Source: Alistipes sp. (GTDB lineage: Bacteria > Bacteroidota > Bacteroidia > Bacteroidales > Rikenellaceae). Taken from it: a DNA stretch of 64,000 nucleotides. Within the stretch, counting starts at the first letter, position 1. The number at the start of each line of letters is the position of its first letter. The DNA is taken from positions 70,445 through 134,444 of the forward strand of contig JAFVIB010000002.1 of NCBI GenBank assembly GCA_017474235.1, read 5' to 3'. Both the position numbers and the translations under genes were made by a program. The notes beneath the pieces are model-generated. The model made no database searches. It had not been told where the DNA came from and saw nothing but the letters and a program-made list of their open reading frames with translations. Of this stretch, positions 1 to 64,000 are shown piece after piece.

Positions 1-102
1 GCCTGATGTCTTAATAGATATACTGTTTAGCTGTTATCTCTCGAAAATAGGCAATGTACAATTTGAGAGATAAAATATTTTACTTTTTTGTATTCTTTTT
101 AT

Positions 103-110
103 TACCTTTG
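103..110 (+). promoter_or_regulatory. Bacteroidetes -7 promoter box (TACCTTTG)
   Basis: Matches the TAnnTTTG consensus 22 nt upstream of the ATG at 133. Confidence 0.6.
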
Positions 111-132
111 CACCCGATAAAAGAAGAACGAT

Positions 133-1821
133 ATGAAGAGATTTTTAACACGGCTTATTATAGTTGCAGCGATTGTGGGCTGTAATAGTGAGGAGATTGT
201 GGAGGTGCGTTATTTGGCATCGCCTGTTCATACAAACTATATCTACTCGTTTGATGAGCAGACTAAGGTGCTTGCTGTTGCCGATACATTGGTGCGTGGC
301 GCACAGCTCAATGCTGTTGTGAATGGCACAAAGAAGATTGACGACAAACTCTATATGGCTGTAAAGGTGGGTCGAGAGCGTTACTATGCAGCCGTTGAGT
401 CTTTGGTTGCAGACCCTCGTGCAGTGGTGCAGGAGTCGGCAGTCTTTGTTCGCACGCCGGCATCTATTATATCTGATGTTGCTACATCAAAGGTTGGTGG
501 AAATGCGGCAAAGGGCGAGCAGTTGGCAGTTATCGGCTACGATTCGATAGATGCTGCGGGTCGTGTAAATAGATATATGGTACGACAGGGCAGTGTTGAG
601 GGTTATATCTACGCCAAATATACGGTTTTTGACCGTGAGCAGTCGTTGTTGCGTTACAAGGCAGAGCAGTATGATAAGGTACATAAGGCTGTCAAGAATC
701 CGTTTGGTGGTGGCGAGGCTATAGGTTGCGACTTCTATCCGACTGAGCGTGTAGTGTTTGAGAATAACAAGATGCCTGAGGCGTGTTATTCGCTCTACCT
801 CAATATCTCTCCGTCGGTTATCGGTAATATTGAGGCGTATATCGACTTTGCAAAGCAGACAAAGATAAACACCTTTGTTATCGATATTAAGGATAACGAG
901 TGCCCGGGTTATAAGGCAGAGGCGATGAAACTCTACTCTCCGACAAACTATGCGCGTGCCGGCTCGACAAAGGAGGCGATGTATGCCAAGGCAGTCCGTC
1001 GTCTGCACGAAGAGGGCTTTTATGTGGTTGGTCGAATAACCTGTTTTAAGGACTCATATCTTGTTAAGGACCACCCTGAGGTAGCTATCACGGAGAAGGC
1101 GACAGGCAAGCCGTTTAAGCACAATAAGGCTTACTGGCCCAGCCCGTATGACCGTAAGGTTTGGCAGTTCAATGTTGAGCTTGCCAAGGAGGCGGTGCGT
1201 AAGTTTGGCTTTAATGAGATAAACTTCGACTATGTCCGTTTCCCTGACCGAATGACTAAAGTTGAGCAGCTTATCGACTATCATAACAAGTATGACGAGA
1301 GCAAGGTTCAGGCTATACAGCGATTTGTGCAGTATGCTTGTGACGAGATTCACGCTGTGGGAGCCTATGTCTCTATTGATGTCTTTGGCGAGGCTGCAAA
1401 TCCGGGTTATACAACGGCTTATGGTCAGTACTGGCCCGCAATCTCGAATATTGCCGATGTTATCTGCGGTATGCCTTATCCTGACCACTTCTCAAATGGT
1501 TACTATGGCATCAAAAAGCCGTGGAATCATCCGTACGAGATTCTCAACGCGTGGGGCGAGAGGGTGCAAGGTCGTCAGGCTGTGACACCTACGCCGGCAG
1601 TTGTCCGTACTTGGGTGCAGGCGTATAATGTGATGCGCCATGTGGATAGAAACGGAATTAAGTACGATGCCGAGAATGTAGAGAAGGAGATTCGCGGTCT
1701 GTATGATGCAGGTCTGTTGGGTGGTTATACCACTTGGCACTCCGGCTCTAATTTGGAGAAGTATAAGGCTCAGAAGGGGGCGTTTATGATAGACTATTTG
1801 GCTGAGAAAAAGGCTAAATAG
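133..1821 (+). CDS. Lipoprotein with C-terminal putative glycoside hydrolase TIM barrel (DUF4015-like)
   Basis: 562-aa ORF; signal peptide ending IVGC; C-terminal INTFVIDIKD, GRITCFKD, EINFDYVRFP and WVQAY motifs typical of DUF4015-like proteins. Confidence 0.7.
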   Translation: MKRFLTRLIIVAAIVGCNSEEIVEVRYLASPVHTNYIYSFDEQTKVLAVADTLVRGAQLNAVVNGTKKIDDKLYMAVKVGRERYYAAVESLVADPRAVVQESAVFVRTPASIISDVATSKVGGNAAKGEQLAVIGYDSIDAAGRVNRYMVRQGSVEGYIYAKYTVFDREQSLLRYKAEQYDKVHKAVKNPFGGGEAIGCDFYPTERVVFENNKMPEACYSLYLNISPSVIGNIEAYIDFAKQTKINTFVIDIKDNECPGYKAEAMKLYSPTNYARAGSTKEAMYAKAVRRLHEEGFYVVGRITCFKDSYLVKDHPEVAITEKATGKPFKHNKAYWPSPYDRKVWQFNVELAKEAVRKFGFNEINFDYVRFPDRMTKVEQLIDYHNKYDESKVQAIQRFVQYACDEIHAVGAYVSIDVFGEAANPGYTTAYGQYWPAISNIADVICGMPYPDHFSNGYYGIKKPWNHPYEILNAWGERVQGRQAVTPTPAVVRTWVQAYNVMRHVDRNGIKYDAENVEKEIRGLYDAGLLGGYTTWHSGSNLEKYKAQKGAFMIDYLAEKKAK

Positions 1822-1900
1822 GATTGACGCTGAATAGCAACTTACAACTCTCTGATTATATAATATAGCTTTGCAACGAACCCGCTAATTTTTGAAAAAA

Positions 1901-1932
1901 TTTGTGAAATAAAAATTTTTATCATAACTTTG
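1901..1932 (+). promoter_or_regulatory. Bacteroidetes promoter, -33 TTTG and -7 TAACTTTG
   Basis: TTTG at 1901-1904 and TAACTTTG at 1925-1932, 20-nt spacer, upstream of yceD. Confidence 0.7.
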
Positions 1933-1957
1933 CGGACTAAAAGCGTACTAAGCCTGT

Positions 1958-2401
1958 ATGAAGAGGTATATTATTGATGCACAGACACTGCAACAGCAGA
2001 GCTTTGAGTTTGACCTCGAAGTGGGAATGGAGCTGTTTGAGGCTATGGAGATGACCGAGATGTCGGCTGTCGATTATCGCCTTCGCGTTGTCGGTACTCG
2101 CCTCTCTTCTAATAAGTTAGAGGTAGCGGTTGAGGGCTCGGGTAGCGTTGTTGTGCAGTGTGACCGTTGTCTTGACGATTTGAAGCTTGAGGCTGAGGCA
2201 TCGGGTGCTATGGTGGTATATTTCGGTGATGAGGAGAAGTCTTTTGATGGCGAGGAGGTAACTCTGATGCGTGGTGACGAACTCTCGATAGCTCAGTTTG
2301 TCTATGACAGCATTATGCTCGATTTGCCGATAGTACGAATGCACGAGCCTGAGGATTGCAATCCCGATATGTTGGCTCGTATAAGTGGTGTAACGGAATA
2401 A
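1958..2401 (+). CDS. yceD: YceD/DUF177 family protein
   Basis: CDRC motif, late 'LDLPIVRMHEPEDC' segment, and the conserved position directly upstream of rpmF. Confidence 0.85.
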   Translation: MKRYIIDAQTLQQQSFEFDLEVGMELFEAMEMTEMSAVDYRLRVVGTRLSSNKLEVAVEGSGSVVVQCDRCLDDLKLEAEASGAMVVYFGDEEKSFDGEEVTLMRGDELSIAQFVYDSIMLDLPIVRMHEPEDCNPDMLARISGVTE

Positions 2402-2431
2402 TTTTAACAAACTTAATATTTTTAGATAATT

Positions 2432-2617
2432 ATGGCACATCCAAAACACAAAGTCTCGTCAACTCGACGCGACAAAAGAAGAACCCACTACAAGGCAGTA
2501 GTTCCTACAGTAGTGGCTTGCTCTAACTGCGGTGCAGCAGTACTCTACCACAGAGTTTGCCCTGAGTGCGGCTTCTACCGTGGTAAGCTTGCTATCGAGA
2601 AGAAGGTAGTTGAGTAG
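2432..2617 (+). CDS. rpmF: 50S ribosomal protein L32
   Basis: MAHPKHKVSSTRRDKRRTH...CSNCG...HRVCPECGFYRG. Confidence 0.98.
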   Translation: MAHPKHKVSSTRRDKRRTHYKAVVPTVVACSNCGAAVLYHRVCPECGFYRGKLAIEKKVVE

Positions 2618-2630
2618 TAGAGCAATCAAT

Positions 2631-2667
2631 ACCAATTAAAGCATCGTTTCGGCGGTGCTTTATTGGT
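2631..2667 (+). terminator. Hairpin between rpmF and plsX
   Basis: ACCAAT-TAAAGCATCG / CGGTGCTTTA-TTGGT stem; short U-tract, so it may be an attenuator or processing stem. Confidence 0.45.
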
Positions 2668-2679
2668 TTGTGGTAGGAT

Positions 2680-3630
2680 ATGATTAGAGTTGGAGTAGAT
2701 GTTTTTGGCGGAGATAATGCGCCACAAGCGGTTATAGATGGTGCGATATTGGCATTGGAGCGTATAGGTGCTGATAATCGCATAGTGCTGTTTGGAGATA
2801 GAGATACCATTGTTGAGGCTTTGGCGGCTCGCGGATGTAGTGTAGATAAGTTTGAGATAGTCCACGCGCCACAGCGTATCGAGATGGGCGACCATCCGGC
2901 AGAGAGCTTTCGACAGAAGAGCGAGTCGAGTATTGTTGTAGGCTTTGAATATCTTGCATCGGGTGCTATTGATGCCTTTGCGGGTGCAGGCTCTACGGGG
3001 GCGATGATGGTCGGCTCGATGATGGTTGCAAAACCTCTACAGGGGGTGTTGCGACCAACTATTGCTATATCTATACCTACGATTGCGGGTAGTACAGTTA
3101 CTATCCTTGATATAGGTATCAATGTGGATTGTAAGCCCGAGGTGCTTGAGCAGTATGCCGTTATAGGCTCTGTATATGCGTCAGGGGTGTTGGGCATTGA
3201 TAACCCGAGGGTGGCTCTGCTCAATATTGGCGAGGAGAGCAGTAAGGGAAATGCTCAGGCAAAGGCTGTCTATCAGCTTATGAGTAGCTCGGCAGAGCAG
3301 GGTAGGTATAACTTTGTCGGCAATGTCGAGTCGTCGCATATCTTTACGGGCGATGTTGCGGATGTGGTTGTATGTGACGGCTTTGTTGGTAATATTGTCC
3401 TCAAGAGTGCCGAGGGCTTCTATGCTATAAACAAGCGTTTGGGCTTTGTGAGCGACTTTTGGAATGGACTAAACTATGAGCAGACGGGTGGTACTACGGT
3501 GCTCGGTATTGGCAAGGTTGTCACTATCGGTCACGGCAAGTCATCGCCAAAGGCTGTTAAAAATATGATTCTTTCGGCTCTGCATAGCGTCAAGACAGAC
3601 CTTGTGGGCAAACTGAAGGAGCAGTTCTAA
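2680..3630 (+). CDS. plsX: Phosphate acyltransferase PlsX
   Basis: VDVFGGDNAP, AGSTGA, LDIGINVD, LNIGEESSKGN, GNVE, VVVCDGFVGN and GHGKS motifs; follows rpmF. Confidence 0.95.
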   Translation: MIRVGVDVFGGDNAPQAVIDGAILALERIGADNRIVLFGDRDTIVEALAARGCSVDKFEIVHAPQRIEMGDHPAESFRQKSESSIVVGFEYLASGAIDAFAGAGSTGAMMVGSMMVAKPLQGVLRPTIAISIPTIAGSTVTILDIGINVDCKPEVLEQYAVIGSVYASGVLGIDNPRVALLNIGEESSKGNAQAKAVYQLMSSSAEQGRYNFVGNVESSHIFTGDVADVVVCDGFVGNIVLKSAEGFYAINKRLGFVSDFWNGLNYEQTGGTTVLGIGKVVTIGHGKSSPKAVKNMILSALHSVKTDLVGKLKEQF

Positions 3631-3655
3631 GAGACAAACCTAAATAAAAATTGAT

Positions 3656-5875
3656 ATGAAACTTTTGAAACTATCTATTGTAGTAGGTGCGCTCTTCTGT
3701 ATGGCATCTTGCTGCTGCAAATCTTCGGATTTGCCCGATTACCTCAATCCTGAGAAGGATATTGAGGTGCGTATTGACGATGCAATGGCACGAATGACTC
3801 TCGATGAGAAGATTGCCATTATTCACGCACAGAGTAAGTTCTCGTCTGCCGGTGTTCCGCGTCTCGGCATTCCTGAGTTGTGGACTACAGACGGTCCTCA
3901 CGGTATTCGCCCCGAGGTTCTTTGGGATGAGTGGGTGCAGGCAGGTTGGACAAACGACCGATGTGTTGCCTTTCCGGCTCTGACAGCTCTTGCGGCTACT
4001 TGGAATACAGAGATGTCGGCACTCTATGGTAAGAGTATCGGTGAGGAGGCTCGTTATCGTGAGAAGGATGTGCTTCTTGGTCCGGGTGTGAATATCTACC
4101 GTAGCCCACTCAATGGTCGTAACTTCGAGTATATGGGCGAGGACCCATATCTTGCCTCTCGTATGGTTGTCCCTTATGTTCAGCAGGTGCAGAAGATTGG
4201 TGTTGCCTCTTGCGTAAAGCACTATGCACTCAATAATGCCGAGACATATCGTCATACTACCGACCCTGTTGTCGATGACCGTACACTCTATGAGATATAT
4301 CTCCCTGCTTTTAAGGCGGCAGTTATTGAGGGTGGCGCGTGGTCTATTATGGGTGCTTACAACCTCTTCCGTGGCGAGCACGCTTGTCATAACGACCTGC
4401 TTCTCAATAAGATTCTCAAGGGCGAGTGGGGCTTTGACGGTGCGGTAATCTCAGATTGGGGTGGTACACACAATACCCGTGAGGCTATTACAAATGGTCT
4501 TGACCTTGAGTTTGGTACTTGGACAGACGGTCTTACAATGGGTAAGACAAACAGCTACGATATATACCACTTGGCAAACCCTTATAAGGAGCTGATTAAT
4601 AGTGGCGAGTTTACAACAAAGGAGCTTGACGATAAGGTGCGTCGTGTACTCAGACTTATGTATCGTACATCGATGAATACCGATAAGCCTATGGGCTCAC
4701 TTGTTTCGGATGCTCATATTGAGGCTGCATATACTATTGGTACTGAGGGTATTGTACTGCTTAAAAATGAGAATAACATCCTGCCTATCAACCTTGAGAC
4801 AACAAAGAGCATCGCTGTTATCGGCGAGAATGCAATCAAGATGATGACCATCGGTGGTGGTAGCTCTTCGCTGAAGGTTAAGAAGGAGGTCTCTCCGCTT
4901 GAGGGTCTGAGAAAGCGCGTAGGCGAGGGTGTTGAGATTCTCTATGCTCGCGGCTATGTCGGAGATACCACATCTGTATATAAGCGTGTCGATTCGGGTC
5001 AGCGATTGGCTGATGACCGTAGCGAGAAGGAGCTTATTGCCGAGGCTGTCGATGTGGCAAAGAGAGCAGATGTAGTGCTCTACTTTGGTGGTCTTAACAA
5101 GGCTAAGAAGCAGGACTGCGAGGGTACAGACCGTGAGGGCCTTGGATTACCTTACTCACAGGATAAGCTGATTACAGCCCTTACAGAGGTTACAGATAAG
5201 TTGATTTTTGTCAATATCTCCGGTAATGCTGTGGCTATGCCGTGGATTGATAGTGTTCCGGCTATTGTTCAGGGTTGGTATTTGGGCTCTGAGGCAGGAA
5301 ATGCTCTTGCAGCAGTGCTTGTGGGTGATGTCAATCCGTCAGGTAAGTTGCCGTTTACATTCCCTGTAAAACTTGAGGATACAGGTGCTCACTCTATGGG
5401 CGAGTTCAGCAAGGATGGCGAGGAGAACTATGGCGAGGGTCTGCTTGTGGGTTACCGCTGGAACGATGCAAAAGATGTAGCTCCACTCTTTGCCTTTGGT
5501 CACGGTCTGAGCTACACTACATTTGAGTATGGCGAGGCATCTATTAACCGTAAGAGTATGAGAGAGGGAGGTCGTGTTACCATTACCGTACCTGTTACCA
5601 ACACCGGTAGTCGTGCAGGAAAGGAGATTGTACAGCTCTACATTGCCGATAAGGAGGCGAGTGTAATGCGACCTGAGAAGGAACTTAAGGGTTTTGCAAA
5701 GGTTGAACTTGCTGCGGGCGAGACTAAGAGTGTCAAGTTTGAGATAGAGAAAGAGGCTCTGAGCTTCTTTGATGACAAGCAGCACTGCTGGGTTGCAGAG
5801 CCGGGTGAGTTTGAGGCACTTATCGGTGCAGCGTCAGACGATATTCGCACTTCGGTAATATTTACTTTGAAATAA
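3656..5875 (+). CDS. GH3 beta-glucosidase (BglX-like), probably lipid-anchored or periplasmic
   Basis: DGPHG, GRNFEY.GEDP, KHY, VISDW (nucleophile) motifs and a C-terminal Fn3-like domain (EIVQLY...ELKGF). Confidence 0.92.
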   Translation: MKLLKLSIVVGALFCMASCCCKSSDLPDYLNPEKDIEVRIDDAMARMTLDEKIAIIHAQSKFSSAGVPRLGIPELWTTDGPHGIRPEVLWDEWVQAGWTNDRCVAFPALTALAATWNTEMSALYGKSIGEEARYREKDVLLGPGVNIYRSPLNGRNFEYMGEDPYLASRMVVPYVQQVQKIGVASCVKHYALNNAETYRHTTDPVVDDRTLYEIYLPAFKAAVIEGGAWSIMGAYNLFRGEHACHNDLLLNKILKGEWGFDGAVISDWGGTHNTREAITNGLDLEFGTWTDGLTMGKTNSYDIYHLANPYKELINSGEFTTKELDDKVRRVLRLMYRTSMNTDKPMGSLVSDAHIEAAYTIGTEGIVLLKNENNILPINLETTKSIAVIGENAIKMMTIGGGSSSLKVKKEVSPLEGLRKRVGEGVEILYARGYVGDTTSVYKRVDSGQRLADDRSEKELIAEAVDVAKRADVVLYFGGLNKAKKQDCEGTDREGLGLPYSQDKLITALTEVTDKLIFVNISGNAVAMPWIDSVPAIVQGWYLGSEAGNALAAVLVGDVNPSGKLPFTFPVKLEDTGAHSMGEFSKDGEENYGEGLLVGYRWNDAKDVAPLFAFGHGLSYTTFEYGEASINRKSMREGGRVTITVPVTNTGSRAGKEIVQLYIADKEASVMRPEKELKGFAKVELAAGETKSVKFEIEKEALSFFDDKQHCWVAEPGEFEALIGAASDDIRTSVIFTLK

Positions 5876-5888
5876 ACAAAAAAAATAT

Positions 5889-5896
5889 TACCTTTG
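5889..5896 (+). promoter_or_regulatory. -7 promoter box (TACCTTTG)
   Basis: TAnnTTTG consensus upstream of the ATG at 5919. Confidence 0.55.
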
Positions 5897-5918
5897 TACA
5901 AACCTAAATTTTACAAAG

Positions 5919-7091
5919 ATGAAAAGATTTTTATTGACTCTTGTTGCGCTTGCAGGTCTTGCAACAGCCTCTGCGCAGCTTACTCCGAACAAGATTGTTG
6001 TTCCGGATATTGAGGGTTACAAGACCCTGAAGGGCGATTTCCACATCCATACTGTGTTCACTGACGCTACAGTGTGGCCCGTTACTCGTGTTCACGAGGC
6101 TATCTGGGAGGGTCTGGATGTTATCGCTATTACCGAGCATATTGACACCCGCCATCAGAAGTATGTAAATAGCGGTGTGTTTGTAAAGGAGAAGTGTGAC
6201 CGTGACTACTCTTATGAGTTGGCAAAGAAGGCAGCAGGTAAGAAACTGCTCGTTGTTCACGGTGGCGAGATTTCACGCGGTATGCCTCCTGGACACTGGA
6301 ACTGCCTATTTGTAAAGGATAATGATGATCTGTGCGCAGAGACCGAGAAGAATGACCACGACCATGTACTTGCTATGGAGGGCGGTCTGAAGGAGGCTCG
6401 CAATCAGGGTGCATTCATTATGTGGAACCATCCGAATTGGTGCAAGCAGGCTCCAAATGAGACTAAGATGTGGAAGGAGCATAAGAAGTTCTTGAAGGAT
6501 GGTTATATGGATGCTATCGAGATTTATAATATGGCTTGCGGTTACTCTCCGGAGGCTCACGAGTGGTGCTTGGAGCACAACTTGGCTATGCTCGGTAACT
6601 CTGACTGCCACGCTCCGTTCTTTATGGAGGTCGATTATCTGCACGGCGCACACCGTCCTGTGACTCTTGTTTTTGCAACAGAAAAGTCACTTGAGGGTGT
6701 TCGTGAGGCACTGGACGCTCGTCGCTCTGCTGTCTTTGCAGAGGGTAATGTCTATGGTCGTGAGCAGGAGCTTCGTCCGCTTCTTGAGGCTTGTCTGAAG
6801 GTTAATAGCGTACAGTTCAAGGCTAAGGAGGTTGTAATCGAGTTTGAGAATGTATCGTCTATCCCTGTAACACTCACAAAGGGCGCAGGCTCTGAGGATA
6901 CTTGGTATGCACGCTATGTTGTCATTCCTCCGTTTACTACCTACACATACAAGGCTCGTCCATTGCTTGATGGCGATAAGCAGCCTGCATTTGATAAGGC
7001 TATTACTGAGTATAGTGTTAATTTTGTTGCCGAGAACTTCTATATCGGAGCCGGCAAGCCACTCTCATTTAGCGTGAAGGCTACAAGATAA
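5919..7091 (+). CDS. Secreted PHP-domain phosphoesterase (Sb-PDE-like)
   Basis: Signal peptide; LKGDFHIHTVFTD, ITEH, GH, WNHP and NSDCH metal-binding motifs. Confidence 0.8.
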   Translation: MKRFLLTLVALAGLATASAQLTPNKIVVPDIEGYKTLKGDFHIHTVFTDATVWPVTRVHEAIWEGLDVIAITEHIDTRHQKYVNSGVFVKEKCDRDYSYELAKKAAGKKLLVVHGGEISRGMPPGHWNCLFVKDNDDLCAETEKNDHDHVLAMEGGLKEARNQGAFIMWNHPNWCKQAPNETKMWKEHKKFLKDGYMDAIEIYNMACGYSPEAHEWCLEHNLAMLGNSDCHAPFFMEVDYLHGAHRPVTLVFATEKSLEGVREALDARRSAVFAEGNVYGREQELRPLLEACLKVNSVQFKAKEVVIEFENVSSIPVTLTKGAGSEDTWYARYVVIPPFTTYTYKARPLLDGDKQPAFDKAITEYSVNFVAENFYIGAGKPLSFSVKATR

Positions 7092-7107
7092 CATACCTAA
7101 TTTATAT

Positions 7108-7145
7108 ATATCTGCTTGCCTTGTTTGGTGGGCAGATATTTTTTT
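7108..7145 (+). terminator. Intrinsic terminator
   Basis: ATATCTGC / GCAGATAT stem followed by a T-run. Confidence 0.7.
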
Positions 7146-7184
7146 GTAAGTAAAAATACTTAATATTAGACAAATAAAAAGTCT

Positions 7185-7192
7185 TACTTTTG
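7185..7192 (+). promoter_or_regulatory. -7 promoter box (TACTTTTG)
   Basis: TAnnTTTG consensus upstream of the porin ATG. Confidence 0.55.
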
Positions 7193-7220
7193 TAGCACCA
7201 ATCCGATAAATTGTATAATT

Positions 7221-8354
7221 ATGAAAAAGACATTAATACTTATATGCCTTTTGGCAGGAATCTCTGTTGCAAGTGCTCAGACTGCCGATTCTCAAGCAGA
7301 GGTAGATGCCCTCAAGGAGCGTATTGCCAAACTCGAAAAACGCTCTGAGGTATGGGATAAACTCAAACCTGCATTTAAGCTGTCAGGATATATTCAGGCA
7401 GGTTATGACTACTTGTGGAATGAGGACGGTACATCAACTTCTACTCTCCACCTCCGCCGTGCCCGTATGACTATGCAGGGTGATGTATATAAGGGCGAGA
7501 AGGGCGCTAAGGCGAGCTATCGCTTGCAGGTTGACTTCTGCGGTACTCCGGTTATTGTCGATTTGTGGATGAAGTATCAGCCGGTAAATCAATTCGGTGT
7601 GCAGGTAGGTCAGTTTAAGGTGCCTGTCTCTATCGAGAATACCGATTATAATGCCACTAAGTTGGAGTTTGTAAACTACGCACAGGCTGTTCAGCGTCTT
7701 GCTCGTTTGGGTAGTGGCGATATGACAGGTATCAGCTCGACAGGTCGTGATATCGGTGTTCAGCTTGCCGGTGGCTTTATCAAGAAGGATGGTTTTAGCA
7801 TTATCAACTACGAGGTTGGCGTGTTTAATGGCGCAGGTATCTGTACAAAGGATAATAACAAGAGCAAGGATATTGCTGCGCGCCTGACTATTCAGCCACT
7901 CAAACTCCTTAAAATCGCGGGTTACTATATGTATGGCGAGGCTGATGCGACATCGTTGCAGACAAAGTATCCGGCAATTGTTGCGGGTCTTGATGGTGCT
8001 AATGTAAAGTATATCGGTTATAGCCGTTATGGTGGTGGTGCCGATTATAATAACGATTTTCTCTTTGCTCGCGCCGAGTATATCGGTGGTAAGACGGGTA
8101 ATCTGACCTCGCAGGGTGCTTATGCACAGGTCGGTTATAAGTTCCTCGGTAAGTGTACTGCCGGTCTCCGTTTTGACTACTTTGATGAGAATACTGCCGT
8201 TGATGGTAATCAGATTAACTACTCTGTAGCCCTCTCTTATCGTCCGTGGAAGCATATCCGCCTTCAGGCTGAATATACTCGCCAGACATACAATAAGTTG
8301 GTAAACTCTAAGAACGGCAATTGCCTCTATCTTATGGTAACAGCCTCATTCTAA
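7221..8354 (+). CDS. Outer-membrane porin, OprO/OprP (phosphate-selective)-like
   Basis: Signal peptide, short coiled coil, LRRARM, GQFKVP.S.E and GRD.G motifs, terminal Phe. Confidence 0.75.
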   Translation: MKKTLILICLLAGISVASAQTADSQAEVDALKERIAKLEKRSEVWDKLKPAFKLSGYIQAGYDYLWNEDGTSTSTLHLRRARMTMQGDVYKGEKGAKASYRLQVDFCGTPVIVDLWMKYQPVNQFGVQVGQFKVPVSIENTDYNATKLEFVNYAQAVQRLARLGSGDMTGISSTGRDIGVQLAGGFIKKDGFSIINYEVGVFNGAGICTKDNNKSKDIAARLTIQPLKLLKIAGYYMYGEADATSLQTKYPAIVAGLDGANVKYIGYSRYGGGADYNNDFLFARAEYIGGKTGNLTSQGAYAQVGYKFLGKCTAGLRFDYFDENTAVDGNQINYSVALSYRPWKHIRLQAEYTRQTYNKLVNSKNGNCLYLMVTASF

Positions 8355-8415
8355 TAGTATTGGCTAAGTTGTTGCAGAGGAGAAACAGGATAGATAGTGT
8401 AATAACGGTTAAGAT

Positions 8416-9711
8416 ATGGAAAAACTTAAGAAATTTTTGGTTGAGGATTGGGTAGTAACATTTCTCTCTATTCCACTCCTTATTATCGCAGGTTGTGCAA
8501 CACTGCTTCCAAAGGATGCATTTAAGATTTCATCTGATTTGCTGCAGGCTGAGTCTTGGATTAATATCGGAGCTCTCTTTGTAGTAGCACTCGTAGTTCT
8601 CTATGTGGGAAACAGACTCCTCTCTCGCCCGCTGAAGGGCCTTTTTTGGTCGTTTGTAGTGGTCTTTGCAGTGTCAATGTTGGCACAGCTCACTGCAAAA
8701 ATCGGATTCATCAAGGCTTGGGGCTTTGAGGCTGTATTCTTCTCTGTAATCTTCGGACTTATTATCCGCAACTTATTCCATATCCCCGATTGGCTTAAGC
8801 CAGCTATTCAGGGCGAGTTCTTTATCAAAATTGGTGTTGTCTGCCTCGGTGCGACAATCCTCTTCCGCGACTTCTTGGCTGCCGGCTCGTTGGCTCTTAT
8901 TCAGGGCTGCGTAGTTGTCTTTTGCGTGTGGATGTTCGCCTTCTTCCTCTCAAAGAAGATGGGCGTTGATGAGCGTAGCGCAATGACCCTCTCTTCAGGT
9001 CTGTCTATCTGCGGTGTATCAGCTTGTATTACCGCTGCCGGAGTTGCTAATACCGACGGTAAGAAGCTCTCATATATCGTCTCTGTGGTGCTCATTATCG
9101 TAGTACCTATGATATATATAATGCCATATTTGGCAAAGCTTGTCGTGCCACTGCTTACAGACGATGTGGCTATCCAGCAGGAGATTGCCGGTGCTTGGAT
9201 TGGCGGTACTGTCGATACTACAAGTGGCGTAGGTGCAGCCTCTGCAATATATAGCGATGAGGCAAATAAGATTGCAATGATTGTTAAGGCTACACAGAAT
9301 GTCCTTATCGGTGTTGTCGCATTCTTTATCGCCCTCTACCTCTCTTCAAAGAGCGCAGGCGACGGTAAACTCCACCGCCCATCATTGCGTATCGTTTGGG
9401 AGAAGTTCCCTAAGTTCGTACTCGGATTTATCCTCGCTTCAGCAGTATTCAGCCTCCTCCAGTCTTATGAGGTGTTCCCTGATTTCGCTGCTAAGAAGCT
9501 CTCTGAGACCGCTATGGCAAAGAACTTCTCAGGCTTCTTCTTCTCACTCGCATTCGTCTGTATCGGTATGGATACCCGCCTTAAGGATATCGTCTCAAAG
9601 GAGAATCGAAACATCCTCTACACCTTCCTCGGCGCACAGTTGTTTAATATCATCTTTACATTCTTTGCAGCGTGGATATTGTTTGGAATTGTGAAACCTC
9701 TCCTCTTCTAA
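8416..9711 (+). CDS. YeiH/putative sulfate exporter family membrane protein
   Basis: Polytopic; IKIGVVCLG, GLSICGVSACI and WIGGTVD motifs. Confidence 0.85.
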   Translation: MEKLKKFLVEDWVVTFLSIPLLIIAGCATLLPKDAFKISSDLLQAESWINIGALFVVALVVLYVGNRLLSRPLKGLFWSFVVVFAVSMLAQLTAKIGFIKAWGFEAVFFSVIFGLIIRNLFHIPDWLKPAIQGEFFIKIGVVCLGATILFRDFLAAGSLALIQGCVVVFCVWMFAFFLSKKMGVDERSAMTLSSGLSICGVSACITAAGVANTDGKKLSYIVSVVLIIVVPMIYIMPYLAKLVVPLLTDDVAIQQEIAGAWIGGTVDTTSGVGAASAIYSDEANKIAMIVKATQNVLIGVVAFFIALYLSSKSAGDGKLHRPSLRIVWEKFPKFVLGFILASAVFSLLQSYEVFPDFAAKKLSETAMAKNFSGFFFSLAFVCIGMDTRLKDIVSKENRNILYTFLGAQLFNIIFTFFAAWILFGIVKPLLF

Positions 9712-9729
9712 TTTTGAATTTTAAGCGGG

Positions 9730-9788
9730 AAAAAACCAACAAAGGGCTGTACTGAATGTACTGCCCTTTGTTGGTTTTTTAGCCGAGC
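9730..9788. repeat. Core-only copy of the ~128-bp palindromic element
   Basis: 23-bp stem AAAAAACCAACAAAGGGCTGTAC / GTACTGCCCTTTGTTGGTTTTTT with one mismatch, then GCCGAGC; probably also the yeiH terminator. Confidence 0.75.
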
Positions 9789-9843
9789 CTTCACTGTTAC
9801 CACTGACGGTCTGAGCCATTGAAATCGAATTTTAGAAAAATGT

Positions 9844-9874
9844 TTTGTGGTTTGAAAAACTTTTACTACCTTTG
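9844..9874 (+). promoter_or_regulatory. rpsF operon promoter (-33 TTTG, -7 TACCTTTG)
   Basis: TTTG at 9844-9847 and TACCTTTG at 9867-9874, 19-nt spacer. Confidence 0.7.
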
Positions 9875-9912
9875 CCCCGCTATTGTAGCAAATAACTAAA
9901 AATTAAAACATT

Positions 9913-10260
9913 ATGAACAATTACGAAACCGTTTTCATTGTCACTCCCGTGCTCTCTGAGGCTCAGGTAGCTGAGGTTGCTGACAAATTCCAGGGCGTTA
10001 TCACCGAGAACGGCGGATCTATTGTGAATGTGGAGAACTGGGGCTTGCGTAAGCTCGCTTATCCTATTCAGAAGAAGTCCACCGGTTTCTACTTCCTGGT
10101 AGAGTTCACCGGCGAGGGTTCGATTATCAACACTCTCGAGACCCAGTATCGTCGTGACGAGCGAATTATCCGATTCTTAACTTTCAAGCAGGACAAGTAC
10201 GCTAAGGAGTACGCTGACCGTCGCCGTGCTAAGCTTGCTAACAAAAACACAGAGGAGTAA
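9913..10260 (+). CDS. rpsF: 30S ribosomal protein S6
   Basis: [12 protein letters not shown]...[13 protein letters not shown]. Confidence 0.98.
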
Positions 10261-10263
10261 ACT

Positions 10264-10542
10264 ATGGCACAGGATGTAAACCAGGCAGGTGAGCTGCGTT
10301 ACCTCAACCCAGTATCGGTTGATGTAAAGAAGAAGAAGTATTGCCGTTTCAAGAAGCTCGGCATCAAGTATGTTGATTATAAGGATGGCGAATTTTTGAA
10401 GAAGTTCCTCAACGAGCAGGGTAAGATTCTCCCTCGTCGTCTTACAGGTACTTCACAGAAGTTCCAGAAGAAGGTTGCTCAGGCTGTTAAGCGTGCGCGT
10501 CACCTCGCAATTCTGCCATTCGTAACCGATTGTATGAAATAA
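10264..10542 (+). CDS. rpsR: 30S ribosomal protein S18
   Basis: KYVDYKD...[10 protein letters not shown]...[13 protein letters not shown]. Confidence 0.98.
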
Positions 10543-10555
10543 GGAGGAGGCTACT

Positions 10556-10996
10556 ATGGAGATTATTTTGATTAAGGATGTAGAGAATTTGGGCTACGCT
10601 AACGACATTGTAAATGTTCGTCCCGGCTATGCTAACAACTACCTGATTCCACAGGGCTTCGCTAAGGCTGCTACCGCTTCTGCAAAGAAGGTATTGGCTG
10701 AGAACCTCCGTCAGCGTGCTCACAAGGACGCTAAGATTCTTGCTGATGCTCAGGCATTGGCTGCAACCCTTGAGAACTTGAACCTCACTTTTGCTGTTAA
10801 GGCTGAGGAGGGTCGTATCTTCGGTGCTATCACCTCTGCTGATGTTGCTGAGGCACTTGCTGCTAAGGGCGTTGAGGTTGATAAGAAGAATATCTCTGTT
10901 GAGGGTATCAAGACTGTTGGCGAGTACAAGGCTACTGTTAAGCTTCACCGTGAGGTAAAGGCTGAGGTTGCTCTTACTGTAACAGCTGAGGAGTAA
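10556..10996 (+). CDS. rplI: 50S ribosomal protein L9
   Basis: MEIILIKDVENLG...VRPGYANNYLIPQG. Confidence 0.98.
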   Translation: MEIILIKDVENLGYANDIVNVRPGYANNYLIPQGFAKAATASAKKVLAENLRQRAHKDAKILADAQALAATLENLNLTFAVKAEEGRIFGAITSADVAEALAAKGVEVDKKNISVEGIKTVGEYKATVKLHREVKAEVALTVTAEE

Positions 10997-11185
10997 AAAT
11001 TATTTGACGCAGCTACTATAAGCTGCTACCCTAAAAAATCAGCAATGGGCTATACGAGAGTATAGTCCATTGCTGATTTTTTAGCGCAAGTAATGTCTAT
11101 TTTGGTAGATATGGGCAAATTGATGGCAAATCGCAAAAAAATTACTATCTTTGCACTATATTGACGAAATGTGCGTTTCTTTAGT

Positions 11186-11539
11186 ATGAATATATTGAGT
11201 ACACTTATTGATATTATCCGTCGCAATCCGCTTACCACAGTGTTGATTGTAATGCTTATTGTTGCAGCTCCCGGGGTGTTGGGGGTATTTGCTCTATTTC
11301 TGCTTATTCCGATAATATCTCTTCTTATTGGTTGGATAATGATACAGTATCGTGTCCGCAAGGTGAAGAAGAGCATGGAGGAGCAGTTGCGTAACCACGC
11401 CGAGAGGGAGGGTCAGCGCACTACAGGCTCTACAAAGGGGGAGGGAAAGGTTACTGTACACATTCCGCCGCAGGAGCAGAAGGTAAGTGATGATGTTGGC
11501 GAGTATGTCTCTTTTAAGGAGATTAAGGAGGATAAATAG
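11186..11539 (+). CDS. DUF4834-like small membrane protein
   Basis: Two N-terminal hydrophobic segments and a C-terminal 'KVSDDVGEYVSFKE' tail; ATG at 11186 preferred to the GTG at 11171; TATCTTTG box at 11146-11153. Confidence 0.65.
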   Translation: MNILSTLIDIIRRNPLTTVLIVMLIVAAPGVLGVFALFLLIPIISLLIGWIMIQYRVRKVKKSMEEQLRNHAEREGQRTTGSTKGEGKVTVHIPPQEQKVSDDVGEYVSFKEIKEDK

Positions 11540-11567
11540 TAGATTATAAGGTCGAAAGTTTGCGGAT

Positions 11568-12302
11568 ATGAAGTTTTTAGCTGCGCTGGGGCGTTATGTA
11601 ATGTTGATGGGCAAGGTCTTTTCGCGCCCTGAGAAGTGTAGTATATACTACCGTCGAGTTATTGTAGAGCTTGACCAGCTTGGCGTGGGCTCAATACCTT
11701 TGACTGCGATAATATCTGTATTTATCGGTGCAGTAATCACTATTCAGATGGCAATTACCCTTGAGTCGCCATTTATTCCGCAGATGATGATTGGTTATGC
11801 CACAAAGGAGACTATGATTCTCGAGTTCTCATCGACAGTTATCGCCATTATTCTTGCCGGCAAGGTGGGTAGTAATATCGCCTCGGAGATTGGTACTATG
11901 CGCATTACCGAGCAGATAGATGCCCTTGAGATTATGGGCGTAAACTCTGCGGCATACCTTATTCAGCCGAAGATTATCGCAACGATGATTTTCTTCCCAT
12001 TCTTGGCAGCTTTCAGTATGATTGTGGGTATTTTGGGTGGCTATATGGTGGCGCGTATGGGCGTTATGATTCCTAACGACTTTATTGACGGATTGCTCTA
12101 CTACTTTGATAGTTATGAGATATTCTACTCGTTGGTAAAGATGACCGTCTTTGCATTCCTTATAACCTCTATTTCTGGTTTCTATGGCTACTATGCAAAG
12201 GGAAACTCTCTTGAGGTAGGTAAGGCTTCAACTACTGCGGTGGTTGTCAGCTCAATTATGATTATGCTCTTTAACCTTCTATTAACCCAGTTGATGCGAT
12301 GA
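11568..12302 (+). CDS. mlaE: MlaE-family ABC permease
   Basis: GKVGSNIASEIGTMRITEQIDALEIMG motif. Confidence 0.92.
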   Translation: MKFLAALGRYVMLMGKVFSRPEKCSIYYRRVIVELDQLGVGSIPLTAIISVFIGAVITIQMAITLESPFIPQMMIGYATKETMILEFSSTVIAIILAGKVGSNIASEIGTMRITEQIDALEIMGVNSAAYLIQPKIIATMIFFPFLAAFSMIVGILGGYMVARMGVMIPNDFIDGLLYYFDSYEIFYSLVKMTVFAFLITSISGFYGYYAKGNSLEVGKASTTAVVVSSIMIMLFNLLLTQLMR

Positions 12303-13054
12303 TTAAGTGTGAGAATATATTTAAGTCGTTTGATGGTCGTACGGTACTCAACGATATATCGGTAACATTCGATACCGGTAAGACTAACCTTATCATCGGT
12401 CGTAGTGGCTCGGGAAAGACGGTGCTGCTTAAGACTCTTGTCGGGCTGCACGAGCCTGATAGTGGAGAGATATTTTTTGATGATATCTGCTATACGAAGC
12501 TCGGCTTTAAGGAGCGTAAGGCTATCCGCAAGGATATAGGTATGATTTTTCAGGGTGGCGCACTTATAGATGCTTCGACTGTATATGAGAATGTCAAACT
12601 GCCACTTGACCTGTTTACAGAGCAGAGTGAGGCGGAGAAGCGCGAAAGGGTAGAGTTCTGCCTTGAGCGTGTTGAACTCTCTCACGCTCCGCACCTCTAT
12701 CCGTCAGAGCTGTCGGGTGGTATGATTAAGCGTGCAGCTATCGCTCGCGCTATTGTACTCAATCCTCGCTACCTCTTCTGTGACGAGCCGAACTCGGGTC
12801 TTGACCCGCAGACCTCTATCGTTATCGACAACCTTATTCAGAGCATCACCCGCGAGTATAATATCACTACCATTATCAATACCCACGATATGAACTCTGT
12901 GATGGAGATTGGCGAGAAGATTGTCTATATCCATACCGGTTATAAGTGGTGGGAGGGCACTAAGGAAGATATTCTTAATGCTGACAATCAAGAGCTTAAT
13001 GACTTTGTCTTTGCGTCAGCGATGGCAAAACGCGCAAAAAATAATCTATTGTAG
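12299..13054 (+). CDS. mlaF: MlaF-family ABC ATPase
   Basis: Walker A GRSGSGKT, LSGGM signature, LFCDEPNSGLDP; ATGA overlap with mlaE. Confidence 0.92.
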   Translation: MIKCENIFKSFDGRTVLNDISVTFDTGKTNLIIGRSGSGKTVLLKTLVGLHEPDSGEIFFDDICYTKLGFKERKAIRKDIGMIFQGGALIDASTVYENVKLPLDLFTEQSEAEKRERVEFCLERVELSHAPHLYPSELSGGMIKRAAIARAIVLNPRYLFCDEPNSGLDPQTSIVIDNLIQSITREYNITTIINTHDMNSVMEIGEKIVYIHTGYKWWEGTKEDILNADNQELNDFVFASAMAKRAKNNLL

Positions 13055-13083
13055 CAGCAAAACAGTAGAAACTGTGATATGTA

Positions 13084-13277
13084 AGAGTCTGTTTTGAATT
13101 TTATTAAACGAGTTAGTCCGTTGCTCTGAAGATTAGTTTCGGCTTCTTTGAGGCTATTTCTTGCATCTTTTGACTTGTGAAATTTGAAAATAGCCCGCTA
13201 TTATCTGCTTTCCCCAAGTCAAAATCTACATAAAAATAGCTCTCAAATAATCTCGAAATAAAATTCAAACAGACTCT
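13084..13277. repeat. ~194-bp nested inverted repeat (foldback)
   Basis: AGAGTCTGTTTTGAATTTTATT (13084-13105) pairs with AATAAAATTCAAACAGACTCT (13257-13277); inner pairs at 13147-13159/13234-13247 and 13168-13176/13216-13224. Confidence 0.75.
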
Positions 13278-13322
13278 AAGAAGTAATATAAAAATGGCTA
13301 TCTTTGTAGAAAATATCAAACT

Positions 13323-15140
13323 ATGAAGAGGCTTTTACTACTACTTACTGCAATCTTTTCTATTCTAACAGCCGCTGCGCAGAGTGAAAATTCGATAATC
13401 ATTGACCAGAACTCTCTGCGTGCAGTGCAGTCAGATGCCCTTACAGGTGTAAATATCGACCCGATAGGCGAGGACTCGTCGCGCCGTCCGTGTGCCCGTA
13501 TTAAGGTCAGAATTAACAGAATGACTCGCGAGGAGATTGACCAAATCGAGCTTAAAATCGTCACCAATAACGAACTTCGCAAGTGCAAAACTGCCGATTA
13601 TGATAATGGACTGATTATCGAGATGACGGCAAAGTCTGCAACCCGTTTCTACTTTAACCATCCCGAGTTTGGAGAGTCAAATGAGGTTACGCTCAACCTT
13701 GAACCTAACAAGGAGTACTATATGGAGGCGAGCCTTAACCAAACCTACTCTATTGTTGTCAATAGTAATGTTGAGGGGGCTGATATATATCTTGACAACA
13801 ACTTCAAGGGTCGTACCGACTCAAACTTTAGCCTTACGGTGAAGGAGGTTTTGGTAGGTCCTCATACACTGAAGGTTACCTATGGCGGAATTGAGCACGA
13901 GCAGAATATCGATGTCAATAGTAGCAATATCTCTTTCCGACAGATGGTAAATACAAAAGCCTCTGAGCCTCAATTTGTAGTATTTGTTGTAGAGCCGAGC
14001 AGTGCTGTCGTGTTGATTGACAATCAGCCATATTCATTGCAGGATGGAGCTATGCAGGTGGTACTTGACTGCGGAACATATAATTATACGGTCACTGCAG
14101 CGGGCTATCATCCTCAAAGTGGAACATTCTCTGTGGCAGGCGAAAAGGTAGAGAAGAAAATATCCCTTACAGCCGATACTGCTACCGTATCACTCACAGC
14201 TCCGGATAATGCCGAGATATGGGTGAATGGCTCAAAGAGGGGTGTAGGCTCTTGGCAAGGAACACTCACCTGCGGTACATACATCTTTGAGGCTCGCAAG
14301 GATGGGCACGAGAGCGGTAAACTATCACGACAAATCACAGCAGGTGGTACAACGCAGAGATATGAGCTGCCTGCGCCTACTCCGATTGTAGGCTCACTGC
14401 TTGTCTCGGGTGTGCCTATTACAGCCGATGTCGCGCTTGATGGTAAAGCTGTCGGTACTATACCTCTCAAGTTGAGCGATGTACTGATAGGCAAACACAC
14501 ACTGACTGTCTCAAAGAGCGGTTATCAGACAGATAAACAGACTATAACCATCACCAAAGGCGAGACCGCTGTGGTTAATGTTTCGCTTGTAAAGCAGACA
14601 GCCTCAACTCCGACTCCAAAGCCTGCAACGACCACTTCAACTCCGACGCCAAAACCTGCGGTAAAGAAATCTTATGCTATCGGAGACCTTGTGACTGTTG
14701 ATGGCGTGCAGGGCATTGTTTTCCAAATATCACCACAGGTAAAAATCGTCTCTGTGGCAGAGGGTAGAGCAAAGTGGAGTACAGGTCATTGGGGTTCAAA
14801 GCCTATAGATAGAGGTAGTGGTCGTAATAATCTGAATATGATACAAAAAGCCTCTACGAGCTGGGGTAAGATGTACCCTGCCTTCAAGTGGTGTGCAGAC
14901 TTGGGTAGCGGTTGGTATCTGCCGGCTCAGGCAGAGCTTAAGGCTGTTTATAACCAAAGGGCAGCGATAAACAATACACTCAAGGCAAACGGTATGGCTA
15001 CTTTAGGCACATCGAGAATTTGGACCTCTACCGGATATGATAGCGTTAATGCATATTGTGTTGCTTTTTCGGATGGCTGGAGCAGCCACTATAACAGAAT
15101 GACTACATACGCCGTTAGAGCAGTAAAAGTTATAGAGTAA
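13323..15140 (+). CDS. Secreted multi-PEGA-domain protein with C-terminal DUF1566/C-type-lectin-like domain
   Basis: Signal peptide; repeated PEGA motifs (NVEGADIYLD, PDNAEIWVNG, PITADVALDG); Pro/Thr linker; WYLPAQAEL...IWTST...VRAV tail; TATCTTTG box at 13299-13306. Confidence 0.8.
   Translation: MKRLLLLLTAIFSILTAAAQSENSIIIDQNSLRAVQSDALTGVNIDPIGEDSSRRPCARIKVRINRMTREEIDQIELKIVTNNELRKCKTADYDNGLIIEMTAKSATRFYFNHPEFGESNEVTLNLEPNKEYYMEASLNQTYSIVVNSNVEGADIYLDNNFKGRTDSNFSLTVKEVLVGPHTLKVTYGGIEHEQNIDVNSSNISFRQMVNTKASEPQFVVFVVEPSSAVVLIDNQPYSLQDGAMQVVLDCGTYNYTVTAAGYHPQSGTFSVAGEKVEKKISLTADTATVSLTAPDNAEIWVNGSKRGVGSWQGTLTCGTYIFEARKDGHESGKLSRQITAGGTTQRYELPAPTPIVGSLLVSGVPITADVALDGKAVGTIPLKLSDVLIGKHTLTVSKSGYQTDKQTITITKGETAVVNVSLVKQTASTPTPKPATTTSTPTPKPAVKKSYAIGDLVTVDGVQGIVFQISPQVKIVSVAEGRAKWSTGHWGSKPIDRGSGRNNLNMIQKASTSWGKMYPAFKWCADLGSGWYLPAQAELKAVYNQRAAINNTLKANGMATLGTSRIWTSTGYDSVNAYCVAFSDGWSSHYNRMTTYAVRAVKVIE
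14604..14659 (+). repeat. 33-nt-period tandem repeat encoding STPTPKPA twice
   Basis: TCAACTCCGAC(T/G)CCAAA(G/A)CCTGC at 14604 and 14637. Confidence 0.8.
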
Positions 15141-15212
15141 CGGGGATTGATAACCGCCAAAAGCCTTTGACTGCTAAAAGCTCTATTTTGCGCTAAAAAA
15201 ATGGAGAAAAAC

Positions 15213-15243
15213 TTTGTAGTTTAGCGCGAAATTTGTAATTTTG
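15213..15243 (+). promoter_or_regulatory. gap promoter (-33 TTTG, -7 TAATTTTG)
   Basis: TTTG at 15213-15216 and TAATTTTG at 15236-15243, 19-nt spacer. Confidence 0.65.
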
Positions 15244-15291
15244 TGGCGATATTTGCAAACGAGAGAAAAGTTTCATTTTTATTAACTATAA

Positions 15292-16320
<1,029 letters not shown>

Positions 16321-16321
16321 T

Positions 16322-16447
16322 ATTTGTTGTGATAATGTGCCATCTATGGCACATCCCTTAAATAGCAGTCGCGGCTGTACGCTTTAGTACTATCCGCGAC
16401 TGCTCTTTTTTACGATGTACCATACATAGCACATTCTGACAACAAAT
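16322..16447. repeat. 126-bp palindromic element, full unit
   Basis: Arms ATTTGTTGTGATAATGTGC / GCACATTCTGACAACAAAT; centre GCAGTCGCGGCTGTAC-GCTTTA-GTACTATCCGCGACTGC; begins 2 nt after the gap stop. Confidence 0.8.
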
Positions 16448-16557
16448 CTGCTTGCAAGTACTATCCAACGCCATCACCTTTTGTCGTTTTTTACGCTTTG
16501 TATGCACAATCACAGAAAATTTTTGTAACTTTGTGTAAGAAAAGTGGTTGATGAGCT

Positions 16558-18435
16558 ATGGTTGATAACTACACCCAACAGATAGACAAGAGTATCGGAG
16601 CTCTGTTTGACAGTATTTCGCAGCGATTTTCGGCGGATGATATGGTGCGCATTGAGCGTGCTTACCTGCTTGCAGCAGAGGCTCATTCGGATCAGCGACG
16701 AAAGAGTGGCGAGCCATATATTATCCATCCTATTGCGGTAGCACGAATTATCGCTGAGGAGTTGGAGCTTGGTGCCAATCCTATTATTGCGGCATTTCTG
16801 CACGATGTGGTCGAGGATACCGACTACACAATCGAGCAGATTCGTGAGCGTTTTGGCGATGATGTAGCCTTTTTGGTGGCTGCGGTGACAAAGCAGAAGA
16901 AGGCGAAGTATCAGCACTCAAAGCAGGTGGATAATTTCCGTCAGATTCTCGAATCTGTAAGTTTTGATATTCACGCTCTGCTCATCAAACTTGCCGACCG
17001 ATTGCATAATATGCGAACTCTGAACAGTATGCGCTCGGATAAGCAGATGAAGATTGCCGGCGAGACCGACTACTTCTATGCACCTCTTGCAAACCGTTTG
17101 GGTCTCTACCATATCAAGAGTGAGTTGGAGAATCTCTCTTTCCGCTACCGCTGTCCGCGTGACTATTCGGAGTTGTCGCAGATGGTGGAGAATGATATTG
17201 AGCAGAAGCGTCCGCATATCGAGGCTTTTATTGCCAAGATGGAGGAGATTTTGACTGCAAAGGGTCTTACTGCCCGTACAGAGGTGCGCTATCGTCGTCC
17301 GTACAGCATCTGGCGTAAGATGCAGGCAAAGCATTGCGATTTTAACCATGTTCCGGGTCGCCACTATATCCGTGTCATCTATCCCGATAGTGACGCCTAT
17401 TCAGAGAAGGAGTACGCGCTCAAGATATATGCAGCCCTGACAGACTACTTCAAGGAACGCCCGGGAAGTGTGTCAAACTATATCAACGCACCAAAGGAGA
17501 ATGGCTACCAATCTTTCCATGTCAAGCTGCTGCGTGAGCAGGGCGTGTGGGAGGAGATACATATCTCTTCTGAGCGAATGGTGCGTAATTCTCGCCTCGG
17601 TTGTGCCGCTGAGCGCACTGAGCAGAATGTCCATAAGTGGTTAGAGAAACTGAAGGCTATTGTGCGTGCCGATGTGTCAATGAGTGGTATTCAATTTATG
17701 GAGGGCGTCACCTCGTCGTTCTATAATGACGATATTATGGTTTTCACTCCAAAGGGTCAGGGTGTCATTCTTCCTAAAAATGCCACAGCTCTCGATTTCG
17801 CCTTTGAAATCCATAGCGATATCGGTCGCCACGCCCACTATGCCCGTATCAATGGTCGCCTATGCTCTGTCAAGACCCAACTTAATCGCGGCGACTGCAT
17901 CGAAATTGGCACAAATGACTCTATCCACCCACAGACAGATTGGTTAGGCTCCGTGCGAACTTTCAAGGCGAAAAAGTTCCTCCACTCCTACCTCGCCTCT
18001 CAGCCAAAGCTCGAGTATATCCGTTGTAAACACTGTCACCCACTGCCTGGTGATGAGGTTGTCGGTTTTAAGAGCGAAGATGGTACTATCACTCTCCATA
18101 AGAGAGGCTGCTCTACCGCTATACGCTTAGCTTCAGAGGAGGGTGATTCTATCGTCAATGACCTTACAACCTTTGAGGAGCGCGAAGATATGCTCTATCC
18201 CGTGCGTATTCGCATCCGCGGTATAGATAGATACCACCTCCTCTCAGACCTTATCTATTGTATCACCGAGCAATTGCAGCTCTCCATGTGTGGACTCTCC
18301 ACCGAAACCGCAGACCATATCGGCGTCTGTACTATCGACTTCGAAATCCACTCCCTCGGCGAACTCGAGGCTGCTCTGCGATCTATTGAGGCTATTGATG
18401 GTGTGGATGAGGTGTCGAGGATAGATATCGAATAA
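16558..18435 (+). CDS. Long RelA/SpoT homologue (HD-SYN-TGS-ZFD-ACT) with probably inactive synthetase
   Basis: RKSGEPYIIHP, LHDVVEDT and KLADRLHNMRTL (HD domain); PKENGYQSFH; TGS 'VFTPKG...ATALDFAFEIHS'; CKHCHPLPGD; ACT-like end. Confidence 0.9.
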   Translation: MVDNYTQQIDKSIGALFDSISQRFSADDMVRIERAYLLAAEAHSDQRRKSGEPYIIHPIAVARIIAEELELGANPIIAAFLHDVVEDTDYTIEQIRERFGDDVAFLVAAVTKQKKAKYQHSKQVDNFRQILESVSFDIHALLIKLADRLHNMRTLNSMRSDKQMKIAGETDYFYAPLANRLGLYHIKSELENLSFRYRCPRDYSELSQMVENDIEQKRPHIEAFIAKMEEILTAKGLTARTEVRYRRPYSIWRKMQAKHCDFNHVPGRHYIRVIYPDSDAYSEKEYALKIYAALTDYFKERPGSVSNYINAPKENGYQSFHVKLLREQGVWEEIHISSERMVRNSRLGCAAERTEQNVHKWLEKLKAIVRADVSMSGIQFMEGVTSSFYNDDIMVFTPKGQGVILPKNATALDFAFEIHSDIGRHAHYARINGRLCSVKTQLNRGDCIEIGTNDSIHPQTDWLGSVRTFKAKKFLHSYLASQPKLEYIRCKHCHPLPGDEVVGFKSEDGTITLHKRGCSTAIRLASEEGDSIVNDLTTFEEREDMLYPVRIRIRGIDRYHLLSDLIYCITEQLQLSMCGLSTETADHIGVCTIDFEIHSLGELEAALRSIEAIDGVDEVSRIDIE

Positions 18436-18712
18436 TTTTATCGTCAAAATGATTTTATCGTGAAAATAGCACAACTACTGCCGCTAACCTTTTTCTCCTC
18501 AATGGGCAGTACAATTCAGTACAGCCCATCGACTCGAAAAACGCCGAGCGTGGTATTTGCACTATTTTGACGATAAAATGGGTGCAAGAAATACGCATAG
18601 TATGTCCCTTCGCGGGTATTTTTGCCGAGCGTGGCATCTACCGCATTTTGACGACAAAATGGTGCAGAGTGTGAGCAGAGTACAACAAAATGGGTGCAAA
18701 CTATGAGCGGAG
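18435..18712. repeat. Mosaic of palindromic elements: full 128-bp unit at 18452-18579, right half-unit at 18588-18660, and arm fragments
   Basis: Arms ATTTTATCGTGAAAATAGCAC / GCACTATTTTGACGATAAAAT; CCGCTA...GGGCAGTAC-AATTCA-GTACAGCCC...GCCGAGCG. Confidence 0.85.
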
Positions 18713-18829
18713 TATTTGACTCCCTAACCCCCTATATAATATAATGACGGCATTGAGTACTGTAGATTTGGAGTTTTCGATTTTTATTTGTAACTTGCAG
18801 TTGATTAGTACAATAATAGGTGTCGGGTT

Positions 18830-19267
18830 ATGAAGAAGTTGTTATATTTATTACTTGGTATCCTTGGTTTTACCGCTTGTGGTGAGGGCGGAGCCGGAGG
18901 TGGTATGATGTGCGAGTATGGTACGCCGACAGCAGATTTTACAGTCAAGGGCAAGGTTACCGATGCAGATGGCAAGCCTATTAAGGGTATTGAAATATCG
19001 TCTAAGGATCTCAGATCATTTATTGATGGCTCGGGCTTGAGTGCCGAGACAGCCGAGGATGGAACATTTGTAACCAATAAAATAAAGGAGTTTGGTGTAG
19101 GTGGCACGCTTGTCTTTACCGATACAGACGGCGAGGCGAATGGCGGAGAGTTTGTGACGCTTGAGAAGCAGATTAGTACTCTTCCGCAGAAGCAGATAAA
19201 GGATGGAGAGAGGTGGTATCGTGGCGAGTATGAGGTTACTGCCGATGTAAAACTTAAAAAGAGGTAG
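18830..19267 (+). CDS. Radical-SAM-associated lipoprotein (TIGR04134-like)
   Basis: Lipobox FTAC, Gly-rich linker, MCEYGTP motif, then a beta-rich domain; two genes upstream of the rSAM/SPASM gene. Confidence 0.85.
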   Translation: MKKLLYLLLGILGFTACGEGGAGGGMMCEYGTPTADFTVKGKVTDADGKPIKGIEISSKDLRSFIDGSGLSAETAEDGTFVTNKIKEFGVGGTLVFTDTDGEANGGEFVTLEKQISTLPQKQIKDGERWYRGEYEVTADVKLKKR

Positions 19268-19271
19268 AGTG

Positions 19272-19433
19272 ATGAGAAGATTGCTATATCTGCTATTGGC
19301 TCTATTGGGTTTTGTGGTTAGCTCATGCAGGGTTGAGGAGTATGGTTGCCCTCCTGTTGAGTATGATGAAGAGAAGGAGCATAGTCAGAATAATACAGAG
19401 CGTGTAGAGCCTCATTCGGGAGATGAGTATTGA
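19272..19433 (+). CDS. 53-aa lipopeptide with EYGCP motif (absent from the ORF track)
   Basis: Hand translation: MRRLLYLLLALLGFVVSSC-RVEEYGCPPVEYDEEKEHSQNNTERVEPHSGDEY*. Its signal peptide is paralogous to that of the upstream lipoprotein; it starts 4 nt after that gene's stop and ends 2 nt before the rSAM ATG. Confidence 0.85.
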   Translation: MRRLLYLLLALLGFVVSSCRVEEYGCPPVEYDEEKEHSQNNTERVEPHSGDEY

Positions 19434-19435
19434 TT

Positions 19436-20512
19436 ATGAAGGTCGATAAGTTGAGTTTAAGGCGTCGTTTGGCGCTCGAAATATGGCGTAAGTTAGAGGG
19501 TGACAATGTAAAGAGTCACCCTCTGCGCCAACTATTCTGGGAGTGTACGCTGCGTTGTAATCTCAACTGTCGCCACTGCGGCAGTGACTGCAAAACGGAG
19601 GCGGGCAAGAGAGATATGCCGCTAAATGACCTCCTTAAGGTGCTTGATAATATCTCGGCAAATACAGACCCTCATAAGGTATTTGTAATCATAACAGGTG
19701 GAGAGCCGCTGATGCGAGCTGACCTTGAGCAGTGTGGGCGGGCGATATACGACCGTGGTTTTCCGTGGGGTATGGTCACTAATGGTCTTGCTATGACTCC
19801 TGCCCGTTTTAAGCGTCTGCTTGCCTCGGGGATGCACACGGCAACAGTCTCTTTAGATGGTCTTGAGGAGGACCATAACTATATGCGTGGTAATAGTAAC
19901 AGCTTCCGCGCAGCCTCTGATGCTATTGCGATGATGGCGGCAGAGAGAGATTTTGTATTTGATGTCGTAACCTGCGTAACTCAGCGAAATATCGACAAGC
20001 TCGATACAATTAAGGAGCATCTGCTCTCACTCGGCTGTACACATTGGCGACTTTTTACCGTCTTTCCTGTCGGTCGTGGAGCTACGGATGAGAAGTTGCA
20101 ACTCACTTCGCAGCAGATGCGACAGTTGATGGACTATATTGTTGATACTCGTCGCGAGGGCAGAATATCTGTGCAGTACGGTTGTGAGGGATTTTTGGGT
20201 GCATACGAGGGCGAGGTGCGTGACCACTTTTTTGCTTGTCAGGCGGGTGTTACCGTCGGCTCGGTGCTTGTAGATGGCTCTATATCTGCTTGTGCAAGTA
20301 TCCGCGCAGATTACAATCAAGGCAATATCTATACTGATAACTTTTGGGATGTGTGGAACAACCGCTTTGAGCTATACCGCAACCGCGAATGGATGAAAAA
20401 GGATGGCTGTGCAGAGTGTAAGTTCTTCCGCTACTGCAAGGGCGGAGGTATGCACTTAAGAGATGGAGAGGGCAATTTATTGTTCTGTCATCTTGAGAAA
20501 TTGAGAGGATAA
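19436..20512 (+). CDS. Radical SAM/SPASM protein (TIGR04133-like)
   Basis: CNLNCRHC motif, ITGGEPL, SLDG and C-terminal SPASM cysteines (CQAG, SACASI, CAECKFFRYC); ATG at 19436 preferred to the TTG at 19430. Confidence 0.92.
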   Translation: MKVDKLSLRRRLALEIWRKLEGDNVKSHPLRQLFWECTLRCNLNCRHCGSDCKTEAGKRDMPLNDLLKVLDNISANTDPHKVFVIITGGEPLMRADLEQCGRAIYDRGFPWGMVTNGLAMTPARFKRLLASGMHTATVSLDGLEEDHNYMRGNSNSFRAASDAIAMMAAERDFVFDVVTCVTQRNIDKLDTIKEHLLSLGCTHWRLFTVFPVGRGATDEKLQLTSQQMRQLMDYIVDTRREGRISVQYGCEGFLGAYEGEVRDHFFACQAGVTVGSVLVDGSISACASIRADYNQGNIYTDNFWDVWNNRFELYRNREWMKKDGCAECKFFRYCKGGGMHLRDGEGNLLFCHLEKLRG

Positions 20513-20513
20513 C

Positions 20514-20543
20514 AAAAAGTGCCGCAAATTTGCGGCACTCTTT
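20514..20543. terminator. Bidirectional terminator between the rSAM gene and thiL
   Basis: AAAAAGTGCCGCA-AATT-TGCGGCACTCTTT between convergent genes. Confidence 0.7.
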
Positions 20544-21588
20544 ATTCGTTTACCTTCTTAACAAACCCCTGCGCCCTCAACTCTATCTCTCCACCGTCAG
20601 GAGTAACGAGGAAACATCCGGTCTGAGGCTCGGTAATGTGTCCGATAATATCTATGCAGCCGATAGAAGCAACCTTTTCGCGCATCTCAAGCGGAAGAGT
20701 AAAGAGCAATTCATAATCCTCACCACCATTGAGTGCTGCGGTAACAGGGTCTATGTGCATCTGCTCGCCCAACTCTGTGCATTGGCGAGCGATAGGCATA
20801 CGCTCAAGGTATATTCTCGCACCACAGATAGATGAGCGGCATATCTGCATAAGGTCAGATGCAAGGCCGTCACTAATATCAATCATAGATGTAGGCACAA
20901 CCTTCTCCTGAGCCAATGAGCGGACTATATCGTAACGGGCACGCGGCTTGAGGTAACGCTCCAAGAGGTACTCAAAGCCGTCAAACTGCGGTTTTTCGCC
21001 AACAAGACCCTCTAATACGCGGCTCTCACGCTGAAGCAGTTTGAGTCCGAGGAATGGCGCACCAAGGCTGCCTGTAATGCAGATAAGGTCATTGACCTTC
21101 GCACCACTGCGATAGACCACAGCCTCCTTCTTTGTGCGACCTACAGCTGTAATATTTATTACAAGACCATTGATTGATGCCGTTGTATCTCCACCAACCA
21201 AATCGACCTCAGCCTCGCGACAAGCAAACTCAACACCTGAGTAGAAGTCTTTCAGAAACTCGACCGAGATTTTTGAAGATATAGAGAGCGAAATGGTTAT
21301 CTGCTCTGGCAGGGCATTCATAGCAACAATATCGCTAATACCCTTTGTTACAGCCTTATAACCCAAGTGCTTTGGCGGGAAATATGTTAAATCGAAGTCT
21401 ATACCTTCAACCATAGTGTCGGTAGATACAAGCATAGCAGTACTCTTCGATGCCTCAATCACTGCGGCATCGTCACCAACCCCCTTTATAGTTGTCTTAC
21501 GATTAGACTTAAATGGCTCTGTCAGGTAGTCTATCAATCCGAACTCGCCCAACTCTGCAATCTCTGTTCTCCCTTTTATTTTTCCCAT
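20542..21588 (-). CDS. thiL: Thiamine-monophosphate kinase
   Basis: GVGDDAAVI, STDTMVEGIDF, LVGGDT, MIDISDGL and GGEDYELLFT motifs; start at the ATG of MGKIKGR. Confidence 0.95.
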   Translation of the reverse strand: MGKIKGRTEIAELGEFGLIDYLTEPFKSNRKTTIKGVGDDAAVIEASKSTAMLVSTDTMVEGIDFDLTYFPPKHLGYKAVTKGISDIVAMNALPEQITISLSISSKISVEFLKDFYSGVEFACREAEVDLVGGDTTASINGLVINITAVGRTKKEAVVYRSGAKVNDLICITGSLGAPFLGLKLLQRESRVLEGLVGEKPQFDGFEYLLERYLKPRARYDIVRSLAQEKVVPTSMIDISDGLASDLMQICRSSICGARIYLERMPIARQCTELGEQMHIDPVTAALNGGEDYELLFTLPLEMREKVASIGCIDIIGHITEPQTGCFLVTPDGGEIELRAQGFVKKVNE

Positions 21589-21710
21589 AGCGGATATTTT
21601 TTTGCAAAGGTACACTTTTTTTTGAAGTATATGAGTTTTTTTGTGGGCATAAGTGGTATAACCTTACGAAAAAATACTTAACTTCGTGCAAACTACTTAT
21701 CCCTATTCGT

Positions 21711-22880
21711 ATGAAAAAACTATTGCTACTCTTTGTTGCTCTATTTTGTTTGGCTTTTGCGAATGCTCAGGAACGATACGAGGTGACATCTAAATCGGCT
21801 TTGAATATTCGTAGTAGTGCCTCTGCCGGCAGTACTGTGCTTGGAACGGTGCAAAGCGGGTCGAAGGTAGATGTATATGAGGTATATGGTGAGTGGGCGA
21901 AGATTAAATACAATGGTCGCTTCGCTTATGTCAGTAGCAAATATCTGAAAAAGTGCAGTGCAGAAGCCTCACAAAATCAAAAGGAAGAGAATAAGAACTC
22001 CTTTTTGGGTAAGTTTGATAGTTTTGTAAGGCAATATGTGACTTATGATATAGATTGGCTGATATTCGTGATATTCGGATTATCTGTGGTATTAGCTATT
22101 GTCCGCGGTGTGCATCGAGATGGTAGAAGATATTTACGCAGTGGTAAATATATCTTTCATCTGATATCGTTTGTTATCATATGTGTTGCAGAGATTGTAT
22201 ATTTCTTGAGAATGGGTAGCGAGACGACTTGGTTCTGCATGCCGAGCAATGTCGGATGGATAGGTGCTATTGTCGGCTTTCTTGCTTTAGGATGGATGGT
22301 GTACAATCAGATAATGTGGTTTATAGATACTTTGCTTGATATCAGATACAATGCAGGCGACTTTGATATGCGCATAGGTATATACTCGTGGCCTATTGCT
22401 GTAGTTGTAGGGGTAATAGTGAGTCTATTCGAGTGGGAAGGTGCTCTTGAGTGGGTTGTGATTATTCTTGGAATTTGCCAGCTGATTCAGATAGTTCTGA
22501 TAATTGTAGGAGTTTCGTCAAGGGGTGGATTCTTATACTCATTGCTGGTAACTGCAATATATCTGATAGGTGCAGTATCTACGCTGTTTCTCCTATTGTA
22601 TTTTGTGGCATTGGTTATAGTAGTTGCCATTATTGGCTTTTTTATTATGGCATTCTTGAGTGGTGGCTCTCGTAGTAGCTCTAGCAGTGAATCTAGCAGT
22701 GAATCCAGTAGTAGCTCAGAAGATGATAGCTCTAGCTGGAAGAAAGGGTATTTAGACTATACAGATGGATTAGGTCGCATAGAGGGTAAATTTAGCGACG
22801 AAAATACATTCCACGAGTACGGCGGCGGAACCTACGACAGGCAAGGTAACGGAACCTGGAAGAAGAGGGAGTACTGGTAG
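21711..22880 (+). CDS. SH3b-domain polytopic membrane protein of unknown function
   Basis: Signal peptide; SH3_3-like 'ALNIRSSAS...GEWAKIKYNGRFAYVSSKYL'; about 7 hydrophobic segments; Ser-rich linker; short aromatic/Gly-rich tail. Confidence 0.7.
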   Translation: MKKLLLLFVALFCLAFANAQERYEVTSKSALNIRSSASAGSTVLGTVQSGSKVDVYEVYGEWAKIKYNGRFAYVSSKYLKKCSAEASQNQKEENKNSFLGKFDSFVRQYVTYDIDWLIFVIFGLSVVLAIVRGVHRDGRRYLRSGKYIFHLISFVIICVAEIVYFLRMGSETTWFCMPSNVGWIGAIVGFLALGWMVYNQIMWFIDTLLDIRYNAGDFDMRIGIYSWPIAVVVGVIVSLFEWEGALEWVVIILGICQLIQIVLIIVGVSSRGGFLYSLLVTAIYLIGAVSTLFLLLYFVALVIVVAIIGFFIMAFLSGGSRSSSSSESSSESSSSSEDDSSSWKKGYLDYTDGLGRIEGKFSDENTFHEYGGGTYDRQGNGTWKKREYW

Positions 22881-22905
22881 AGCCTAAAAGCAAAGGTAAT
22901 GATGC

Positions 22906-22937
22906 AAAAAAGTCACCTCGGTTAAGGTGACTTTTTT
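22906..22937. terminator. Bidirectional terminator
   Basis: AAAAAAGTCACCT / AGGTGACTTTTTT between convergent genes. Confidence 0.8.
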
Positions 22938-22939
22938 AC

Positions 22940-23515
22940 TTATGCGAGTTTTTCAATCTCAGCGGCGATGCGTTCAAAGACCTCGTCGATTGTGCCGAGA
23001 CTCGGAACGGCTACATACTTGCCTTGTGAGCGGTAGTAGTCGGCAACGACGGCTGTCTGCTGGTTATAGACAGCAATGCGGTTGCGGATAACATCCTCGG
23101 AGGCATCATCTGCGCGACCTGACTCCTTGCCACGGAGAAGAATACGCTTTACCAACTCCTCCTCAGGGACATCCATATAGATCATAATATCTACAGAGTC
23201 GTTGTGCTGCTCAAGGAGCTTATCGAAAGCCTCTGCTTGTGCAGTGGTACGAGGGAAACCGTCAAAGATAGTACCCTTGATACCCTTATTCGCCGCCAGA
23301 TAGTCCTCAATCATTCCGATAACTACGCTGTCCGGGGCAAGCTCGCCTCGGCTGATATACTCCTGCATTTGCAGACCAAGTTCTGTTTGTGATTTGATAT
23401 GAGAGCGTATAATCTCGCCGGTAGAGACATGAGATAGCCCAAAACGCTTCTCCAAAAGCTCAGACTGTGTACCCTTACCACAACCCGGAGCACCGAATAA
23501 TACTACATTAAGCAT
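22940..23515 (-). CDS. adk: Adenylate kinase (short LID)
   Basis: GAPGCGKGTQ, HVSTG, FDGFPRT and GRADD motifs. Confidence 0.97.
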   Translation of the reverse strand: MLNVVLFGAPGCGKGTQSELLEKRFGLSHVSTGEIIRSHIKSQTELGLQMQEYISRGELAPDSVVIGMIEDYLAANKGIKGTIFDGFPRTTAQAEAFDKLLEQHNDSVDIMIYMDVPEEELVKRILLRGKESGRADDASEDVIRNRIAVYNQQTAVVADYYRSQGKYVAVPSLGTIDEVFERIAAEIEKLA

Positions 23516-23581
23516 AACCTAAATCGTTGTAATTATGCCACAAAGTTAATCAAATTTTTGATTAACTAAATATTTCTAAGC

Positions 23582-23612
23582 AAAAAATAGGGCTTGCACA
23601 GTCGCAAGCCCC
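23582..23612 (-). terminator. Terminator downstream of lpxA
   Basis: GGGCTTGC / GCAAGCCC stem with a T-run on the minus strand. Confidence 0.65.
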
Positions 23613-23616
23613 AATT

Positions 23617-24399
23617 TTACTTTGAAGTGTAAGGTTTGATAACTCCGCGTTGAGATGAGCGGATGAAATCTATCAGAGCATCGCGCTCAGGGCTCTGAGC
23701 AACCTGAGCCTCTGCCTCGTTACAAGCATTCATATAGTTCATATCGCTCTGGAAGAGGATGCGGCAGGTCTTTGTGAGGATATCGAGCTGCTCCTCTGTA
23801 AAGCCACGACGCTGTAAGCCGATGCGGTTAAGACCTGCGTAGCTTGAGGTGTCGCTGCGGACGGTGATATATGGAGGAACATCCTTTGTGAGCAGTGTTC
23901 CGCCCTGCAACATCACATGGTCGCCAATCTTAACCCACTGGTGTATAGCGCAGTGACCGCCGATTACAACCCAATCTCCAACCTCTACCTCTCCGGCAAA
24001 TGAGCAACGGTTTGCAACCACGCAGTGGCTACCGATAACATCGTCGTGAGCTACATGGACATACGCCATCAGTAGATTGCCATTGCCGATAACGGTCTTA
24101 CCGCGCGATGCAGTACCGCGGCTGATGGTTACATACTCTCTGATATCGTTGTCATCGCCAATCTCGGCTGTGGTCTTCTCGCCACGGAACTTGAGGTCTT
24201 GTGGCAGACAAGAGATTGATGCAGCAGTGTGAATCTTGCAGCGTTTACCGATGCGTGCGCCGTCGTGGATAACAGCACCCGGACCAATCCAACAATCGTC
24301 GCCAATAACAACATCGCCGGCGATATATGCAAAAGGCTCAACGGTTACATTATTTCCCAACTTTGCGTCAGGATGTACATAAGCTAAAGGACTTACCAT
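23617..24399 (-). CDS. lpxA: UDP-N-acetylglucosamine O-acyltransferase
   Basis: Hexapeptide repeats, PQDLKF, TISRGT, HVAHD. Confidence 0.96.
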   Translation of the reverse strand: MVSPLAYVHPDAKLGNNVTVEPFAYIAGDVVIGDDCWIGPGAVIHDGARIGKRCKIHTAASISCLPQDLKFRGEKTTAEIGDDNDIREYVTISRGTASRGKTVIGNGNLLMAYVHVAHDDVIGSHCVVANRCSFAGEVEVGDWVVIGGHCAIHQWVKIGDHVMLQGGTLLTKDVPPYITVRSDTSSYAGLNRIGLQRRGFTEEQLDILTKTCRILFQSDMNYMNACNEAEAQVAQSPERDALIDFIRSSQRGVIKPYTSK

Positions 24400-24415
24400 A
24401 GTTTATCTGTTTGAG

Positions 24416-25816
24416 TTATTTGTTCTTGACAATTTGTGCCATCAGTTCAGCCTCGCAGACAAGCGTTCCACCCACAAAAGCCTTACACATCATAGCTGCA
24501 ATGCCTCTGCGCAGCGGAGATGCCAGCTCGCACTCAATCTGAAGTGTATCGCCCGGGGTAACCTTGTGCTTGAAGCGAACATTGTCTATGCGCAAGAAGT
24601 ATGTAGAGTAGTTTCCTCTATCCTCTACACTGCTCAGCGCAAGCAGACCACCGCACTGCGCCATAGCCTCGATAATCAGCACACCCGGCATTACAGGCTC
24701 CTCAGGGAAGTGACCTTGGAAGAATGGCTCATTGGCTGTAATATTCTTAATGCCGGCGATTGATGTGCCGTCGATATGGAAGATGCGATCCACGAGCAAG
24801 AATGGGTAACGGTGTGGCAACAACTCCCTAATCTCCTTGATATCATAGACAGGAGCGGTGCGAGGGTTGTACTTAAAGCGTGGCTTAATGCCCTCGCGGC
24901 GAATTGTCGCGCGAATCTGCTTCATAAACTCAGTATTTGCAAAGTGTCCCGGACGAGTAGCCCACACACGACCCTTAATACGAATACCAAGTAGAGCAAA
25001 GTCGCCAAGCAGGTCGAGCAACTTGTGGCGTGCAAGCTCATTGTTGGCGCGAAGCTCAAGGTTGTTCAGATAACCACCTGTAACGCGTATATCCTTCTTG
25101 CCGAAGATATTTTTAAGATGCTCTAACTGCTCGTCAGATACAGGATTTTCGACAACCACGATAGCGTTGTCCAAATCGCCACCCTTGATAAGATTCATCT
25201 TAAAGAGTGGCTCCAACTCGTGCAAAAAGACAAATGTACGGCAAGGTGCAATCTTTGAGGCGTAGTCATCCTCAGGAACAAGCACTGCATACTGATTACC
25301 TACAACCTTTGAGTTGTAATCCACATGCACAGATACCGAAAACTCCTCGTCAGGGTAAAGGACAATTGCCACACCCTTCTCAGGAATTGTATATACCTGC
25401 TTCTCGCGAACCTCATAGTAGCGACGCTCTGCATCCTGCTCAACAAGACCTACGCGGGCAATACCCTCGGCATAAGCCTTTGCAGAGCCATCCATAATCG
25501 GAGTCTCGGTGTTGTCAATGTCAATCAGAGCATTGTCGCAACCCATAGTCCAAAGTGCAGACATTATATGCTCAATGGTGCTGATTCTTACACCGTCAAT
25601 CTCTATTGTTGTACCGCGTGATGTGTCGGTAACATACTCACATAGTGCCGGAATAGCAGGCTGACCCTCAATATCCACACGGCGGAACACAATACCGTGA
25701 TCTGCCGGAGCAGGATTTACGGTCATAGTAACCTGCACGCCCGTATGCAGACCCTTGCCCGAAAAGGTAAGTGGGGCAGCTATGGTCTGCTGTTTGGTAG
25801 ATGAAGTTGTTGTCAT
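24416..25816 (-). CDS. lpxC: Bifunctional LpxC-FabZ
   Basis: KQQTI...GKGLHTG, TIEH, HKLLDLLGD (LpxC); LPHRYPFLLVDR and MPGVLIIEAMAQ (FabZ). Confidence 0.96.
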   Translation of the reverse strand: MTTTSSTKQQTIAAPLTFSGKGLHTGVQVTMTVNPAPADHGIVFRRVDIEGQPAIPALCEYVTDTSRGTTIEIDGVRISTIEHIMSALWTMGCDNALIDIDNTETPIMDGSAKAYAEGIARVGLVEQDAERRYYEVREKQVYTIPEKGVAIVLYPDEEFSVSVHVDYNSKVVGNQYAVLVPEDDYASKIAPCRTFVFLHELEPLFKMNLIKGGDLDNAIVVVENPVSDEQLEHLKNIFGKKDIRVTGGYLNNLELRANNELARHKLLDLLGDFALLGIRIKGRVWATRPGHFANTEFMKQIRATIRREGIKPRFKYNPRTAPVYDIKEIRELLPHRYPFLLVDRIFHIDGTSIAGIKNITANEPFFQGHFPEEPVMPGVLIIEAMAQCGGLLALSSVEDRGNYSTYFLRIDNVRFKHKVTPGDTLQIECELASPLRRGIAAMMCKAFVGGTLVCEAELMAQIVKNK

Positions 25817-25907
25817 AAAAACAATGTTCAAAAATTATTTGGGTACAAATATAGTAAATTTTCGGAAATTCTACTAAATTTGTGGTATCAAAACAGAGTA
25901 ACCGATA

Positions 25908-26750
25908 ATGGATAGACCACAAGAAGATATAAAAACGCCAAAAACAACATCGAGTAGCGACAGCCGCCCTGCGCAGCGTCCTCGCCGTAAGCCGTTACGC
26001 CTCCCATTCGACAATCGTAGTCAGGATGTGGGCGGCTGGGCGTATGACCACCGCATAGGTCTCTGTATTACCATCATTATCTACCTATTGTTGGGCATAT
26101 CTTTCTTTGCCTCAAAGATTGTTATTGGTCGCAAATCTTCACAGCAGGGTATGTTTATAGATTTGCAGACCGTCGAGATGCTCGAGAAGGAGCGTGACCG
26201 CCTTGCCGAGGAGGTGCGCCGTGCAAATCAAAATATAGACTGGAGTAAAATCAGAAATACATCCTCAAACGAGAACTCTCTCAATGAAAATCTCACCGAT
26301 GACCGTGGCACAAACACCTCGGAGCTTAACTCTGATGCAGAGGCTGTCGAAGCCCGTATGCGAGCCAACCGTGAGGCTTATGAGCGCGGTCTGAAGGATG
26401 CCAAGCGCGCCGGTGAGCGTAGTGATGAAGAGGGCAAGAGTGGCGATAATTCAAAGCAGGATAAGCGTGTTAAGGGTAGCGTTACCGTATCCTTCTCCTT
26501 CAAGAATCCTGTGCGTTATTCGCGCCACCTCGTAAAGCCCGCATATCGTTGCGAGGGTGGTGGAGAGGTCATTGTTAAAGCTGTTCTCGACCAGCGTGGT
26601 AAAGTCCTTACCGCCGTTGTTGTCGAGGGTGGAGATGAGTGTATGCGCCAAACCGCAATCTCCGCCGCAAAAGGCTCGCGCTTTGACCATAACAGTTCTG
26701 CACCTGCAAAGCAGGAGGGAATAATAACCTATATATTTATTCCGCAATAG
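25908..26750 (+). CDS. TonB-like energy transducer (single TM, coiled coil, TonB C-terminal domain)
   Basis: One TM helix and a C-terminal 'GEVIVKAVLDQRGKV...AAKGSRF...QEGIITYIF' domain. Confidence 0.7.
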   Translation: MDRPQEDIKTPKTTSSSDSRPAQRPRRKPLRLPFDNRSQDVGGWAYDHRIGLCITIIIYLLLGISFFASKIVIGRKSSQQGMFIDLQTVEMLEKERDRLAEEVRRANQNIDWSKIRNTSSNENSLNENLTDDRGTNTSELNSDAEAVEARMRANREAYERGLKDAKRAGERSDEEGKSGDNSKQDKRVKGSVTVSFSFKNPVRYSRHLVKPAYRCEGGGEVIVKAVLDQRGKVLTAVVVEGGDECMRQTAISAAKGSRFDHNSSAPAKQEGIITYIFIPQ

Positions 26751-26779
26751 ATATAACTAACCAAATATAAGCTACTAAA

Positions 26780-28618
26780 ATGGAAAGACAAACCTCGCTG
26801 CTTAAGGATGTCGTGATTCGTTTCTCAGGCGACTCAGGCGACGGAATGCAGCTCACCGGAACTCTGTTTTCCGAGACTTCGGCTCTTGCGGGAAATGCAA
26901 TTTCAACTTTCCCGGACTATCCTGCCGAGATTCGCGCTCCGCAAGGCACTGTTGCCGGAGTGTCAGGCTTTCAGGTACACTTTGGCTCGGCTGCAATAAA
27001 CAACCCGGGCGACAAGTGTGATGTGCTTGTGGCAATGAACCCCGCTGCGCTGAAGGCTAATGCCCGATTCTTAAAGAGAGATGCAACAATCATTGTAGAT
27101 GGCGACTCGCTTACAGCCGACAATCTTGCAAAAGCGACATTTACAACAGACAATCCGATTGAGGAGTTGGGATTGGACGATAGGAATGTAATTATTGCCC
27201 GTATTACGACAATGACTCGTGAGGCTCTTGCCGATTCGACTCTCGACAACAAGTCGAAGGTTAAGTGTAAGAATATGTTTGCGCTCGGTATCTGTCTCTA
27301 CATTACTGACCGTCCTACGGCGCATGCTCACGACTACATCAATGGTAAGTTCGGCAAAAAGAATCCTGCTGTTGCTGAGGCTAATAATTTGGTAATTGAG
27401 GCGGGTTACAACTATGCAGCAAATAACCATTTGAGCCACAATGCCTATGCCGTTGAGCCGGCGGGTCTTCCAAAGGGTAAGTATCGCACAATAAACGGAA
27501 ATGTGGCTACTGCGTGGGGCTTTATAGCAGCTTCGGAGAAGAGCTCTCGCCCGCTATTTTGCGGTTCATATCCGATTACTCCGGCAACGGTTATTTTGGA
27601 GGAGCTTGCAAAGCATAAGTCATTAGGTGTAAAGACCGTGCAGGCAGAGGATGAGATTGCCGGTATCTGTACAGCGGTAGGTGCTGCTTATGCGGGTAAT
27701 TTTGCCGTTACGACAACTTCAGGTCCGGGATTGTCGCTCAAGAGTGAGGCTTTAGGTCTTGCAGTGATGGCAGAGCTGCCACTTGTTGTGGTAGATGTGC
27801 AGCGTGGTGGTCCTTCGACAGGTCTGCCGACAAAGACCGAGCAGAGCGATTTGTTGCAGGCTCTCTATGGCAGAAATGGCGAGTGTCCTGTGCCGGTTGT
27901 TGCAGCCTCGTCGCCAAGCGACTGCTTCAAATATGCCTTCGAGGCGTCAAAAATCGCTATGGAGCATATGACTCCGGTGGTGTTGCTTACAGATGGATTT
28001 ATAGCAAACTCTTCGGAGGCGTGGGCAATCCCACAAATGTCTGATATGCCGACCATTACACCACCTATTGCAGTTGCGACAGAGGGAGATTTTATGCCTT
28101 ATAAGCGCAATGAACAGAATGTCCGCAGTTGGGCATTTCCGGGCACAGCAGGCTTGGAACACCGCATCGGAGGTCTTGAGAAGCATATGACAACGGGTAA
28201 TATCTCGTACGACCCTGCAAACCACGCACAGATGGTTGCCACTCGTGCAGCAAAGGTCGCCGCTGTGGTTAATGATATTCCGCAGCAGAGCGTTGATGGC
28301 GATAACTGCGGAGAGCTTCTTGTTGTCGGCTGGGGTGGTACTCGAGGTCATCTGAATTCAGCTGTTGAGCAGTTGAGAGGGCAGGGTAAGAGCGTAAGCC
28401 ACTGCCACCTGAACTACATCAATCCGCTGCCGTCAAATATGGCTCAGATTTTTGAGAACTTCAAGCGAATTGTTGTCTGCGAGCTTAACGAGGGTCAGGC
28501 AGCCTCTTATTTGCAGGGGCTCTTCCCTCAATTCCGCTTTGAGAAGTGCAATAAGGTTGAGGGTCAGCCATTTACGGTTGAGGAGTTGGTAGATGTGTTT
28601 AATGAAAAATTGAGATAA
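26780..28618 (+). CDS. korA: 2-oxoacid:ferredoxin oxidoreductase alpha subunit
   Basis: RFSGDSGDGMQLTG, YPITPA, QAEDEIAG, TSGPG and QRGGPSTGLPTK motifs. Confidence 0.95.
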   Translation: MERQTSLLKDVVIRFSGDSGDGMQLTGTLFSETSALAGNAISTFPDYPAEIRAPQGTVAGVSGFQVHFGSAAINNPGDKCDVLVAMNPAALKANARFLKRDATIIVDGDSLTADNLAKATFTTDNPIEELGLDDRNVIIARITTMTREALADSTLDNKSKVKCKNMFALGICLYITDRPTAHAHDYINGKFGKKNPAVAEANNLVIEAGYNYAANNHLSHNAYAVEPAGLPKGKYRTINGNVATAWGFIAASEKSSRPLFCGSYPITPATVILEELAKHKSLGVKTVQAEDEIAGICTAVGAAYAGNFAVTTTSGPGLSLKSEALGLAVMAELPLVVVDVQRGGPSTGLPTKTEQSDLLQALYGRNGECPVPVVAASSPSDCFKYAFEASKIAMEHMTPVVLLTDGFIANSSEAWAIPQMSDMPTITPPIAVATEGDFMPYKRNEQNVRSWAFPGTAGLEHRIGGLEKHMTTGNISYDPANHAQMVATRAAKVAAVVNDIPQQSVDGDNCGELLVVGWGGTRGHLNSAVEQLRGQGKSVSHCHLNYINPLPSNMAQIFENFKRIVVCELNEGQAASYLQGLFPQFRFEKCNKVEGQPFTVEELVDVFNEKLR

Positions 28619-28620
28619 TT

Positions 28621-29652
28621 ATGGCAGAGTATAAATATACACCCGAGAGTTTTAAATCCGACCAGCAGGTAAAGTGGTGCGCCGGTTGTGGCGACCACGC
28701 AGTGCTGAATGCTGTGCAGCGCGCTCTGCCGGAGGTGGCAGATGCACTTGATAAGCCACACGAAAAGTTTGTCTTTGTGTCGGGTATCGGTTGCTCGTCG
28801 CGCTTTATCTACTATATGCGTACCTTCGGTTTTCACACCATCCACGGTCGTGCAGCAGCCGTTGCTACGGGTATAAAGGTTGCAAATCCGGACCTCTCCG
28901 TTTGGGTTTGTACAGGCGATGGAGATAGCCTTGCGATTGGAGGAAATCACTTTATACACGCTCTGCGTCGTAATGTCGATTTGAACATCATCCTCTTTAA
29001 TAACGAGATTTACGGTCTTACAAAGGGTCAGTACTCTCCAACCACAAAGCTCGGAACAGTGACCAAAACATCCCCTTATGGCACCGTCGAACACCCATTT
29101 AACCCTGGCGAGCTGGCTATCGGTGCAAAGGGTACATTCTTTGCCCGCACTGTCGATGCAGAGGTTATGCTCACTAAAGAGCTGCTTGTTGAGGCAGCAA
29201 AACACCGCGGAACATCAGTGGTTGAGGCACTTGTTAATTGTATGATTTTCAATAACAAAACTCACGCCTCATTTGCAGCCGATAAGGCTACTCGTGCCGA
29301 GCATACCATAACCCTCAAGCACGGCGAGAAGATGCTCTTCGGTGCAAATAAAGACAAGGGTCTTGTCCTTGAAGGTCTGAAACTTAAGGTCGTAACCGTT
29401 GGCGAAGATGGCTATACCCTCGACGATATTCTTACCCACGATGCACACTGTGAGGATACCACCCTCCACTGTATGCTCGCCGCAATGAAATACCCTGAAT
29501 ATCCCGTCGCTTTGGGTGTCATCCGCTCCGTCGATGAACCTTGCGTATATGACAACGAAGTCGCTGAACAACTCGCTGCAGTTAAGGCTGCTTCGAAGAT
29601 TCAGTGTGTGGATGACCTTCTTAACTCTGGCGAAATATTTATTTTATCGTGA
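28621..29652 (+). CDS. korB: 2-oxoacid:ferredoxin oxidoreductase beta subunit
   Basis: WCAGCGD, SGIGCSS, HTIHGR, GDGD and YGLTKGQYSPT motifs. Confidence 0.95.
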   Translation: MAEYKYTPESFKSDQQVKWCAGCGDHAVLNAVQRALPEVADALDKPHEKFVFVSGIGCSSRFIYYMRTFGFHTIHGRAAAVATGIKVANPDLSVWVCTGDGDSLAIGGNHFIHALRRNVDLNIILFNNEIYGLTKGQYSPTTKLGTVTKTSPYGTVEHPFNPGELAIGAKGTFFARTVDAEVMLTKELLVEAAKHRGTSVVEALVNCMIFNNKTHASFAADKATRAEHTITLKHGEKMLFGANKDKGLVLEGLKLKVVTVGEDGYTLDDILTHDAHCEDTTLHCMLAAMKYPEYPVALGVIRSVDEPCVYDNEVAEQLAAVKAASKIQCVDDLLNSGEIFILS

Positions 29653-29975
29653 TAATGCGGCATTTGCGCTTATAAGAGCACATCTGCTTCCGCTAACAAA
29701 AAGTACCCGCAAAGGGAAATACGCATAGTATGTCCCTTTGCGGGTATTTTTGCCGAGCGTTGCATCTGCACTCTTCTAAGCACAAATGAGTATTTTATCG
29801 TGATAGTGGCACATTTTCTGCCGCTACTCCAAAACTCGACAAAGGGCAGTACCGCAAAGTACAGCCCTTCGTCGTTTTTTGAAGCGAGCGTGGTAAATGC
29901 ACCACTCTGACGATAAAATGAGTGCAAGAAAGTATCAAAGTGCAAACTCTGACAACAAAATGGTGCGAACTATAG
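29641..29975. repeat. Tandem mosaic of two full 128-bp palindromic units (29661-29788 and 29792-29919) plus arm fragments
   Basis: Each unit is symmetric about its apical loop and carries CCGCTA...CGAGCG; the first arm fragment overlaps the korB stop codon. Confidence 0.85.
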
Positions 29976-30004
29976 TCGGAGTGAAATTCGAATTTCTGTT
30001 TTTT

Positions 30005-30125
30005 CGGATTTAGGAAAACCATCGTAGATGGTACAAGAAAAGATAGTCCTCTGAGGTCAAGCTCGCTTGAAACCGAAAGATGGACTATCTTTTCTTGTAA
30101 TAGCTGTAAGGCTATCCTAAATCCG
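30005..30125. other. Multi-branched foldback (candidate structured RNA or DNA cruciform)
   Basis: 11-bp stem at 30005-30015/30115-30125 and a perfect 18-bp stem at 30032-30049/30082-30099, with two side hairpins. Confidence 0.6.
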
Positions 30126-30214
30126 CAACGCATAGAAGAGAAACGCAGTTTCTCCGAAAGCTTTTTGCACGCCCTGCTTTTTCTCGAAAAAGCGGGCAGT
30201 ACTGCGTAGCTTGG

Positions 30215-31246
30215 TTATATCAGCTCCTCGTAGCGGGCGATAGGAGCGGCGTCGAGTGCGGAGAGTTCTCCGCGCAGGTAGCGGTAGTAGCCGGCAACGG
30301 CGATCATTGCGGCGTTATCTGTGGTAAATTTCAGTTCCGGAAGGAATGTGCGCCAATGGCGTTTTTGTCCCTCTGCCTCTATGCGGGCGCGGAGTGCCGA
30401 GTTGGCAGAAACTCCTCCGCCGAGGGCTATATCTTTTATACCGAACTCTTTGGATGCCTTGATAAGTTTATCCACTAAAATATCCACGACGGTATGGAGC
30501 AATGATGCGCATAGGTCTGCCTTATTCTGCTCTATAAAGTCCGGATTTTCAGCCACTTGGTCACGCAGCGTATAGAGGAAAGAGGTCTTAAGACCTGAGA
30601 AGGAGTAGTTAAGACCCTCTACGCGAGGTTTTGCAAACTTAAAGGCACTCTTATCGCCCTCTTTTGCGAGTCTGTCGATAACAGGTCCGCCTGGGTATGG
30701 CAGTCCCATAACCTTGGCGCACTTATCGAGAGCCTCGCCGGCTGCATCGTCTATTGTTGTGCCGACAATCTCCATCTTCTCGGGGGCATCGACCTTGACA
30801 ATCTGTGTATGACCTCCGCTGACAAGCAGGCAGAGGAACGGATAGTCGGGATGAGGTAGCTCTCTGTCCGGCAGATCGACAAAGTGTGAGAGAATATGTC
30901 CGTGGAGGTGGTTTACCTCGACCATCGGGATATTGCCCGCGATAGAGAGACCTTTGGCAAACGAAGTGCCGACCATAAGAGAGCCGAGCAGACCCGGACC
31001 GCGGGTAAAGGCTATGGCATCGATCTTATCGATAGTCACACCAGCCTCTTTGAGGGCTGTATCGACTACGGGAACGATATTCTGCTGGTGTGCGCGAGAG
31101 GCGAGCTCGGGGATTACTCCGCCGTACTTTTCGTGTACAGCCTGTGAGGCGATAACGCTGGATAACAGCGTGGTATCTCGCAGAACGGCAGCTGAGGTGT
31201 CGTCGCACGAAGATTCGATGCCGAGAATGATGATATTATTGTCCAT
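30215..31246 (-). CDS. tsaD: tRNA N6-adenosine threonylcarbamoyltransferase
   Basis: LGIESSCDDT, YGGVIPELASRAH, HLHGH, LVSGGHT and DNAAMIA motifs. Confidence 0.98.
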   Translation of the reverse strand: MDNNIIILGIESSCDDTSAAVLRDTTLLSSVIASQAVHEKYGGVIPELASRAHQQNIVPVVDTALKEAGVTIDKIDAIAFTRGPGLLGSLMVGTSFAKGLSIAGNIPMVEVNHLHGHILSHFVDLPDRELPHPDYPFLCLLVSGGHTQIVKVDAPEKMEIVGTTIDDAAGEALDKCAKVMGLPYPGGPVIDRLAKEGDKSAFKFAKPRVEGLNYSFSGLKTSFLYTLRDQVAENPDFIEQNKADLCASLLHTVVDILVDKLIKASKEFGIKDIALGGGVSANSALRARIEAEGQKRHWRTFLPELKFTTDNAAMIAVAGYYRYLRGELSALDAAPIARYEELI

Positions 31247-31313
31247 AAAAATTCGTAAAATCGAAAAAATAGTACTATCTTTGTAAGTTATATTTTATAA
31301 CTTAAAGATATCC

Positions 31314-34300
31314 GTGGGCAAAGTTACAAAAATATTTGGAAAGATAGTATCGTCAATAATCTTATTGTTGATACTCATCCCTGTTTTTGCAACTTTGGTA
31401 CTCTCTATTCCGAGTGTTCAGAATCGTGTTGTGGCTATTGCTACCGACTTTGCATCAGAGAAGTTGGGTACAGTGGTAAAGATTGACCATATCACAGTCG
31501 GTATGTTAAACCGTGTTAAGGTGCGCGGCTTTTATGTCGAGGATTTTGACAGAGATACGCTGCTCTATGCCGAAACGGTCACTGCTCAGATAGGTCCTTT
31601 AGCGGGTATGAGGGAGCAGTTTACTATCACTGCGGGTGCGGTTGAGAATGGAGTGCTCTACTTGCGAGATACCGAGCGTGGAGAGATAAATATCAAAGAG
31701 ATTACAACGCTGCTGATAAAGCCTGACCATAAGAGTACCTTCCGCCTTAAGATTTCATCGCTCGATGCTATCAATATAGATTTCCGACTTCAGCGTAATG
31801 ATGAGCGACGCTATGATACGGGTGTGAACTATGCGGATATGTATATGAGGGGCATAAATGGTCACATTGATAACTTCTATGTCGATAGGGGTGCTGTGGG
31901 TGGCGATATAACCTATCTGAACTTCGAGGAGCAGAGTGGCTTTGTGCTTGATGACCTTTCGGGTTACTTCTCGGTAAATAAGGGTCTGATTACCGTTTCG
32001 GGCGCAACAATCGAGGCAGATGAGAGTGTGATAAACCTCTCCTCACTGCTCCTGTCGGGTGATGATTGGGAGAGTTATCACGACTTTATCAACAATGTAA
32101 GGCTCGATATAGATATTGAGCAGTCGAAGGTATCGAGCAAGATGGCTGGCTACTTTGCGCCGCCGTTGTGGGAGTGGGATACCGAGCTGAGAGATGTTAC
32201 GGCATCTATGCACGGAACGGTTGCATCTTTCCGCGGAAGAATCGATAATATGCGCCTTGAGGATGGCGGACAACTGCGTGCCAATGCTACGGTAAATGGT
32301 CTAGCGGATGTATATCGTACCCGATTTAATGTGAATGTGACGAGGGTAGATGTGACAACCAAGGAGTTTACACGCCTGCTGAAAAATATCGCCCATCTGA
32401 ATATTCCGGAGAGGGTAAAACCTTATATCGAGCGCACAAACCGCCTCAAGATTAAGGGTAACTTCAAGGGTTACATAACATCATTTGATGCCACTGCAAA
32501 TATCGATGTGGGCAGTGGTGGCGGGCTGTATGCAACCTGTGGCATACATCCTCAGGATGGCGATAGGGTGGTCAAGGCGACGCTTACGGCAGATTCGCTT
32601 AATATTAATAAACTGCTTGCCAAACCAAAGGCTATATCTACCGACTTCGATATTAAGGCAACCGCCCGCTTTAGTGATACAGATGGCGTTGAGGCGGAGG
32701 CGAGTGGAGATATATCCCGACTGCTCTTTAATGGCTATCACTACACAGATTTGGCATTTGACGGAGCATACTCGCCAACGGTAAGCCATATCAACTTTGG
32801 CAGTGGCGATGCAAATCTCAAGGCTCAGATTAAGGCGGCAATGGATAGAAGTTCGAGCAGCAAGCCTGTATATAGCGCAGTGGCGCAGATAGACCATGCC
32901 GATCTGCACGCGCTCAATATCAATCGCCGAGATAGTGTATCGACCGTAAGTGCATCGTTGTGGCTCGATGCTACGGGTAATACGCTTGATGATATGGATG
33001 GCAGACTTGGTATTGGCGATGCCGTATATAAGTACAACGCTGCACAGATAGATTCCGACCTTATAGAGCTTACGGTGGATAGTAATGAGGATACCCGCCG
33101 CGTGGAGCTTTCGTCGGAGTTTGTAGATGCGCGATTTGAGAGCCGATGTCCTTATAAAGATGTGGTATATTATGTCTCTACGCTCTTGTCGCGCTACCTG
33201 CCACAGCTCTACGATAGCGCAACTCTTGAGACTATTGAGAGTAAGAAGCAGGTGCTTAAGAATAAGGTTGCGCTGCTATCAGTAACGGCAAAAGATATAT
33301 CTCCACTGCTTGACTGCTTTGCGCAGGGTGTTGAAGTGGCACCTCAATCTACGCTCAATGTCTATATGGCTCCGGGTGTAAATCGATTTATTGTTCGAGG
33401 CTCTTCGGAGTGTATCGAGAGATATCCATATTTGGCGTCGGGTGTAACTATCGCTGCCAATAACAGAGATGACTCTTTGGTAATGGATATCGGCTCTTCA
33501 GAGCTGTGGGCTGGCTCTATGCGCCTCTCAGACTTCAGTCTGCACGGCGGAGCAAAGCGTAATACACTCAACCTCTATGGAGAGTTTGCCGATACGGTGC
33601 GAGATGTTCGTGGTCAGCTCTCGGCGCAGGCTCTGCTGTCGCGCCGAAATGGTATGCGCCATATATCTGTCGATATTCTGCCGTCACATATCGGTAAGGA
33701 TGATAATGTGTGGGCGATAACCTCTGACGGCATAGAGATAGACTCTTCGCGTATAGATGTCCATAAGTTCAGGGTCTATAATGCTGTGGAGGGTCAGGAT
33801 TTGACTGTTGATGGTGTTGCTTCGCGTCAGAAGAGTGACTCGTTACAGCTGCGCCTGAAAAACTTTGAGCTTACGCCATTTGCGCAGTTTGCCACAAAGA
33901 TTGGCTACAATATAGAGGGTCGTACAAGCGGATATGTAACGGTGCAGTCGGCACTCAAAGACCCAAGCCTTGATGCAGCTGTGGATTTGGACTCAATCTA
34001 TATCAACACACTGCCTATGGCAGATTTGAAACTTACCTCTCGCTGGGATTTTGGTCGTTCAAGGGCTAAACTGTCGGTAACTACGGCAAAGAGCGGTAAG
34101 GAGATAGCCAGCGGCTTCCTCTTCCCGTCGCAGTCGCGTTACTTTGCCCGCATAATGCTCGATAAGCTCGATGTGGCTCTGCTTGACCCACTGCTCTCGG
34201 GTGTTATTACCAATACGAGCGGTAATGCGAAGGTCGATTTGATGCTTACCGGTCAGAAGCGCGATGTGAGCCTTAATGGCGATATTCTTGTGACCGATAT

Positions 34301-35900
34301 GAGTACTACACTCGACTATACAAAGTGTACATACACAGCTCCTCGTGCAGTGATTAAGGTGCAGAATAATAAGTTCTACCTTAAGGATGCTCCGATATAC
34401 GATGCAAATCGTAATCGCGGTTTGCTGAGTATGGATTTGAACCTCAGCCACCTCTCAAATATCGAGTATGCACTCAATGCCCGCATTGATAATATGCAGG
34501 TTATGAATACCACAAAGCGCGATAACGATATGTTCTATGGAACTATGTTCGCATCGGGCGAGGTTGCTGTAAGTGGTGACAAGGCGGGTGTTAAGATGGA
34601 TATCAATGCCGTTTCGGGCGATAACTCAAAGTTCTATATGCCGCTCTCGGATAAGAGTAATATCTCGTCAGCAGACTTTGTGACCTTCGCAAAACCTATG
34701 GCTGTAGATACTACAAACTACCTTGTTCGCAAGAAGTTGATGTTTGAACGCCGACAGCGACAGCGTACAGGCTCTGATGGCGGTATGGATATCAACTTGG
34801 CTCTTGATGTGAGGGAGAATGCGGAGGTGCAACTTGTTATCGACCCGACGGTGGGCGATATTATCAAGGGTACGGGTAACGGATTGCTCAATTTGAGGAT
34901 AAATCCTGATGCCGATATATTCGAGATGTATGGCATATACACTATCAGCGAGGGTAGTTATCTGTTTACGCTGCAAAATATTATCAATAAAAAGTTCGTT
35001 ATTGATAGGGGTTCGACAATACAGTGGACAGGTGAACCACTTGATGCGCTGCTCGATATTGATGCCGTGTATAAGGTTAAGGCGTCACTGCAACCACTGC
35101 TGGAGGGCTATGTAGATACATCTATTCCGAGCCGTGCAGTGCCGGTAAACTGTATTATCAAACTCTCTGACCGACTTACAAAGCCGGCAGTGGATTTCGA
35201 TGTACAAGTACCGAGTGCCGATGCCAGCATACAGACAGTTATTGCAAATGTACTCAGTACACCGGAGCGTCGTTCACAGCAGTTCCTCTATCTGCTGCTC
35301 GCAAACTCATTCCTCTCGGATACCTCTACCGAGGCATCATCCTTCGGAGTCTCGTCAGCGGCAGTTACGGGCTTTGAGTTGCTTTCAAACCAGCTGAGCA
35401 ATTGGCTCTCGTCAGAGAGTTCGAATATCGTTCTGCGTTACCGACCAAAGACCGAGCAGATGATGAGTGACGAGGTGGATTTCGGCTTCTCGCAGGGTCT
35501 GCTTAATAACCGCCTGCTGATAGAGGTAGAGGGTAACTATTTGGTCGATAAGTCGCAGGTTGTCAATGCTACATCGTCATTTACGGGCGAGGCGTATGTC
35601 ACTTGGCTTATAGATCAGGCGGGAACTTTGAGATTGAAGGGATTTACACATACTATCGACCGCTTTGATGAGAATCAGGGTCTGCAAGAGACGGGTTTGG
35701 GTATCTATTTCAAGGAGGACTTTGATAATGCCAAAAACCTGCGAGAGCGTCTGCGTAACCGCTTCTCTTCTCGCCGCCGTCGTGCTGCAAGAGAGCAGGC
35801 TGCCGCGGCGTTGGACCTAAATGAAGAGAGCGAGGCTATGGAGTCGATGACCGATGGCTTTGATGCTCCGCCACAAGAGCCGACAGATACTTTTGACTAA
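31314..35900 (+). CDS. tamB: Translocation and assembly module TamB (DUF490)
   Basis: 1528 aa with N-terminal TM anchor, beta-taco repeats and C-terminal 'GSTIQWTGEPLDALLDIDAVY...QETGLGIYFKEDF'; GTG start. Confidence 0.85.
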   Translation: MGKVTKIFGKIVSSIILLLILIPVFATLVLSIPSVQNRVVAIATDFASEKLGTVVKIDHITVGMLNRVKVRGFYVEDFDRDTLLYAETVTAQIGPLAGMREQFTITAGAVENGVLYLRDTERGEINIKEITTLLIKPDHKSTFRLKISSLDAINIDFRLQRNDERRYDTGVNYADMYMRGINGHIDNFYVDRGAVGGDITYLNFEEQSGFVLDDLSGYFSVNKGLITVSGATIEADESVINLSSLLLSGDDWESYHDFINNVRLDIDIEQSKVSSKMAGYFAPPLWEWDTELRDVTASMHGTVASFRGRIDNMRLEDGGQLRANATVNGLADVYRTRFNVNVTRVDVTTKEFTRLLKNIAHLNIPERVKPYIERTNRLKIKGNFKGYITSFDATANIDVGSGGGLYATCGIHPQDGDRVVKATLTADSLNINKLLAKPKAISTDFDIKATARFSDTDGVEAEASGDISRLLFNGYHYTDLAFDGAYSPTVSHINFGSGDANLKAQIKAAMDRSSSSKPVYSAVAQIDHADLHALNINRRDSVSTVSASLWLDATGNTLDDMDGRLGIGDAVYKYNAAQIDSDLIELTVDSNEDTRRVELSSEFVDARFESRCPYKDVVYYVSTLLSRYLPQLYDSATLETIESKKQVLKNKVALLSVTAKDISPLLDCFAQGVEVAPQSTLNVYMAPGVNRFIVRGSSECIERYPYLASGVTIAANNRDDSLVMDIGSSELWAGSMRLSDFSLHGGAKRNTLNLYGEFADTVRDVRGQLSAQALLSRRNGMRHISVDILPSHIGKDDNVWAITSDGIEIDSSRIDVHKFRVYNAVEGQDLTVDGVASRQKSDSLQLRLKNFELTPFAQFATKIGYNIEGRTSGYVTVQSALKDPSLDAAVDLDSIYINTLPMADLKLTSRWDFGRSRAKLSVTTAKSGKEIASGFLFPSQSRYFARIMLDKLDVALLDPLLSGVITNTSGNAKVDLMLTGQKRDVSLNGDILVTDMSTTLDYTKCTYTAPRAVIKVQNNKFYLKDAPIYDANRNRGLLSMDLNLSHLSNIEYALNARIDNMQVMNTTKRDNDMFYGTMFASGEVAVSGDKAGVKMDINAVSGDNSKFYMPLSDKSNISSADFVTFAKPMAVDTTNYLVRKKLMFERRQRQRTGSDGGMDINLALDVRENAEVQLVIDPTVGDIIKGTGNGLLNLRINPDADIFEMYGIYTISEGSYLFTLQNIINKKFVIDRGSTIQWTGEPLDALLDIDAVYKVKASLQPLLEGYVDTSIPSRAVPVNCIIKLSDRLTKPAVDFDVQVPSADASIQTVIANVLSTPERRSQQFLYLLLANSFLSDTSTEASSFGVSSAAVTGFELLSNQLSNWLSSESSNIVLRYRPKTEQMMSDEVDFGFSQGLLNNRLLIEVEGNYLVDKSQVVNATSSFTGEAYVTWLIDQAGTLRLKGFTHTIDRFDENQGLQETGLGIYFKEDFDNAKNLRERLRNRFSSRRRRAAREQAAAALDLNEESEAMESMTDGFDAPPQEPTDTFD

Positions 35901-35933
35901 ACAAATTAATAAAACTTAAATAAAAACAGAACT

Positions 35934-36620
35934 ATGAAATTATTACTTTTACAGCAGGTAGCCGAGGAGGCTATGCAGACTACAGAGGCGGGTCAGATGA
36001 GCCTTTGGCAGCTCTTTAACAGTGGAGGTTGGCTTATGTGGGTGCTTTTGGCACTCGGTGGTGTAACCGTATTTATCTTTGTGGAGCGTTTTCTTGCAAT
36101 CCGCAAGGCATCAAAGGGTATGAATATGGGCTTTATGAACCGTATTCGTGATGCTATCTCTGACGGTAATATCCGCGCAGCAATAGATATGTGCCGCCGT
36201 TCAGATACCCCTATTGCCCGTATGGTTGAGAAGGGTATTGAGCGTCTTGGTCGCCCGATGGCGGATGTTCAGAGTGCTATCGAGAATGTTGCAAACCTTG
36301 AGGTTTCTCGACTTGAGACCGGTCTGCCATTCCTCGCAACTATCGCCGGTGGTGCGCCAATGATCGGTTTCCTCGGTACAGTACTCGGTATGGTGCAGAC
36401 CTTTATGGATATGTCGGCAGCAGGTGGTACTGTAGATATGGCACTGCTCTCTGGTGGTATGTATGTGGCTATGATTACAACCGTCGGCGGTCTTATTGTC
36501 GGTATTCCGGCTTACTTCGGCTATAACTACCTTGTAGCAGAGATTGAGAAGCTCGTGTTCCGTATGGAGGCAAACTCTATCGCCTTTATGGATATTCTTA
36601 ACCAACCTGCACAAAAATAA
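35934..36620 (+). CDS. exbB: MotA/TolQ/ExbB proton channel
   Basis: APMIGFLGTVLGM and AMITTVGGLIVGIPA motifs. Confidence 0.92.
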   Translation: MKLLLLQQVAEEAMQTTEAGQMSLWQLFNSGGWLMWVLLALGGVTVFIFVERFLAIRKASKGMNMGFMNRIRDAISDGNIRAAIDMCRRSDTPIARMVEKGIERLGRPMADVQSAIENVANLEVSRLETGLPFLATIAGGAPMIGFLGTVLGMVQTFMDMSAAGGTVDMALLSGGMYVAMITTVGGLIVGIPAYFGYNYLVAEIEKLVFRMEANSIAFMDILNQPAQK

Positions 36621-36632
36621 AAACTACTCACT

Positions 36633-37034
36633 ATGGCAATTAAACGAGGTTCAAAAGTAGATAAATCCTTCTCCTCCTCGGCTATGACAGACTTGATGTT
36701 CTTGTTGCTTATCTTTATGATTATCGCAACAACGCTCATCAATCCTAATGCCCTGAAGTTGATGCTGCCAAAGAGTAGTAATCAGTTGAAGGATAAGGCA
36801 ATTACAACCGTCTCAATCGAAAAGACGGCTACCGGCTATAACTACTATGTAGAGCTCGACCGTGTTCCGGGTATCGGAGGCGTTGAGGCAGCTCTGCGCA
36901 CCCGCCTTGAGGGTCAGCAAGAGCCAACCATCTCTCTACATTGCGATAAAACCGTCGCAGTTGATGAGGTTGTCAAGGTGATGAATATCGCTAAGGATAA
37001 CGATTATCGTTTGATACTTGCAACCCAACCATAA
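36633..37034 (+). CDS. exbD: ExbD/TolR
   Basis: AMTDLMFLLLIFMII TM segment containing the catalytic Asp. Confidence 0.92.
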   Translation: MAIKRGSKVDKSFSSSAMTDLMFLLLIFMIIATTLINPNALKLMLPKSSNQLKDKAITTVSIEKTATGYNYYVELDRVPGIGGVEAALRTRLEGQQEPTISLHCDKTVAVDEVVKVMNIAKDNDYRLILATQP

Positions 37035-37153
37035 AATTGTTTTAAGGGGTGTTTACTGCCGCTAATCTTTTTCGCCTCAATGGGCAGTACATTCAGTACA
37101 GCCCATCGATGCGAAAAACACCGAGCGTTGTAAACCCCGCCTTAAAAGCAATT
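37035..37153. repeat. 119-bp palindromic element unit between exbD and tonB
   Basis: TGCCGCTA...GGGCAGTAC-ATTCA-GTACAGCCC...CCGAGCG, with distinct outer arms AATTGTTTTAAGGGGTGTTTAC / GTAAACCCCGCCTTAAAAGCAATT. Confidence 0.8.
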
Positions 37154-37199
37154 TTTGAGGCTAATCGGCTCATTAAGAAGAGCCAAAAGCAGAAAAACT

Positions 37200-37889
37200 A
37201 TGAACTCAAAACATTGGGCAATATTAGCAACAGTACTATATTGTGTTGCCGTGGCTCTATCTATGCTCTATGTAGCTGTAGATATAGAGTTTCCGAAGCG
37301 CAAGGAGGCGGAGTTGCTTATAGACCTTACCGAGCCTGAGCCTGTTGTAGAGCCTCCGGTGGCGGAGTCAAAGCCGTCGCCTGAGCCTGTCGTTGCTCCT
37401 CATCACGAACAGGAGGCAGAGGTAGATCGCTCGGAGCAGGTTGCCGGAGAGGCTCCAAAGACCCAGACGGTCAATCAGCGCGCACTCTTCAAGATGAACA
37501 ACGGCGAGACCGAGACTTCAGAGCAGAATAGCAATCCGCAGGCGGAGAAGTCTGATAAGGATCAGACTCAAGGCACTTCGCGTGGTCTTAATCCGGTGGG
37601 TACAGATGCTTTGGATGAGGGTCTGAAGGGTCGTGGTCTTGCGGGAGAGTTGCCTATGCCTTACTATCCGACCGGAAATAAGGGTGGAAAGGTCGTAATT
37701 CGTGTAGCGGTAGATAGAGAGGGTAAGGTTACTTCGGCTACATACGAGCCAAAGGGCTCTACAACATCCGACTCGGCACTTGTAGAGGCTGCAATTGCGG
37801 CGGCAAAGCGCGCACGATTTACCGAGAGCGCAGCCTTTGTGCAGGGTGGTACGATTACCTACATTTTTAAACTTAAAGCGGAGAAATAG
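37200..37889 (+). CDS. tonB: TonB family protein
   Basis: N-terminal TM with conserved His, Pro/Glu-rich linker and TonB C-terminal domain; follows exbBD. Confidence 0.8.
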   Translation: MNSKHWAILATVLYCVAVALSMLYVAVDIEFPKRKEAELLIDLTEPEPVVEPPVAESKPSPEPVVAPHHEQEAEVDRSEQVAGEAPKTQTVNQRALFKMNNGETETSEQNSNPQAEKSDKDQTQGTSRGLNPVGTDALDEGLKGRGLAGELPMPYYPTGNKGGKVVIRVAVDREGKVTSATYEPKGSTTSDSALVEAAIAAAKRARFTESAAFVQGGTITYIFKLKAEK

Positions 37890-37896
37890 TACAACT

Positions 37897-38277
37897 ATGA
37901 GAAGATTGCTGACTATACTTGCACTGCTGTTGTTTAGCTTTACAGCTGTGGCAGAGCAGAAGAGTGAAGGGGTGGTTTTTGATAAGCAGATGTTCGACTT
38001 TGGCAATGTGATGCGTGAGAATAAGAACTACACCTGCGCCTTTGTGGTTGAGAATAAGAGCGATAAGCCGTTGGTGTTGCTTAGTGTCAAGACCTCTTGC
38101 TCTTGCTTGAAGGCAAAGTACTCTCGTCGCCCACTAAAGATTGGCGAGAAGAGCACTATCGTAATGACTCTTGAGGCTGGCAAGATGGAGCCCGGCATTT
38201 TTCATCGCGTAGTGGAGGTGGAGACAAATGCGGGAGTTTATAGAATAGTAGTGCGGGGGAATTCTGTTGAAAAATAA
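37897..38277 (+). CDS. DUF1573 Ig-like domain protein
   Basis: Signal peptide; FDFGNV, KTSCSC and PLKIGEK motifs. Confidence 0.85.
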   Translation: MRRLLTILALLLFSFTAVAEQKSEGVVFDKQMFDFGNVMRENKNYTCAFVVENKSDKPLVLLSVKTSCSCLKAKYSRRPLKIGEKSTIVMTLEAGKMEPGIFHRVVEVETNAGVYRIVVRGNSVEK

Positions 38278-38283
38278 AAAGAA

Positions 38284-38398
38284 GTTGTCTAACAAGGTGA
38301 TTTCCGCGTTATACTCGCCCTCAAAATGCTCATTTACGCTTAAGTAAACTACGCTTTTTCGGGCTTCGCAAGCCTTGAAATCTCACTTGTTATACAAC
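38284..38398. repeat. 115-bp imperfect palindrome of a second type
   Basis: GTTGTCTAACAAGGTGATTTC / GAAATCTCACTTGTTATACAAC outer arms; apical TTTAC-GCTTAA-GTAAA. Confidence 0.65.
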
Positions 38399-38404
38399 AT
38401 CTAA

Positions 38405-38447
38405 AAGAGGAGGCTGTCGCAACAAAGTTGTTGGACAGCCCCTTCTT
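38405..38447. terminator. Hairpin between the convergent DUF1573 and hemolysin-III genes
   Basis: AAGAGGAGGCTGTC...GACAGCCCCTTCTT. Confidence 0.55.
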
Positions 38448-38454
38448 ATTTAAT

Positions 38455-39111
38455 CTATGCATTGAGAAAAAAGACTATCGCTGCGAAGTGGCACAAGACC
38501 GCTATATTTATCATAAGGTGCCAAACGAGGTGGTGGTACTTAAATCCCTTTTTGGCATAGAACCACGCACCGACAGTGTAGAAGACTCCGCCGGCGGCAA
38601 TCAGCACAAGTAGCTCTGTAGAGGCGTTACGCAGAAAGAGTGGAAAGAAGAAGACAACCGTCCAGCCCATAATAAGATATATGGTAAGGCTCACTGCCGG
38701 AATAGAGCGTCGTGACAGCGACTTGTAGAAGATGCCGAATAGTACCATTGTCCACTGCAAAACCACAATCAGAATACCCTGCCAGCCGCCAATAACAGTC
38801 AGCGCAATAGGCGTATAACTGCCGGCGATGGCTACATATATAAATATATGGTCAAGAATATGGAATACAGCCTTATGTTTTGACTGCGGGTGCATAGCGT
38901 GGTAGAGCGTCGAGCAGAGGAACATCAAAAATATCGAAATGACAAAAATAGATATGCCGATAGCCGACTCGATATTGTTACCAACAGCGTGCGTATAGCC
39001 CCATACAGCTGCAAAAGGGAGGGCGAGAAGTGTCAGAATGGCCATCACTCCGTGTGATATGGTATTGGCTATCTCCTCTCCAAAAGTGGGAATATAAATT
39101 AGCTTTTTCAT
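38455..39111 (-). CDS. Hemolysin III/PAQR family membrane protein
   Basis: EEIANTISHG, STLYHA, DHIFIYVAIAGSYTP and HHLVWH motifs; start at the ATG of MKKLIY. Confidence 0.92.
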   Translation of the reverse strand: MKKLIYIPTFGEEIANTISHGVMAILTLLALPFAAVWGYTHAVGNNIESAIGISIFVISIFLMFLCSTLYHAMHPQSKHKAVFHILDHIFIYVAIAGSYTPIALTVIGGWQGILIVVLQWTMVLFGIFYKSLSRRSIPAVSLTIYLIMGWTVVFFFPLFLRNASTELLVLIAAGGVFYTVGAWFYAKKGFKYHHLVWHLMINIAVLCHFAAIVFFLNA

Positions 39112-39199
39112 AGTGGCAAAGATAGCGGTTTTATCAAATAATTGTGCATTTTTACTCTCTTTCGCCATATTTTGCTATCTTTGCACCAAACTATCGGAT

Positions 39200-40474
39200 A
39201 TGAATTCTAAACGCGGACTTTTGGCGTTATCGCCTGTATTTGTGCTACTTGCAGTATATCTTTGCGGCTCGCTCTTGGCGGGCGATTTCTATAAGGTGCC
39301 TATATCTGTGGCATTTGTAGTGGCTGCAATTTACGGCATCATTCTGCTGAAGGGTCATAACTTGCAGGAGAGGGTGGGTATATTCTCTCACGGTGCGGCA
39401 AATCCCGATATAATGTATATGATATGGATATTCTGCTTGGCGGGCATATTTGCCTCGTCGGCAAAGGCTATGGGTGCGGTAGATGCTACGGTGGCTCTCA
39501 CGCTGAAGGCTGTGCCGAGTGCATACCTGCCTGCCGGAATATTTATCGCATCTTGCTTTATATCTATGGCTATCGGCACTTCTGTCGGAACAATTGTCGC
39601 GCTTACGCCCGTGGTTACGGTAATGTCACAGCAGATTGGCTGCGATACGGCGTGGCTTGTGGCGATAGTTGTCGGCGGCGCATTTTTTGGCGATAATCTC
39701 TCGTTTATATCCGATACGACCATTGCTGCAACTCAGAGTCAGGGGTGTAAGATGAGCGATAAGTTCAAGACCAACTTCAGAATAGTACTGCCGGCAGCTG
39801 TGGCAACCCTCTGTCTCTATCTGTTTGGTCATCAGGCGGCAGAGTATAGCGTTGTCGAGCAGAGTGTGGAGTGGTTTAAGGCTCTGCCGTATCTGCTTGT
39901 GATTATTATGGCATTGGCGGGAGTAAATGTACTTGTGGTGCTGATTGTCGGCACGGTGTTGGCAGACCTGATAGGGCTTATGGGCGAAGAGTTTACGCTG
40001 CTTAGTATATTTACCTCTGCCGGCGAGGGTCTTAATTCGATGTGTGAACTGATACTTGTCACACTGCTCGCAGGTGGAGTGATGGCGGTAGTAAAGCAGT
40101 TGGGCGGTTTTGACTATCTCATTGAACAACTTACGCGAAAAGTGTCATCAAAGCGTGGTGCCGAGGGCGTGGTGGCTCTGCTGACGGCTCTGACAAATTT
40201 CTGCACGGCAAACAATACGATAGCAATTCTTACAGTTGGACCTATTGCCCGCGACCTCTCTGCACGATATGGAATCTCGCCACGAAAGAGTGCTTCGCTG
40301 ATGGATACGGCATCATGTGTCATTCAGGGTTTTCTGCCCTATGGTGCGCAGTTGCTTATGGCGGCGGGACTGTCGGGAGTGAGTTCGATTGAGGTGTTGC
40401 CTCATCTTTACTATCCGTTTATGGTGGGTGTGATGGTTTTGCTATCTATTGTGTTGCAATTCCCAAGGAGGTAG
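39200..40474 (+). CDS. NhaC-family Na+/H+ antiporter (or amino-acid permease)
   Basis: GTSVGT, GGAFFGDNLSFISDTTI and TANNTIAI motifs; start at the ATG of MNSKRG. Confidence 0.88.
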   Translation: MNSKRGLLALSPVFVLLAVYLCGSLLAGDFYKVPISVAFVVAAIYGIILLKGHNLQERVGIFSHGAANPDIMYMIWIFCLAGIFASSAKAMGAVDATVALTLKAVPSAYLPAGIFIASCFISMAIGTSVGTIVALTPVVTVMSQQIGCDTAWLVAIVVGGAFFGDNLSFISDTTIAATQSQGCKMSDKFKTNFRIVLPAAVATLCLYLFGHQAAEYSVVEQSVEWFKALPYLLVIIMALAGVNVLVVLIVGTVLADLIGLMGEEFTLLSIFTSAGEGLNSMCELILVTLLAGGVMAVVKQLGGFDYLIEQLTRKVSSKRGAEGVVALLTALTNFCTANNTIAILTVGPIARDLSARYGISPRKSASLMDTASCVIQGFLPYGAQLLMAAGLSGVSSIEVLPHLYYPFMVGVMVLLSIVLQFPRR

Positions 40475-40533
40475 ATGCTACCCGTTGCTTTTTTCTCAAA
40501 ATTTATCTAACTTTGAGTGTTAAATATTGCGAT

Positions 40534-43155
40534 ATGAAAAAGTTTTTGAAAATTTTTGCGGTTATTTTAGCACTGCTACTCGCCGTGATTATTGTTGTGC
40601 CAATGGCGTTGAGCAGCAAAATTGGAGATATTGTTAAGCACGAAGCTAATGCAATGCTCAATGCTAAGGTCGAGTTTGAGTCGCTCGACATCTCGCTTTT
40701 GCGCCACTTCCCAAAGGCATCGTTGGAGCTTGTGGATTTCTCTGTGACAGGCGTCGGCGAGTTCGAGGATCAGGTGCTTGTTGCCGGCGATAGGCTCGAG
40801 GTAGCTGTGGATGTTATGTCGCTCTTTGGCGAGAGTTTTGAGATTAGCAAGGTATGGTTGCAGTCGCCGAAGATAAACGGTATTGTAACAAAAGGTGGTG
40901 CTTTGAATTGGGATATTATGGGCACTACGACCGTCGAAGAGGAAGAGGTTGTCGAGGAGGAGAGTGAGTCAGAGTCAGCCTTTAAACTATCGCTTAAGGC
41001 TCTCAATATTGAGAATGGCGAGGTGGCATATACAGACAATCAGAGCAATATGCGCTTCTATACTGCGCCTGTGTCGCTCGCCCTATCAGGCGACTTGTCG
41101 GCTGCAACAACCACTCTGAAGATTGGCGCAAGTGCAGCAGATATAACCTTTGTTAGCGATGGCGACTCTTTTGCATCGGGACTTACTGCCTCGCTAAATG
41201 GTGCTGTGGCTGCAGATTTGGAGAATAACAGATATACGCTCTCGTCGCTCAGCCTTGCTGTCAATAGTGTTCGCGCAGCGTTAAATGGTTGGGTAGAGCT
41301 GGATGGCGATGATATAGTGACCGATATTGCGCTCGACTGCTCGGATAATAATTTTAAGAGTATTCTTTCGCTCGTTCCGGTGCTATATACCAAAGATTTT
41401 GAGGAGCTTACTGCGGCAGGAGAGGTTTCACTCACAGGTGCGGTTAAGGGTAGAATGAGTGGAGATAAATATCCGTCATTTGATATCCGATTGAAGGTCA
41501 AAGATGGCAGCTTTAAGTATGCCGATTTGCCAAAGTCGGTGACAGATATAGATATTGTTGCGGCGGTGGTAAATAAGGGTGCTACGCTCGATGCCACTAC
41601 GGTAGATATTTCGCAATTCGGTGCATCGTTTGGCGGTCAGAGTTTTACAGCCACTCTCAAGGCTTCGACACCTCTGTCAGATCTTGCTTTTGCAGCAACA
41701 GCAAAGGGTAAGGTCGATTTGGGTGCGATAAAGGATATCTATCCGCTTGAGGATATGGCTCTGAAGGGTATTGTTACAGCCGATGCCGCTCTGTCGGGTC
41801 GTATGTCCGATATTGAGAAGGGGGCTTATGACCGTTTAGGTGTCAATGGGCAGTTAGGCGTTGAGGGTATCGAGGTTGAGTATGGCAAGTTCCCGACTAT
41901 CGAGGTAAATCGTGCTATGGCAACCCTCTCGCCGGCAAAAATGGCACTCGAAAATCTTGATGTGAAGATTGGCGGAAGCGATATTTCTGCTACGGGCAGC
42001 CTTACGAACTATTGGGGCTATCTGTTGCACGACAAAACTCTTTCTGGTCGGTTGGCTCTATCGTCACAGATGCTCGACTTGAATGAGCTTATGGCATCTA
42101 TGGCAACAGAGGAGCAGACAGAGGAGCAGAGTAAGGAGGGCGAAGAGAGCGAGGAGACAAGTGATGATTTGTCGCTTATCGAGATACCGAAGAATCTGCA
42201 ACTTACGCTCGATTGCTCGCTCAAAAAGGTACTCTTTGAAAAGATGGTTATCGACAACTTTGAGGGTCGAGCATCTGTGAACAACGGAGTGCTGTCGCTT
42301 GATGATTTGGCAATGAGTATGTTTGACGGCAAGGCGAGGGCTGCGGCGAAGTACTCGACTGCAAATATCGACTCCCCCAGGCTCGGATTCGATGCAACTT
42401 TCAACCAAGCGTCGTTTAAAACGACAGCAGCGCAGCTTGAATTAGTCGAGAAAATTGTGCCGCTCTTCGAGAAGATTGAGGGTACATATACAATGACAGT
42501 CAAGTGTGATATGCTGCTTGATAAGACAATGTCGCCTGTACTAAAGAGTGTAAATGGCGGCGGAAGTATAACCTCGGGCAACTTCAAGCTGTCGAATATT
42601 CCGGCACTTGACCGCCTTGCAAAGCTTGTCGGTAACGGTGTTGATTTGAGTACTATAGCATCAAGTGAGGCTACGGTTATCAGCTTTACTATTGAGAATG
42701 GAAATGTCGTTACCAAGCCGTTTGATATCAAGATTGGCAATACAAAGTTGACGCTGTCGGGTCTTACGGGGCTTGATCAGACTATAGATTACAGTGTGGC
42801 GGTGGCTCTGCCGCAGATGACGCTCTATGGTAAGATTGGCGGTACATTCTCGGACCCTAAGGTTAGCCTTGATAGTGCAAAGAGTATTGAGTCGGCACTT
42901 CAGAGTGTAGGCGTGACAAAGGAGGCGGTAGTTGAGGTTGTTGAGGAGAAGGTCGATAATACCAAGGCTCAACTTATAGCCGAAGCTGAGGCAAAGGCGG
43001 CAAAACTTATCGAGACTGCACGCGCGGAGGCAGATAAACTTGTAGAGAAGGCGTCAAATCCGATAGCAAAGGTGGCTGCAAAGGCTGCTGCCAATAAATT
43101 GATAGAGGAGGCGGAGCGTCAGGCTGCAAAATTAATCGAGGAGGCTAAGCAGTAG
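40534..43155 (+). CDS. AsmA family protein
   Basis: N-terminal TM anchor, SLLRHFPKASL, beta-rich body and C-terminal helical 'EAEAKAAKLIE' tail. Confidence 0.85.
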   Translation: MKKFLKIFAVILALLLAVIIVVPMALSSKIGDIVKHEANAMLNAKVEFESLDISLLRHFPKASLELVDFSVTGVGEFEDQVLVAGDRLEVAVDVMSLFGESFEISKVWLQSPKINGIVTKGGALNWDIMGTTTVEEEEVVEEESESESAFKLSLKALNIENGEVAYTDNQSNMRFYTAPVSLALSGDLSAATTTLKIGASAADITFVSDGDSFASGLTASLNGAVAADLENNRYTLSSLSLAVNSVRAALNGWVELDGDDIVTDIALDCSDNNFKSILSLVPVLYTKDFEELTAAGEVSLTGAVKGRMSGDKYPSFDIRLKVKDGSFKYADLPKSVTDIDIVAAVVNKGATLDATTVDISQFGASFGGQSFTATLKASTPLSDLAFAATAKGKVDLGAIKDIYPLEDMALKGIVTADAALSGRMSDIEKGAYDRLGVNGQLGVEGIEVEYGKFPTIEVNRAMATLSPAKMALENLDVKIGGSDISATGSLTNYWGYLLHDKTLSGRLALSSQMLDLNELMASMATEEQTEEQSKEGEESEETSDDLSLIEIPKNLQLTLDCSLKKVLFEKMVIDNFEGRASVNNGVLSLDDLAMSMFDGKARAAAKYSTANIDSPRLGFDATFNQASFKTTAAQLELVEKIVPLFEKIEGTYTMTVKCDMLLDKTMSPVLKSVNGGGSITSGNFKLSNIPALDRLAKLVGNGVDLSTIASSEATVISFTIENGNVVTKPFDIKIGNTKLTLSGLTGLDQTIDYSVAVALPQMTLYGKIGGTFSDPKVSLDSAKSIESALQSVGVTKEAVVEVVEEKVDNTKAQLIAEAEAKAAKLIETARAEADKLVEKASNPIAKVAAKAAANKLIEEAERQAAKLIEEAKQ

Positions 43156-43318
43156 GGCTGATTATCTACTAAAACAGAATTTTTGCTAAAAAAAGTGTGA
43201 GAAAGTTTTACCTTTTGCAAAAATAAGTGTATATTTGTCGCCGATTTCGCTCTGTGTGAGGGCGATATGAGTTTTAACGAGATAATTAATACGAACTAAT
43301 AAACAAAATTTTACAGCT

Positions 43319-43591
43319 ATGACAAAGGCAGATATCGTAACAGAGATTGCTAAGAATACCGGCGTAGAGAAGGTACAGATTCAGGCTATTGTAGAGTCTT
43401 TTATGGAGGAGATTAAGGACTCTTTGGGTCGCGGTGAGAATGTTTATCTTCGTGGTTTCGGCTCTTTCATTGTAAAGACTCGCGCAGAGAAGGTTGCTCG
43501 TAACATCTCAAAGAATACAACAATCACCATTCCTGAGCATAAGATTCCGGCTTTCAAGCCAGCTAAGACTTTTACTGCAAAGGTTAAGTAA
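43319..43591 (+). CDS. hup: HU DNA-binding protein
   Basis: MTKADIV...VYLRGFGSF...ARN...PAFKP. Confidence 0.95.
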   Translation: MTKADIVTEIAKNTGVEKVQIQAIVESFMEEIKDSLGRGENVYLRGFGSFIVKTRAEKVARNISKNTTITIPEHKIPAFKPAKTFTAKVK

Positions 43592-43627
43592 TTCGTAACT
43601 ATTGTTTAATCCTTAATATTTACAACT

Positions 43628-43717
43628 ATGCCAAACGGAAAGAAGCATAAGCGTCACAAGATGGCGACCCACAAGCGTAAGAAGCGTCTGCGTAAGGATC
43701 GTCACAAGAAGAAGTAG
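43628..43717 (+). CDS. 29-aa basic protein, bS22-like (AURKAIP1/COX24 domain); absent from the ORF track
   Basis: Hand translation MPNGKKHKRHKMATHKRKKRLRKDRHKKK*; preceded by an AT-rich 'ACAACT' start context like its neighbours. Confidence 0.88.
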   Translation: MPNGKKHKRHKMATHKRKKRLRKDRHKKK

Positions 43718-43865
43718 TATGCCCGACGGTATATTGCTTAAATAGGAGTATAACGCTAAAGGGTAAAACCCCCTTTAGCGTTCCTATTATGAAGAGTGGT
43801 CAAATCGCATAGTGTGTGCGGTGACGGTATCTTCATAAAAATACAAAAAATCATAATCTTGTACT

Positions 43866-45551
43866 ATGAACCGTGAGTTAATTATCAATGTAACCTCTAC
43901 CGAGATAAACATCGCCCTCTGTGAGGATAAGGTGTTGGTAGAGTTGGGCAAGGATATGGCGCAGACAGGTTTCTCTGTGGGCGACATATACTTGGGTAAG
44001 GTGCGCAAGATTATGCCCGGACTCAATGCCGCGTTTGTCAATATCGGACATGAACGCGACGCTTTTATCCACTATCAGGATTTAGGACCTCACTTCCCTA
44101 CACTCGACAAGATTGTCGATAGTTGGGCTCCGGGGAAGAAGTGTGTACGATTGGAGACAATGAAAATCGACACGCCTCTGGAGAAGGATGGTAAGATTTC
44201 AAACCATCTGCAAGTAGGTCAGACTGTGATGGTTCAGGTCTCAAAAGAGGCTATATCTACAAAGGGACCGCGTCTGACTTGCGATATCTCGTTAGCGGGA
44301 AGAAATATTGTCCTTGTCCCATTCTCTTCAAAGGTCTTCCTTTCGCAGAAGATTCGCTCCAATGAGGAGAAAAAACGCCTCAAGCGTGTAGCTACAGGCG
44401 TACTTCCAAAGAATTTTGGCGTTATTATCCGCACTGCCGCAACTGCTGCTACTGACCTTGATGTAGAGCAGGATATACTTGCTGCAGTAGAGAAGTGGAA
44501 CAAGACTTGCCAGCAGATTCGCCGCCATCAGGCTCCGGCACTGCTTATGGGTGAGATGAGCCGCGCCAACACAATTATTCGTGACTCCCTCGACGGTTCG
44601 TTTACGCAGATTTGTGTAGATGACGAGGGTATGTACAACGAAATTCGCAGTTATATCGCGTCGGTAGATCCGGAGAAGGTTAAGCTGGTGAAGTTATACC
44701 GTGGGTCAGTGCCGATTTTTGACAACTTCGATATCTCGCGACAGATTAAGTCGCTCTTTGCTCGTTATGTATCTCTGAAGCGAGGTGCATATCTTATCAT
44801 AGAATCTACGGAGGCGATGAATGTTATCGATGTCAACTCCGGAAACCGTACTAAGGCTGATGACAATCAAGAGCAGCATGTGCTTGAGGTCAATCTTGCA
44901 GCGGCAGCCGAGATTGCTCGTCAGTTGCGCCTTAGAGATTTGGGCGGTATTGTGATTATCGACTTTATCGATATGCACAAGGCACAGAGTCGCCAGCTCC
45001 TCTATGAGGAGATGCAGCGACTTATGGCAACCGACAAGGCTCGCCATACAATATTGCCGCTTACCAAGTTCGGACTTATGCAGATTACTCGTCAGCGTAT
45101 CCGTCCTGTTGCAGTGAAGGATATTCAGGAGGTCTGTCCAACTTGCGGGGGTACGGGAAAGATTGAGCCGACAGTGTTGCTTGAGCGCACTATCGAGAAC
45201 CAGTTGTCACTACTTGCCGAGGAGCACGGCGAGCGTTATGTAAACCTTGTGGTCAGTCCGTATGTGGCAGCCTTTATCAAGCAGGGGGTATTCTCTCTGC
45301 GCACAAGATGGGCTCTGAAGTATGGAATGTATATCTCTGTTACAGCGTCACAGAGCGCAGGTATTGTAGAGGTAAAGTATCTTGACCGCAAAGGTGATGA
45401 TATGTTACACCCAAACTATGTGGGAAATCGCAAACCTAAGAAGAGTGCTGAACCTAAGCCTGCCAAAAAAGAGAAGGAGCGCAAGGAGCAGGCGGGTAAG
45501 TCTCGAAGAAGAGGTAAGAGAAGTAGCGAGACAAAGGATAAAAGAGAGTAG
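43866..45551 (+). CDS. rng: Ribonuclease E/G
   Basis: GDIYLGKV..IMPGLNAAFV, KGPRLT, IDVNSG, LRDLGGIVIIDFIDM and CPTCGGTG motifs. Confidence 0.93.
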   Translation: MNRELIINVTSTEINIALCEDKVLVELGKDMAQTGFSVGDIYLGKVRKIMPGLNAAFVNIGHERDAFIHYQDLGPHFPTLDKIVDSWAPGKKCVRLETMKIDTPLEKDGKISNHLQVGQTVMVQVSKEAISTKGPRLTCDISLAGRNIVLVPFSSKVFLSQKIRSNEEKKRLKRVATGVLPKNFGVIIRTAATAATDLDVEQDILAAVEKWNKTCQQIRRHQAPALLMGEMSRANTIIRDSLDGSFTQICVDDEGMYNEIRSYIASVDPEKVKLVKLYRGSVPIFDNFDISRQIKSLFARYVSLKRGAYLIIESTEAMNVIDVNSGNRTKADDNQEQHVLEVNLAAAAEIARQLRLRDLGGIVIIDFIDMHKAQSRQLLYEEMQRLMATDKARHTILPLTKFGLMQITRQRIRPVAVKDIQEVCPTCGGTGKIEPTVLLERTIENQLSLLAEEHGERYVNLVVSPYVAAFIKQGVFSLRTRWALKYGMYISVTASQSAGIVEVKYLDRKGDDMLHPNYVGNRKPKKSAEPKPAKKEKERKEQAGKSRRRGKRSSETKDKRE

Positions 45552-45567
45552 GGTATAACCTGTAAAG

Positions 45568-48500
45568 ATGCACAAAATAGTCGAGTCGGCTGTGCAGACA
45601 GCATCGTTTGCGCAGTTGTACAAAGAGTTGAAACAGAAGGGCAATACCGTCTATCTCAATGAGTTGGTCGGAGGAGCCCTTTCGTTTTATTTGGCAGCGG
45701 CAGTGTCTAAAACTGCCGGTCTGCACATAGTTGTTGCAGAGGATCGTGATGCGGCAGCCTATACGATGAACGACCTCTATGCACTTGTCGGTGAGAAGCG
45801 AGTTTTGTTCTTCCCATCCGCTTATAAACGCTCTATTGTCTATGGTCGAGAGGATGCAGAGGGCGTTGTAATGCGTACCAATGTGATGAATGAGATTGCA
45901 AATCTCAAATCTGACGATTTTCTTATTGTATGTACCTATCCCGAGGCTATTGCAGAGGCTGTTGTTGCGCAGAACGAACTTGAGAAGCAGTCTGTCAAGA
46001 TAGCAAAGGGGGATAGGTTGGATATATCCGACCTTGTCGATGAGTTGGAGAGTCAGGGCTTTGTTCGTGTGGATTTTGTATATGAGCCCGGGCAATACTC
46101 TGTTCGTGGAGGTATTGTCGATGTGTTTTCCTACTCCGAGTCGCGCCCTTATCGTTTAGACTTTTTTGGCGATGAGGTTGAGTCGCTGCGACGCTTTGAA
46201 ATTGGAAATCAGCTCTCGTCAGATGCCCTTGAGAGTATAGATATTATCGGTAATATAAATCGTGCAGAGGGTCGTAATGTCTCTTTTGCGTCATTTGTCG
46301 GCGAGGGGGCAAACTATTGGTTTTATGATGCCGATTATGTCTTTAGAAGGGTCGATGATATAAGGGTTAAGGTGCTTGAGCAGAGCGAAGAGCCACAGAG
46401 CGCAGTCGAGAAGATGAGCTCTCGCCGTGCCTTTGTTGCAGATATGGCAGGCTCGACGCTGCTAATGCTTAAAAATAACCTCTCCGAGCGACCTTGTACC
46501 GCTACGGTCATCTTCCATACTCAACCACAGAGTAGTTTTGGTAAGAACTTCGAGATGCTTGCCGACGATATGACCCGTCGTAGAGGCGAAGGGTTGCAGT
46601 GCTATGTTCTCTCCGATAATTTGGCGCAGATGGAGCGTCTGGAGAATATTTTTCATAGCATCAACCGCCACGATATAGCACCACAGATGATGCGATTGTT
46701 GCTGCACGAGGGTTTTGTGGATTATGATACCCGATTGTCTCTCTATGCAGAGCATCAGATTTTCGACCGCTATCGCCGATATAAAATCAATGGAGAGATT
46801 AAGCGCGACGAGCAGATGACCGTTGCCGAGCTTAATGCGCTCAGAGTTGGAGATTATGTTGTCCATATAGACCACGGAGTGGGTCGTTTTGACGGTCTTG
46901 TGTCGCTGCCTGACCCTGCCGGTGGTAAGCCGAGGGAGGTTATTAAGCTTGTCTATCGCGATGGCGATGTGCTGTTTATAAATGTCCACTCACTCCACTG
47001 TATATCCCGCTATAAGAGTGGCGATGGAGAGCGACCAAAGGTGCATAAACTCGGTAGTGGTGCATGGCAGAAGCTCAAGACGGCAACCAAGAAGGCTGTC
47101 AAGGATATATCGCGCGAGCTTATTGCTCTATATGCCAAGCGTAAGGCGAGTGAAGGCTTCGCATTCTCGGCAGACAGCTATCTGCAACAAGCTATGGAGG
47201 CTTCATTCCGCTATGAGGAGACCCCAGACCAGCAGCGTGCTATTGAGGCTGTAAAGGGCGATATGGAGTCCTCAAGACCGATGGATAGACTTATCTGTGG
47301 CGATGTGGGCTTTGGTAAGACCGAGGTGGCTATTCGAGCAGCCTTTAAGGCGGCAGTAGATGGTAAGCAGGTGGCGGTGCTTGTGCCGACAACGATACTT
47401 GCACTGCAACACTACCGCTCATTTACCGAGCGACTGCGAGATATGCCTGTGCGGGTTGAGTATCTCAACCGCTCAAAGAGCGCAAAGCAGACACGACAGA
47501 TAGCCGAGGATTTGGAGTCGGGACAGATAGATATTCTTATCGGAACGCATAAGATGTTGGGTAGTGCTATTAAGTTCCGCGACTTGGGTCTGTTGATAAT
47601 CGACGAGGAGCAGCGTTTTGGTGTGGCTGCGAAGGAGAAACTGACACAGATGAGTGTAAATGTCGATACACTTACGCTTACGGCAACGCCTATTCCGCGT
47701 ACACTGCAATTCTCGCTTATGGGCTCGCGCGACCTCTCTGTAATTTCAACACCGCCACCAAACCGACAACCGATTATTACAGAGTCTCATACATTCTCCG
47801 AGGAGCTTGTGCGTGATGCTGTTGAGGCGGAGCTGTCGCGTGGCGGTCAGGTCTATTTTATACACAACAATGTCGAGCAACTTGAGGATATACGCGGTAT
47901 GATTACCCGCCTCTGTCCAAAGGCGCGTGTTGTGGCGGCGCACGGGCGAATGAAGGCTGTAGATATGGAGAAGCTGATTATGGACTTTATCTATGGCGAG
48001 AGCGATGTGCTTGTGGCAACATCTATTATCGAGAGTGGTGTGGATATTCCGAATGTGAATACGATAATTATCAACAATGCCGACCACTTCGGCTTGAGTA
48101 ATCTGCATCAGTTGCGAGGGCGCGTGGGTAGAAGTGACCGTAAGGCGTACTGCTATCTGCTCAGCAAACCTGATGAACTTATATCGAGTGATGCCCGTCG
48201 CAGATTAAGGGCTATTGAGGAGTTCTCGGATTTGGGCTCGGGATTTAATATCGCTATGCAGGACCTCGATATTCGCGGCGCAGGAAATCTGTTGGGAGCC
48301 GAGCAGAGCGGATTTATTGCCGATATAGGTTTTGAAACATATCAGAAGATTCTCAATGAGGCTATTGCAGAGTTGCGTGCCGAGGGTCTTGATGTTGCCG
48401 GTCTGTCACAGGAGGAGCAGAAAGTTGTCGAGCGTATAAGTTATGTCAATGATGTTGCGGTAGAGCTTGGCGTAGATGCCTCCCTTCCGGCAGATTATGT

Positions 48501-48900
48501 GCAGCAGGCTGCCGAGCGACTCAGGTTGTACCGAGAGTTGGACTCTATTGTTGATCAGGAGCAGTTGCAGCAGTTTGAATTGCGCCTTACAGACCGCTTT
48601 GGTCGCCTGCCGGATGCAGCGCGACAACTGCTTGATGTGGTCCGCCTGCGTTGGGTAGCGGCAGAGCTTGGTATAGAGCGTGTGAAGGTCAAGAATGGAC
48701 TTATGATTGTCGCCTTTGTGGGCGACGACCACTCGCCATTCTATAAGACCGAGCAGTTTATGACCCTGCTGCGCAGAGTTACAGCACAACCGGAGCGATT
48801 TGTCCTTAAACAGCGCGATACAAAACTCGCTATGACGGTGCGAAATGTGGCATCTGTGGCTGATGGAGTAAAGGTGCTGACAGAGCTGAAACAATCGTAA
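45568..48900 (+). CDS. mfd: Transcription-repair coupling factor
   Basis: CarD-like domain, GDVGFGKT, DEEQRFG, QLRGRVGRS and DLDIRGAGNLLG motifs. Confidence 0.98.
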   Translation: MHKIVESAVQTASFAQLYKELKQKGNTVYLNELVGGALSFYLAAAVSKTAGLHIVVAEDRDAAAYTMNDLYALVGEKRVLFFPSAYKRSIVYGREDAEGVVMRTNVMNEIANLKSDDFLIVCTYPEAIAEAVVAQNELEKQSVKIAKGDRLDISDLVDELESQGFVRVDFVYEPGQYSVRGGIVDVFSYSESRPYRLDFFGDEVESLRRFEIGNQLSSDALESIDIIGNINRAEGRNVSFASFVGEGANYWFYDADYVFRRVDDIRVKVLEQSEEPQSAVEKMSSRRAFVADMAGSTLLMLKNNLSERPCTATVIFHTQPQSSFGKNFEMLADDMTRRRGEGLQCYVLSDNLAQMERLENIFHSINRHDIAPQMMRLLLHEGFVDYDTRLSLYAEHQIFDRYRRYKINGEIKRDEQMTVAELNALRVGDYVVHIDHGVGRFDGLVSLPDPAGGKPREVIKLVYRDGDVLFINVHSLHCISRYKSGDGERPKVHKLGSGAWQKLKTATKKAVKDISRELIALYAKRKASEGFAFSADSYLQQAMEASFRYEETPDQQRAIEAVKGDMESSRPMDRLICGDVGFGKTEVAIRAAFKAAVDGKQVAVLVPTTILALQHYRSFTERLRDMPVRVEYLNRSKSAKQTRQIAEDLESGQIDILIGTHKMLGSAIKFRDLGLLIIDEEQRFGVAAKEKLTQMSVNVDTLTLTATPIPRTLQFSLMGSRDLSVISTPPPNRQPIITESHTFSEELVRDAVEAELSRGGQVYFIHNNVEQLEDIRGMITRLCPKARVVAAHGRMKAVDMEKLIMDFIYGESDVLVATSIIESGVDIPNVNTIIINNADHFGLSNLHQLRGRVGRSDRKAYCYLLSKPDELISSDARRRLRAIEEFSDLGSGFNIAMQDLDIRGAGNLLGAEQSGFIADIGFETYQKILNEAIAELRAEGLDVAGLSQEEQKVVERISYVNDVAVELGVDASLPADYVQQAAERLRLYRELDSIVDQEQLQQFELRLTDRFGRLPDAARQLLDVVRLRWVAAELGIERVKVKNGLMIVAFVGDDHSPFYKTEQFMTLLRRVTAQPERFVLKQRDTKLAMTVRNVASVADGVKVLTELKQS

Positions 48901-48957
48901 TTGGCAAGATTGTATAGATAGGGGAGTAACGGAATCGAGACTAAAAAATAACAAACA

Positions 48958-49707
48958 ATGTCAAAAGGAAACAATTTAATCATAGATACGGGCAATACTT
49001 TTCATAAGATTTCCGTTATTACATCAAACAACAACATTCTGGAGGAGAGGGTTGTAACTGAACTTACAGAGAGTGTTGTCGATGAGTTGTTTGACCGTTT
49101 TGCCCCCTCAAAGGCTATAATCTCCTCCACTCGTGGCGATGCTGCACGGAGCAGAAAGATAGTGGCAAAGAGGGTGCAATATGTTCTTTGTTTGGATAGT
49201 AGTACTCCACTGCCAATAGAGGTTGAGTATGACCGAGCAAGGCTCGGCACTGACCGTGTGGCTGCGGCGGTAGGTGCAGTAGAACTGTATGGTGCAGACA
49301 GAGAGATTGTTGTTATAGATGCCGGCACAGCTATAACTATCGACTTTGTGGATTGCGGAGTCTTCAAAGGTGGCAATATATCGCCCGGAGTAGATATGAG
49401 ATTGGAGGCTCTGAACGAGAAGACGGCGACGCTTCCACTCTGTCAGCCGAGAGCTCTTGAGGGTGAGTCTCCGAAGTTGGGACTATCGACCGAAGATGCG
49501 ATAGTTTTTGGCGTTATGGAGGGTATTTTTTACGAAGTAAAAGGTTATATTGAGGCTTTTTACAAGAAAAATGAAAATATATTGACAATTTTTATCGGAG
49601 GAGACGCAGAATATTTTGAGAATCGAATTAAAAATGCGATATTTGCAGGTCGTAAAGTCGTCTTTATCGGACTTAATCGAATTTTAGAGTACAATGCAGA
49701 GAAATAG
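48958..49707 (+). CDS. coaX: Type III pantothenate kinase
   Basis: IIDTGNT, LGTDR, VIDAGTAITID and GGNISPG motifs. Confidence 0.93.
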   Translation: MSKGNNLIIDTGNTFHKISVITSNNNILEERVVTELTESVVDELFDRFAPSKAIISSTRGDAARSRKIVAKRVQYVLCLDSSTPLPIEVEYDRARLGTDRVAAAVGAVELYGADREIVVIDAGTAITIDFVDCGVFKGGNISPGVDMRLEALNEKTATLPLCQPRALEGESPKLGLSTEDAIVFGVMEGIFYEVKGYIEAFYKKNENILTIFIGGDAEYFENRIKNAIFAGRKVVFIGLNRILEYNAEK

Positions 49708-51094
49708 AGTATATAATAGAGTGTTTTTGGCAGTGGCTGCTGTCATCGTTTTGAGCCTTGCCGGTATGGGCAGGGTGTCGGCGCAGGAGGCGGCGGTAAA
49801 TGCCTTCTCTCCATATACGATGTATGGTGTGGGTGAGCTTGGTACTAATGGCAATGCTATCAATAAGTCTATGGGTGGTACAGGTGTGGCTCTTCGCAGT
49901 ACACAGATGGCGAGCCTGCTTAATCCTGCCGGTTATAGCGCAACTCTGCGCAAGAGTTTTATCCTTGAGGTAGGTCTTGAGGGTAACTTCTTGAAGAATG
50001 AGCAGCGCAAGTATCCAACTCTCGATGCTTCAAATTATACCACTGCCGAGAATGCAAAAAATTCTGTCAATATCCGTGAGATAGCAGTGCAGTTCCCTGT
50101 TGCAAAGGGTTTGGGTTTCGGTTTGAGCCTTGTGCCTTACAGCAGTGTCGGCTACAAGATGCACACCTTTGAGCAGAGTGAGGATATTTGGGGTACGCTC
50201 GGTGGTGTGATGTACAACTATCAGGGCGATGGCGATTTGACAGAGGTCAAAGCCGGTTTCGGTTGGGAGATTTTCAGAGGCTTCTCAGTCGGTATTGCAG
50301 CCAAGTACTATTGGGGATATATCAACCACAACTATACAACATCTATCTACGGTGACTATGTAGGTTCGGGAGATTTTGTATCGGCAAATGGTAATGACGA
50401 GTATGCTATTTCGAACTTCAAGTTCCAAGCCGGTCTTCAGTGGAATATCGTTGCCAACAACAAGCGAATGATTACTTTGGGTGCTACTTATGACTATGGC
50501 GGTCCTCTGCGTCCGAAGGTTACACAGACTGCATATATCGGCGACCTGACACAGACTGTCGTTGCGCAGGAGGACTCTCGCGGTCAGATGCGTCTGCCAC
50601 ACGCTGTAAATGCCGGTATTACATATCAGGATGCGAAGATAGTGACAAGTTTTGATTATGAGTATCAGAATTGGGGCGGTGCAAACGCCTTCTATAAGCA
50701 GGATGCATACAGCGGAATGAGCATCGGTTATGTAGATACACATACATACAAGTTCGGTTTTGAATATACTCCAAATCGTTTTGATGCCCGTAACTACTTC
50801 AACCGTGTGGCTTATCGTATAGGCGCACGCTATGGCGACTACTATCAGAGCTTTGGTGGTGCAAAACTCAATCAGTATGCAGTTACTGCCGGATTTGCTT
50901 TCCCTCTGCGATTTATGGGAGCAACAACTATCAATGCCGGTATCGAGTTTGGAGGTCGTGGCAATCTGTCATCGGTAGTGCTTCCTGAGCAGAACACTCG
51001 TATCGGTCTTATCCGTCAGCGATATATTAAGGTTCATCTCGGATTCTCGCTCTTTGGAGAGGACTATTGGTTTGTAAGACCTAAGATTGACTAA
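49694..51094 (+). CDS. Outer-membrane beta-barrel protein (FadL/OMPP1-like)
   Basis: Signal peptide, SPYTMYGVGEL, LLNPA, alternating beta strands and C-terminal YWF; conserved position after coaX. Confidence 0.7.
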   Translation: MQRNRVYNRVFLAVAAVIVLSLAGMGRVSAQEAAVNAFSPYTMYGVGELGTNGNAINKSMGGTGVALRSTQMASLLNPAGYSATLRKSFILEVGLEGNFLKNEQRKYPTLDASNYTTAENAKNSVNIREIAVQFPVAKGLGFGLSLVPYSSVGYKMHTFEQSEDIWGTLGGVMYNYQGDGDLTEVKAGFGWEIFRGFSVGIAAKYYWGYINHNYTTSIYGDYVGSGDFVSANGNDEYAISNFKFQAGLQWNIVANNKRMITLGATYDYGGPLRPKVTQTAYIGDLTQTVVAQEDSRGQMRLPHAVNAGITYQDAKIVTSFDYEYQNWGGANAFYKQDAYSGMSIGYVDTHTYKFGFEYTPNRFDARNYFNRVAYRIGARYGDYYQSFGGAKLNQYAVTAGFAFPLRFMGATTINAGIEFGGRGNLSSVVLPEQNTRIGLIRQRYIKVHLGFSLFGEDYWFVRPKID

Positions 51095-51127
51095 AACAAA
51101 AACAACATAAACAAAACAAACAACACA

Positions 51128-52477
51128 ATGAAGGCAATCAAGTTTTTAATCGTCGCAGCTATGGCTGCAGTGGCATCATCAGCTGCCGCACAGGATTTTA
51201 GTGATCCAAAGTATGCAAAGTGGGGTGAGACTCCGGAGGAGCGTAAGGAGAATATGCTCGCAAGCTCTTATCTTAAGGAGGAGACTGCAAACCGTCATTT
51301 CAACTCTGCTGCTCACTATCTTCAGTTGCTCCTTGAGAAGTGTCCATCAGCATCTGAGAACATCTATGTAAACGGTGTTAAGCTTTATAAGGATAAGGCA
51401 AACCGTGCTGAGACTTTGGCAGAGAAGAAGGTTTATGTTGACTCTATTCTCTACCTCTACGATGTTCGTATTGAGAACTTTGGTAACCATCCTAAGCGTG
51501 GTCGCGTATATCTGCTTGAGCGTAAGGCTCGTGAGTATCTCACTCTGAAGGGTGATGACCGCGAGGGTGTAGCAGAGGCTTTTGAGACAGCTATCGCAGC
51601 TCAGGCACAGGCAGGAGTAGTAGATCCTGAGGTTGTAGCTATCTACTTCAAGAACCTTTGCGATGACTATCAGAACGATATTGTTGATGCAATGACTATC
51701 GTGAACACTTACGATGCTTATGCAAAGTACTTTGAGAATATCGCTCCTGAGCAGCAGGAGTTCAAGGATCAGTTTGAGCAGTGCTTCGGTATGAGTGGCG
51801 CAGCATCTTGCGAGAACCTTGAGGCTATCTTCTCAAAGAAGGTTGCTGATGCTCCGGAGGATGCAAAGCTTATCGAGCAGGCATTTAAGCTTATGGCTCG
51901 CGCAAACTGCTCAAGTGCATTCTTCTTTACTGTAGGTGAGAAGCACTACTCGCTCCAGCCATCTTCAGAGGTTGCAATGCTACTTGCACAGGGCTTCCAG
52001 GATGTTAAGAACTTTGACAAGGCAAATCAGTATCTGCGTGAGGCTCTTGCAGCAGAGACCGTTGCAGAGGAGCGCGAGAAGCTCTATGTTCGTATCGGTA
52101 TCCTCGAGATGTCAATCAACAACTTTGCTTCTGCCGTAGAGGCATTCCGTGAGGCTCAGGCTATCAACCCTGAGAATGCACACGCTCCATTCTTCTTGGC
52201 TCAGTGCTATGTAAATGGTGCAAAGGGTTGTACAGGTCTTGCAAAGGACGCTATCTATTGGGTAGCATACGACCTTATTCAGAAGTCTCTGCCACTGCTC
52301 GAGGCATCTGACCCTGATCGTGTAGAGGCTGCAATGCAGCTTGCATCAGCATACCGTGCAGCGTTCCCTACATCTGAGGAGTGTTTCTTTAATGAGGTTG
52401 CAGATGGTAGCACATACATTGTAAACTGCGGTTTTGCTCACGGTGTAGCTACTACTGTTCGTTCACGCGCAAAATAG
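51128..52477 (+). CDS. Secreted TPR-repeat protein
   Basis: Signal peptide, helical TPR-like repeats and C-terminal 'YW...FP..EECFF...C'. Confidence 0.75.
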   Translation: MKAIKFLIVAAMAAVASSAAAQDFSDPKYAKWGETPEERKENMLASSYLKEETANRHFNSAAHYLQLLLEKCPSASENIYVNGVKLYKDKANRAETLAEKKVYVDSILYLYDVRIENFGNHPKRGRVYLLERKAREYLTLKGDDREGVAEAFETAIAAQAQAGVVDPEVVAIYFKNLCDDYQNDIVDAMTIVNTYDAYAKYFENIAPEQQEFKDQFEQCFGMSGAASCENLEAIFSKKVADAPEDAKLIEQAFKLMARANCSSAFFFTVGEKHYSLQPSSEVAMLLAQGFQDVKNFDKANQYLREALAAETVAEEREKLYVRIGILEMSINNFASAVEAFREAQAINPENAHAPFFLAQCYVNGAKGCTGLAKDAIYWVAYDLIQKSLPLLEASDPDRVEAAMQLASAYRAAFPTSEECFFNEVADGSTYIVNCGFAHGVATTVRSRAK

Positions 52478-52494
52478 TTTTACTTGACTGTTAA

Positions 52495-53238
52495 GTGAGA
52501 AAAGTATTGCATAGATATTCGGCAATAGCACTCCTTCTATTGGGGAGTGCTTTGCTGTTTTCGTGCAAGGAGGAGATAAAAGAGAGTGATGAGTCTTTGG
52601 ATGCCATTATGACAGAGAAGAGTAGCAATCTTACCATTGTTGTCTCTGAGAATGGTAGAAAGTCGTATCGCTTTACAACTCCTCTGCTTGAGGGTTACAC
52701 GCTGGGTCGTGACCCATATAGAGAGTTTCGCAAGGGTATTAAGATTACAACCTTTCAGGATGACTCTCTGACTACGGTCAATGCTACGCTTGAGTCTAAT
52801 TACGCGATATACTACGAGAATCGTAAACTTTGGGAGGCTAAGGGTAATGTGCGTATTGTTAAGCACGATGGCACAAAGGTCTTTACGCAGCAACTGTTCT
52901 GGAACTCTACTACCAAGCGCATCTACTCGAATGTAGATACTAAGATTGTTACGGCAGACGACACTCACTATACCGAGGGTTTTGAGTCGGATGAGGATCT
53001 TGTAGAGCTTAACTTCCGCCATTGGAAGGGTAAGGTGATGATGAAGGAGGAGATGATGCAGCAGGGTAGCGACTCTACAGTGGTAGATAAGAAGAGTGAG
53101 GAGCCACAGGTTGAGCCGAAGGCTTCTCAGAGCATAAAGAGAGATACAAAGCGTACAAATACAACTATTCGTCGCACACAGCCAAAGTCGCCAACCTCAC
53201 TCAATAGGTTCGATAAGACTACGGATAGATTAGAGTAA
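52495..53238 (+). CDS. lptC: LPS export ABC transporter periplasmic protein LptC
   Basis: 'EFRKGIKI..F', 'LWEAKGNV', 'TQQLFWN' and 'GFESDEDL' pattern; GTG start. Confidence 0.8.
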   Translation: MRKVLHRYSAIALLLLGSALLFSCKEEIKESDESLDAIMTEKSSNLTIVVSENGRKSYRFTTPLLEGYTLGRDPYREFRKGIKITTFQDDSLTTVNATLESNYAIYYENRKLWEAKGNVRIVKHDGTKVFTQQLFWNSTTKRIYSNVDTKIVTADDTHYTEGFESDEDLVELNFRHWKGKVMMKEEMMQQGSDSTVVDKKSEEPQVEPKASQSIKRDTKRTNTTIRRTQPKSPTSLNRFDKTTDRLE

Positions 53239-53265
53239 CAAAAGGGAGTACATATATAAAGTTAA

Positions 53266-54534
53266 ATGACCACATCGATTATAATCATACTAATTATGCT
53301 GCTGCTGTCGGCATTTTTCTCGGGTATGGAGATTGCGTTTTTGAATAAAAACCGCCTCAAACTCGAGATAGACCGTAAGCAGAGCCGTATGTTTAACTAT
53401 ATTGCCGATCTGTTTTCGCGCAATCAGGGTCAGTATATCACAACTATCCTTGTGGGTAACAATATTACCCTTGTTATCTACTCTATGTGTATGTCTCAGC
53501 TGATTCGAGGTGTGGCATATCTTCTTGGTTGGCAGAGCATATATAGCGAAGGCTCATTCCTTTTGGAGACTATTATTCCGACAATAATAGTGATTTTTAT
53601 AGCCGAGTATATTCCTAAATCGGTTATTAGAACCAATCCGAACTTCTACTACCGATTCTTTGCCCCTATAATCTTTGTTTTCTACCTGTTGCTCTATCCA
53701 ATAGCACGCTTTACGACACTCCTTTCGTATGGTCTTTTACGCCTGTTTGGTCGTACTCCGGCAGAGGCAGAAAAGCAGACCGAGTTCGATAGAAGCGACC
53801 TTGAGAGCCTGCTCGATGCAAATAATATGGAGACGGATGATGATACCGAGGCGGAGATAAAGATGTTCCAAAATGCGCTCGACTTTGCAGATTTGCGAGT
53901 TCGTGACTGTATGGTCTCGCGAGTAGATATGGAGGCGGTAGATATTGAGGATACAACTATCGAGAGCCTTACAAAACGATTCGTGGATAGTAAATATTCG
54001 AGAATATTTGTTTGGAAAGATAGTATCGACAATATTATCGGCTATGTAAATTCAAAGAGCCTCTTTACCTCCCCAAAGAGTATCGAGCAGGTGCTTATGA
54101 AGGTCGATTATGTTGCCGAGACAATGCCTCTGCAAGATATGCTCACGCAGTTTATCAAACAGAAGAGTAATATCGCAGTTGTAATCGACGAGTTTGGCGG
54201 TACTGCGGGCATTATATCGTTGGAGGATGTTTTGGAGCAGATTTTTGGCGAGATTGAGGATGAACACGATGTAGAGGATATGGTCGAAAAGCAGGTGGCA
54301 GAGAATGAATATGTCTTCTCTTGTCGTTTGGAGGTGGACTACCTCAATGAGAAGTATGGTCTCAATATCGCCGAGAGTGAGGAGTACGATACCCTTGCCG
54401 GCTATATTATATATCGCTATAAGGAGCTGCCGACAGCAGGTACACAGATGGAGTTTGATGGTCTGAAAATCAAGATTCTGCGTACAACACGCTCTCGAAT
54501 AGAACTTGCTCGAGTGGTGTGTGTGAAAAAATAG
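53266..54534 (+). CDS. HlyC/CorC (CNNM-CBS-CorC) family transporter
   Basis: SAFFSGMEIA, ILVGNN, two CBS domains (VIDEFGGTAG) and CorC domain (YDTLAG). Confidence 0.9.
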   Translation: MTTSIIIILIMLLLSAFFSGMEIAFLNKNRLKLEIDRKQSRMFNYIADLFSRNQGQYITTILVGNNITLVIYSMCMSQLIRGVAYLLGWQSIYSEGSFLLETIIPTIIVIFIAEYIPKSVIRTNPNFYYRFFAPIIFVFYLLLYPIARFTTLLSYGLLRLFGRTPAEAEKQTEFDRSDLESLLDANNMETDDDTEAEIKMFQNALDFADLRVRDCMVSRVDMEAVDIEDTTIESLTKRFVDSKYSRIFVWKDSIDNIIGYVNSKSLFTSPKSIEQVLMKVDYVAETMPLQDMLTQFIKQKSNIAVVIDEFGGTAGIISLEDVLEQIFGEIEDEHDVEDMVEKQVAENEYVFSCRLEVDYLNEKYGLNIAESEEYDTLAGYIIYRYKELPTAGTQMEFDGLKIKILRTTRSRIELARVVCVKK

Positions 54535-54613
54535 CGTAAAAAGACGAATATTTGGGATAAAATTATTATATTCGCGGGTTATTTGGTAATAATTATTGTA
54601 AAAATACTTTGAT

Positions 54614-56638
54614 ATGGTAACTTTGAACACTTTGAGAACCAAATTTGGCGTACTGCTCTCAGTAATTATTGCGGGCGCACTTTTGGCATTTATCTTCTCT
54701 CTGAAGACAGAGATGGGATTTTCGGGCAATGACCCTGAGGTCGGCTCAATTAATGGCGAGGAGATTCACTACTCTGAGTTCCTTGCTGCTTATGACGATG
54801 TTAAGTCTCAGATGGGTGAGATGACCACCGATGCACAGGCTCAGCAGGCTCTTGCAAATACTTGGCAGATTCTGCTCTCTGAGCGTGTGTTCAACCCTGC
54901 ATTTGAGGGTCTTGGTCTTGCAGTAGGCGAGGCAGAGCACAAGGCAATGGTTCGTGGTGAGGTGGCAAGCAATGTCTTTGGCAGCCTCTTTAGAGATCCA
55001 CAGACCGGCGAGTACAATGTTGAGGCTCTGACATCTTTCCTTGCAGAGGTTGAGAACAATCCACAGGCACAGAAGGCTTGGTCTTTCTTCAGCAAGCAGG
55101 CTGACCTTGACCGTGCGATGACTAAGTATCAGGCTCTTGTTCAGAAGGGTGCTTATGCAAATAAGCTCGAGGTTGAGCGTGGTGTGAAGAGCAGCAACAA
55201 CACCTATAACGGTCGTTATGTTGTAAGCCGTTACAACACCGTTGCAGACTCTCTTATCACTGTTTCTGACACTGAGATTAGAGATTACTATAAGGCTCAC
55301 AAGGCTCAGTACAAGCAGACCCCTTACCGCACAATCTCTTATGTAGAGTTTGAGGTTGTTCCTACCGAGGAGGATAAGGTTGCTGTTGAGGCAGAGGCAA
55401 AGGCAGCAGCAGCTGAGTTTGCTACTGTTCAGGATGTGAAGACCTACGCTCGTGAGAACCGTCACGCAGCAGTTGCTCCTACATATATCACCGCTGCACA
55501 GATGACTGCAGAGGAGAGCGAGGCTCTTGTTAAGGGTAAGATGTACGGTCCTGCTCTCGTCGCAGATGAGTGGCGCGCAGCTCGCGTGGTAGATGTTCGC
55601 AATGTTCCTGAGAAGCTCACTTTGAGCCACATCGTTCTTGACTACTCAGCTACAGAACTCGCTGACAGCCTTGTAAAGGTTGCAAAGAAGGGTGACTTCG
55701 CTGCTTTGGCAGCACAGCACTCTCTTATGGCAGAGACTGCTGCACAGGGTGGTAAGATTGGCGAGGTTACATACTCATCTCTTGCTCCTGAGTTCGCAGA
55801 TGCTCTCGTAGGTAAGAAGAAGGGCGATGTTGTGAAGATCTCTATGGGTAATGTTATCCAAATTGTAAAGGTTGATGCTGTAAACTCTATTCAGAAGCAC
55901 TATAAGGTTGCATCTCTGACATATCCGCTCGTAGCATCACAGCAGACTCAGCGTGATGTTCACAGTGCTGCAAGCCTCTTCGCTGTAAATGCAAAGAATG
56001 ACGGCTTTACTGAGACTGTAAACGCTCAGGGTCAATCTTCTCGCACTGCAACTATCGAGCAGGCTGCTCGCTCAGTGCGCGGTATCGATGCAAGTTCTCT
56101 TGAGGTTGTCTTCTGGGCTAATAAGGCTGAGGAGGGCGATGTTTCAGAGCTTATCAAGCTCGATAACAACCACTATGTAGTTGCTACACTCAACACTATC
56201 AACAATAACGACTATCGCACCGTAAATGAGGTTGCTTCTCAGATTAAGAGTACACTGCTCCGCGATAAGAAGTTCGAGCAGATTGCAGCTAAGATGACCG
56301 GCGCAACTATCGAGGAGATTGCTACAGCAGCTGAGGGTGAGGTTAAGAACTTCGAGAATGTTAAGTTTGATGCTTACTATATCCCTGGTATCGGTGTTGA
56401 ACCACGCATTCTTGGTGCAATCTCTGCACTTGAGCAGGGTGCTGTATCAGCTCCAATTAAGGGTGCAAGCGGCGTATATGTAGTTGTTACCGACGCAGTA
56501 ACCGCTGCTGACGAGGCTCAGACCTTCGAGGCAGAGAAGGTTAAGCAGCAGGCTGAGGCTGAGCAGAATGCAAACCGTGCATTCTATGCAGTTCAGGAGG
56601 CGGCAGAGGTTGTTGATAATACTGTAGGCTACTTCTAA
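54614..56638 (+). CDS. ppiD: PpiD/SurA-N peptidyl-prolyl isomerase chaperone
   Basis: N-terminal TM, SurA N-domain and parvulin-like 'SHIV...FAALAAQHS...GGKIG'. Confidence 0.82.
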   Translation: MVTLNTLRTKFGVLLSVIIAGALLAFIFSLKTEMGFSGNDPEVGSINGEEIHYSEFLAAYDDVKSQMGEMTTDAQAQQALANTWQILLSERVFNPAFEGLGLAVGEAEHKAMVRGEVASNVFGSLFRDPQTGEYNVEALTSFLAEVENNPQAQKAWSFFSKQADLDRAMTKYQALVQKGAYANKLEVERGVKSSNNTYNGRYVVSRYNTVADSLITVSDTEIRDYYKAHKAQYKQTPYRTISYVEFEVVPTEEDKVAVEAEAKAAAAEFATVQDVKTYARENRHAAVAPTYITAAQMTAEESEALVKGKMYGPALVADEWRAARVVDVRNVPEKLTLSHIVLDYSATELADSLVKVAKKGDFAALAAQHSLMAETAAQGGKIGEVTYSSLAPEFADALVGKKKGDVVKISMGNVIQIVKVDAVNSIQKHYKVASLTYPLVASQQTQRDVHSAASLFAVNAKNDGFTETVNAQGQSSRTATIEQAARSVRGIDASSLEVVFWANKAEEGDVSELIKLDNNHYVVATLNTINNNDYRTVNEVASQIKSTLLRDKKFEQIAAKMTGATIEEIATAAEGEVKNFENVKFDAYYIPGIGVEPRILGAISALEQGAVSAPIKGASGVYVVVTDAVTAADEAQTFEAEKVKQQAEAEQNANRAFYAVQEAAEVVDNTVGYF

Positions 56639-56658
56639 ATTTTGGAATTATAAGGCAG

Positions 56659-56869
56659 CATTTGCGCATATAAGAGCGCACCTGCTTCCGCTAACAAAAA
56701 ATGCTGACAATGGCTGTACGCTTTAGTACTATCCATCGTCAGCATTTTTTGCCGAGCGTGGCATCTGCACTCTTCTAAGCACAAATGAGTGCAAGACAGA
56801 GACGGAGTACAATCTCTGACAAAGGGCAGTACCGCAAGTACAGCCCTTCGCTGTTTTATATGCCGAGCC
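56659..56869. repeat. Palindromic element mosaic: full 129-bp unit at 56659-56787 plus core at 56815-56869
   Basis: Outer arms nearly identical to 29661-29788; apical core identical to the 16322 unit; second core GGGCAGTAC-CGCAA-GTACAGCCC...GCCGAGC. Confidence 0.85.
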
Positions 56870-57093
56870 TGATATTTATACTGCGTTAGCAAAGTCCCCC
56901 TCACAGGAGGGGGATTTAGGGGGTGGGTAACACAAAAGGTGGTGGAGGCCGAAGGCCATACCACCACTATATTAAAAGCAAAGCACTCACCTCGATTAAA
57001 GGCAAGTGCTTGCGGAATGTATTAAAAGTCTAATGTGGACTATTTGCTCATATAGCTTTTAATATATTGCACTTTAAGGTATAACTAAATATA

Positions 57094-57555
57094 TTATTCT
57101 ACTTTTCTTCCTTCAAAATAGCAGTTGCTACTATAAGGGTATCGAGTACCATTTGGGGTTGTGCTTAATTGACCTGTTGCTTTGGAAAATATCGTCAAAA
57201 TACCTGCACCAAATAATGCACTATCATAATTTCTTGTTATGTATCCATAACTGTCTGTATTAGTTGTTGAATCCAAATAAAGTTTACCATCAACAAGTCT
57301 TCCTTTGGTTGATATCAACCCACTTAATTTAACTCTATCTTCGTCTATTTGGGTAATTGTGATTGTTCCTTTGTCGTGTATTGTTCCCGAATCGCTACCC
57401 CATACAACATAATCTTCTACTATTACATAGTAAGTTCCCAACAGATCCTCCATGCTTCCAATTTTATGCTTGTCGCCCATCTCATTTTTCTCACAAGAAA
57501 CACCAAAACAGCAACTTATCACAGCAGCTATAAAAAAAGTAAAAATCTTTTTCAT
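57094..57555 (-). CDS. Hypothetical surface lipoprotein (beta-rich, lipocalin-like)
   Basis: Lipobox GVSC followed by EKNE; visibly more AT-rich than the flanking genes. Confidence 0.8.
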   Translation of the reverse strand: MKKIFTFFIAAVISCCFGVSCEKNEMGDKHKIGSMEDLLGTYYVIVEDYVVWGSDSGTIHDKGTITITQIDEDRVKLSGLISTKGRLVDGKLYLDSTTNTDSYGYITRNYDSALFGAGILTIFSKATGQLSTTPNGTRYPYSSNCYFEGRKVE

Positions 57556-57844
57556 AATAATAAAAGTTTATGTACCGTAGCATCTCCTATGCGGTGATTG
57601 TAAAATAAAGAAAGTGTGGAGATGTTCGTTTATCTATTGAGAGGCTCTGTAAGCCTTGTATCAAATAAACAATACTCCACACCTGTATGGTATGGAGTTA
57701 GCACAGAGAGTGCCATATATCACACCAATACAAATAATGTAAGTATTCGTTATCCTCGATACATTTGAAATTTACCAGATTTCTCAATAAGGATTAGCGG
57801 AACACTTTCACTAATAATATGTCCGCAATCCGAGGATTGCACTA

Positions 57845-57852
57845 CAAATTTA
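57845..57852 (-). promoter_or_regulatory. -7 promoter box (TAAATTTG) driving the lipoprotein through a ~280-nt leader
   Basis: CAAATTTA on the + strand. Confidence 0.55.
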
Positions 57853-58010
57853 GAAATTTATTTTGATTGAGCAAGAAATAGTTTAGGGATTATAGGGCTT
57901 ATAGGGTTTATAGTAAATACCTCCATATAATCCCCACCCCTCCATAACCCCTATTGGAGCGTAGCGAGAAGCCCCCTTTACAGAAAGGGGGTTTGGGGGA
58001 TAGGTAACAC

Positions 58011-58078
58011 AAAAAGTGGTGGAATTTTTTCCACCACTATATTAAAAGCAACAAAGGCTTCCCGAAGGAAGCCTTTGT
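58011..58078 (-). terminator. Tandem terminator hairpins downstream of the CoA-transferase
   Basis: ACAAAGGCTTCC-CGAA-GGAAGCCTTTGT (58051-58078) and AGTGGTGGAA-TTTT-TTCCACCACT (58015-58038), the latter with a minus-strand U-tract. Confidence 0.7.
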
Positions 58079-58097
58079 GATTATATGAAGTAATACA

Positions 58098-59405
58098 TTA
58101 CTTCATATAGCTTTTAATATAGTGGTGGTGGCTGCCGTAGCGGTTGAATGCTGCCTCGTCGAGTGCCTCCTGTGCTGATGGGTGAGCAACAGAGATGATA
58201 AGGCGAGCGCGCTCCTGAAGGCTCTTGCCGTAGAGATCTACTGCACCATTCTCGGTAACGAACCAGTGGATGTGGTTACGGGTTGTAACAACACCTGCAC
58301 CCTCAGTAAGAACATCAGAAATCTTTGATACACCCTTATTTGTGATAGATGGCATTGCGATAATTGCCTTACCACCCTTAGAGAGTGATGCACCATAGAT
58401 AAAGTCAATCTGACCACCTACGCCTGAGTAGAACTTACGACCAAGTGAGTCTGCACATACCTGACCTGTAAGATCGACCTGAAGTGCAGAGTTGATAGCA
58501 GTTACGCGGTCGTTCTTTGAGATTACATAAGGGTCGTTTGTATAGCCTACATCCATCATCAGTACGCCAGGGTTGTCATCGATAAAGTCATAAACGCGCT
58601 GTGAACCCATAAGGAAGGTAGAGACCATCTTACCCTTATCGATATTCTTTGCTGCGCCATTGATTACGCCCTTCTCAACGAGTGGAAGTACGCCATCGGC
58701 GAACATCTCGGTATGAACACCGAGGTTCTTGTGGTTGCCCAGCTGTGCAAGCACTGCGTTTGGAATAGCACCGATACCCATCTGAAGAGTTGCACCATCC
58801 TCGATAAGACCTGCGCAGAGATTACCAATCTTTGTCTCAACCTCGTTTGGCTCAGCAAAGTGTGCCTCCTCGAGTGGCTGATCGTCCTCTACAAAGAAGT
58901 TAATCTGTGAGCTGTGAATCATAGCGTCACCAAATGCACGAGGAACATACTTGTTTACCACAGCGATTACATAGTCTGCGCACTCAACAGCTGCAAGTGT
59001 AGCATCTACAGATGTTCCGAGAGATACATAGCCGTGCTTATCGGGTGTAGATACCTGAATCATTGCAACATTACAAGGCACTGCGCCGCTACGATAGAGC
59101 TTCTGAGTCTCGCTCAAGAAGATTGGAATATAGTCTGCATAGCCACTCTGTGTCACCTTACGAACATTTCCGCCCACGAAGAAAGAGTCGAGCTGGAAAA
59201 CGCCCTCAAACTCAGGATCTGCATAAGGTGCAGGACCCTCGGTGTGGAGGTGGTGGATGTGTACATCCTTAAGCTCGCCTGCGCGACCACGCTCGCACAT
59301 AGCCTTAATGAGGCACTGAGGTGCCGATGCTACTGAACTGAGGTGAATATGATCACCTGACTTGATTACCTTTACAGCCTCTTCTGCTGTTACAAATTTA
59401 ATCAT
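58098..59405 (-). CDS. Acetyl-CoA hydrolase/CoA-transferase family (4-hydroxybutyrate/butyrate CoA-transferase-like)
   Basis: LQMGIGAIPNAV, HTEM, SGVGGQIDF and VTENG motifs; 435 aa. Confidence 0.92.
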   Translation of the reverse strand: MIKFVTAEEAVKVIKSGDHIHLSSVASAPQCLIKAMCERGRAGELKDVHIHHLHTEGPAPYADPEFEGVFQLDSFFVGGNVRKVTQSGYADYIPIFLSETQKLYRSGAVPCNVAMIQVSTPDKHGYVSLGTSVDATLAAVECADYVIAVVNKYVPRAFGDAMIHSSQINFFVEDDQPLEEAHFAEPNEVETKIGNLCAGLIEDGATLQMGIGAIPNAVLAQLGNHKNLGVHTEMFADGVLPLVEKGVINGAAKNIDKGKMVSTFLMGSQRVYDFIDDNPGVLMMDVGYTNDPYVISKNDRVTAINSALQVDLTGQVCADSLGRKFYSGVGGQIDFIYGASLSKGGKAIIAMPSITNKGVSKISDVLTEGAGVVTTRNHIHWFVTENGAVDLYGKSLQERARLIISVAHPSAQEALDEAAFNRYGSHHHYIKSYMK

Positions 59406-59608
59406 AGCTCTTAATTATTTTAGTTAGGTTGTTAATATGTTCTTACAGAAGTTATTTGAATTTGTTTGCGAATTTATTTTATAGCTATTTGGTGACTATT
59501 TTTTCGTGTGATTTAAGGCGCATAGGGGTTCCTATGTAACGAAAATCATATGAAAAAATAGTCGTAAACAGCATAAAAGAGAGAGATAAATAAATTTTAA
59601 ACAACTTC

Positions 59609-62269
59609 TTACTTACGCTTTACCTCTACCTGCTCGTAGCCCTCGATGATATCGCCAATTTTGATGTCGTTGTAGGACTCGATATTCAGACCGCAATCGT
59701 GACCTGTCAGTACCTCCTTAACATCATCTTTAAATCGCTTGAGTGAGCCGAGGCGACCTGTGTGGATTACAATACCGTCACGGATGACGCGGATAGGGGT
59801 GTTACGCTGAATCTTACCCTCACGGACAATACCTCCGGCGATAGTTCCCACCTTTGAAATCTTGAAGGTCTCGAGTACCTCGATAGAGCAGACAATCTCC
59901 TCCTTCATCACCGGCTCGAGCATTCCCTCGATAGCGTCCTTAATCTCGTTGATAGCATCATAGATGATAGAGTAGAGGCGAATCTCAATCTCCTCCTTCT
60001 CTGCCAAACGACGGGCTGCTGCTGATGGACGCACCTGGAAGCCGACGATAATCGCATTAGAAGCTGTTGCAAGCAGTACATCGCTCTCCGAAATCTGACC
60101 TACGGCAGAGTGGATAACATTTACCTGTACAGTCTCCTTTGACAGCTTAATCAGTGAGCCTGACATAGCCTCTACAGAGCCGTCAACATCACCCTTAACG
60201 ATAATATTGAGCTCCTTGAACGAGCCGATAGCGATACGGCGACCAATCTCGTCGAGGGTCACATGCTTCTGAGTCATCAGACCCTGCATACGCTGCAACT
60301 GCTCACGCTTATTTGCCACTTCGCGAGCCGAGCGGTCATCCTCCATAACATTGAACGAGTCACCCGCCTGTGGAGCACCGTTAAGACCGAGCAGCTGAAC
60401 AGGTGTTGCAGGTCCTGCTGCGGTAACCTTCTTACCATTCTCGTCAAACATAGCCTTCACACGACCTGTATATGTTCCCGAGAGTACAACATCGCCTACA
60501 CGCAGAGTACCGTCCTGTACAAGCACTGTTGCAACATATCCACGACCCTTGTCGAGTGTAGATTCGATAACAGCACCCTTTGCGCGCTTGTTCGGATTTG
60601 CCTTCAGGTCGAGAAGCTCAGCCTCGAGGAGTACCTTCTCAAGCAGTTTGTCAAGGTTAAGACCCTGCTTCGCAGATACATCCTGACTCTGGTACTTACC
60701 ACCCCAATCCTCAACAAGGTAGTTCATATTTGCCAACTGCTCCTTAATGCGCTCAACATTAGCTGCCGGCTTATCAATCTTATTGATTGCAAATACCATA
60801 GGTACACCCGCTGCCTGTGCGTGGTTGATAGCCTCGATAGTCTGAGGCATCACGCTGTCATCGGCTGCAACGATAATAATAGCCACATCGGTAATCTTTG
60901 CACCACGAGCACGCATAGCGGTAAATGCCTCGTGACCCGGGGTGTCGAGGAAGGTAATCTTCTGACCATTCAACTCAACCGAGTAAGCACCGATGTGCTG
61001 AGTGATACCTCCAGCCTCGCCTGCGATAACATTGGTCTTACGGATATTGTCGAGCAATGAAGTCTTACCGTGATCGACATGACCCATAACTGTTACAATA
61101 GGTGGGCGTGGGAGCAGATCCTCTACATCATCTACCTCGTCATCGCCAATAGCCTCCTGAATCTCTACCGATACAAACTCTGTTGTAAAGCCAAACTCCT
61201 CGGCAACAACTACAAGTGCCTCGGCATCAAGACGCTGGTTGATAGATACCATAAGTCCGAGGTTCATACAAGCCGAGATGACCTCCATAGCAGAGACATT
61301 CATCATCGTTGCAAGCTCACTTACAGTTACAAACTCTGTAACCTTAAGCACCTTGCGCTCCATCTCCTCGCGCTCTACAGCCTCGTTCATACGCTCACGA
61401 ACCTCCTCGCGCTTCTCCTTACGGTATTTTGCACCCTTATTCTTCGCACCCTTGGCAGTCAGACGAGCAAGAGTATCCTTAACCTGCTTTGAAACCTCCT
61501 CGTCAGATACCTCCGGACGAATTATAGGCTTTGGCTGCGGCTTCTGATGCTTCTTCTTGCCGCCACCCTGCTGTTGCTGCTGATTATTGTTGTTGCCACC
61601 ATTCTGCTTATGCTCAGGGCGATTCTTCTTGCCACCGCCCTGCTGCTGTGGCTGCTGACGGGTGATGTCAATCTTCTCCTCCTTAATCTTCTTACGACGC
61701 TTGCCGCCCGGAACCATTCCCGATACATCTATCTTACCCAAAATCTGAGGACCGCTCAGTGTAGGGGTCTCGGTAGCGCGGAAAGCACCATTACTGCTCT
61801 GCTCCTTAACCTCTGTTGCAGGCTTAGGCTGCTGAACAGACTGTGGTTTAGGCTCTGCCTTTGGCTGTGGCTTAGGCTCGGATTTAACAACCGGCTTAGG
61901 CTCCTGCTTTGGCTGCGGCTTGATGACATTTCCCTTCTTGTCAAGCTCTACGCGACCGAGAATACGAGGCTGCTGCACCTCGGTCTTAACCTCGATAGTG
62001 CGCTTTGGCTCCTCTTTTGGCTCCTCGATAGAGATAGTAGCCTGCTTTGTAGAGATCTTCTCGCGAACACTGTCGCGAGCAGATGTAGAGGTGCGATTTG
62101 CACCAAACTCCTTCTCTACCATAGCGTATATATCTCCGCTAATCTGTGTATTAGGTGAGCCGTCAATAGCTACACCCTTCTTGTGCAAAAAGTCCGTTAC
62201 GGTGTTAAGACCTACTTTGAACTCCTTTGCAACTTGTATAAGGCGTAATTTCCTGTTTTCGTTCTCCAT
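59609..62269 (-). CDS. infB: Translation initiation factor IF-2
   Basis: [22 protein letters not shown] and DTPGHEAF motifs; start at the ATG of MENENRK. Confidence 0.99.
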
Positions 62270-62344
62270 TATATATTTTCCTTTTTTATTAGACAATGTG
62301 TGTTTGTGTTACGAAAATCTCGTAACCGGATTCTGGGGAACGGA

Positions 62345-63586
62345 TTACTCCTCGCTCTGCTCCAACTCTCTCTCAAGAATTGCGATAATCTCCTCTGCCT
62401 GCTCAACCTCAAGGTCTGCACGCTCTGCAATCTCCTCTGCGCTGAGTGCAATTACAGCCTTTGCACGGTCAAGACCTACTGCTGAGAGTGCCTCAATCTG
62501 CCAATCCTCAATTACATCGGCAAACTCTGAAAGTGGGAAGTCGCCACCCTCGATGTTGCGATATACATCGATATTGTAGCCTGTAAGCATCTTTGAGAGC
62601 TTGATGTTCAGACCACCCTTACCGATAGCAAGTGATACCTGATCAGGGTCGAGATATACAGATGCTGTCATACGCTCCTCATCAACAACAATCTCGGTAG
62701 TCTTTGCCGGATTGAGTGAACGCTGAATGAGCAACTTGGTGTTTGAGGTGTAGTTGATAACATCGATATTCTCGTTGTGCAACTCCTTAACAATAGTATA
62801 GATACGCGCACCCTTCATACCTACACAAGAGCCTACAGGGTCAATGCGGTCGTCATAAGACTCAACAGCAACCTTTGCACGCTCGCCAGGGATGCGGGCA
62901 ATCTTCTTAATTGTAATAAGACCGTCGTAAATCTCAGGGACTTCAGCCTCAAAGAGACGCTCCAAGAACTGATTTGCAGTACGAGAGAGGATAATGCGAG
63001 GCTGGTTGTTGTTCATCTCAACACTCTTAACGATAGCCTTCAGCGTGTCGCCCTTGTGGTAGAACTCTCCCGGAATCTGCTCTGCGCGTGGCAGGATAAG
63101 CTCGTTGTCATCATCATCAAGGATAAGAACCTCCTTCTTCCATACCTGATAAATCTCGCCCGAAACAATCTCGCCCACGCGGTCACGGTACTTCTCATAG
63201 AGGGTAGCCTTCTCGAGGTCGAGAATACGAGATGCCAAATTCTGACGCAGTGAGAGAACTGCACGACGACCAAACGACTCAAAAGTGATAGAGTCTGTGT
63301 ACTCGTCGCCAACCTCATACGATGGGTCGATAGCCTGAATCTGTGAGAGTGAAATCTGACGAACATCATCCTCAAACTCCTCGTCGGCAACAACCACGCG
63401 ATTACGCCAAATCTCAAGGTCTCCCTTGTCGGCATTGATAATCACATCGAAGTTCTCATCTGTACCGTACTGCTTCTGAAGAGCGTGACGGAAGACATCC
63501 TCAAGCACGCCAATCATTGTTGACTTGTCGATGTTTTTCAGCTCCTTGAACTCTGCAAAGTTGCTGATAAGATTTAAATTGTTCAT
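62345..63586 (-). CDS. nusA: Transcription termination factor NusA
   Basis: ARIPGERAKVAV, DPVGSCVGMKG and SLAIGKGGLN motifs. Confidence 0.98.
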   Translation of the reverse strand: MNNLNLISNFAEFKELKNIDKSTMIGVLEDVFRHALQKQYGTDENFDVIINADKGDLEIWRNRVVVADEEFEDDVRQISLSQIQAIDPSYEVGDEYTDSITFESFGRRAVLSLRQNLASRILDLEKATLYEKYRDRVGEIVSGEIYQVWKKEVLILDDDDNELILPRAEQIPGEFYHKGDTLKAIVKSVEMNNNQPRIILSRTANQFLERLFEAEVPEIYDGLITIKKIARIPGERAKVAVESYDDRIDPVGSCVGMKGARIYTIVKELHNENIDVINYTSNTKLLIQRSLNPAKTTEIVVDEERMTASVYLDPDQVSLAIGKGGLNIKLSKMLTGYNIDVYRNIEGGDFPLSEFADVIEDWQIEALSAVGLDRAKAVIALSAEEIAERADLEVEQAEEIIAILERELEQSEE

Positions 63587-63601
63587 TGTCTTGTCTTTAT
63601 A

Positions 63602-64000
63602 TTATTTGTAATCTAAATATTCCTTTGCACTCTTGATCTCTTCAAAAGCAATCTCGCGCACAATATGCTGCAACTCCTTGCGCTTCTTGCCCTCAATGGC
63701 AACCTTCTCGTCGTATGATACCGTAATACCACCCTCTGTTGCCTCATCAAGCGTTCCTAAAATCTTCACGCCATCTTTCAGCAGCACCTCAATAGGCGAA
63801 CCCTCAATCTTCTTGTATTGGCGCAATAACTTGAGCGGCTCTCCAATGCCCGCCGATGCAACCGTAAGCGAAAAATCCTCTACATCGCGGTCAAATACCG
63901 CATCCACCGCACGCGATACCGCAACGCAAGTGTCAATGCTTACCCTGCTGTCAGCATCAAGAATTAGCGAAATCTCATTTGATGGGGTAGATGTACACTC
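63602..64000 (-). CDS. rimP: Ribosome maturation factor RimP (5' end outside the window)
   Basis: The frame stays open to the window edge: ...SIDTCVAVSRAV...FSLTVASAGIGEPL; directly upstream of nusA. Confidence 0.93.
   Translation of the reverse strand, partial: ECTSTPSNEISLILDADSRVSIDTCVAVSRAVDAVFDRDVEDFSLTVASAGIGEPLKLLRQYKKIEGSPIEVLLKDGVKILGTLDEATEGGITVSYDEKVAIEGKKRKELQHIVREIAFEEIKSAKEYLDYK

Follow-up and report, generated by a model that had tools for sequence, protein, structure and literature searches.

The 64-kb window of an Alistipes sp. genome analysed here carries a series of foldback repeat units, all of which lie on the + strand. Downstream of a RelA/SpoT-type gene (16558-18435), a 16-nt arm remnant (TTTTATCGTCAAAATG; 18436-18451) abuts the TAA stop codon and is followed by a full unit with a CCGCTA...CGAGCG frame and a GGGCAGTAC apex (18452-18579; nhmmer and folding), a 3' half unit in tandem with it (18588-18660; model positions 54-125; nhmmer) and a tail of reduced mini-units, GGTGCA...ACAACAAAAT and GGGTGCAAACTATGAGCGGAG (18661-18712). 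On the other side of this gene, a full unit of the CACATCC subtype (16322-16447; nhmmer and folding) begins 2 nt past the TAG stop codon of the glyceraldehyde-3-phosphate dehydrogenase gene (15304-16320). The gene for the 2-oxoacid:ferredoxin oxidoreductase beta subunit (28621-29652) ends inside a 5' arm remnant (29641-29660), which covers its stop codon (29650-29652). Two full units follow head to tail with a 3-nt linker; the first (29661-29788; nhmmer and folding) has ATTTGCGC arms, a GGGAAATAC apex and a terminator-like core of A-run, hairpin and T-run, and the second (29792-29919) is succeeded by a tail mini-unit (TGAGTGCAAGAAAGTATCAAAGTGCAAACTCTGACAA...; 29920-29960). Similarly, the stop codon (56636-56638) of a SurA/rotamase-domain (PpiD-like) gene (54614-56638) is abutted by a 5' arm remnant (56639-56658), a full unit with ATTTGCGC arms and a GGCTGTAC apex (56659-56787; nhmmer and folding) and a partial unit (56815-56881; model positions 43-109; nhmmer). 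The remaining full unit (37035-37153; nhmmer and folding) belongs to a second arm class (AATTGTTTTAAGGGG...CCCCGCCTTAAAAGCAATT) with variant outer arms. It is flanked by a 133-aa ORF (36633-37034) and the next ORF, which starts at 37155, and thus probably lies inside an operon. A partial unit consisting of the core only (9731-9790, C24:80175-80234; model positions 39-98; nhmmer) is located 19 nt past the stop codon of a 431-aa gene (8416-9711). The nine copies listed in the first-pass annotation, which was made from the sequence of the window, were all recovered by nhmmer with ends within 1-10 nt of those given there, and a tenth, partial copy absent from that list was found at 11007-11085 (C24:81451-81529; model positions 17-91).

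An iterated nhmmer search of the 1.97-Mb genome revealed 137 copies of the repeat at 97 loci, in line with the large genome-wide family that had been predicted from the window. Full-length hairpin units of 123-127 bp make up 92 of these copies, and the copies are scattered across 24 contigs behind housekeeping genes. Head-to-tail arrays of units are present at 28 of the 97 loci and none of them is of mixed orientation. The family is found in at least six genera of Rikenellaceae, and no match was seen in 16 other Bacteroidales families sampled. Units of the 64-kb window had no Rfam match at the gathering score, and a permissive Rfam scan returned only chance-level microRNA/sRNA matches (E 0.06-0.9). 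Two units and the tail had no blastn match (word size 11) in any of 5,426 complete E. coli genomes, and searches of phages and plasmids did not identify carriers. Three viral-contig matches to the apex motif are attributable to chance, their surrounding sequence being unrelated to the unit. The catalogue of Fremin and Bhatt (2021; PMC8040213) includes anonymous Alistipes palindromic candidates, which may overlap with the family; our literature search found no paper describing the hairpin family. The UG27 hairpin arrays (bioRxiv 10.64898/2026.09.22.753630) are not comparable, as they are prophage-borne and lie beside a reverse transcriptase. These searches agree with the earlier remark that the element was not recognised as described for this lineage. 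The repeats are a non-coding family of Rikenellaceae, mostly of Alistipes type. We also note that arrays of units yield false ORFs of about 90-160 aa and that metagenome assemblies break at gene ends carrying the hairpin units.

Each of the six full units in the window folds into a single long imperfect hairpin with a predicted energy of -47.6 to -63.6 kcal/mol, compared to about -21 to -28 kcal/mol for shuffled sequences (z -7.5 to -10.9; 0 of 200 shuffles as stable), confirming that the units fold about their midpoints as first proposed. The proposed covariation of the stems was likewise borne out by an alignment of 55 distinct copies, in which 81.9% of cells are paired versus 33-49% with the partners slid by 1-3 columns, and 38 of 50 pairs show compensatory, both-sided changes; none of the covariation measures was matched by any of 500 shuffles. 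The CCGCTA...CGAGCG frame of the internal loop is retained in 76 of 87 distinct full copies, and two other frames, CACATCC...ACGATGCACC and GCGTT...GTGTGCC, are present in seven and three of the 87, respectively, so that the asymmetric motif is a prevailing feature of the family, for which the original term 'invariant' was too strong. An apical GTAC/GTAT-loop-GTAC/GTAT is found in nearly all copies, as expected from the apical GTAC loop noted earlier. The fixed mismatch described with it was read by eye for each of the three main types of apex, as A.A, A.G or C.T at the fifth pair.

The two commonest outer-arm types are each paired with all three main apex types and the third arm type with two, and nine units are hybrids whose 5' and 3' arms differ in type. 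This free combination of arms, frames and apices, along with the 28 of 97 array loci, upholds the shuffled modules and tandem mosaics of the first-pass annotation. The unit is an imperfect palindrome of ~125 bp built from exchangeable modules, viz., outer arms, an internal-loop frame, A/T tracts and the apical GTAC hairpin, and it is found alone or in head-to-tail series, with reduced mini-units of 42 nt and further repeat modules behind it. Its ends read TTTT(G/A)T(T/C)GTGA on the 5' side and CTGAC(A/G)A(C/T)AAAA|T on the 3' side. The flanks contribute only an A before and a T after the unit, lengthening the palindrome, and no direct repeat is visible; an A precedes 54 of 78 first units and 19 of 22 internal ones. 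Copy number, covariation and module shuffling support the earlier description of a structure-selected, modular and non-autonomous element.

The placement of the units relative to genes is strongly polar. A co-oriented gene lies on the 5' side in 82 of 92 loci and, in 70 of these 82, the first unit is at most 24 nt from the stop codon of that gene or overlaps it, with 22 loci having the unit directly after the stop codon. At seven loci the reading frame extends 11 nt into the unit before it ends, which fits the in-frame TGA of TTTTGTTGTGA, and the spoT frame in other species also enters the unit and terminates at this TGA. Going by these reading frames, the unit sometimes supplies the stop codon of the upstream gene. 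The abutment of unit and stop codon is repeated in another species. Since the units start at or just past the stop codon of a co-oriented gene, they are presumably transcribed as the 3' end of that gene. We hypothesize that the unit fills a gene-end niche, at or a few bases past the stop codon of a co-oriented gene, where its hairpin may replace an ordinary hairpin-plus-T terminator as a transcript-end, stabiliser or insulator structure. The empty orthologous sites that we inspected carry plain hairpin-plus-T-run terminators, and a canonical terminator follows 37% of unit-free gene ends as opposed to 10-11% of unit-bearing ones. Within the units, a T run of at least four follows the core hairpin in 55 of 87, of which 46 have a matching A run before it, and terminator-like cores, allowing one stem mismatch, are found in 36 units in the sense and 39 in the antisense direction; a simple scan for consensus terminators flagged none of the units. 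A terminator role is not universal, given that only about 60% of the units have a T run and that sense cores are no commoner than antisense ones. Transcription of the units and their role as terminator or stabiliser are putative. An antisense promoter in the 3' tail was ruled out, as the reverse complement of the Bacteroidetes -7 box (TAnnTTTG) is found in 0 of 69 tails, and an adaptation of the core A/T tracts to convergent gene pairs was rejected because convergent and tandem pairs do not differ.

The units are also polar with respect to replication. Taking local GC skew as a proxy for replication direction on contigs, and with one finished genome as a check, unit orientation follows the sign of the skew in 76 of 81 loci (p = 2e-17), whereas genes do so in only 60%. 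Genes bearing a sense unit at their stop codon number 49 on the leading and one on the lagging strand (odds ratio 32, p = 1e-9). The same polarity is seen in G127 (13 of 15 loci) and in a congener whose finished 3.8-Mb genome has at least 10 copies (8 of the 9 that are unambiguous). Furthermore, the two strands of the unit differ in stability: RNA parameters give the bottom strand, antisense to the gene, the more stable fold in 83 of 87 copies and DNA parameters do so in all 87, with mean fold energies of -60.6 kcal/mol versus -49.2 kcal/mol for the top strand. This advantage is repeated in other species (22/23, 26/26 and 16/18 copies, and 5/5 divergent palindromes), and, taking the species together, 147 of 154 full copies fold better as the antisense strand. 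Of the top-strand cells, 146 are A.C and 86 are G.U, which is the opposite of what selection for pairing in the mRNA would lead one to expect and suggests that the structure under selection may not be the mRNA. A mutational bias was ruled out by reasoning as the origin of the asymmetry, as C-to-T changes on the top strand, taken here as the exposed, non-template, lagging-template strand, would give G.T, opposite to what is seen. Copies persist almost exclusively at sites where the lagging strand is templated by the weaker-folding strand and the leading strand by the better-folding one. As to the cause of this polarity, we infer that either hairpins extruded from exposed single-stranded DNA may be selected against or insertion may follow a single-strand route. 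The three polarity rules, namely stop-codon placement, restriction to the leading strand and the better antisense fold, had been missed by the first-pass annotation and are the most informative features of the family.

Occupancy by the unit at 13 orthologous gene ends is variable among 14 congeners, and the arm sequences look species-specific, with the same gene end often occupied in several species. The copies would be homogenised within species and turned over between species, perhaps as units recombine with or convert one another, or through a trans-acting enzyme; species-specific arms and patchy occupancy are also expected of an active selfish element. A RAYT/TnpA(Y1) partner, which had been suggested earlier, was ruled out: the RAYT/IS200 Y1 domain (PF01797) is absent from the source genome (98.9% complete) and from 15 element-bearing congeners, and its sole match is in a genome with zero copies (G004). 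In the source genome and the high-copy genomes searched, reverse transcriptase (PF00078) and IS110 (PF01548) domains are absent, as are DDE_Tnp_1 (PF01609) and rve (PF00665), with the exception of G008, which has one copy each of the latter two. The source genome encodes five tyrosine recombinases. However, G013, with 59 copies of the unit, has only two, both of Xer size, and zero-copy genomes have them too, which rules out an integron-type or other dedicated tyrosine recombinase as a correlate. The nhmmer search of the genome found no separated pair of arms enclosing a gene, and a search for a resident autonomous IS sharing the terminal inverted repeats, as for a MITE, was negative for PF01609, PF00665, PF01548 and PF01797 in the source genome and nearly all high-copy congeners. 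As most of the genomes are metagenome bins, which break at repeats, multi-copy transposase genes could be missing from them. No target-site duplication was found, no clean empty/filled pair being close enough to read one, and strain-level empty sites were not seen either, as conspecific contigs are identical or end inside the repeats.

The analogy drawn earlier with ERIC, REP/BIME and RAYT-bound hairpins holds in kind, but extends neither to homology nor to a RAYT. Like the units, the ERIC/IRU elements of Enterobacteriaceae and Vibrio are imperfect palindromes of ~127 bp, nearly equal in length and forming one long imperfect hairpin, and they lie in transcribed intergenic stretches close to gene ends (transcription being presumed for the units), number dozens to hundreds of copies and lack a transposase of their own. 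However, nothing similar to the units is found in E. coli genomes, and the units belong to a different phylum. ERIC occurs in either orientation, whereas the units are polar to gene and replication and form head-to-tail arrays and mosaics. The REP/BIME and REPIN-RAYT systems of E. coli and Pseudomonas resemble the units as structure-conserved gene-end palindromes with compensatory stem changes, REP/BIME in forming mosaic clusters with other motifs in preferred order and REPIN doublets in forming hairpins (~100 nt in REPINs). Unlike these, the units have no RAYT/Y1 gene, their arrays are direct and not alternating (28/28 head to tail), and each is one hairpin of 123-127 nt with TTTT...AAAA feet in place of two 20-40-nt REPs; reading the copies by eye, we saw no GTAG or CGTC foot tag. 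The Correia/NEMIS elements of Neisseria and the pneumococcal RUP/BOX are, like the units, non-autonomous inverted-repeat elements of 100-150 bp. They are co-transcribed with neighbouring genes and can be terminators or processing sites, features that are presumed for the units. Correia elements have defined terminal inverted repeats, a TA duplication and both orientations, whereas the units show strict polarity and no duplication or related insertion sequence was found for them.

The units also resemble the attC sites of Vibrio cholerae (VCR, 123-126 bp) in size, in the conservation of shape rather than sequence, in conserved unpaired bases, in their position just behind ORFs in the sense direction and in having the better-folding bottom strand on the leading-strand template. 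They could, by this likeness, be folded single-strand sites used by a site-specific recombinase (the host Xer pair being one candidate) to exchange genes or modules; as in chromosomal integrons, the leading-strand template would then hold the recombinogenic bottom strand. The size (123-127 bp) and imperfect dyad symmetry would fit, as would gene order around spoT and gap, which changes exactly at the units between strains and species. However, the units are dispersed chromosome-wide behind housekeeping genes with no cassette array, gene-free tandems are common, the TTTT...AAAA termini lack the RYYYAAC/GTTRRRY (R/L) core boxes, and there is neither an integron integrase nor an extra tyrosine recombinase that tracks the units (G013 having 59 copies and the same two Xer-size enzymes as zero-copy genomes), which makes this explanation very improbable. 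Alternatively, the unit may work in the sense-strand RNA as a 3'-UTR motif for protein binding or processing, the mRNA being recognised through the conserved internal loop (CCGCUAAC / GCCGAGCG) and apical mismatch of the unit. Retained A.C mismatches would then serve to break up the helix, e.g., for evasion of RNase III, and the better antisense fold and leading-strand bias would be by-products. Abutment of sense units on the stop codon (70/82 loci), retention of the asymmetric loop motifs and of a fixed-position mismatch in the main subtypes, and the presence of some units inside operons (e.g., 37035-37153) are consistent with such a motif. Liang, Rudd and Deutscher are said to have found in 2015 that a REP within 15 nt of the stop codon affects translation in E. 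coli. Nevertheless, the 49:1 ratio of leading to lagging genes is far beyond an expression bias when 40% of genes are lagging, and the frame motif is swapped for two unrelated variants in 10 of 87 copies; we regard an mRNA motif as quite unlikely.

Another reading, more probable than these two and yet unlikely, is a selfish mobile element of single-stranded DNA, similar in kind to REPIN or to the 'peel and paste' IS200/IS605, whose folded hairpin would be the substrate of an unrecognised enzyme. It would insert into single-stranded DNA at the fork beside an A|T junction, often provided by stop codons, which would fix how it is oriented to replication, and copies that land elsewhere would later be lost to selection. 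Such an element could account for the orientation that tracks replication direction (76/81, 13/15 and 8/9), the one strand that consistently folds better, the species-specific arms, patchy orthologous occupancy and head-to-tail arrays, and the A before the unit in 54/78 first and 19/22 internal units. In addition, the number of units upstream of the spoT gene differs among strains with identical SpoT protein. The orientation of IS200/IS605 elements likewise follows replication direction (PMC5027513, PMC3333891). However, no element-bearing genome has a Y1 HUH/RAYT gene, the searched high-copy genomes lack RT and IS110 as well as, except for G008, DDE_Tnp_1 and rve, and neither a target-site duplication nor a clean empty/filled pair was found. 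Further, IS608-type elements have their active strand on the lagging-strand template, opposite to the location of the better-folding strand here, and phages, plasmids and viral contigs yielded no copy of the unit.

Taken together, the hairpin family is best read as a new, lineage-specific mosaic repeat of the REP/ERIC/BIME-like type with unusually strict polarity. To the fuller explanation, in which such a repeat occupies a gene-end niche under selection on its single-stranded fold, we assign a probability of about one half. A more speculative and rather improbable reading is that the units are substrates of an uncharacterised single-stranded DNA hairpin system that uses no Y1 transposase, RT, IS110 enzyme or integron integrase. 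The folded bottom strand would be the active one, and its location past stop codons and on the leading-strand template would be set by the mechanism and not by later selection, for example through insertion or templated copying at gene ends where replication and transcription are co-directional. Such a system, if real, would be a new route to build and exchange gene-end modules.

REP, ERIC and their kin have been known for decades, but only for those accompanied by a RAYT has it been settled how they spread and what they do. The present hairpin family reaches a high copy number in small gut-bacterial genomes with almost no transposases, and it obeys three quantitative and separately testable rules: placement at stop codons, near-confinement to leading-strand genes and a more stable fold for the non-mRNA strand. 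A covariance model of the unit could serve as a mask in Rikenellaceae genomes. The third rule suggests that the selected structure may be DNA and not RNA, and it bears on a long-standing debate in which such repeats are seen as parasites of the genome, as gene-end devices or as both.

The locus at 18435-18712 begins at the TAA stop codon of a RelA/SpoT-type gene (spoT; window 16558-18435, assigned by its Pfam domains), after which a 16-nt arm remnant, a full 128-nt unit, a 3' half unit and reduced tail units follow in that order. With the six full units of the first-pass annotation as seed for an nhmmer profile, iterated once over the whole 1.97-Mb genome, we could identify 137 non-overlapping copies of this unit, of which 92 are full-length with a length mode of 123-127 nt. 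Every copy listed in that annotation was recovered, along with an additional partial unit at 11007-11085. On the contigs of this genome the window spans C24:70445-134444. The copies are distributed over 97 loci, comprising 69 single units and 28 head-to-tail arrays of 2-5 units each, and no array of mixed orientation was found among the 28. Contigs ending within units are frequent in the genome's own bin (C2:2, C25:14, C49:28, C35:438, C40:245 and C42:13785) and in other samples, whose assemblies likewise break off there; thus, the family causes assemblies to fragment, and 137 copies is a minimum. Mini-units of 42 nt (TGGTGCAA...CTGACGATAAAA), often one to three in tandem, lie behind the last full unit in most arrays (window 18661-18712, 29920-29960 and 56788-56822) and look like 125-nt units with an internal deletion. 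A long variant of ~240 nt, seen outside the window at C24:68431-68700, C35:295617-295900, C15:50130-50415 and other sites, has the 3' arm and the CCGAGCG motif in common with the 125-nt unit and includes ~170 nt of other conserved sequence. ORFs of ~90-160 aa reading through the arrays are artefacts.

Every full-length unit of the window forms a single long hairpin (-47.6 to -63.6 kcal/mol, z -7.5 to -10.9). Across 55 aligned distinct copies (consensus of 50 pairs), 81.9% of cells form base pairs, a share that drops to 33-49% on sliding the 3' partners by 1-3 columns; changes on both sides are seen in 38 of the 50 consensus pairs, and none of 500 shuffles matched the observed pairing values. 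The aligned copies are paralogues, so these covariation events are not independent, but the signal is still drawn from several unrelated stem sequences. Most combinations of outer-arm and apex types occur, and nine units carry two different arm types. The hairpin, covariation and module shuffling described from the sequence alone therefore hold, but the motif called invariant is only common: the CCGCTA...CGAGCG frame is present in 76 of 87 distinct copies and two other frames substitute for it in ten. One apex type, GGCTGTAC...GTACTATCC, resembles the reverse complement of the GGGCAGTAC...GTACAGCCC type with the frame unchanged (window 9730-9788, 16371-16395 and 56712-56734 compared with 18504 and 29844), which would fit inversion of the hairpin tip.

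The units are closely tied to the ends of genes. Against a simple ORF-based set of 1,605 genes (91% of the genome coding, repeat-made ORFs removed), a co-oriented gene lies 5' of the unit in 82 of 92 loci, and at 70 of these 82 the first unit overlaps that gene's stop codon or lies at most 24 nt from it. Tandem contexts in the same direction number 42 against 5 in reverse, and units avoid divergent spacers. Twenty-two units start directly after the stop codon, and at seven loci the ORF ends 11 nt within the unit, compatible with the TGA of TTTTGTTGTGA. An A precedes 69% of first units and 86% of internal units, so that the palindrome actually reads A/TTTT...AAAA/T, the slashes marking the unit's boundaries. 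The same arrangement is seen in other species: units of the congener G127 abut stop codons likewise, the spoT frame of other species continues into the unit and ends at its TGA, and in species with an empty spoT site the gene ends a few codons differently.

Other repeats occupy the same spacers. A second family, whose copies measure ~210-215 nt and contain several nested hairpins (CGGATTTAGG...CCTAAATCCG, GAGAAACGCAGTTTCTC, GCCCTGCTTTTTCTCGAAAAAGCGGGC), is present at window 29997-30210 and at least eight other loci in the genome; in the two copies inspected, the far end either abuts the stop codon of a convergent gene on the opposite strand (30215-31246 in the window) or comes to within ~10 nt of it. 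Its orientation follows GC skew in 9/9 scored copies, its two strands fold equally well (-81.5 and -82.2 kcal/mol), and its relatives are found behind spoT in other species. A module of ~190 nt (GTAATTAGTGGTAGATAGCG...TAATTTGCACCTCGGAGCATAGGAGG...CCCCCTTTGCCAAAGGGGGATTTAGGGGG) has nine copies on contigs C7, C14, C24, C35, C40 and C49, and a hairpin related to it stands at window 56892-56946 and again at 57969-58023. In most cases the module separates the 125-nt units from the second family, giving a fixed mosaic order in convergent spacers.

A comparison of 13 unit-bearing gene ends with their orthologues in 14 congeners revealed patchy occupancy, one locus being filled in the window's genome only, between two genes that are adjacent elsewhere, and others being occupied in three or four species. 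Where several species carry a unit at one site, the arms are typical of each species and the inner modules differ (TTTTCGCGTGA in the congener G014, TTTTTTCGTGAAAAG in G127), which points to homogenisation or repeated replacement. At the empty orthologous sites inspected, ordinary hairpin-plus-T terminators are found. In the genome as a whole, a strict terminator pattern is present at 37% of unit-free gene ends, 11% of unit-bearing ones and 10% of array ends; a T run follows the core hairpin in ~63% of units, with no preference for the sense direction. Even strains with an identical SpoT protein differ in the number and type of units upstream of spoT. In one such strain (L004:1-548, compared with window 16290-16560) the upstream gene is a different one and an inverted unit, one full unit and two 3' half units stand in place of the window's single unit, the two sequences rejoining ~70 nt upstream of the TAACTTTG box that precedes the spoT start. 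Downstream of the units, contigs from two other samples (L002 and L003) differ from window 18720-18760 by a 61-nt insertion/deletion. All strains (L001-L003 and the window) conserve the 145-aa gene that follows the repeat spacer (window 18830-19267), which matches no Pfam family, together with a 52-53-aa ORF downstream of it.

Nearly all relatives of the SpoT protein belong to metagenome bins from the guts of ruminants and humans, which are labelled Alistipes or Rikenellaceae. Of 24 species sampled from the same GTDB genus, 15 have matches to a covariance model of the 125-nt unit, R1, and eight of these 15, the window's genome included, carry 59 to at least 86 copies; the model is positive in 6 of 31 genera of a wider family sample and finds no match in 16 other families of the order. 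In some R1-negative species the same stop codons are accompanied by ~120-nt palindromes that differ in sequence, and thus the superfamily is broader than R1 detects. The unit matches no Rfam family and nothing in phages, plasmids, viral contigs or E. coli genomes. No description of the family was found in the literature; one catalogue of candidate microbiome RNAs includes anonymous Alistipes palindromes, which may overlap with it.

Units are oriented in accordance with the sign of local GC skew at 76 of 81 loci (p = 2e-17); only 60% of genes are. A sense unit stands at the stop codon of 49 leading-strand genes and one lagging-strand gene (odds ratio 32, p = 1e-9). Lagging-strand genes make up 40% of the total and hardly ever bear a unit, so gene-linked placement by itself is insufficient to explain this polarity. 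Orientation agrees with skew at 13 of 15 loci in G127. A finished congener genome of 3.8 Mb, with negative skew up to about 1.8 Mb and largely positive skew beyond, shows this agreement for 8 of 9 unambiguous copies. The top strand, which is the sense strand of the upstream gene, is both mRNA and lagging-strand template. With RNA parameters the bottom strand forms the more stable fold in 83 of 87 copies, and with DNA parameters in 87/87 (mean -60.6 versus -49.2 kcal/mol for the top); it does so too in 22/23, 26/26 and 16/18 copies of other species, and in 5/5 divergent palindromes missed by the profile; in top-strand cells, A.C (146) exceeds G.U (86). Strand-biased deamination was rejected as the source, since its known bias would produce the opposite asymmetry, and for this reason we take the asymmetry as selection, either favouring the bottom-strand fold or holding the top-strand helix interrupted.

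The main rival to the account given below is a selfish single-strand-DNA element served by an as yet unrecognised enzyme, which accounts well for both the replication polarity and the rapid turnover. However, it has no candidate enzyme, and its predicted strand arrangement is opposite to that of IS608. The RAYT/TnpA(Y1) partner proposed earlier is absent: PF01797 is missing from all element-bearing genomes and its sole match is in G004, a congener with zero copies. Reverse transcriptase (PF00078) was not found in the window's genome or in five others with at least 59 copies, IS110 (PF01548) in neither the window's genome nor the high-copy genomes searched, and DDE_Tnp_1 (PF01609) and rve (PF00665) in neither the window's genome nor nearly all high-copy genomes. 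Tyrosine recombinases (PF00589) number five in the window's genome and two in G013, which has 59 copies. Based on these searches, membership of the REP/REPIN-RAYT, attC and classical MITE families was rejected, though their working principles are possible analogies for the unit.

The most economical account is that of a REP/ERIC/BIME-like mosaic repeat specific to the lineage, which has come to occupy the ends of about one in ten leading-strand genes. There it probably serves as a 3' structure of the transcript, our confidence in this functional part being moderate, and so long a palindrome would be tolerated only with the weaker fold on the exposed lagging-strand template.

Follow-up and report, generated by a model that had tools for sequence, protein, structure and literature searches.

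We propose that a family of radical SAM/SPASM enzymes from Bacteroidales and the small lipoproteins encoded beside them constitute a two-component protein-maturation system, in which the enzyme would modify a conserved Tyr-Gly site of the pre-lipoproteins before their export, with the signal peptide probably serving as the leader; we give this proposal about an even chance of being correct. The instance analysed here lies in a 64,000-nucleotide stretch of DNA from Alistipes sp. (hereafter the window) and, judged from its sequence, is an ordinary member of the catalogued TIGR04133/TIGR04134 pair, which is widespread in Bacteroidales. The window pair resembles the catalogued one in being adjacent, in scoring above the cutoffs of both models and in belonging to a Bacteroidales genome. 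The two families (rSAM_w_lipo and lipo_with_rSAM) are “hypothetical equivalogs” recognized by co-occurrence only, to which neither a function nor a motif has been attached.

Organization and conservation of the cassette

Three ORFs coding for products of 145, 53 and 358 amino acids, all on the forward strand, occupy positions 18830-20512 of the window. Neighbouring genes are separated by gaps or overlaps of 1-4 nt, in agreement with the tightly packed three-gene operon described in a first-pass annotation of this DNA, and 169 nt separate the stop codon of the first gene from the downstream start of the enzyme gene. The features of the locus are as follows:

18830..19267, + strand: lipoprotein 1 (ORF1), 145 aa, TIGR04134 “radical SAM-associated putative lipoprotein”
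18830..18880, + strand: signal peptide and lipobox of lipoprotein 1 (M1-C17), with L12-G13-F14 just before Cys17
18914..18940, + strand: candidate modification site of lipoprotein 1, E29-Y30-G31-T32-P33-T34-A35-D36-F37, an X-Y-G-x-P-x3-aromatic motif placed by alignment and AlphaFold2 model
19272..19433, + strand: mini-lipoprotein (ORF2), 53 aa, with an alternative GTG start at 19269
19338..19364, + strand: candidate modification site of the mini-lipoprotein, E23-Y24-G25-C26-P27-P28-V29-E30-Y31, same motif
19395-19430, + strand: conserved C-terminal tail of the mini-lipoprotein, TERVEPHSGDEY, with synonymous variation
19436..20512, + strand: radical SAM/SPASM enzyme (ORF3), 358 aa, TIGR04133, with an alternative TTG start at 19430
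19556..19579, + strand: CX3CX2C radical-SAM cluster motif (C41/C45/C48), within the conserved WECTLRCNLNCRHCGSDC
20183..20488, + strand: SPASM auxiliary-cluster region (C250, C268, C286, C325, C328, C334, C351)
20518..20539, + strand: terminator-like hairpin with a 9-bp stem (6 GC pairs) and a T-rich tail behind it

The hairpin marks the end of the operon and separates the cassette from a convergent thiL-like gene. An Rfam search of positions 18300-20700 returned no match.

The enzyme matches NCBIfam TIGR04133 with 567.9 bits (cutoff 425) and lipoprotein 1 matches TIGR04134 with 108.1 bits (cutoff 39.8), so that the family assignment made at first pass stands, both scores exceeding the curated cutoffs. 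Pfam identifies Radical_SAM and SPASM domains in the enzyme, the latter spanning residues 268-329, and both the three cysteines of the CX3CX2C motif and the seven C-terminal SPASM cysteines are 100% conserved among 79 orthologues, a combination that is the hallmark of peptide and protein maturases. As it lacks a signal peptide we take the enzyme to be cytoplasmic, and as only about 35 residues precede its cluster motif there is no space in it for an RRE domain. Our search for the enzyme gave at least 564 matches in as many Bacteroidales genomes at species level, and from these matches come the 80 Bacteroidales loci studied here, in which the orthologues share 61-88% identity. Beyond its own family its best matches include MftC (TIGR03962; 128.8 bits over the full length, cutoff 265), AhbD (128 bits) and NirJ2 (125 bits), and it scores 109 bits against the splicease family TIGR04103; being about equally far from all four, it is not assigned a particular chemistry by its relationships. 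Scores against the sactisynthase and ranthipeptide families are low (65-77 bits), and a sequence search against the PDB gave generic radical SAM matches only (GDGT-MAS, BlsE, SkfB, MoaA, SuiB and CteB).

At no fewer than 76 of the 80 enzyme loci a motif-bearing lipoprotein adjoins the enzyme and, in the reverse direction, all three lipoproteins that were looked up adjoin an enzyme, which bears out the co-occurrence on which the first-pass annotation relied. This adjacency spans Alistipes, Parabacteroides, Phocaeicola/Bacteroides and Prevotella, with the lipoprotein gene lying either upstream or downstream of the enzyme; at two loci (L030 and L073) no lipoprotein adjoins the enzyme. When all ORFs of 150 aa or longer from the 80 loci were clustered, no third conserved gene emerged and, in particular, no conserved dedicated protease, exporter or RRE gene. 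Together with the short N-terminus of the enzyme, this sets the loci apart from canonical RiPP clusters with their leader protease and/or exporter and RRE. It fits the earlier suggestion that the host Sec, Lgt and LspA machinery takes over the roles of RiPP protease and exporter. Our literature search on TIGR04133, TIGR04134 and SPASM enzymes with Bacteroidetes lipoproteins, which did not cover the 2022 splicease survey (Scott et al.) that may include this family, found nothing relevant. The single mention of TIGR04134, in a review of the T9SS, uses the accession for “type B CTD”; it has no bearing on this family and was probably written in error for a different accession.

Signal peptides and a shared motif in the partner lipoproteins

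Both lipoproteins of the window carry alike signal peptides ending in a lipobox Cys, as had been noted at first pass, and our comparisons add that L12-G13-F14 is common to the two. Lipoprotein 1 begins MKKLLYLLLGILGFTAC and continues GEGGAGGGMMCEYGTPTADF...; in its signal peptide, G13 never varies in alignment A1, where L12 and C17 each reach a conservation of 90% or more. Across the family, [LM]G[FY] is present in 96% of 105 signal peptides, whereas none of the 41 further lipoproteins predicted at the same loci has it. Homology alone could explain part of this likeness.

Lipoprotein 1 consists, in order, of the signal peptide, a Gly-rich tether, the XYGxP motif and a predicted transthyretin/CarboxypepD_reg-like beta-sandwich; Pfam PF13620 gives a weak match in it. 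Its AlphaFold2 model, built with a 64-sequence alignment (a single-sequence run reached a pLDDT of only 42), has a mean pLDDT of 85.8, with residues 31-145 above 90 and the beta-sandwich beginning at residue 34. The stretch behind the lipobox, earlier described as unstructured, is indeed predicted to be disordered by this model (pLDDT below 50 for residues 13-26; mean of 46 for the block 21-30), which places the candidate site at the junction of the disordered tether and beta-strand 1. Foldseek searches against the PDB recovered generic transthyretin-like, dioxygenase-core and teneurin beta-sandwiches only, at TM scores of about 0.45-0.5, and hence yielded no functional lead for this protein. 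The alignment of its family displays an invariant DxDGxxNGGxF loop within the beta-sandwich.

The mini-lipoprotein, which begins MRRLLYLLLALLGFVVSSC and continues RVEEYGCPPVEY..., has a signal peptide with its lipobox at Cys19 and is devoid of a folded domain. It matches no family model, neither TIGR04133 nor TIGR04134 covering ORF2. It is kept as a lipoprotein ORF in the Alistipes relatives (loci L001-L007, L009 and L012), one of which (L004) has lost the motif, and public assemblies annotate such a mini-lipoprotein as a gene, as in locus L083, where a 54-aa gene has been called.

The conserved unit common to these proteins is X-Y-G-x-P-x3-[Y/F], where X is M, E, A, L or C. The first-pass annotation had staked its proposal on EYG being conserved among orthologous precursors: the alignments uphold Y-G, and with it P, as essentially invariant, whereas the Glu varies. 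Every member of the 64-sequence alignment has Y30, and conservation is at least 90% both at G31 and at P33; the motif is found in all full-length close homologues examined and follows the lipobox Cys in nearly all of about 100 representatives with less than 50% mutual identity. Within the window the pattern YG.[PA]...[YFW] matches the two real ORFs and three short spurious frames. On these sequence comparisons, chance is ruled out as the source of the motif shared by the two lipoproteins.

Across the partner lipoproteins as a whole, it is the motif and not the domain that is the sole feature common to every one of them. Domain-less mini-lipoproteins of several lineages carry it, peptides of 62 aa bear it at their extreme C-terminus (ending MYGVAPRNYIPGR), some members have it directly on the lipobox Cys (AC-YGPAPRNY), others have tandem copies in overlapping heptads (EYGCPYMEYGCPNVHY), and in forms with two or three domains it precedes each domain. 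The invariance of Y and near-invariance of G and P, the variability of X and the location of Tyr30 in a low-confidence stretch ahead of the domain argue for a role in recognition or chemistry over one in packing. Part of the motif could be structural, since it stands ahead of every domain and the aromatic residue seven positions after the Tyr (“+7”) lies in beta-strand 1.

A proposed maturation pathway and its alternatives

Our observations concern the order of the genes, the families they belong to, the conservation of the motif, the signature in the signal peptides and the lack of further conserved partners; from them we infer that the enzyme acts on the lipoproteins. Under our proposal, the cytoplasmic TIGR04133 enzyme would engage newly made pre-lipoproteins ahead of export, recognizing, in the flexible tether immediately behind the lipobox Cys, the X-Y-G-x-P-x3-[Y/F] site and probably also, as a leader, the unusually conserved L-L-G-F signal peptide. 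A radical reaction would then take place at the invariant Tyr-Gly, after which the general Sec, Lgt and LspA machinery would export and lipidate the product and remove its signal peptide. What would remain tethered to the envelope is either a modified peptide or a small protein with a beta-sandwich. As for the chemistry, splicease-like excision of tyramine at X-Y-G, leaving an alpha-keto-beta-amide, is the leading candidate.

A rather unlikely alternative retains the same enzyme and substrates with a different chemistry, namely a Tyr-centred C-C or C-O cross-link within the motif (triceptide, PqqE or RrrB-type), for instance from the Tyr to the “+7” aromatic or to a neighbouring side chain, or else a mass-silent change such as epimerisation. 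Cross-links are indeed what most characterised SPASM peptide maturases form, the enzyme is as near to MftC, a Tyr-modifying SPASM enzyme, as to the spliceases, and the “+7” aromatic is kept even in domain-less minis (EYGCPPVEY, MYGVAPRNY, MYGTPNGEF). However, this aromatic is not strictly conserved (MYGTPHADV, MYGVPRIDT, MYGTPHVDL), lies inside beta-strand 1 in the forms with a domain and in the tandem repeats is simply the next Tyr, whereas the invariant pair is exactly the Y-G that a splicease requires. A thioether of the sactipeptide or ranthipeptide kind, or the Tyr/Cys link suggested at first pass, would draw on the Cys found within two residues of the Tyr in both window precursors (MMCEYG, EYGCP). 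Among homologues, however, position +2 is mostly T, S, A or V, at position -2 a D, V, P or L is frequent, and the corresponding enzyme families are those with the low scores given above; with neither Cys position conserved, we rejected Cys-based cross-links, which we regard as exceedingly improbable.

The remaining alternatives deny that the lipoproteins are substrates. If the enzyme made a small molecule or cofactor, in the manner of AhbD or NirJ, the lipoproteins might serve in the envelope as its binders, carriers or sensors, and indeed the heme-modifying AhbD and NirJ2 are among the best non-self family matches and the invariant DxDGxxNGGxF loop could hold a ligand or metal. Yet domain-less minis, which have no means of binding a ligand, still have the motif and still adjoin the enzyme, tandem copies of the motif occur, no conserved biosynthetic or transport genes lie nearby, and the invariant residues sit in a disordered tether, as is typical of a peptide substrate; we therefore consider this distinctly unlikely. 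In a reading that we think very unlikely, the LGF signal peptide and the motif would have no connection with radical chemistry and would instead direct sorting, for instance surface export, or serve a structural purpose such as capping the beta-sandwich at its N-terminus, and the enzyme would be linked to the lipoproteins in some other way. The motif does abut strand 1 and recur before each domain of multi-domain forms, and in many members acidic residues follow the lipobox Cys, reminiscent of Bacteroidetes surface-export signals. It is, however, retained where there is no domain and is missing from the 41 other lipoproteins of the same loci, and its strict pairing with a SPASM enzyme would go without another explanation.

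Relationship to spliceases

Of the chemistries compatible with maturation at the Tyr-Gly site, tyramine splicing is placed first by analogy, because validated splice tags also read X-Y-G-x-P: those of PlpXY take the form PIRP[L/G]YGLPI, and Y-G-x-P is present in both native and engineered tags (PMC10533398). The window cassette resembles the spliceotide systems (PlpX/PlpY/PlpA) in combining a SPASM radical SAM enzyme with a substrate in which an invariant Y-G follows an X that varies across the family. It differs from them in several respects. The enzyme scores 109 bits against the PlpX family (IPR026482/TIGR04103), far below the cutoff of 725, and the cassette is devoid of PlpY, transporter and protease genes, with no accessory gene of any kind conserved; moreover, its products would be lipid-anchored and in some cases folded proteins. 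In place of a Nif11/NHLP or other helical RiPP leader the precursors have a Sec/SPII signal peptide at the N-terminus. Binary splicease systems without a Y protein do exist, and in these a leader helix activates the enzyme (PMC11414181); the helix of the signal peptide might substitute for such a leader.

A direct comparison came from a cyanobacterial locus (L081) obtained by a protein-based scan, after a DNA-level search with a degenerate pattern of the PlpA3 core had matched no genome contigs. Here a Nif11 precursor ending ...NVIYGSPW... lies beside a bona fide TIGR04103 enzyme (806.7 bits, cutoff 725). This splicease scores 143 bits against TIGR04133, more than it does against MftC (107) or PqqE (90), and aligns with the window enzyme over the full length with 26% identity (E = 3e-31).

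The alpha-keto-beta-amide group is a known protease-inhibiting warhead. Taken to its full extent, the splicing hypothesis would have gut Bacteroidales excise tyramine from pre-lipoproteins, with the Sec/SPII signal peptide doubling as leader, to produce lipid-anchored alpha-keto-beta-amide protease inhibitors whose specificity is set by X (Met, Glu, Ala or Leu), a scenario that we put forward tentatively and hold to be unlikely as a whole. Were splicing confirmed, abundant commensals would be displaying ketoamide protease-inhibitor groups on their envelope, with a bearing on their survival among host and microbial proteases; hundreds of species would carry, on or beneath the cell surface, the first ribosomal beta-amino-acid products of a lipoprotein class, and the general secretion machinery would for the first time be seen to stand in for the RiPP protease and exporter. 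The enzymes would further offer compact, accessory-free spliceases for protein engineering. Even the broader maturation model, if true, would add a new way of modifying exported proteins post-translationally, in which a lipoprotein tether is edited before Sec with the signal peptide as leader. Carriers of the enzyme include major human and ruminant gut genera, and the cassette is a very simple two-gene system for the bench with short natural substrates of 53-62 aa.

Comparison with other radical SAM/SPASM systems

One precedent in overall logic is the anSME of Bacteroides, which matures Sec-exported sulfatases before their export without a dedicated exporter or protease. As in our proposal, a cytoplasmic radical SAM/SPASM enzyme acts on a short motif close to the N-terminus of a protein with a signal peptide. 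The window enzyme scores only 58.9 bits against the anSME model TIGR03942 (cutoff 349), the C/S-x-P-x-R sulfatase motif is absent from both window precursors and, in contrast to anSME, the target residue would be a Tyr and the substrates lipoproteins. The QhpD-QhpC pair of quinohemoprotein amine dehydrogenase is comparable in that a radical SAM/SPASM enzyme acts on a small protein, rather than a short peptide, whose later place of work is outside the cytoplasm. QhpD makes Cys-Asp/Glu thioethers, and QhpC belongs to an enzyme complex that has its own peptidase and transporter; the window cassette shows none of these features. MftC is similar as a Tyr-directed SPASM enzyme that ranks among the best non-self family matches. 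The window enzyme falls short of its cutoff, and no MftB/RRE partner gene accompanies it. MftC requires a C-terminal Tyr in its substrate, which ends in Val-Tyr, whereas the conserved Tyr of the lipoproteins is internal. We also rejected an MftC-like chemistry at a C-terminal Tyr: the mini-lipoprotein of the window ends in ...DEY, and its orthologues end in ...IYE, ...EQE and ...RLE.

The operon and its enzyme

The first-pass annotation described a tightly packed operon of two lipoproteins and an rSAM/SPASM enzyme and pointed to the TIGR04134 and TIGR04133 families; this description is correct as to coordinates and to the assignment of both families. Three co-directional ORFs occupy 18830-20512 (+), in the following setting:

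16558-18435, +, relA/spoT-type gene, upstream of ORF1
18830-19267, +, ORF1, lipoprotein of 145 aa; begins MKKLLYLLLGILGFTAC, then GEGGAGGGMMCEYGTPTADFTVKGKVTD...
19272-19433, +, ORF2, mini-lipoprotein of 53 aa; alternative start GTG at 19269; begins MRRLLYLLLALLGFVVSSC, then RVEEYGCPPVEYDEEKEHSQNNTERVEPHSGDEY
19436-20512, +, ORF3, radical SAM/SPASM enzyme of 358 aa; alternative TTG at 19430
20542-21615, -, thiL-like gene, convergent, downstream of ORF3

ORF1 and ORF2 are spaced by 1-4 nt, the ORF2-ORF3 junction is either a 4-nt overlap or a 2-nt gap, and 6 nt past the ORF3 stop lies a GC-rich hairpin of 9 bp with a T-rich tail. On NCBIfam TIGR04133, 'radical SAM/SPASM protein' (cutoff 425), ORF3 reaches 567.9 bits, and Pfam Radical_SAM and SPASM match it too. 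On TIGR04134, 'radical SAM-associated putative lipoprotein' (cutoff 39.8), ORF1 reaches 108.1 bits, with a weak Pfam match to CarboxypepD_reg; no NCBIfam model matched ORF2. By these profiles the gene pair belongs to the catalogued TIGR04133/TIGR04134 system and is typical of it.

The nearest genomic relatives of the enzyme, among the matches listed, come from Alistipes MAGs (88% identity), so that the window most probably derives from an Alistipes/Rikenellaceae genome. We collected 80 loci around orthologous enzymes (61-88% identity) out of at least 564 confirmed matches. The three CX3CX2C cysteines (C41/45/48) and the seven SPASM cysteines of the C-terminal part (C250, 268, 286, 325, 328, 334 and 351) are invariant across 79 orthologues; outside these sets, C52, C100 and C180 are kept in all and C37 in 99% (window 19544-19975). 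Two of these four extra cysteines flank the radical-SAM motif, in WEC-TLRCNLNCRHCGSDC. Given its hydrophilic N-terminus and lack of a signal peptide, the enzyme should be cytoplasmic.

A shared motif is the constant companion of the enzyme

We examined the motif, which the first-pass annotation had read as a shared EYG[T/C]P, in the 80 enzyme loci, in 120 close ORF1 homologues and in about 100 small representatives with <50% mutual identity, these distant representatives being gathered with a profile of 64 of the 120 close homologues. All full-length close homologues examined carry X-Y-G-x-P-x-x-x-[Y/F] behind the lipobox Cys (E29-F37 in ORF1); in the 64-sequence alignment no residue other than Tyr occupies position 30, with G31 and P33 conserved to 90% or more, and in the distant representatives Y-G-x-P is nearly universal, with the +7 aromatic usual, not strict. 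As X varies among M, E, A, L, V and C and the residue following the motif Gly among T, S, A, V, C and M, neither the Glu of EYG nor the motif Cys of ORF2 is conserved; what survives of the earlier reading is a real common motif with Y-G(-x-P) kept. No real ORF in the window besides ORF1 and ORF2 carries the pattern.

Of the 80 loci, at least 76 have a motif lipoprotein adjoining the enzyme, and only L030 and L073 are without one nearby; L010, though cut off, retains a motif lipoprotein's C-terminus. Loci of Alistipes, Parabacteroides and, mostly, Prevotella have these lipoproteins upstream of the enzyme, those of Phocaeicola/Bacteroides downstream. Conversely, three of three diverse lipoproteins traced in public assemblies stand directly upstream of a gene for a 358-359-aa Radical_SAM+SPASM protein, one of them in a run of four consecutive lipoprotein genes; copy number per locus ranges from one to four. 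Mini-lipoproteins lacking a folded domain recur in several lineages, including the Alistipes type seen in the window, 62-aa peptides ending MYGVAPRNYIPGR, Prevotella forms that use the lipobox Cys as X (FMAC-YGPAPRNY) and one with two motifs. Several single-domain proteins bear overlapping tandem heptads of the motif (EYGCPYMEYGCPNVHY, MYGSPVLMYGVPSAEY), and two- or three-domain forms of 263-377 aa have their own X-Y-G-x-P site ahead of each domain (multi-domain or tandem-heptad representatives: P0121, P0124, P0127, P0131, P0134, P0138, P0158, P0169 and P0176). From these comparisons, the constant companion of the enzyme is the motif, not the domain. Clustering of ORFs of at least 150 aa in the 80 loci recovered no other gene conserved across genera: no protease, transporter or RRE-type partner.

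At one locus, L064 3926-5572 (Prevotella aff. ruminicola Tc2-24), no stop separates the enzyme from its downstream lipoprotein, and the two share one open frame (...FCHLHRLNSENNKREYHMKVRFNYWYN...). The frame may simply run through a short spacer by chance, or enzyme and substrate may be naturally fused.

Predicted structure of ORF1 and the signal peptide as a proposed leader

An AlphaFold2 model of ORF1 built from the 64-sequence alignment is confident overall (mean pLDDT 85.8), with residues 13-26 disordered (pLDDT <50), residues 31-145 above 90 and a beta-sandwich beginning at residue 34. These boundaries place the motif exactly at the junction of a Gly-rich tether and the domain: Tyr30 falls within the residue 21-30 block (mean pLDDT 46) ahead of the confidently modelled domain, and Phe37 lies within strand 1. 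Foldseek with this model returned only generic transthyretin/CarboxypepD_reg-like sandwiches. The domain has an invariant D98-x-D100-G-x-x-N104-G-G-x-F108 loop (window 19121-19153) and an invariant W129 in the same alignment; the loop is reminiscent of those that bind metals or ligands.

Signal peptides ordinarily drift freely. In this family, 96% of the 105 members (96 distinct signal peptides) have [L/M]-G-[F/Y] 1-4 residues ahead of the lipobox Cys, as against 0 of the 41 other lipoproteins predicted in the same loci; the signature is kept in the minis and in proteins <50% identical, although part of the likeness is due to shared ancestry. As the enzyme must act in the cytoplasm, with the signal peptide still attached and 2-28 residues from the motif, we infer that the signal peptide doubles as a recognition leader, and the enzyme would modify the precursor before signal peptide removal. 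In the anSME-sulfatase system of Bacteroides a cytoplasmic SPASM enzyme edits a motif of a protein that still has its signal peptide and has yet to be exported, and no dedicated exporter is involved, offering a functional analogy to the window enzyme and its putative substrates; QhpD-QhpC, where the substrate is a small protein, offers another.

The Alistipes minis have a second conserved C-terminal element, S/N-T-[DE]-R-[VI]-[EA]-P-[NH] (window 19395-19430; also L001-L004, L007 and L009), whose third codon positions vary synonymously, indicating selection at the protein level. This tail is kept in the L004 mini, from which the XYGxP motif and the LGF signature are both gone.

Candidate chemistry

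Spliceotide systems are the nearest analogy for the motif. Tyramine spliceases excise C8H9NO at X-Y-G to give an alpha-keto-beta-amide (PMC11414181, PMC9811515), a substrate logic common with the present system in that X is variable and Y-G fixed. Furthermore, native and engineered PlpXY splice tags, PIRP[L/G]YGLPI, contain Y-G-x-P (PMC10533398, Table 1, Table S3). Using the PlpA3 sequence from that source we found a cyanobacterial locus (L081) whose Nif11 precursor ends ...RFNVIYGSPWKPWPWPF and whose adjoining enzyme scores 806.7 bits on TIGR04103, the PlpX family (cutoff 725). This enzyme aligns end to end with that of the window (26% identity, E = 3e-31) and scores 143 bits on TIGR04133, above MftC (107) and PqqE (90) and below TIGR03913 (410), AhbD (172) and NirJ2 (158). 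In binary spliceases, which lack a PlpY partner, the leader helix is the activator (PMC11414181), and by analogy the signal-peptide helix could act likewise here.

Against this, the window enzyme reaches only 109 bits on TIGR04103 and is about equally close to MftC (129), AhbD (128), NirJ2 (125) and TIGR04053 (132), so that enzyme relationships do not single out splicing; the system falls outside the splicease, anSME and MftC families by their membership tests. We therefore regard tyramine splicing as the leading single chemical candidate, albeit a rather improbable one, and a Tyr cross-link or other Tyr-directed reaction may take its place. Cys-based links, among them the Tyr/Cys cross-link posited in the first-pass annotation, are unlikely, as neither Cys near the motif is conserved. 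Of that earlier interpretation, the shared Y-G motif and its obligate-type pairing with the enzyme are supported, and the conserved Glu and the Cys links are not. In our preferred model, to which we give an even chance, these genes constitute a two-gene maturation system for lipoproteins whose chemistry is putative; the system is widespread and compact, and is found in dominant gut bacteria.

Literature searches, whose coverage did not extend to Scott et al. 2022, found no paper on TIGR04133 or TIGR04134. That study, as summarised in PMC10849128, screened all rSAM-SPASM proteins for YG-rich neighbours (189 genera, 27 pairs validated) and may already have considered this family. As far as checked, these computational results have apparently not been described before: the motif in its general form, its occurrence in minis and tandem repeats, the signature of the signal peptides, the lack of a third partner gene and the Y-G-x-P parallel with splice tags.

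Genomic flanks

Repeats crowd the intergenic region upstream of the operon (18436-18800): a near-palindrome of 15 nt (TTTTATCGTCAAAAT / ATTTTGACGAYAAAA) recurs several times, a direct repeat of 39 nt is present twice (18543-18581 and 18624-18662, 82% identity), and there are repeats of 34 nt as well. The region has no Rfam match; the repeats may serve as operators or constitute a small repeat element. The thiL-like gene adjoins the operon in 15 loci, and its orientation varies among close Alistipes relatives (+ in L001, L003 and L004; - in the window, L002, L006 and L009-L011); relA/spoT is inverted relative to the window in L083-L085. These flips suggest repeated local inversions around the operon. 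Further downstream, 21711-22880 (+) codes for a 389-aa protein in which a signal peptide and an SH3-like N-terminal region are combined with several hydrophobic segments and, towards the C-terminus, an acidic stretch rich in Ser.

Follow-up and report, generated by a model that had tools for sequence, protein, structure and literature searches.

A domain-less 53-aa lipoprotein-type precursor beside a radical SAM/SPASM gene in Alistipes, a candidate minimal substrate of the enzyme

The anSME enzymes act on sulfatases ahead of export, at a short Pro-containing motif, C/S-x-P-x-R, close to the N-terminus. Triceptide precursors carry conventional leaders and undergo protease cleavage rather than lipidation. 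Among triceptides, Tyr sites such as YSK are known, the motifs may repeat within a precursor, and the maturase ChlB is a multiple-cyclophane synthase (PMC12912966). The DAG-RiPPs, in turn, are RiPPs of the lipoprotein pathway made by MNIO enzymes, as exemplified by DybA/DybH and NedA/NedBC (PMC13056109, PNAS 2026). For these, modification in the cytoplasm followed by the lipoprotein pathway has been shown experimentally; the mining was limited to MNIO neighbourhoods and leaves radical SAM/SPASM enzymes unmentioned (PMC13056109).

The locus described here encodes a pair of NCBIfam families, the radical SAM (rSAM)/SPASM enzyme TIGR04133 and its lipoprotein partner TIGR04134. Both are hypothetical equivalogs, and a literature search of the searchable library found no paper on either family or on this lipoprotein-rSAM pairing. 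In the window, by which we mean the whole 64,000-nucleotide stretch of Alistipes sp. DNA that was analysed, a 53-aa ORF lies between one member of each family (Table 1). The family pair is known; the domain-less short form is new. Judged by its sequence, it is a short precursor with a predicted signal peptide and lipobox, an [E/M]YGxPxx[D/E][Y/F] motif and a disordered acidic tail, and without the beta-sandwich domain. We propose that it is probably a translated, selected and minimal member of the rSAM-associated lipoprotein family and a second substrate of the rSAM enzyme, by the mechanism set out below.

Table 1. Features at and around the 53-aa ORF, in positions of the window
Feature	Position	Strand	Basis or remark
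Putative operon promoter TAGATTTG, fitting the Bacteroidetes -7 consensus TAnnTTTG	18763..18770	+	60 nt before the first gene; putative function
Full-length "radical SAM-associated putative lipoprotein", 145 aa	18830..19267	+	TIGR04134 E=4e-31, 108 bits against a cutoff of 39.8
Gene of the short lipoprotein-type precursor, with its stop codon	19272..19433	+	At this position in 11/15 clade loci; dN/dS 0.04-0.30
Signal peptide and lipobox, M1-C19 (...LLGFVVSS-C)	19272..19328	+	L12, G13 and C19 invariant, F14 at least 90% conserved among short forms (alignment)
Family motif E-Y-G-C-P-P-V-E-Y, residues 23-31; putative modification and recognition site	19338..19364	+	Position tables, codon comparison
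C-terminal tail motif TERVEPHSGDEY	19395..19430	+	Clade alignments; consensus T[E/D]R[V/I][E/A]P[N/H]S..DE..Y(E)
TIGR04133 radical SAM/SPASM enzyme, 358 aa	19436..20512	+	TIGR04133 E=6.8e-171, 567.9 bits against a cutoff of 425
Terminator-like hairpin, 9 pairs, 6 of them G-C	20518..20539	+	5 nt past the rSAM stop; consensus scan only

The short ORF runs from ATG at 19272 to TGA at 19431-19433 and translates as MRRLLYLLLALLGFVVSSCRVEEYGCPPVEYDEEKEHSQNNTERVEPHSGDEY. A GTG at 19269 is in frame and would add one Met; since the orthologues begin MRK or MKR, the ATG is the likelier start. Cys19 is preceded by V-S-S, a lipobox-like context (the SPII/lipobox assignment is heuristic), and cleavage before it would leave a mature part of 35 residues, 11 of them acidic and 3 basic. 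The Y and G of the motif lie 5 and 6 residues past the lipobox Cys, with another Cys right after them. The preliminary description of this DNA had reported the same coordinates, translation, mature length, YG spacing and adjacent Cys, and had placed the ORF below the cutoff of its ORF list; the default listing begins at 60 aa. The "extra Cys" that it singled out is present, but is not special, as the position takes T, V, S, A or C across the family. A thioether between Cys and motif, of the sacti- or ranthipeptide kind, was considered and set aside: the lipobox Cys alone is conserved, and its distance to the YG ranges from 1 to 44 residues across the family.

An open frame of 53 codons alone is unremarkable, and a Pfam search of the ORF gave no match. 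It stands above chance because it combines a signal peptide, a lipobox and the family motif with tight packing and with conservation under strong purifying selection. Against TIGR04134 it scores 15.2 bits (E=0.016), below the family cutoff, with residues 3-32 placed on profile positions 8-41 of 150, and BLASTP against the upstream 145-aa protein is insignificant (E=19); homology between the two is visible through the profile and the family alignment only.

The upstream protein shows what the short form has kept and what it has replaced. Its layout is a signal peptide, MKKLLYLLLGILGFTAC, followed by a Gly-rich tether, the motif CEYGTPTADF and a transthyretin-like beta-sandwich, with a weak Pfam match to CarboxypepD_reg. 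In the AF2 model (pLDDT 87), residues 1-30 are signal peptide and flexible tether and the beta-sandwich begins at residue 34, which places YG30-31 at the junction of tether and domain, with F37 in beta-strand 1; the PDB neighbours of the model are teneurin TTR, intradiol dioxygenase and transthyretin folds. The short ORF corresponds to the part before and at this junction, and an acidic tail replaces the domain. With TIGR04134 it shares the genomic partner, the LLGF..C signal peptide with its lipobox, and the [E/M]YGxPxx[D/E][Y/F] motif after the Cys, but about 110 residues of the transthyretin-like beta-sandwich are missing, including the invariant DxDGxxNGG loop. The sandwich takes up residues 34-145 of the full-length neighbour, whereas the whole mature part of the short form is only 35 residues long. 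The disordered acidic tail, with its clade-specific motif, is a feature of its own.

The sequence TAnnTTTG is the Bacteroidetes -7 promoter consensus, known from Bacteroides promoters. Between positions 18401 and 20600 it matches only at 18763 and 18617, and at no place inside the three genes. Four nucleotides separate the upstream stop codon from the short ORF and two separate the stop of the short ORF from the rSAM ATG, and the terminator-like hairpin closes the unit ahead of a convergent thiL-like gene. Because the gaps are tight, the promoter-like motif stands only before the first gene and the hairpin follows the rSAM stop, the three genes look like one unit.

The third gene encodes an enzyme with Pfam Radical_SAM and SPASM domains and without a signal peptide. 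Its CX3CX2C motif is formed by C41, C45 and C48, and the family alignment adds seven invariant C-terminal Cys, as expected of a SPASM domain with auxiliary clusters. Ahead of the core the AF2 model (pLDDT 92.5) has only some 30 residues, folded as one helix, so the enzyme is without an RRE domain, and a search of the operon found no separate RRE gene. The next-best profiles after TIGR04133 are TIGR04053, the mycofactocin maturase MftC, AhbD and NirJ-type enzymes. The closest PDB neighbours of the model are SkfB and anSMEcpe (TM 0.66-0.69, full length), SuiB, and ChlB, which has the highest score (TM 0.71). All four modify peptides or proteins, yet their scores are alike and the modelled fold points to no single chemistry.

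Compared with the described systems, each likeness is partial. The enzyme resembles anSME in being a SPASM enzyme of about 360-370 aa that lacks an RRE, and the structural similarity spans the full length. The anSME target is a Cys or Ser, however, whereas the motif here is Tyr-Gly; the enzyme is far below the cutoff of TIGR03942, the anSME family (58.9 bits against 349); and the candidate substrates here range from folded proteins to 35-residue peptides. The triceptide maturases supply, with ChlB, the top structural score, the invariant Y-G-X3 fits the aromatic-X2-X3 pattern, and repeated motifs occur in both systems. The enzyme differs in being without shown membership of that sequence family, and a cross-link at this locus is purely hypothetical.

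With the DAG-RiPPs, the short ORF has in common, at a heuristic sequence level, a short precursor (50-160 aa) with an SPII signal, a lipobox and a conserved motif, an adjacent modifying enzyme, a minimal BGC of precursor plus enzyme, and acidic residues after the Cys. Since the modifying enzyme has no signal peptide, modification would be expected in the cytoplasm, before lipidation. The difference lies in enzyme class and motif: in every published case DAG-RiPPs combine an MNIO enzyme with Cys-based motifs (CPxCGxG, EGKCG), whereas here a radical SAM/SPASM enzyme is combined with a putative Tyr-Gly target. The short ORF is plausibly a candidate rSAM counterpart, the first such, of the MNIO DAG-RiPPs.

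The nearest public relatives are MAGs from animal guts, labelled Alistipes sp. or Rikenellaceae. In a maximum-likelihood tree of 105 rSAM sequences, the enzyme of the window falls in a clade of 15 (support 100/99) with rSAM identities of 76-88%, and a motif-bearing short ORF of 53-66 aa lies directly before the rSAM gene in 11 of these 15 loci; the contig of L044, another of the 15, ends before the upstream region. Orthologous short ORFs stand at the same position in G014/L039, G003, L040, G022, L035, L036, L037 (two copies), L041 and L043, and L046, at 71% rSAM identity, has a similar short form of 61 aa. In L038 the ORF keeps signal peptide and tail but no longer has the YG motif, and in L042 and L045 the ORF itself is gone. 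The short form can thus be dispensed with, and parts of it other than the motif are constrained too. Where orthologues are longer, the extra length consists of in-frame insertions; strain-level variants carry either E52Q or a one-codon in-frame deletion with two substitutions.

Nei-Gojobori dN/dS was calculated on a codon alignment for the closer pairs, in which dS could be estimated. The pairwise values are low (Table 1) and the differences are concentrated at third codon positions, with 20.5 synonymous and 5.5 non-synonymous differences between L041 and L043, 14 and 6 between L040 and G003, and 21.5 and 16.5 between the window and L035. The purifying signal is present separately in the signal peptide, in the motif and, for most pairs, in the tail. 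Over the nine motif codons, all 6 differences between the window and L036 are synonymous; for the tail, pN comes to 0.02-0.30 against a pS of 0.24-0.80 in 8 of 9 pairs, and much closer to it in L040 versus G022 (0.43 against 0.55). With tail pN so far below pS, the constraint acts on the tail peptide and not on the DNA upstream of the rSAM start. That the tail is conserved as a DNA constraint of the rSAM translation start was accordingly tried and rejected, as synonymous sites in the tail diverge freely. Overall, this pattern is that of a gene that is translated and kept by purifying selection.

These comparisons bear on the suggestion that the upstream lipoprotein gene was once duplicated in tandem and that the ORF is what is left of the decaying copy, untranslated or functionless. 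Such a remnant would fit the confinement of TIGR04134 similarity to the N-terminal 30 residues, the frequency of tandem duplications among these genes (L037, L057, L075), and the clade members without the ORF (two) or without the YG (one). It would not, however, keep its frame open in most of the clade when synonymous sites are nearly saturated (pS 0.5-0.77), nor would it show low dN/dS in all its regions and indels that stay in frame, and elsewhere the enzyme has a short form as its sole partner. We find a remnant scarcely credible; from these sequence comparisons, the selection data have essentially refuted it. The preliminary description had named disruption or absence in all close relatives as the mark of a decaying duplicate, and had suggested dN/dS across strains as a check; retention of the motif-bearing ORF in most clade loci and the dN/dS values both speak against decay.

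The same description had proposed a partial duplication of the upstream gene. The short gene could plausibly have arisen when a duplicated TIGR04134 gene was truncated, given that the N-terminal 30 residues align to the corresponding part of the profile, but the truncation is old: orthologous short genes run through the clade with a tail motif of their own, and in L037 they have themselves been duplicated. For the clade, the simplest history is a single origin followed by long retention.

Selection on the peptide also weighs on a second alternative, that the ORF is mainly cis-acting, with translation coupled to, and tuning, the rSAM gene 2 nt downstream and the peptide itself incidental. The narrow gaps on both sides are what such coupling would look like, and in most relatives the short ORF ends a few nucleotides from the rSAM start or overlaps it. 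Coupling requires an open frame only, however, yet here selection acts on amino acids, including those of the lipobox and the motif, and some short forms, among them one of the two copies in L037 (L037a), are 150-580 nt away from the rSAM start, with other genes between. We therefore regard a purely cis-acting ORF as very improbable.

An alignment of 16 short forms from several lineages has M1, L12, G13, C19, Y24 and G25 in every sequence, and F14 in nearly all. Position tables cover 151 instances of the motif from 105 full-length partners and another 29 from 28 short forms, and the two sets share a core, [E/M]-Y-G-[T/V/S/A/C]-P-x-x-[D/E]-[Y/F]. In the AF2 model of the full-length protein, beta-strand 1 begins with the second half of the motif, [D/E][Y/F]; going by that model, short forms could have this half partly through inheritance rather than for recognition. 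The L-G-F of the signal peptide is nearly invariant in the full-length family as well, whereas of about 135 lipoproteins predicted heuristically from the source genome only 7 have LG[FY] close to the lipobox, a weak hint that the signal peptide may have a role beyond export. Because the short form exists, signal peptide and motif appear to be the unit that selection preserves. The short ORF may also, as the preliminary description put it, isolate the element that the rSAM enzyme recognises.

What follows the motif is acidic, as the preliminary description had it, but is not merely so: within the tail, T[E/D]R[V/I]EP[N/H]S..DE..Y is conserved under purifying selection. This element, in the fuller form given in Table 1, is restricted to the Alistipes clade. 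A further claim, that acidic residues just after the Cys constitute a surface-export signal, is weak for this peptide. The LES consists of an acidic pair after Cys+1, as CS(D/E)2 in B. thetaiotaomicron and K-(D/E)2 or Q-A-(D/E)2 in C. canimorsus (PMC6222051). The short ORF reads C-R-V-E-E, an acidic pair at +4/+5 with a spacing like that of Q-A-(D/E)2, but the pair is not conserved: the strain variant P0002 and the nearest relatives L035-L037 read C-R-V-E-Y-G, with a single E, and other short-form orthologues read C-[DEN]-P-E.., with acidic residues scattered.

Short forms are not limited to this clade. On the rSAM tree they recur in L089, in L009/L012/L018/L020, in L076 together with L050/53/57/60, and in L100/L106. 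The short-form label changes 11 times, at least 9 of these forced by well-supported branches, with partner labels that were assigned by regex and are noisy, some loci being mislabelled as F0. A word-indexed profile search, with E up to 0.01, returned 111 clusters (90% identity), of which 74 are shorter than 100 aa, 73 of them with the YG. When 1.84 billion representatives were searched exhaustively with an HMM, 321 matched at E<=1e-3; among the best 150 of these, 80 are shorter than 100 aa and 75 of the 80 read LGF..C and then YG. Many of the short matches among the best 150 repeat the motif two or three times and end in acidic tails that are unrelated, and a few are contig-end fragments.

The surroundings of these short forms vary. 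In the Prevotella loci L100 and L106, a form of 72-79 aa with C-YGPAPRNY is the only partner of the enzyme, and at the P0120 locus the short form is likewise the sole partner, overlapping the rSAM start. The P0123 locus, from another lineage, repeats the three-gene layout of the window. An array of six precursors at the P0131 locus interleaves short and long forms, YD variants included; near the P0132 short form, no rSAM gene was found within 3 kb (an orphan).

The preliminary description had called the ORF unannotated, which is better put as functionally unrecognised. The exact 53-aa peptide is already in NCBI nr, ENA and the Logan gene calls, and orthologues are deposited as "hypothetical protein" (e.g., MBQ9137813.1, MBR7182778.1, MBQ5844062.1, MBE6193788.1). 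In the word-indexed search, full-length matches are named "radical SAM-associated putative lipoprotein", and the short ones, wherever the source names them, are "hypothetical protein" except for one truncated 49-aa record, labelled as a partial "radical SAM-associated putative lipoprotein". Gene callers, then, do not miss such short ORFs, since peptide and orthologues are on deposit. The concern that they are systematically missed applies instead to the family model, which scores the short ORF far below its cutoff and gives weak matches in 12 of 16 short forms (best E=7.6e-7). The short members that the curated model overlooks fill dozens of clusters at 50% identity, if not more.

The spread of the YG among short forms also bears on a third alternative, in which the short peptide is made and exported without being a substrate, either as an accessory, membrane-anchored acidic partner or chaperone of the full-length lipoprotein or as a decoy or regulator that uses the signal peptide and motif common to both to compete for the rSAM enzyme, with the tail as the functional part. 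Purifying selection on the tail motif would agree with this, as would L038, which has lost the YG and kept tail and signal peptide, and PqqD-like helpers have been proposed for small proteins just upstream of SPASM genes in Bacteroides graspetide loci (PMC8939145), which are SPASM loci of another kind. However, the YG is present in all 16 aligned short forms and in 75 of the 80 database short forms among the best 150 matches while the tails are unrelated, the tail motif does not extend beyond the Alistipes clade, a cytoplasmic enzyme cannot be chaperoned by an exported lipopeptide, and at some loci the short form is the only candidate substrate. We consider an accessory role unlikely.

Under the preferred reading, in which the short form is a second substrate beside the full-length lipoprotein, the three genes would be transcribed and translated as one unit. 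The cytoplasmic rSAM/SPASM enzyme would bind the precursor before export, possibly with the unusually conserved LLGF signal peptide serving as leader, and would modify the invariant Tyr-Gly motif of both the full-length and the short precursor. The likeliest chemistry would be a Tyr-centred cross-link, such as a three-residue cyclophane at Y-G-X3, or another hydrogen abstraction at or next to the Tyr; the cyclophane itself we regard as doubtful. The modified peptide would then pass through the Sec, Lgt and LspA lipoprotein route, and the product would be a strongly acidic, lipid-anchored peptide of roughly 35 residues, with a net charge of about -8, in the envelope, at the surface or on vesicles.

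More broadly, and more tentatively, TIGR04133 and its partners may constitute an rSAM class of lipid-anchored RiPPs (rSAM "DAG-RiPPs") that is widespread in gut and rumen Bacteroidales. LLGF..C would act as the leader and the Y-G-x-P motif would be Tyr-cross-linked; short acidic lipopeptides, sometimes with 2-3 repeats, would be the actual products, displayed on the surface or on vesicles, and the full-length proteins would carry the same modification on a folded domain. We hold this generalisation to be a serious possibility, somewhat short of an even chance. If modification does occur, the DAG-RiPP concept, which in 2026 covers MNIO enzymes only, would extend to radical SAM enzymes of gut Bacteroidales, which are abundant bacteria.

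The short forms make the question of protein modification tractable at the peptide level. The preliminary description had recommended this ORF as a test substrate, and with about 35 residues, one motif and no folded domain it is indeed a small natural candidate. Natural variants (YG, YD, YA, the motif-less L038 and the multi-motif forms) already map what may be tolerated.

In a sample of 301 genomes from the phylum, TIGR04133 occurs only in the order to which the window belongs, and it is present in the B. thetaiotaomicron control, so that the system exists in a tractable species. A genome-wide regex scan of the 1.97-Mb source genome for ORFs of the LGF..C..YG type returned the two in this operon and no more; the same genome encodes a second TIGR04133 paralogue, with a 133-aa partner that reads C-YGMP.

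The C-terminal tail of the short ORF carries a motif conserved among the short ORFs of the Alistipes clade (see table for its consensus and the positions of other features), and synonymous divergence across this tail motif far exceeds non-synonymous divergence in most pairs. The orthologous short ORF of Alistipes sp. RGIG230 retains the signal peptide, the lipobox and the TDRIEPHAADEGIYE tail; the YG motif is missing, having been lost there, and the sequence from the lipobox Cys onward reads C|NPDKKETPAPNEKEE....

Natural variation also extends to the YG motif itself. One rSAM/SPASM gene (L119) is preceded by six tandem precursor genes encoding 66, 161, 67, 167, 151 and 84 aa, and two of the short precursors carry YD in place of YG (MYDCPPNDF and MYDTVPTDF). 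The database short forms P0189, P0217, P0224, P0238 and P0242 have Y-A for Y-G (MYACP or MYAAP); these are natural variants at a Gly that is invariant elsewhere. The genome harboring the window encodes a second TIGR04133 paralogue, whose partner is a 133-aa lipoprotein with the YG immediately after the lipobox Cys (TAC|YGMPYQDP). For the 80-aa short form of the P0132 lineage, no rSAM gene lies within 3 kb; its neighbours, encoded on the other strand, are Mfa-like fimbrial genes.

Features of the analyzed loci and their coordinates
Feature	Location	Strand	Remark
Tail motif T[E/D]R[V/I][E/A]P[N/H]S..DE..Y(E)	window 19395-19430		also in orthologues
Orthologous short ORF	L038:2332-2511		Alistipes sp. 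RGIG230
Six-precursor array	L119:3001-6201		GCA_031547885.1
Second TIGR04133 paralogue	G000:C15:56454-57928 (= L031:1591-3065)		53% identity
80-aa short form (…IRLMYGVPVREFQARP…)	L121:3001-3243		P0132 lineage
D-x-D-G-x-x-N-G-G loop	residues 98-106 of window 18830-19267 product		alignment A4
62-aa antisense ORF	window 19318-19506	(-)	overlaps short ORF and rSAM start

Among the full-length partner lipoproteins, the D-x-D-G-x-x-N-G-G loop is invariant and resembles a site for metal or calcium. The beta-sandwich of these proteins shows weak similarity to transthyretin and intradiol dioxygenase folds.

Within the window, the 62-aa antisense ORF is without any supporting feature and is probably spurious. 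Finally, repeated 'ttttgacgataaaatgg'-type segments occur in the spacer (18436-18700) that separates the operon from the RelA/SpoT-like gene.

Follow-up and report, generated by a model that had tools for sequence, protein, structure and literature searches.

In gut Alistipes the region 3' of a conserved CoA-transferase (CoAT) gene is best read, with a probability that we put at about 0.6, as a hypervariable slot built on structured terminator repeats, whose cassettes are exchanged by homologous recombination and are of the minimal-mobile-element (MME) kind. The 1.06-kb segment described here from the window (the whole 64,000-nt stretch of Alistipes sp. DNA that was analysed) would be one allele of this slot. 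Terminator modules duplicate in tandem, as is shown both at the CoAT slot and at other genes. Single transcription units lie between the module copies, and each has a promoter, one ORF, an 18-nt right-end motif (Rend) and, in some cases, a leader. The breakpoints suggest that such units are gained, lost and replaced within and between species by homologous recombination, with left homology from the conserved gene, from its primary module, from the C5 element or from the promoter-leader, and right homology from Rend with the secondary module. Our working guess for the origin of the first duplication is a process linked to structure or to C5.

Alistipes is a dominant gut genus and, to our knowledge, the ways in which it varies its surface are poorly understood. 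A slot of this kind would allow strains and species to swap genes for lipoproteins and BspA-type leucine-rich-repeat proteins, and other small genes, without element-encoded machinery, the portable homology being supplied by copies of the terminator that belongs to a housekeeping gene. Its conserved frame of promoter, leader and right end would also be a natural expression site, usable for inserting genes into these bacteria. Gene ends are constrained by terminator structures that reach into coding sequence, which can also seed duplications; here the stem covaries with synonymous positions of the codons.

The repeat pair and its cargo

Two collinear copies of about 180-190 nt, 78% identical in the minus-strand alignment, enclose a single lipoprotein gene (Table 1). 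Copy A covers approximately 56891-57069 and copy B 57969-58128. All of the strings named in a preliminary description of this DNA were recovered where it had placed them. The recurrence of its 19-mer TCATATAGCTTTTAATATA at 57048-57066 and 58103-58121, 1055 nt apart, is real, with two matches in the window compared with 0.00 expected from 100 shuffles. The 21-nt CCACCACTATATTAAAAGCAA occurs with 100% identity at 56961 and 58031, the block made of the CCCCC hairpin and GGTAACACAAAA is 82% identical over 55 nt (56892-56946 versus 57969-58023), and the inverted pair TATATTAAAAGC / GCTTTTAATATA lies inside both copies. In copy B the 19-mer forms the final codons (..YIKSYMK*) of the 435-aa CoAT gene, and 25 nt separate the start of copy A from the preceding stop codon, that of the 153-aa ORF (57555..57094). 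No third copy of the repeat was found in the 1.97-Mb genome that the window comes from.

Table 1. Features of the CoAT locus in the window.
Feature	Position	Strand	Evidence
CoAT, acetyl-CoA hydrolase/CoA-transferase, 435 aa; conserved left anchor	58098..59405	-	Pfam PF02550 + PF13336 (AcetylCoA_hydro/AcetylCoA_hyd_C)
Copy B core, beta allele	58031..58128	-	inverted repeats, RNA fold, covariation
Copy B coding tail CCACCAC-TATATTAAAAGC	58110-58128	-	pairs with antitail
Copy B antitail GCTTTTAATATA-GTGGTGG	58031-58049	-	pairs with coding tail
Hairpin H0 with the stop codon, inside copy B stem	58082-58109	-	
Terminator hairpin H1, inside copy B stem	58051-58078	-	called terminator-like
T2 hairpin (58015-58038) and U-run TTTTTGTGTTACC	58003..58038	-	terminator-like site
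C5b mini-palindrome (CCCCCAAACCCCCTTTCTGTAAAGGGGG..CGCTACGCTCC)	57952..58002	-	copy of dispersed terminator-associated element
Variable spacer with 7-8-nt repeats (CCCTATAA-like), upstream of cassette promoter	57853..57951	-	sequence
Cassette promoter box TAAATTTG (57845-57852), then leader of ~285 nt	57556..57852	-	
Cargo, 153-aa orphan lipoprotein	57094..57555	-	ORF
Right-end motif (Rend) TTATACCTTAAAGTGCAA, 18 nt; links cargo to displaced tail	57067..57084	-	
Copy A, alpha allele, with alpha hairpins	56891..57066	-	repeat alignment
Copy A pseudo-tail, reads ..YIKSYMSK*	57048-57066	-	
Copy A antitail	56960-56979	-	
Copy A T2 with TTTTGTGTTACC	56926-56968	-	
C5a mini-palindrome, copy A	56891-56925	-	
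repI, unrelated foldback repeat, outside cassette	56650..56850	.	member of the genome's ~125-nt repeat family
PpiD/SurA-like gene, conserved right anchor in window species	54614..56638	+	ORF + Pfam

The cargo had been called a lipoprotein with its own promoter and leader, and this holds. The protein has a signal peptide and a cysteine (Cys21) that is invariant in the alignment of homologues, and the gene is preceded by its leader and by the box TAAATTTG, which fits the Bacteroidetes -7 consensus TAnnTTTG. A 34-nt promoter string recurs ahead of other cargoes in the slot, the leader belongs to a dispersed family with 70-90% identity across the genus, and heptamer blocks like those of the spacer precede cassette promoters in G020, G060, G251 and G315 and at other C5 loci. 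AlphaFold2 predicts an all-beta, barrel-like domain of nine strands for the mature part (pLDDT 86), and a fold search with this domain returned weak matches only, to beta-barrel folds, with TM of 0.39 or less. No Pfam or NCBIfam model matches the cargo, and its homologues fall into 49 clusters, all unnamed or annotated as 'hypothetical, Alistipes'.

At least 10 cargoes unrelated to one another are followed by Rend, which is conserved in front of their secondary tails. The motif alone is present in 21 of 301 genomes and together with 8 nt of tail in 19 of 301, compared with 0 for the reversed control. Its left edge (TTATAC..) is constant behind at least 10 unrelated ORFs, which stop 0-50 nt before it. 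An origin of Rend as part of the native 3' UTR was rejected, the motif being absent from single-unit genomes.

The CoA-transferase gene and its terminator module

The gene order upstream of the slot is nusA-infB-CoAT. The best NCBIfam matches of CoAT are the butyryl-CoA:acetate and succinate CoA-transferase models, all under their cut-off. The protein is identical across strains and in the relative L112, and this reflects purifying selection because the nucleotide identity to L112 is just ~91%; horizontal transfer of CoAT itself as the source of the identical proteins was rejected on the same grounds.

The repeated unit is the CoAT gene's own terminator module. The last 6-9 codons pair with a downstream antitail, giving a stem within which lie the stop codon and either one hairpin or two, and the module continues with a second U-tailed hairpin and then the dispersed C5 mini-palindrome. 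In an alignment of 28 distinct gene ends, pairing holds in 94.7% of the stem's cells and 8 of its 19 pairs show compensatory change, a level reached by 0 of 500 shuffles; for instance, the third base of a Gly codon is C, T, G or A and is matched by G, A, C or T in the antitail. The stem is a selected structure and not a scar. The stem is missing in distant species with a plain terminator. Mismatches of the G-U and A-C kinds, tried as a guide to the strand on which the stem acts, are similarly frequent and give no call between RNA and DNA.

As RNA, copy B is predicted to fold at -74.2 kcal/mol (z = -10.7), and copy A gives z = -6.5. T2 and the antitail share GTGGTGG, so the T2 fold and the long stem are mutually exclusive. 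H1 and T2 of the module have the G+C-rich hairpin and U-run at a gene end that are expected of intrinsic terminators, and such terminators were called at three minus-strand sites in the two copies, with 6 sites in the region compared with 1.5 expected. No Rfam family matched the units or the leader at E <= 1; one chance miRNA match fell in repI.

C5 copies with 95-100% identity occur at many loci of other species, where they sit just past terminators and are often flanked by tandem duplicates. In the genome of the window there are only two, both at the CoAT locus.

Variation of the slot among strains and species

The real CoAT 3' end of G118 matches copy A with 98.1% identity over 107 nt, and that of G003 with 90.7%; the CoAT genes of the window species and G118 are 76.8% identical. 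Copies A and B are different alleles of the module, each found as a genuine gene end in other species, and not aged products of one duplication. The preliminary description had taken their diverged interiors to mean that the event was not very recent, and here an allelic difference was misread as age.

Within the window species, where the flanks are 98-99% identical, the slot is filled in L108 and L113 and empty in L104-L107, L110 and L111, and in empty alleles the PpiD/SurA-like gene adjoins CoAT. The empty allele L105 consists of the left part of copy B and the right part of copy A, with its crossover inside the 12-nt TTTTGTGTTACC. In the species of G015 the same flanks and an identical CoAT protein surround three different contents, namely a 175-aa ORF, a 4HB with a 616-aa ORF, and a 4HB with a 184-aa ORF. 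The similarity of these alleles ends just past the C5 hairpin, and in L242 and L244 the common flank resumes within hairpin H1 of the secondary unit, each allele keeping its own Rend and tail variant. The observed crossovers fall at different points, either in the U-tract, at the C5 hairpin, within H1 of the second unit or at the promoter.

Between species, a GNAT-like cassette is 97.7% identical over 171-174 nt and 100% identical over 100 nt, and the CoAT genes are 76-83% identical. The high identity begins at the promoter and runs to the right-end motif, with primary units that are not alike. That every cassette was transferred recently was rejected, as the four-helix-bundle gene and leader segments are about as diverged as CoAT. 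Other species, e.g. G060 and G052, have multi-cassette arrays. Cargo-less tandem units also exist (three perfect 178-nt copies in G101), and several independent cargo-less duplications start within a few bases of one point, the 5' foot of the stem. Empty units measure 174-280 nt and cassettes 0.9-2.5 kb. The comparisons that the preliminary description had proposed were productive on each count, giving empty sites in the same species, different cargo both within the G015 species and in other species, and arrays with and without cargo. A search for circles and empty junctions in short Logan contigs broken at repeats gave few joints, with 20-29-nt sides, from other arrangements. MAG assemblies break at the slot, which hides its diversity.

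Readings of the slot and related systems

A fixed, one-off arrangement, which the preliminary description had set against mobility, is excluded by the filled and empty alleles, the other cargoes and the arrays. Local duplication without mobility, in which the copies date from one ancient event that became fixed in the lineage, would account for there being only two copies in the window's own genome. We consider it extremely improbable, as it is refuted by the occurrence of filled and empty alleles in one species, by the cargoes and arrays elsewhere and by the near identity of copy A to another species' gene end. Homologous recombination has difficulties of its own. A 12-nt crossover is short for RecA and counts against it, as do the constant left edge of Rend and the shared start point of cargo-less duplications. 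Moreover, homologous recombination shuffles cassettes but cannot create them, and therefore a defined joining process is still needed. Site-specific recombination in trans is a rival reading, which we hold to be unlikely. Here Rend with the tail/hairpin would be an att- or attC-like site, at a housekeeping gene's 3' end, at which an unlinked recombinase moves CIME/microCIME- or integron-like units, and newer cassettes would enter next to the gene, pushing the old gene end outward. In its favour, the Rend/tail junction is sharp and conserved behind unrelated cargoes, and one and the same GNAT-like cargo has behind it secondary units of several types, which part company within 6-9 nt of the junction. 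The G060 and G052 arrays can be read as successive insertions, and the secondary units were once real gene ends because their antitails retain GTGGTGG, whose only partner is the gene's His codons. The sizes also match published CIMEs and microCIMEs (PMC7563491). However, when 2,512 ORFs from 150 slot loci were screened for tyrosine recombinases with a profile of 6 sequences, none lay beside the slot; the screen covered this type near the slot, on which serine, HUH, DDE or unlinked enzymes may yet act. Its sole match, in G123, is the integrase of an unrelated NBU-like IME that splits a leucine-rich-repeat cargo gene and not a tail, and was rejected as the slot enzyme. Tails on one contig were never more than 2.6 kb apart (99/301 tail-carrying genomes; 80 loci with 10-kb flanks; MAG contigs break at the slot), so no large element bounded by tails was seen. 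A cognate integrative element was rejected, no genome having two distant tails on one contig, and the distant 'tails' in the 10-kb flanks were chance AT-rich matches. The strain-level boundaries lie at the U-tract, past C5 or in H1 and not at the tail, near-identical GNAT cassettes lack a common gene-side module, the tail beside Rend is often truncated or missing, and the same duplication pattern is found at unrelated genes.

The integrase-less cassette of the preliminary description behaves as such, with empty sites, varied cargo and no tyrosine recombinase in the 150 loci. An element entering the gene's 3' end at the 19-mer does not agree with the crossovers, which vary and of which none is at the 19-mer, nor with the transferred cassette, which is common only from promoter to right-end motif and not at the tail. 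The search it had suggested for 19-mer copies beside tyrosine recombinases found no further copy in the own genome and no such enzyme near the 150 slot loci. Its foldback recombination sites are the gene's own terminator structure, and unrelated genes, beside the dispersed mini-palindrome, have terminator duplications of a similar kind. A further rival has a process directed by the hairpin or C5 as the primary one. Template switching in replication, or a REP/IS200-type single-strand transposase, would duplicate the segment between the upstream hairpin's 5' foot and the far side of C5, with the cargo only trapped between copies. Tandems of terminator and C5 were seen at 7 of 12 other C5 loci, with the hairpin foot as left boundary, in a small survey without matched control, and one gene family ending ..LIY* at other C5 loci has its own tail/antitail pairing. 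The cargo-less units of G101, G074 and G284 are without Rend and each junction is slightly different, and the H1 loop reads TTCG in some strains and, inverted, CGAA in others, as template switching at hairpins is known to leave behind. Against this, neither Rend nor cassette exchange between species is explained by it, no transposase was identified, and the window's genome has C5 copies only as the pair at CoAT. We consider this reading rather improbable. It is similarly doubtful that Rend and the tail/antitail hairpin form a folded recombination site for an unlinked enzyme, be it tyrosine, HUH-type or a C5 mover. If they did, gut Alistipes would have in the slot an integron-like platform that, behind a highly conserved fermentation gene, captures genes for surface proteins led by their promoters. 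Units without cargo would then be empty cassettes, and duplication of terminator modules elsewhere in the genome would be the work of this machinery too.

The preferred reading, homologous recombination of cassettes, places the slot beside the MMEs of Neisseria, where differing whole-gene cassettes lie between the same conserved genes; here too strains whose anchor genes are identical have none, one or different cassettes. Scattered breakpoints and the lack of a recombinase found near the slot agree with exchange by homologous recombination, which leaves the constant left edge of Rend unaccounted for. Unlike classical MMEs, which do not need it, the slot has internal portable homology, made up of the shared promoter-leader, the 18-nt Rend and repeats of the structured terminator of the anchor gene, last codons included, and its cassettes stack into arrays.

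Streptococcal CIMEs (1.2-13 kb) and gene-less microCIMEs (130-220 bp) have no integrase, lie between direct repeats where housekeeping genes (rpsI, fda and rpmG) have their 3' ends, and stack in tandem (PMC7563491). The slot shares with them its position at a conserved gene's 3' end, the direct repeats that include the gene end, and the sizes and layout of empty units and cassettes. CIMEs derive by decay from ICEs or IMEs, and next to them lies a related element with an integrase that recognises the att sites of the CIME, whereas no ICE/IME or integrase of this kind was found in the tail and recombinase searches described above, in which the contig breaks of MAGs leave room for one. The slot's breakpoints also do not fall on one core, and its empty alleles are hybrids joined away from the tail.

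Integron arrays resemble the slot in having single-ORF cassettes, each closely trailed by an imperfect palindrome with a variable interior (attC, e.g. the Vibrio cholerae repeats), and in stacking at one fixed site, with ORF-less cassettes and diverse, mostly unknown cargo. The tyrosine-recombinase profile found no IntI in the 150 loci, and inspection found no RYYYAAC/GTTRRRY core at either stem foot, the ends being CCACCACTATATTAAAAGC and GCTTTTAATATAGTGGTGG. Integron cassettes are mostly promoterless, whereas each cassette of the slot has its own TAnnTTTG box and terminators lie between the cassettes and the gene. The palindrome of the slot is also a copy of the gene terminator, with a stem that covaries with coding sequence.

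C5 and repI are like REP, ERIC and MITE palindromes in being short, dispersed, hairpin-forming and located just behind genes. This likeness covers parts of the unit and leaves the duplicated coding tail and the cassettes unaccounted for. repI has 7 further copies in its own genome, with 85-93% identity.

A covarying terminator at the CoA-transferase gene end and its duplication

The strings that the preliminary description listed as repeated on both sides of the lipoprotein gene were each found where it had placed them. The 19-mer, made up of the last codons of the CoA-transferase (CoAT) gene, has two matches in the window against none expected by chance. In minus-strand orientation the two repeat copies A and B are collinear over ~190 nt with 78% identity, and each adjoins the 3' end of a gene encoded on that strand. 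For copy B this gene is the 435-aa acetyl-CoA hydrolase/CoA-transferase CoAT, whose final codons (..HHHYIKSYMK*) fall inside the copy; copy A starts 25 nt past the 153-aa lipoprotein ORF. A search of the window's own genome gave no third copy. The public records bear the genus name Alistipes and are mostly MAGs from the gut of ruminant, pig and human.

Positions of the features (window coordinates unless a contig is named)
Feature	Position	Strand	Remark
repI	56650-56850		between copy A and ppiD
Copy A	56891-57066		alpha allele
Copy B core	58031-58128		beta allele
19-mer	57048-57066; 58103-58121		last CoAT codons
C5 (TGTGTTACCTATCCCCCAAACCCCCTTTCTGTAAAGGGGGCTT..CGCTCC)	57952-58013; 56891-56935		also at loci L229-L241
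Lipoprotein ORF	57094-57555	-	153 aa
Promoter and ~285-nt leader	57556-57852
Heptamer blocks	57886-57934		also at L088, L075, L230, L233
H1 loop	58063-58066		4 nt
CoAT gene	58098-59405	-	left anchor
Region compared with L112	58031-61558
PpiD gene	54614-56638	+	right anchor
Mobilizable element	1-5700		contig L102 (G123:C13)
Mobilizable element	1-9800		contig L103 (G123:C16)

In gene sense, the unit begins with the coding tail (CCACCAC)TATATTAAAAGC TATATG.. up to the stop, followed by one or two inner hairpins (H0, with the stop codon, and the terminator-like H1) and by the antitail GCTTTTAATATA(GTGGTGG), the pairing partner of the tail. GTGGTGG is used again in T2, a second hairpin that leads into TTTTTGTGTTACC, and the small palindrome C5 comes last. 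The computed RNA fold of copy B is a three-way junction of -74 kcal/mol (z = -10.7). For the covariation analysis, 55 ends of CoAT genes were gathered across the genus; they comprise 28 distinct sequences, and the antitail was anchored on its invariant part. Across the distinct sequences 94.7% of the cells of the tail/antitail stem are paired and 8 of the 19 stem pairs have compensatory changes, values reached by none of 500 shuffles. At the third position of a Gly codon all four bases occur, and the antitail has the complement each time. In more distant species the antitail is missing and the terminator is a plain one. Because the stem pairs and covaries and the distant species are without an antitail, we conclude that the foldback is a selected structure of the CoAT 3' end and did not arise through an insertion. 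The data show a conserved terminator structure as well as its tandem duplication.

Strains differ in the orientation of the 4-nt H1 loop, which reads CGAA or TTCG on the plus strand; this inversion is seen in same-species contigs and also in metagenome contigs and suggests template switching at the hairpin. In a relative, locus L112, the CoAT protein is identical to that of the window at ~91% nucleotide identity, so all differences within the gene are synonymous; this comparison points to very strong purifying selection on CoAT.

The cassette slot downstream of CoAT occurs empty, filled, replaced or stacked

In two relatives (G003, G022) the PpiD gene stands directly downstream of CoAT and the slot is empty; in the others the gene downstream of CoAT differs in almost every species. 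Cargoes there include the lipoprotein family of the window, BspA-type leucine-rich-repeat lipoproteins, a GNAT-like protein, a DUF6567 protein and several orphans, often with a four-helix-bundle (4HB) gene on the other strand. The 4HB protein, which has a suffix domain (TIGR04258/TIGR02436), recurs on this opposite strand in many species (L040, L074, L076, L083, L243, L244). The promoter string ahead of most cargoes is a common one (TAAATTTGTAGTGCAATCC..), and in many cases a ~300-nt leader also precedes the cargo. An 18-nt right-end motif (TTATACCTTAGAGTACAA) lies 0-50 nt past the cargo stop and is followed by a further tail and unit copy. Of 301 genomes, 19 have the motif joined to 8 nt of tail and none has the reversed control. 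The tail itself is present in 99 of these genomes, about 20 of which have two copies; where two tails share a contig, at most 2.6 kb separates them.

Different cargo and multi-cassette arrays, for which the preliminary description had proposed to compare strains, both occur. G060 has two cassettes in series and G052 an empty unit and then a cassette. Cargo-less units are found in G279, G244 and G118, three perfect 178-nt units in G101, and two units with the right-end motif absent in G074 and G284. Empty sites, which it had likewise proposed to look for, exist within the window species, whose contigs encode exactly the CoAT protein of the window and have both flanks 98-99% identical: L108 and L113 are filled like the window, and L104-L107, L110 and L111 are empty. 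Three contents (a 175-aa ORF, 4HB with a 616-aa ORF, and 4HB with a 184-aa ORF) occur in the G015 species on contigs whose CoAT protein is identical and whose flanks are the same.

Two right-end-motif cassettes, L224 (G176:C2) and L225 (G209:C60), have no CoAT in the ~7 kb fetched upstream, and behind the motif remain only TATATT or only hairpin H1. Cassettes seem occasionally to be relocated or stranded through rearrangement.

Breakpoints and routes of exchange

Up to TTTTGTGTTACC the empty allele L105 is copy B; from there on it has C5 and the flank of copy A. This places the boundary in a 12-nt identity within the repeats and not at the 19-mer, where an element had been proposed to enter. 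Among the G015-species alleles similarity ends just past the C5 hairpin, the common flank of L242 and L244 restarts inside hairpin H1 of the secondary unit, and the right-end motif and tail variant are specific to each allele. A tyrosine-recombinase profile built from six sequences was run against 2,512 ORFs from 150 slot loci (1.78 Mb), and its only hit was an integrase in G123, which belongs to an NBU-like mobilizable element. This integrase was rejected as a slot recombinase, as its element splits a leucine-rich-repeat cargo gene and does not use the tail. The comparisons thus show breakpoints at several different shared sequences with no tyrosine recombinase nearby.

Between species, the GNAT-like cassette of G084, G315 and G119 is 97.7% identical over 171-174 nt (100% over the last 100 nt), and the CoAT genes are only 76-83% identical. 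The high identity starts at the promoter; the gene-adjacent primary units are all different. Copy A matches the genuine CoAT end of G118 at 98.1% over 107 nt despite 76.8% identity of the genes, so the units fall into allelic types, and a type that ends the gene itself in one species is found displaced in another. The 4HB gene and the leader, which are also shared, have diverged as far as CoAT itself. The high identities show that one cassette and one unit allele have passed between species.

We favor exchange by homologous recombination through the shared pieces, with a probability of about 0.58. The slot would then be a locus like a minimal mobile element, in which cassettes are exchanged in this way (PMC3898611). 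A site-specific recombination system acting in trans is kept alive by the constant left edge of the right-end motif, which unrelated ORFs all adjoin, and the layout resembles that of streptococcal CIMEs and microCIMEs, integrase-less elements that are bounded by direct repeats and lie at housekeeping-gene 3' ends (PMC7563491). Given the scattered breakpoints and the result of the recombinase search, we consider such a system unlikely.

C5 recurs at dispersed positions, just past the terminators of unrelated genes and one of a tRNA, and its copies are 95-100% identical between species. Tandem repeats of the upstream terminator hairpin, together with C5 or reaching beyond it, are present at 7 of 12 other C5 loci, and a gene family ending in ..LIY* shows the pairing of last codons and downstream antitail once more. 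Both observations imply that 3'-end duplication is a general property of the terminator and C5 module in these genomes. Duplication driven by the hairpins or by C5 could also be the primary process. We consider this unlikely; it would be compatible with homologous recombination, our preferred reading.

Neighboring repeats and the lipoprotein cargo

Contig L109, of the window species, is 98.8% identical up to window position 58034 and then enters a different neighborhood (response regulator, LemA, TPM phosphatase), so the slot is also a synteny breakpoint. The element repI belongs to the genome's family of ~125-nt foldback repeats, whose number in the spacer between copy A and ppiD varies by strain (L104, L110, L111). 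The promoter and leader form a dispersed family of 70-90% identity, with up to ~20 copies per genome, that precedes different genes (many loci in G011, G015, G020 and G052); in G052 a 90% identical leader stands ahead of different cargo. The leader has no Rfam match. Blocks of a 7-nt repeat (~TTAGGGN, then its complement NCCCTAA) lie upstream of cassette promoters and, at other loci, past terminator-C5 units. The NBU-like element of G123, inside a BspA-type cargo gene, encodes a tyrosine integrase, two HTH proteins, primase-like and relaxase-like proteins, a trypsin-like protease and an AAA ATPase pair.

The cargo lipoproteins form an orphan family that is small (49 clusters) and found mainly on ~1-kb contigs broken at the flanking repeats; in related genomes they usually occupy the same slot. 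Cys21 is invariant, and a confident structure model predicts a nine-strand barrel-like domain, for which a fold search returned no informative match. Homologues at 41% identity (L134-L138) lie beside PIF1-type helicase, sigma-70 region-2 and adenylate-kinase-like genes, a setting that may be a mobile element, phage or plasmid. Metatranscriptome contigs cover CoAT along its full length and the cargo faintly.
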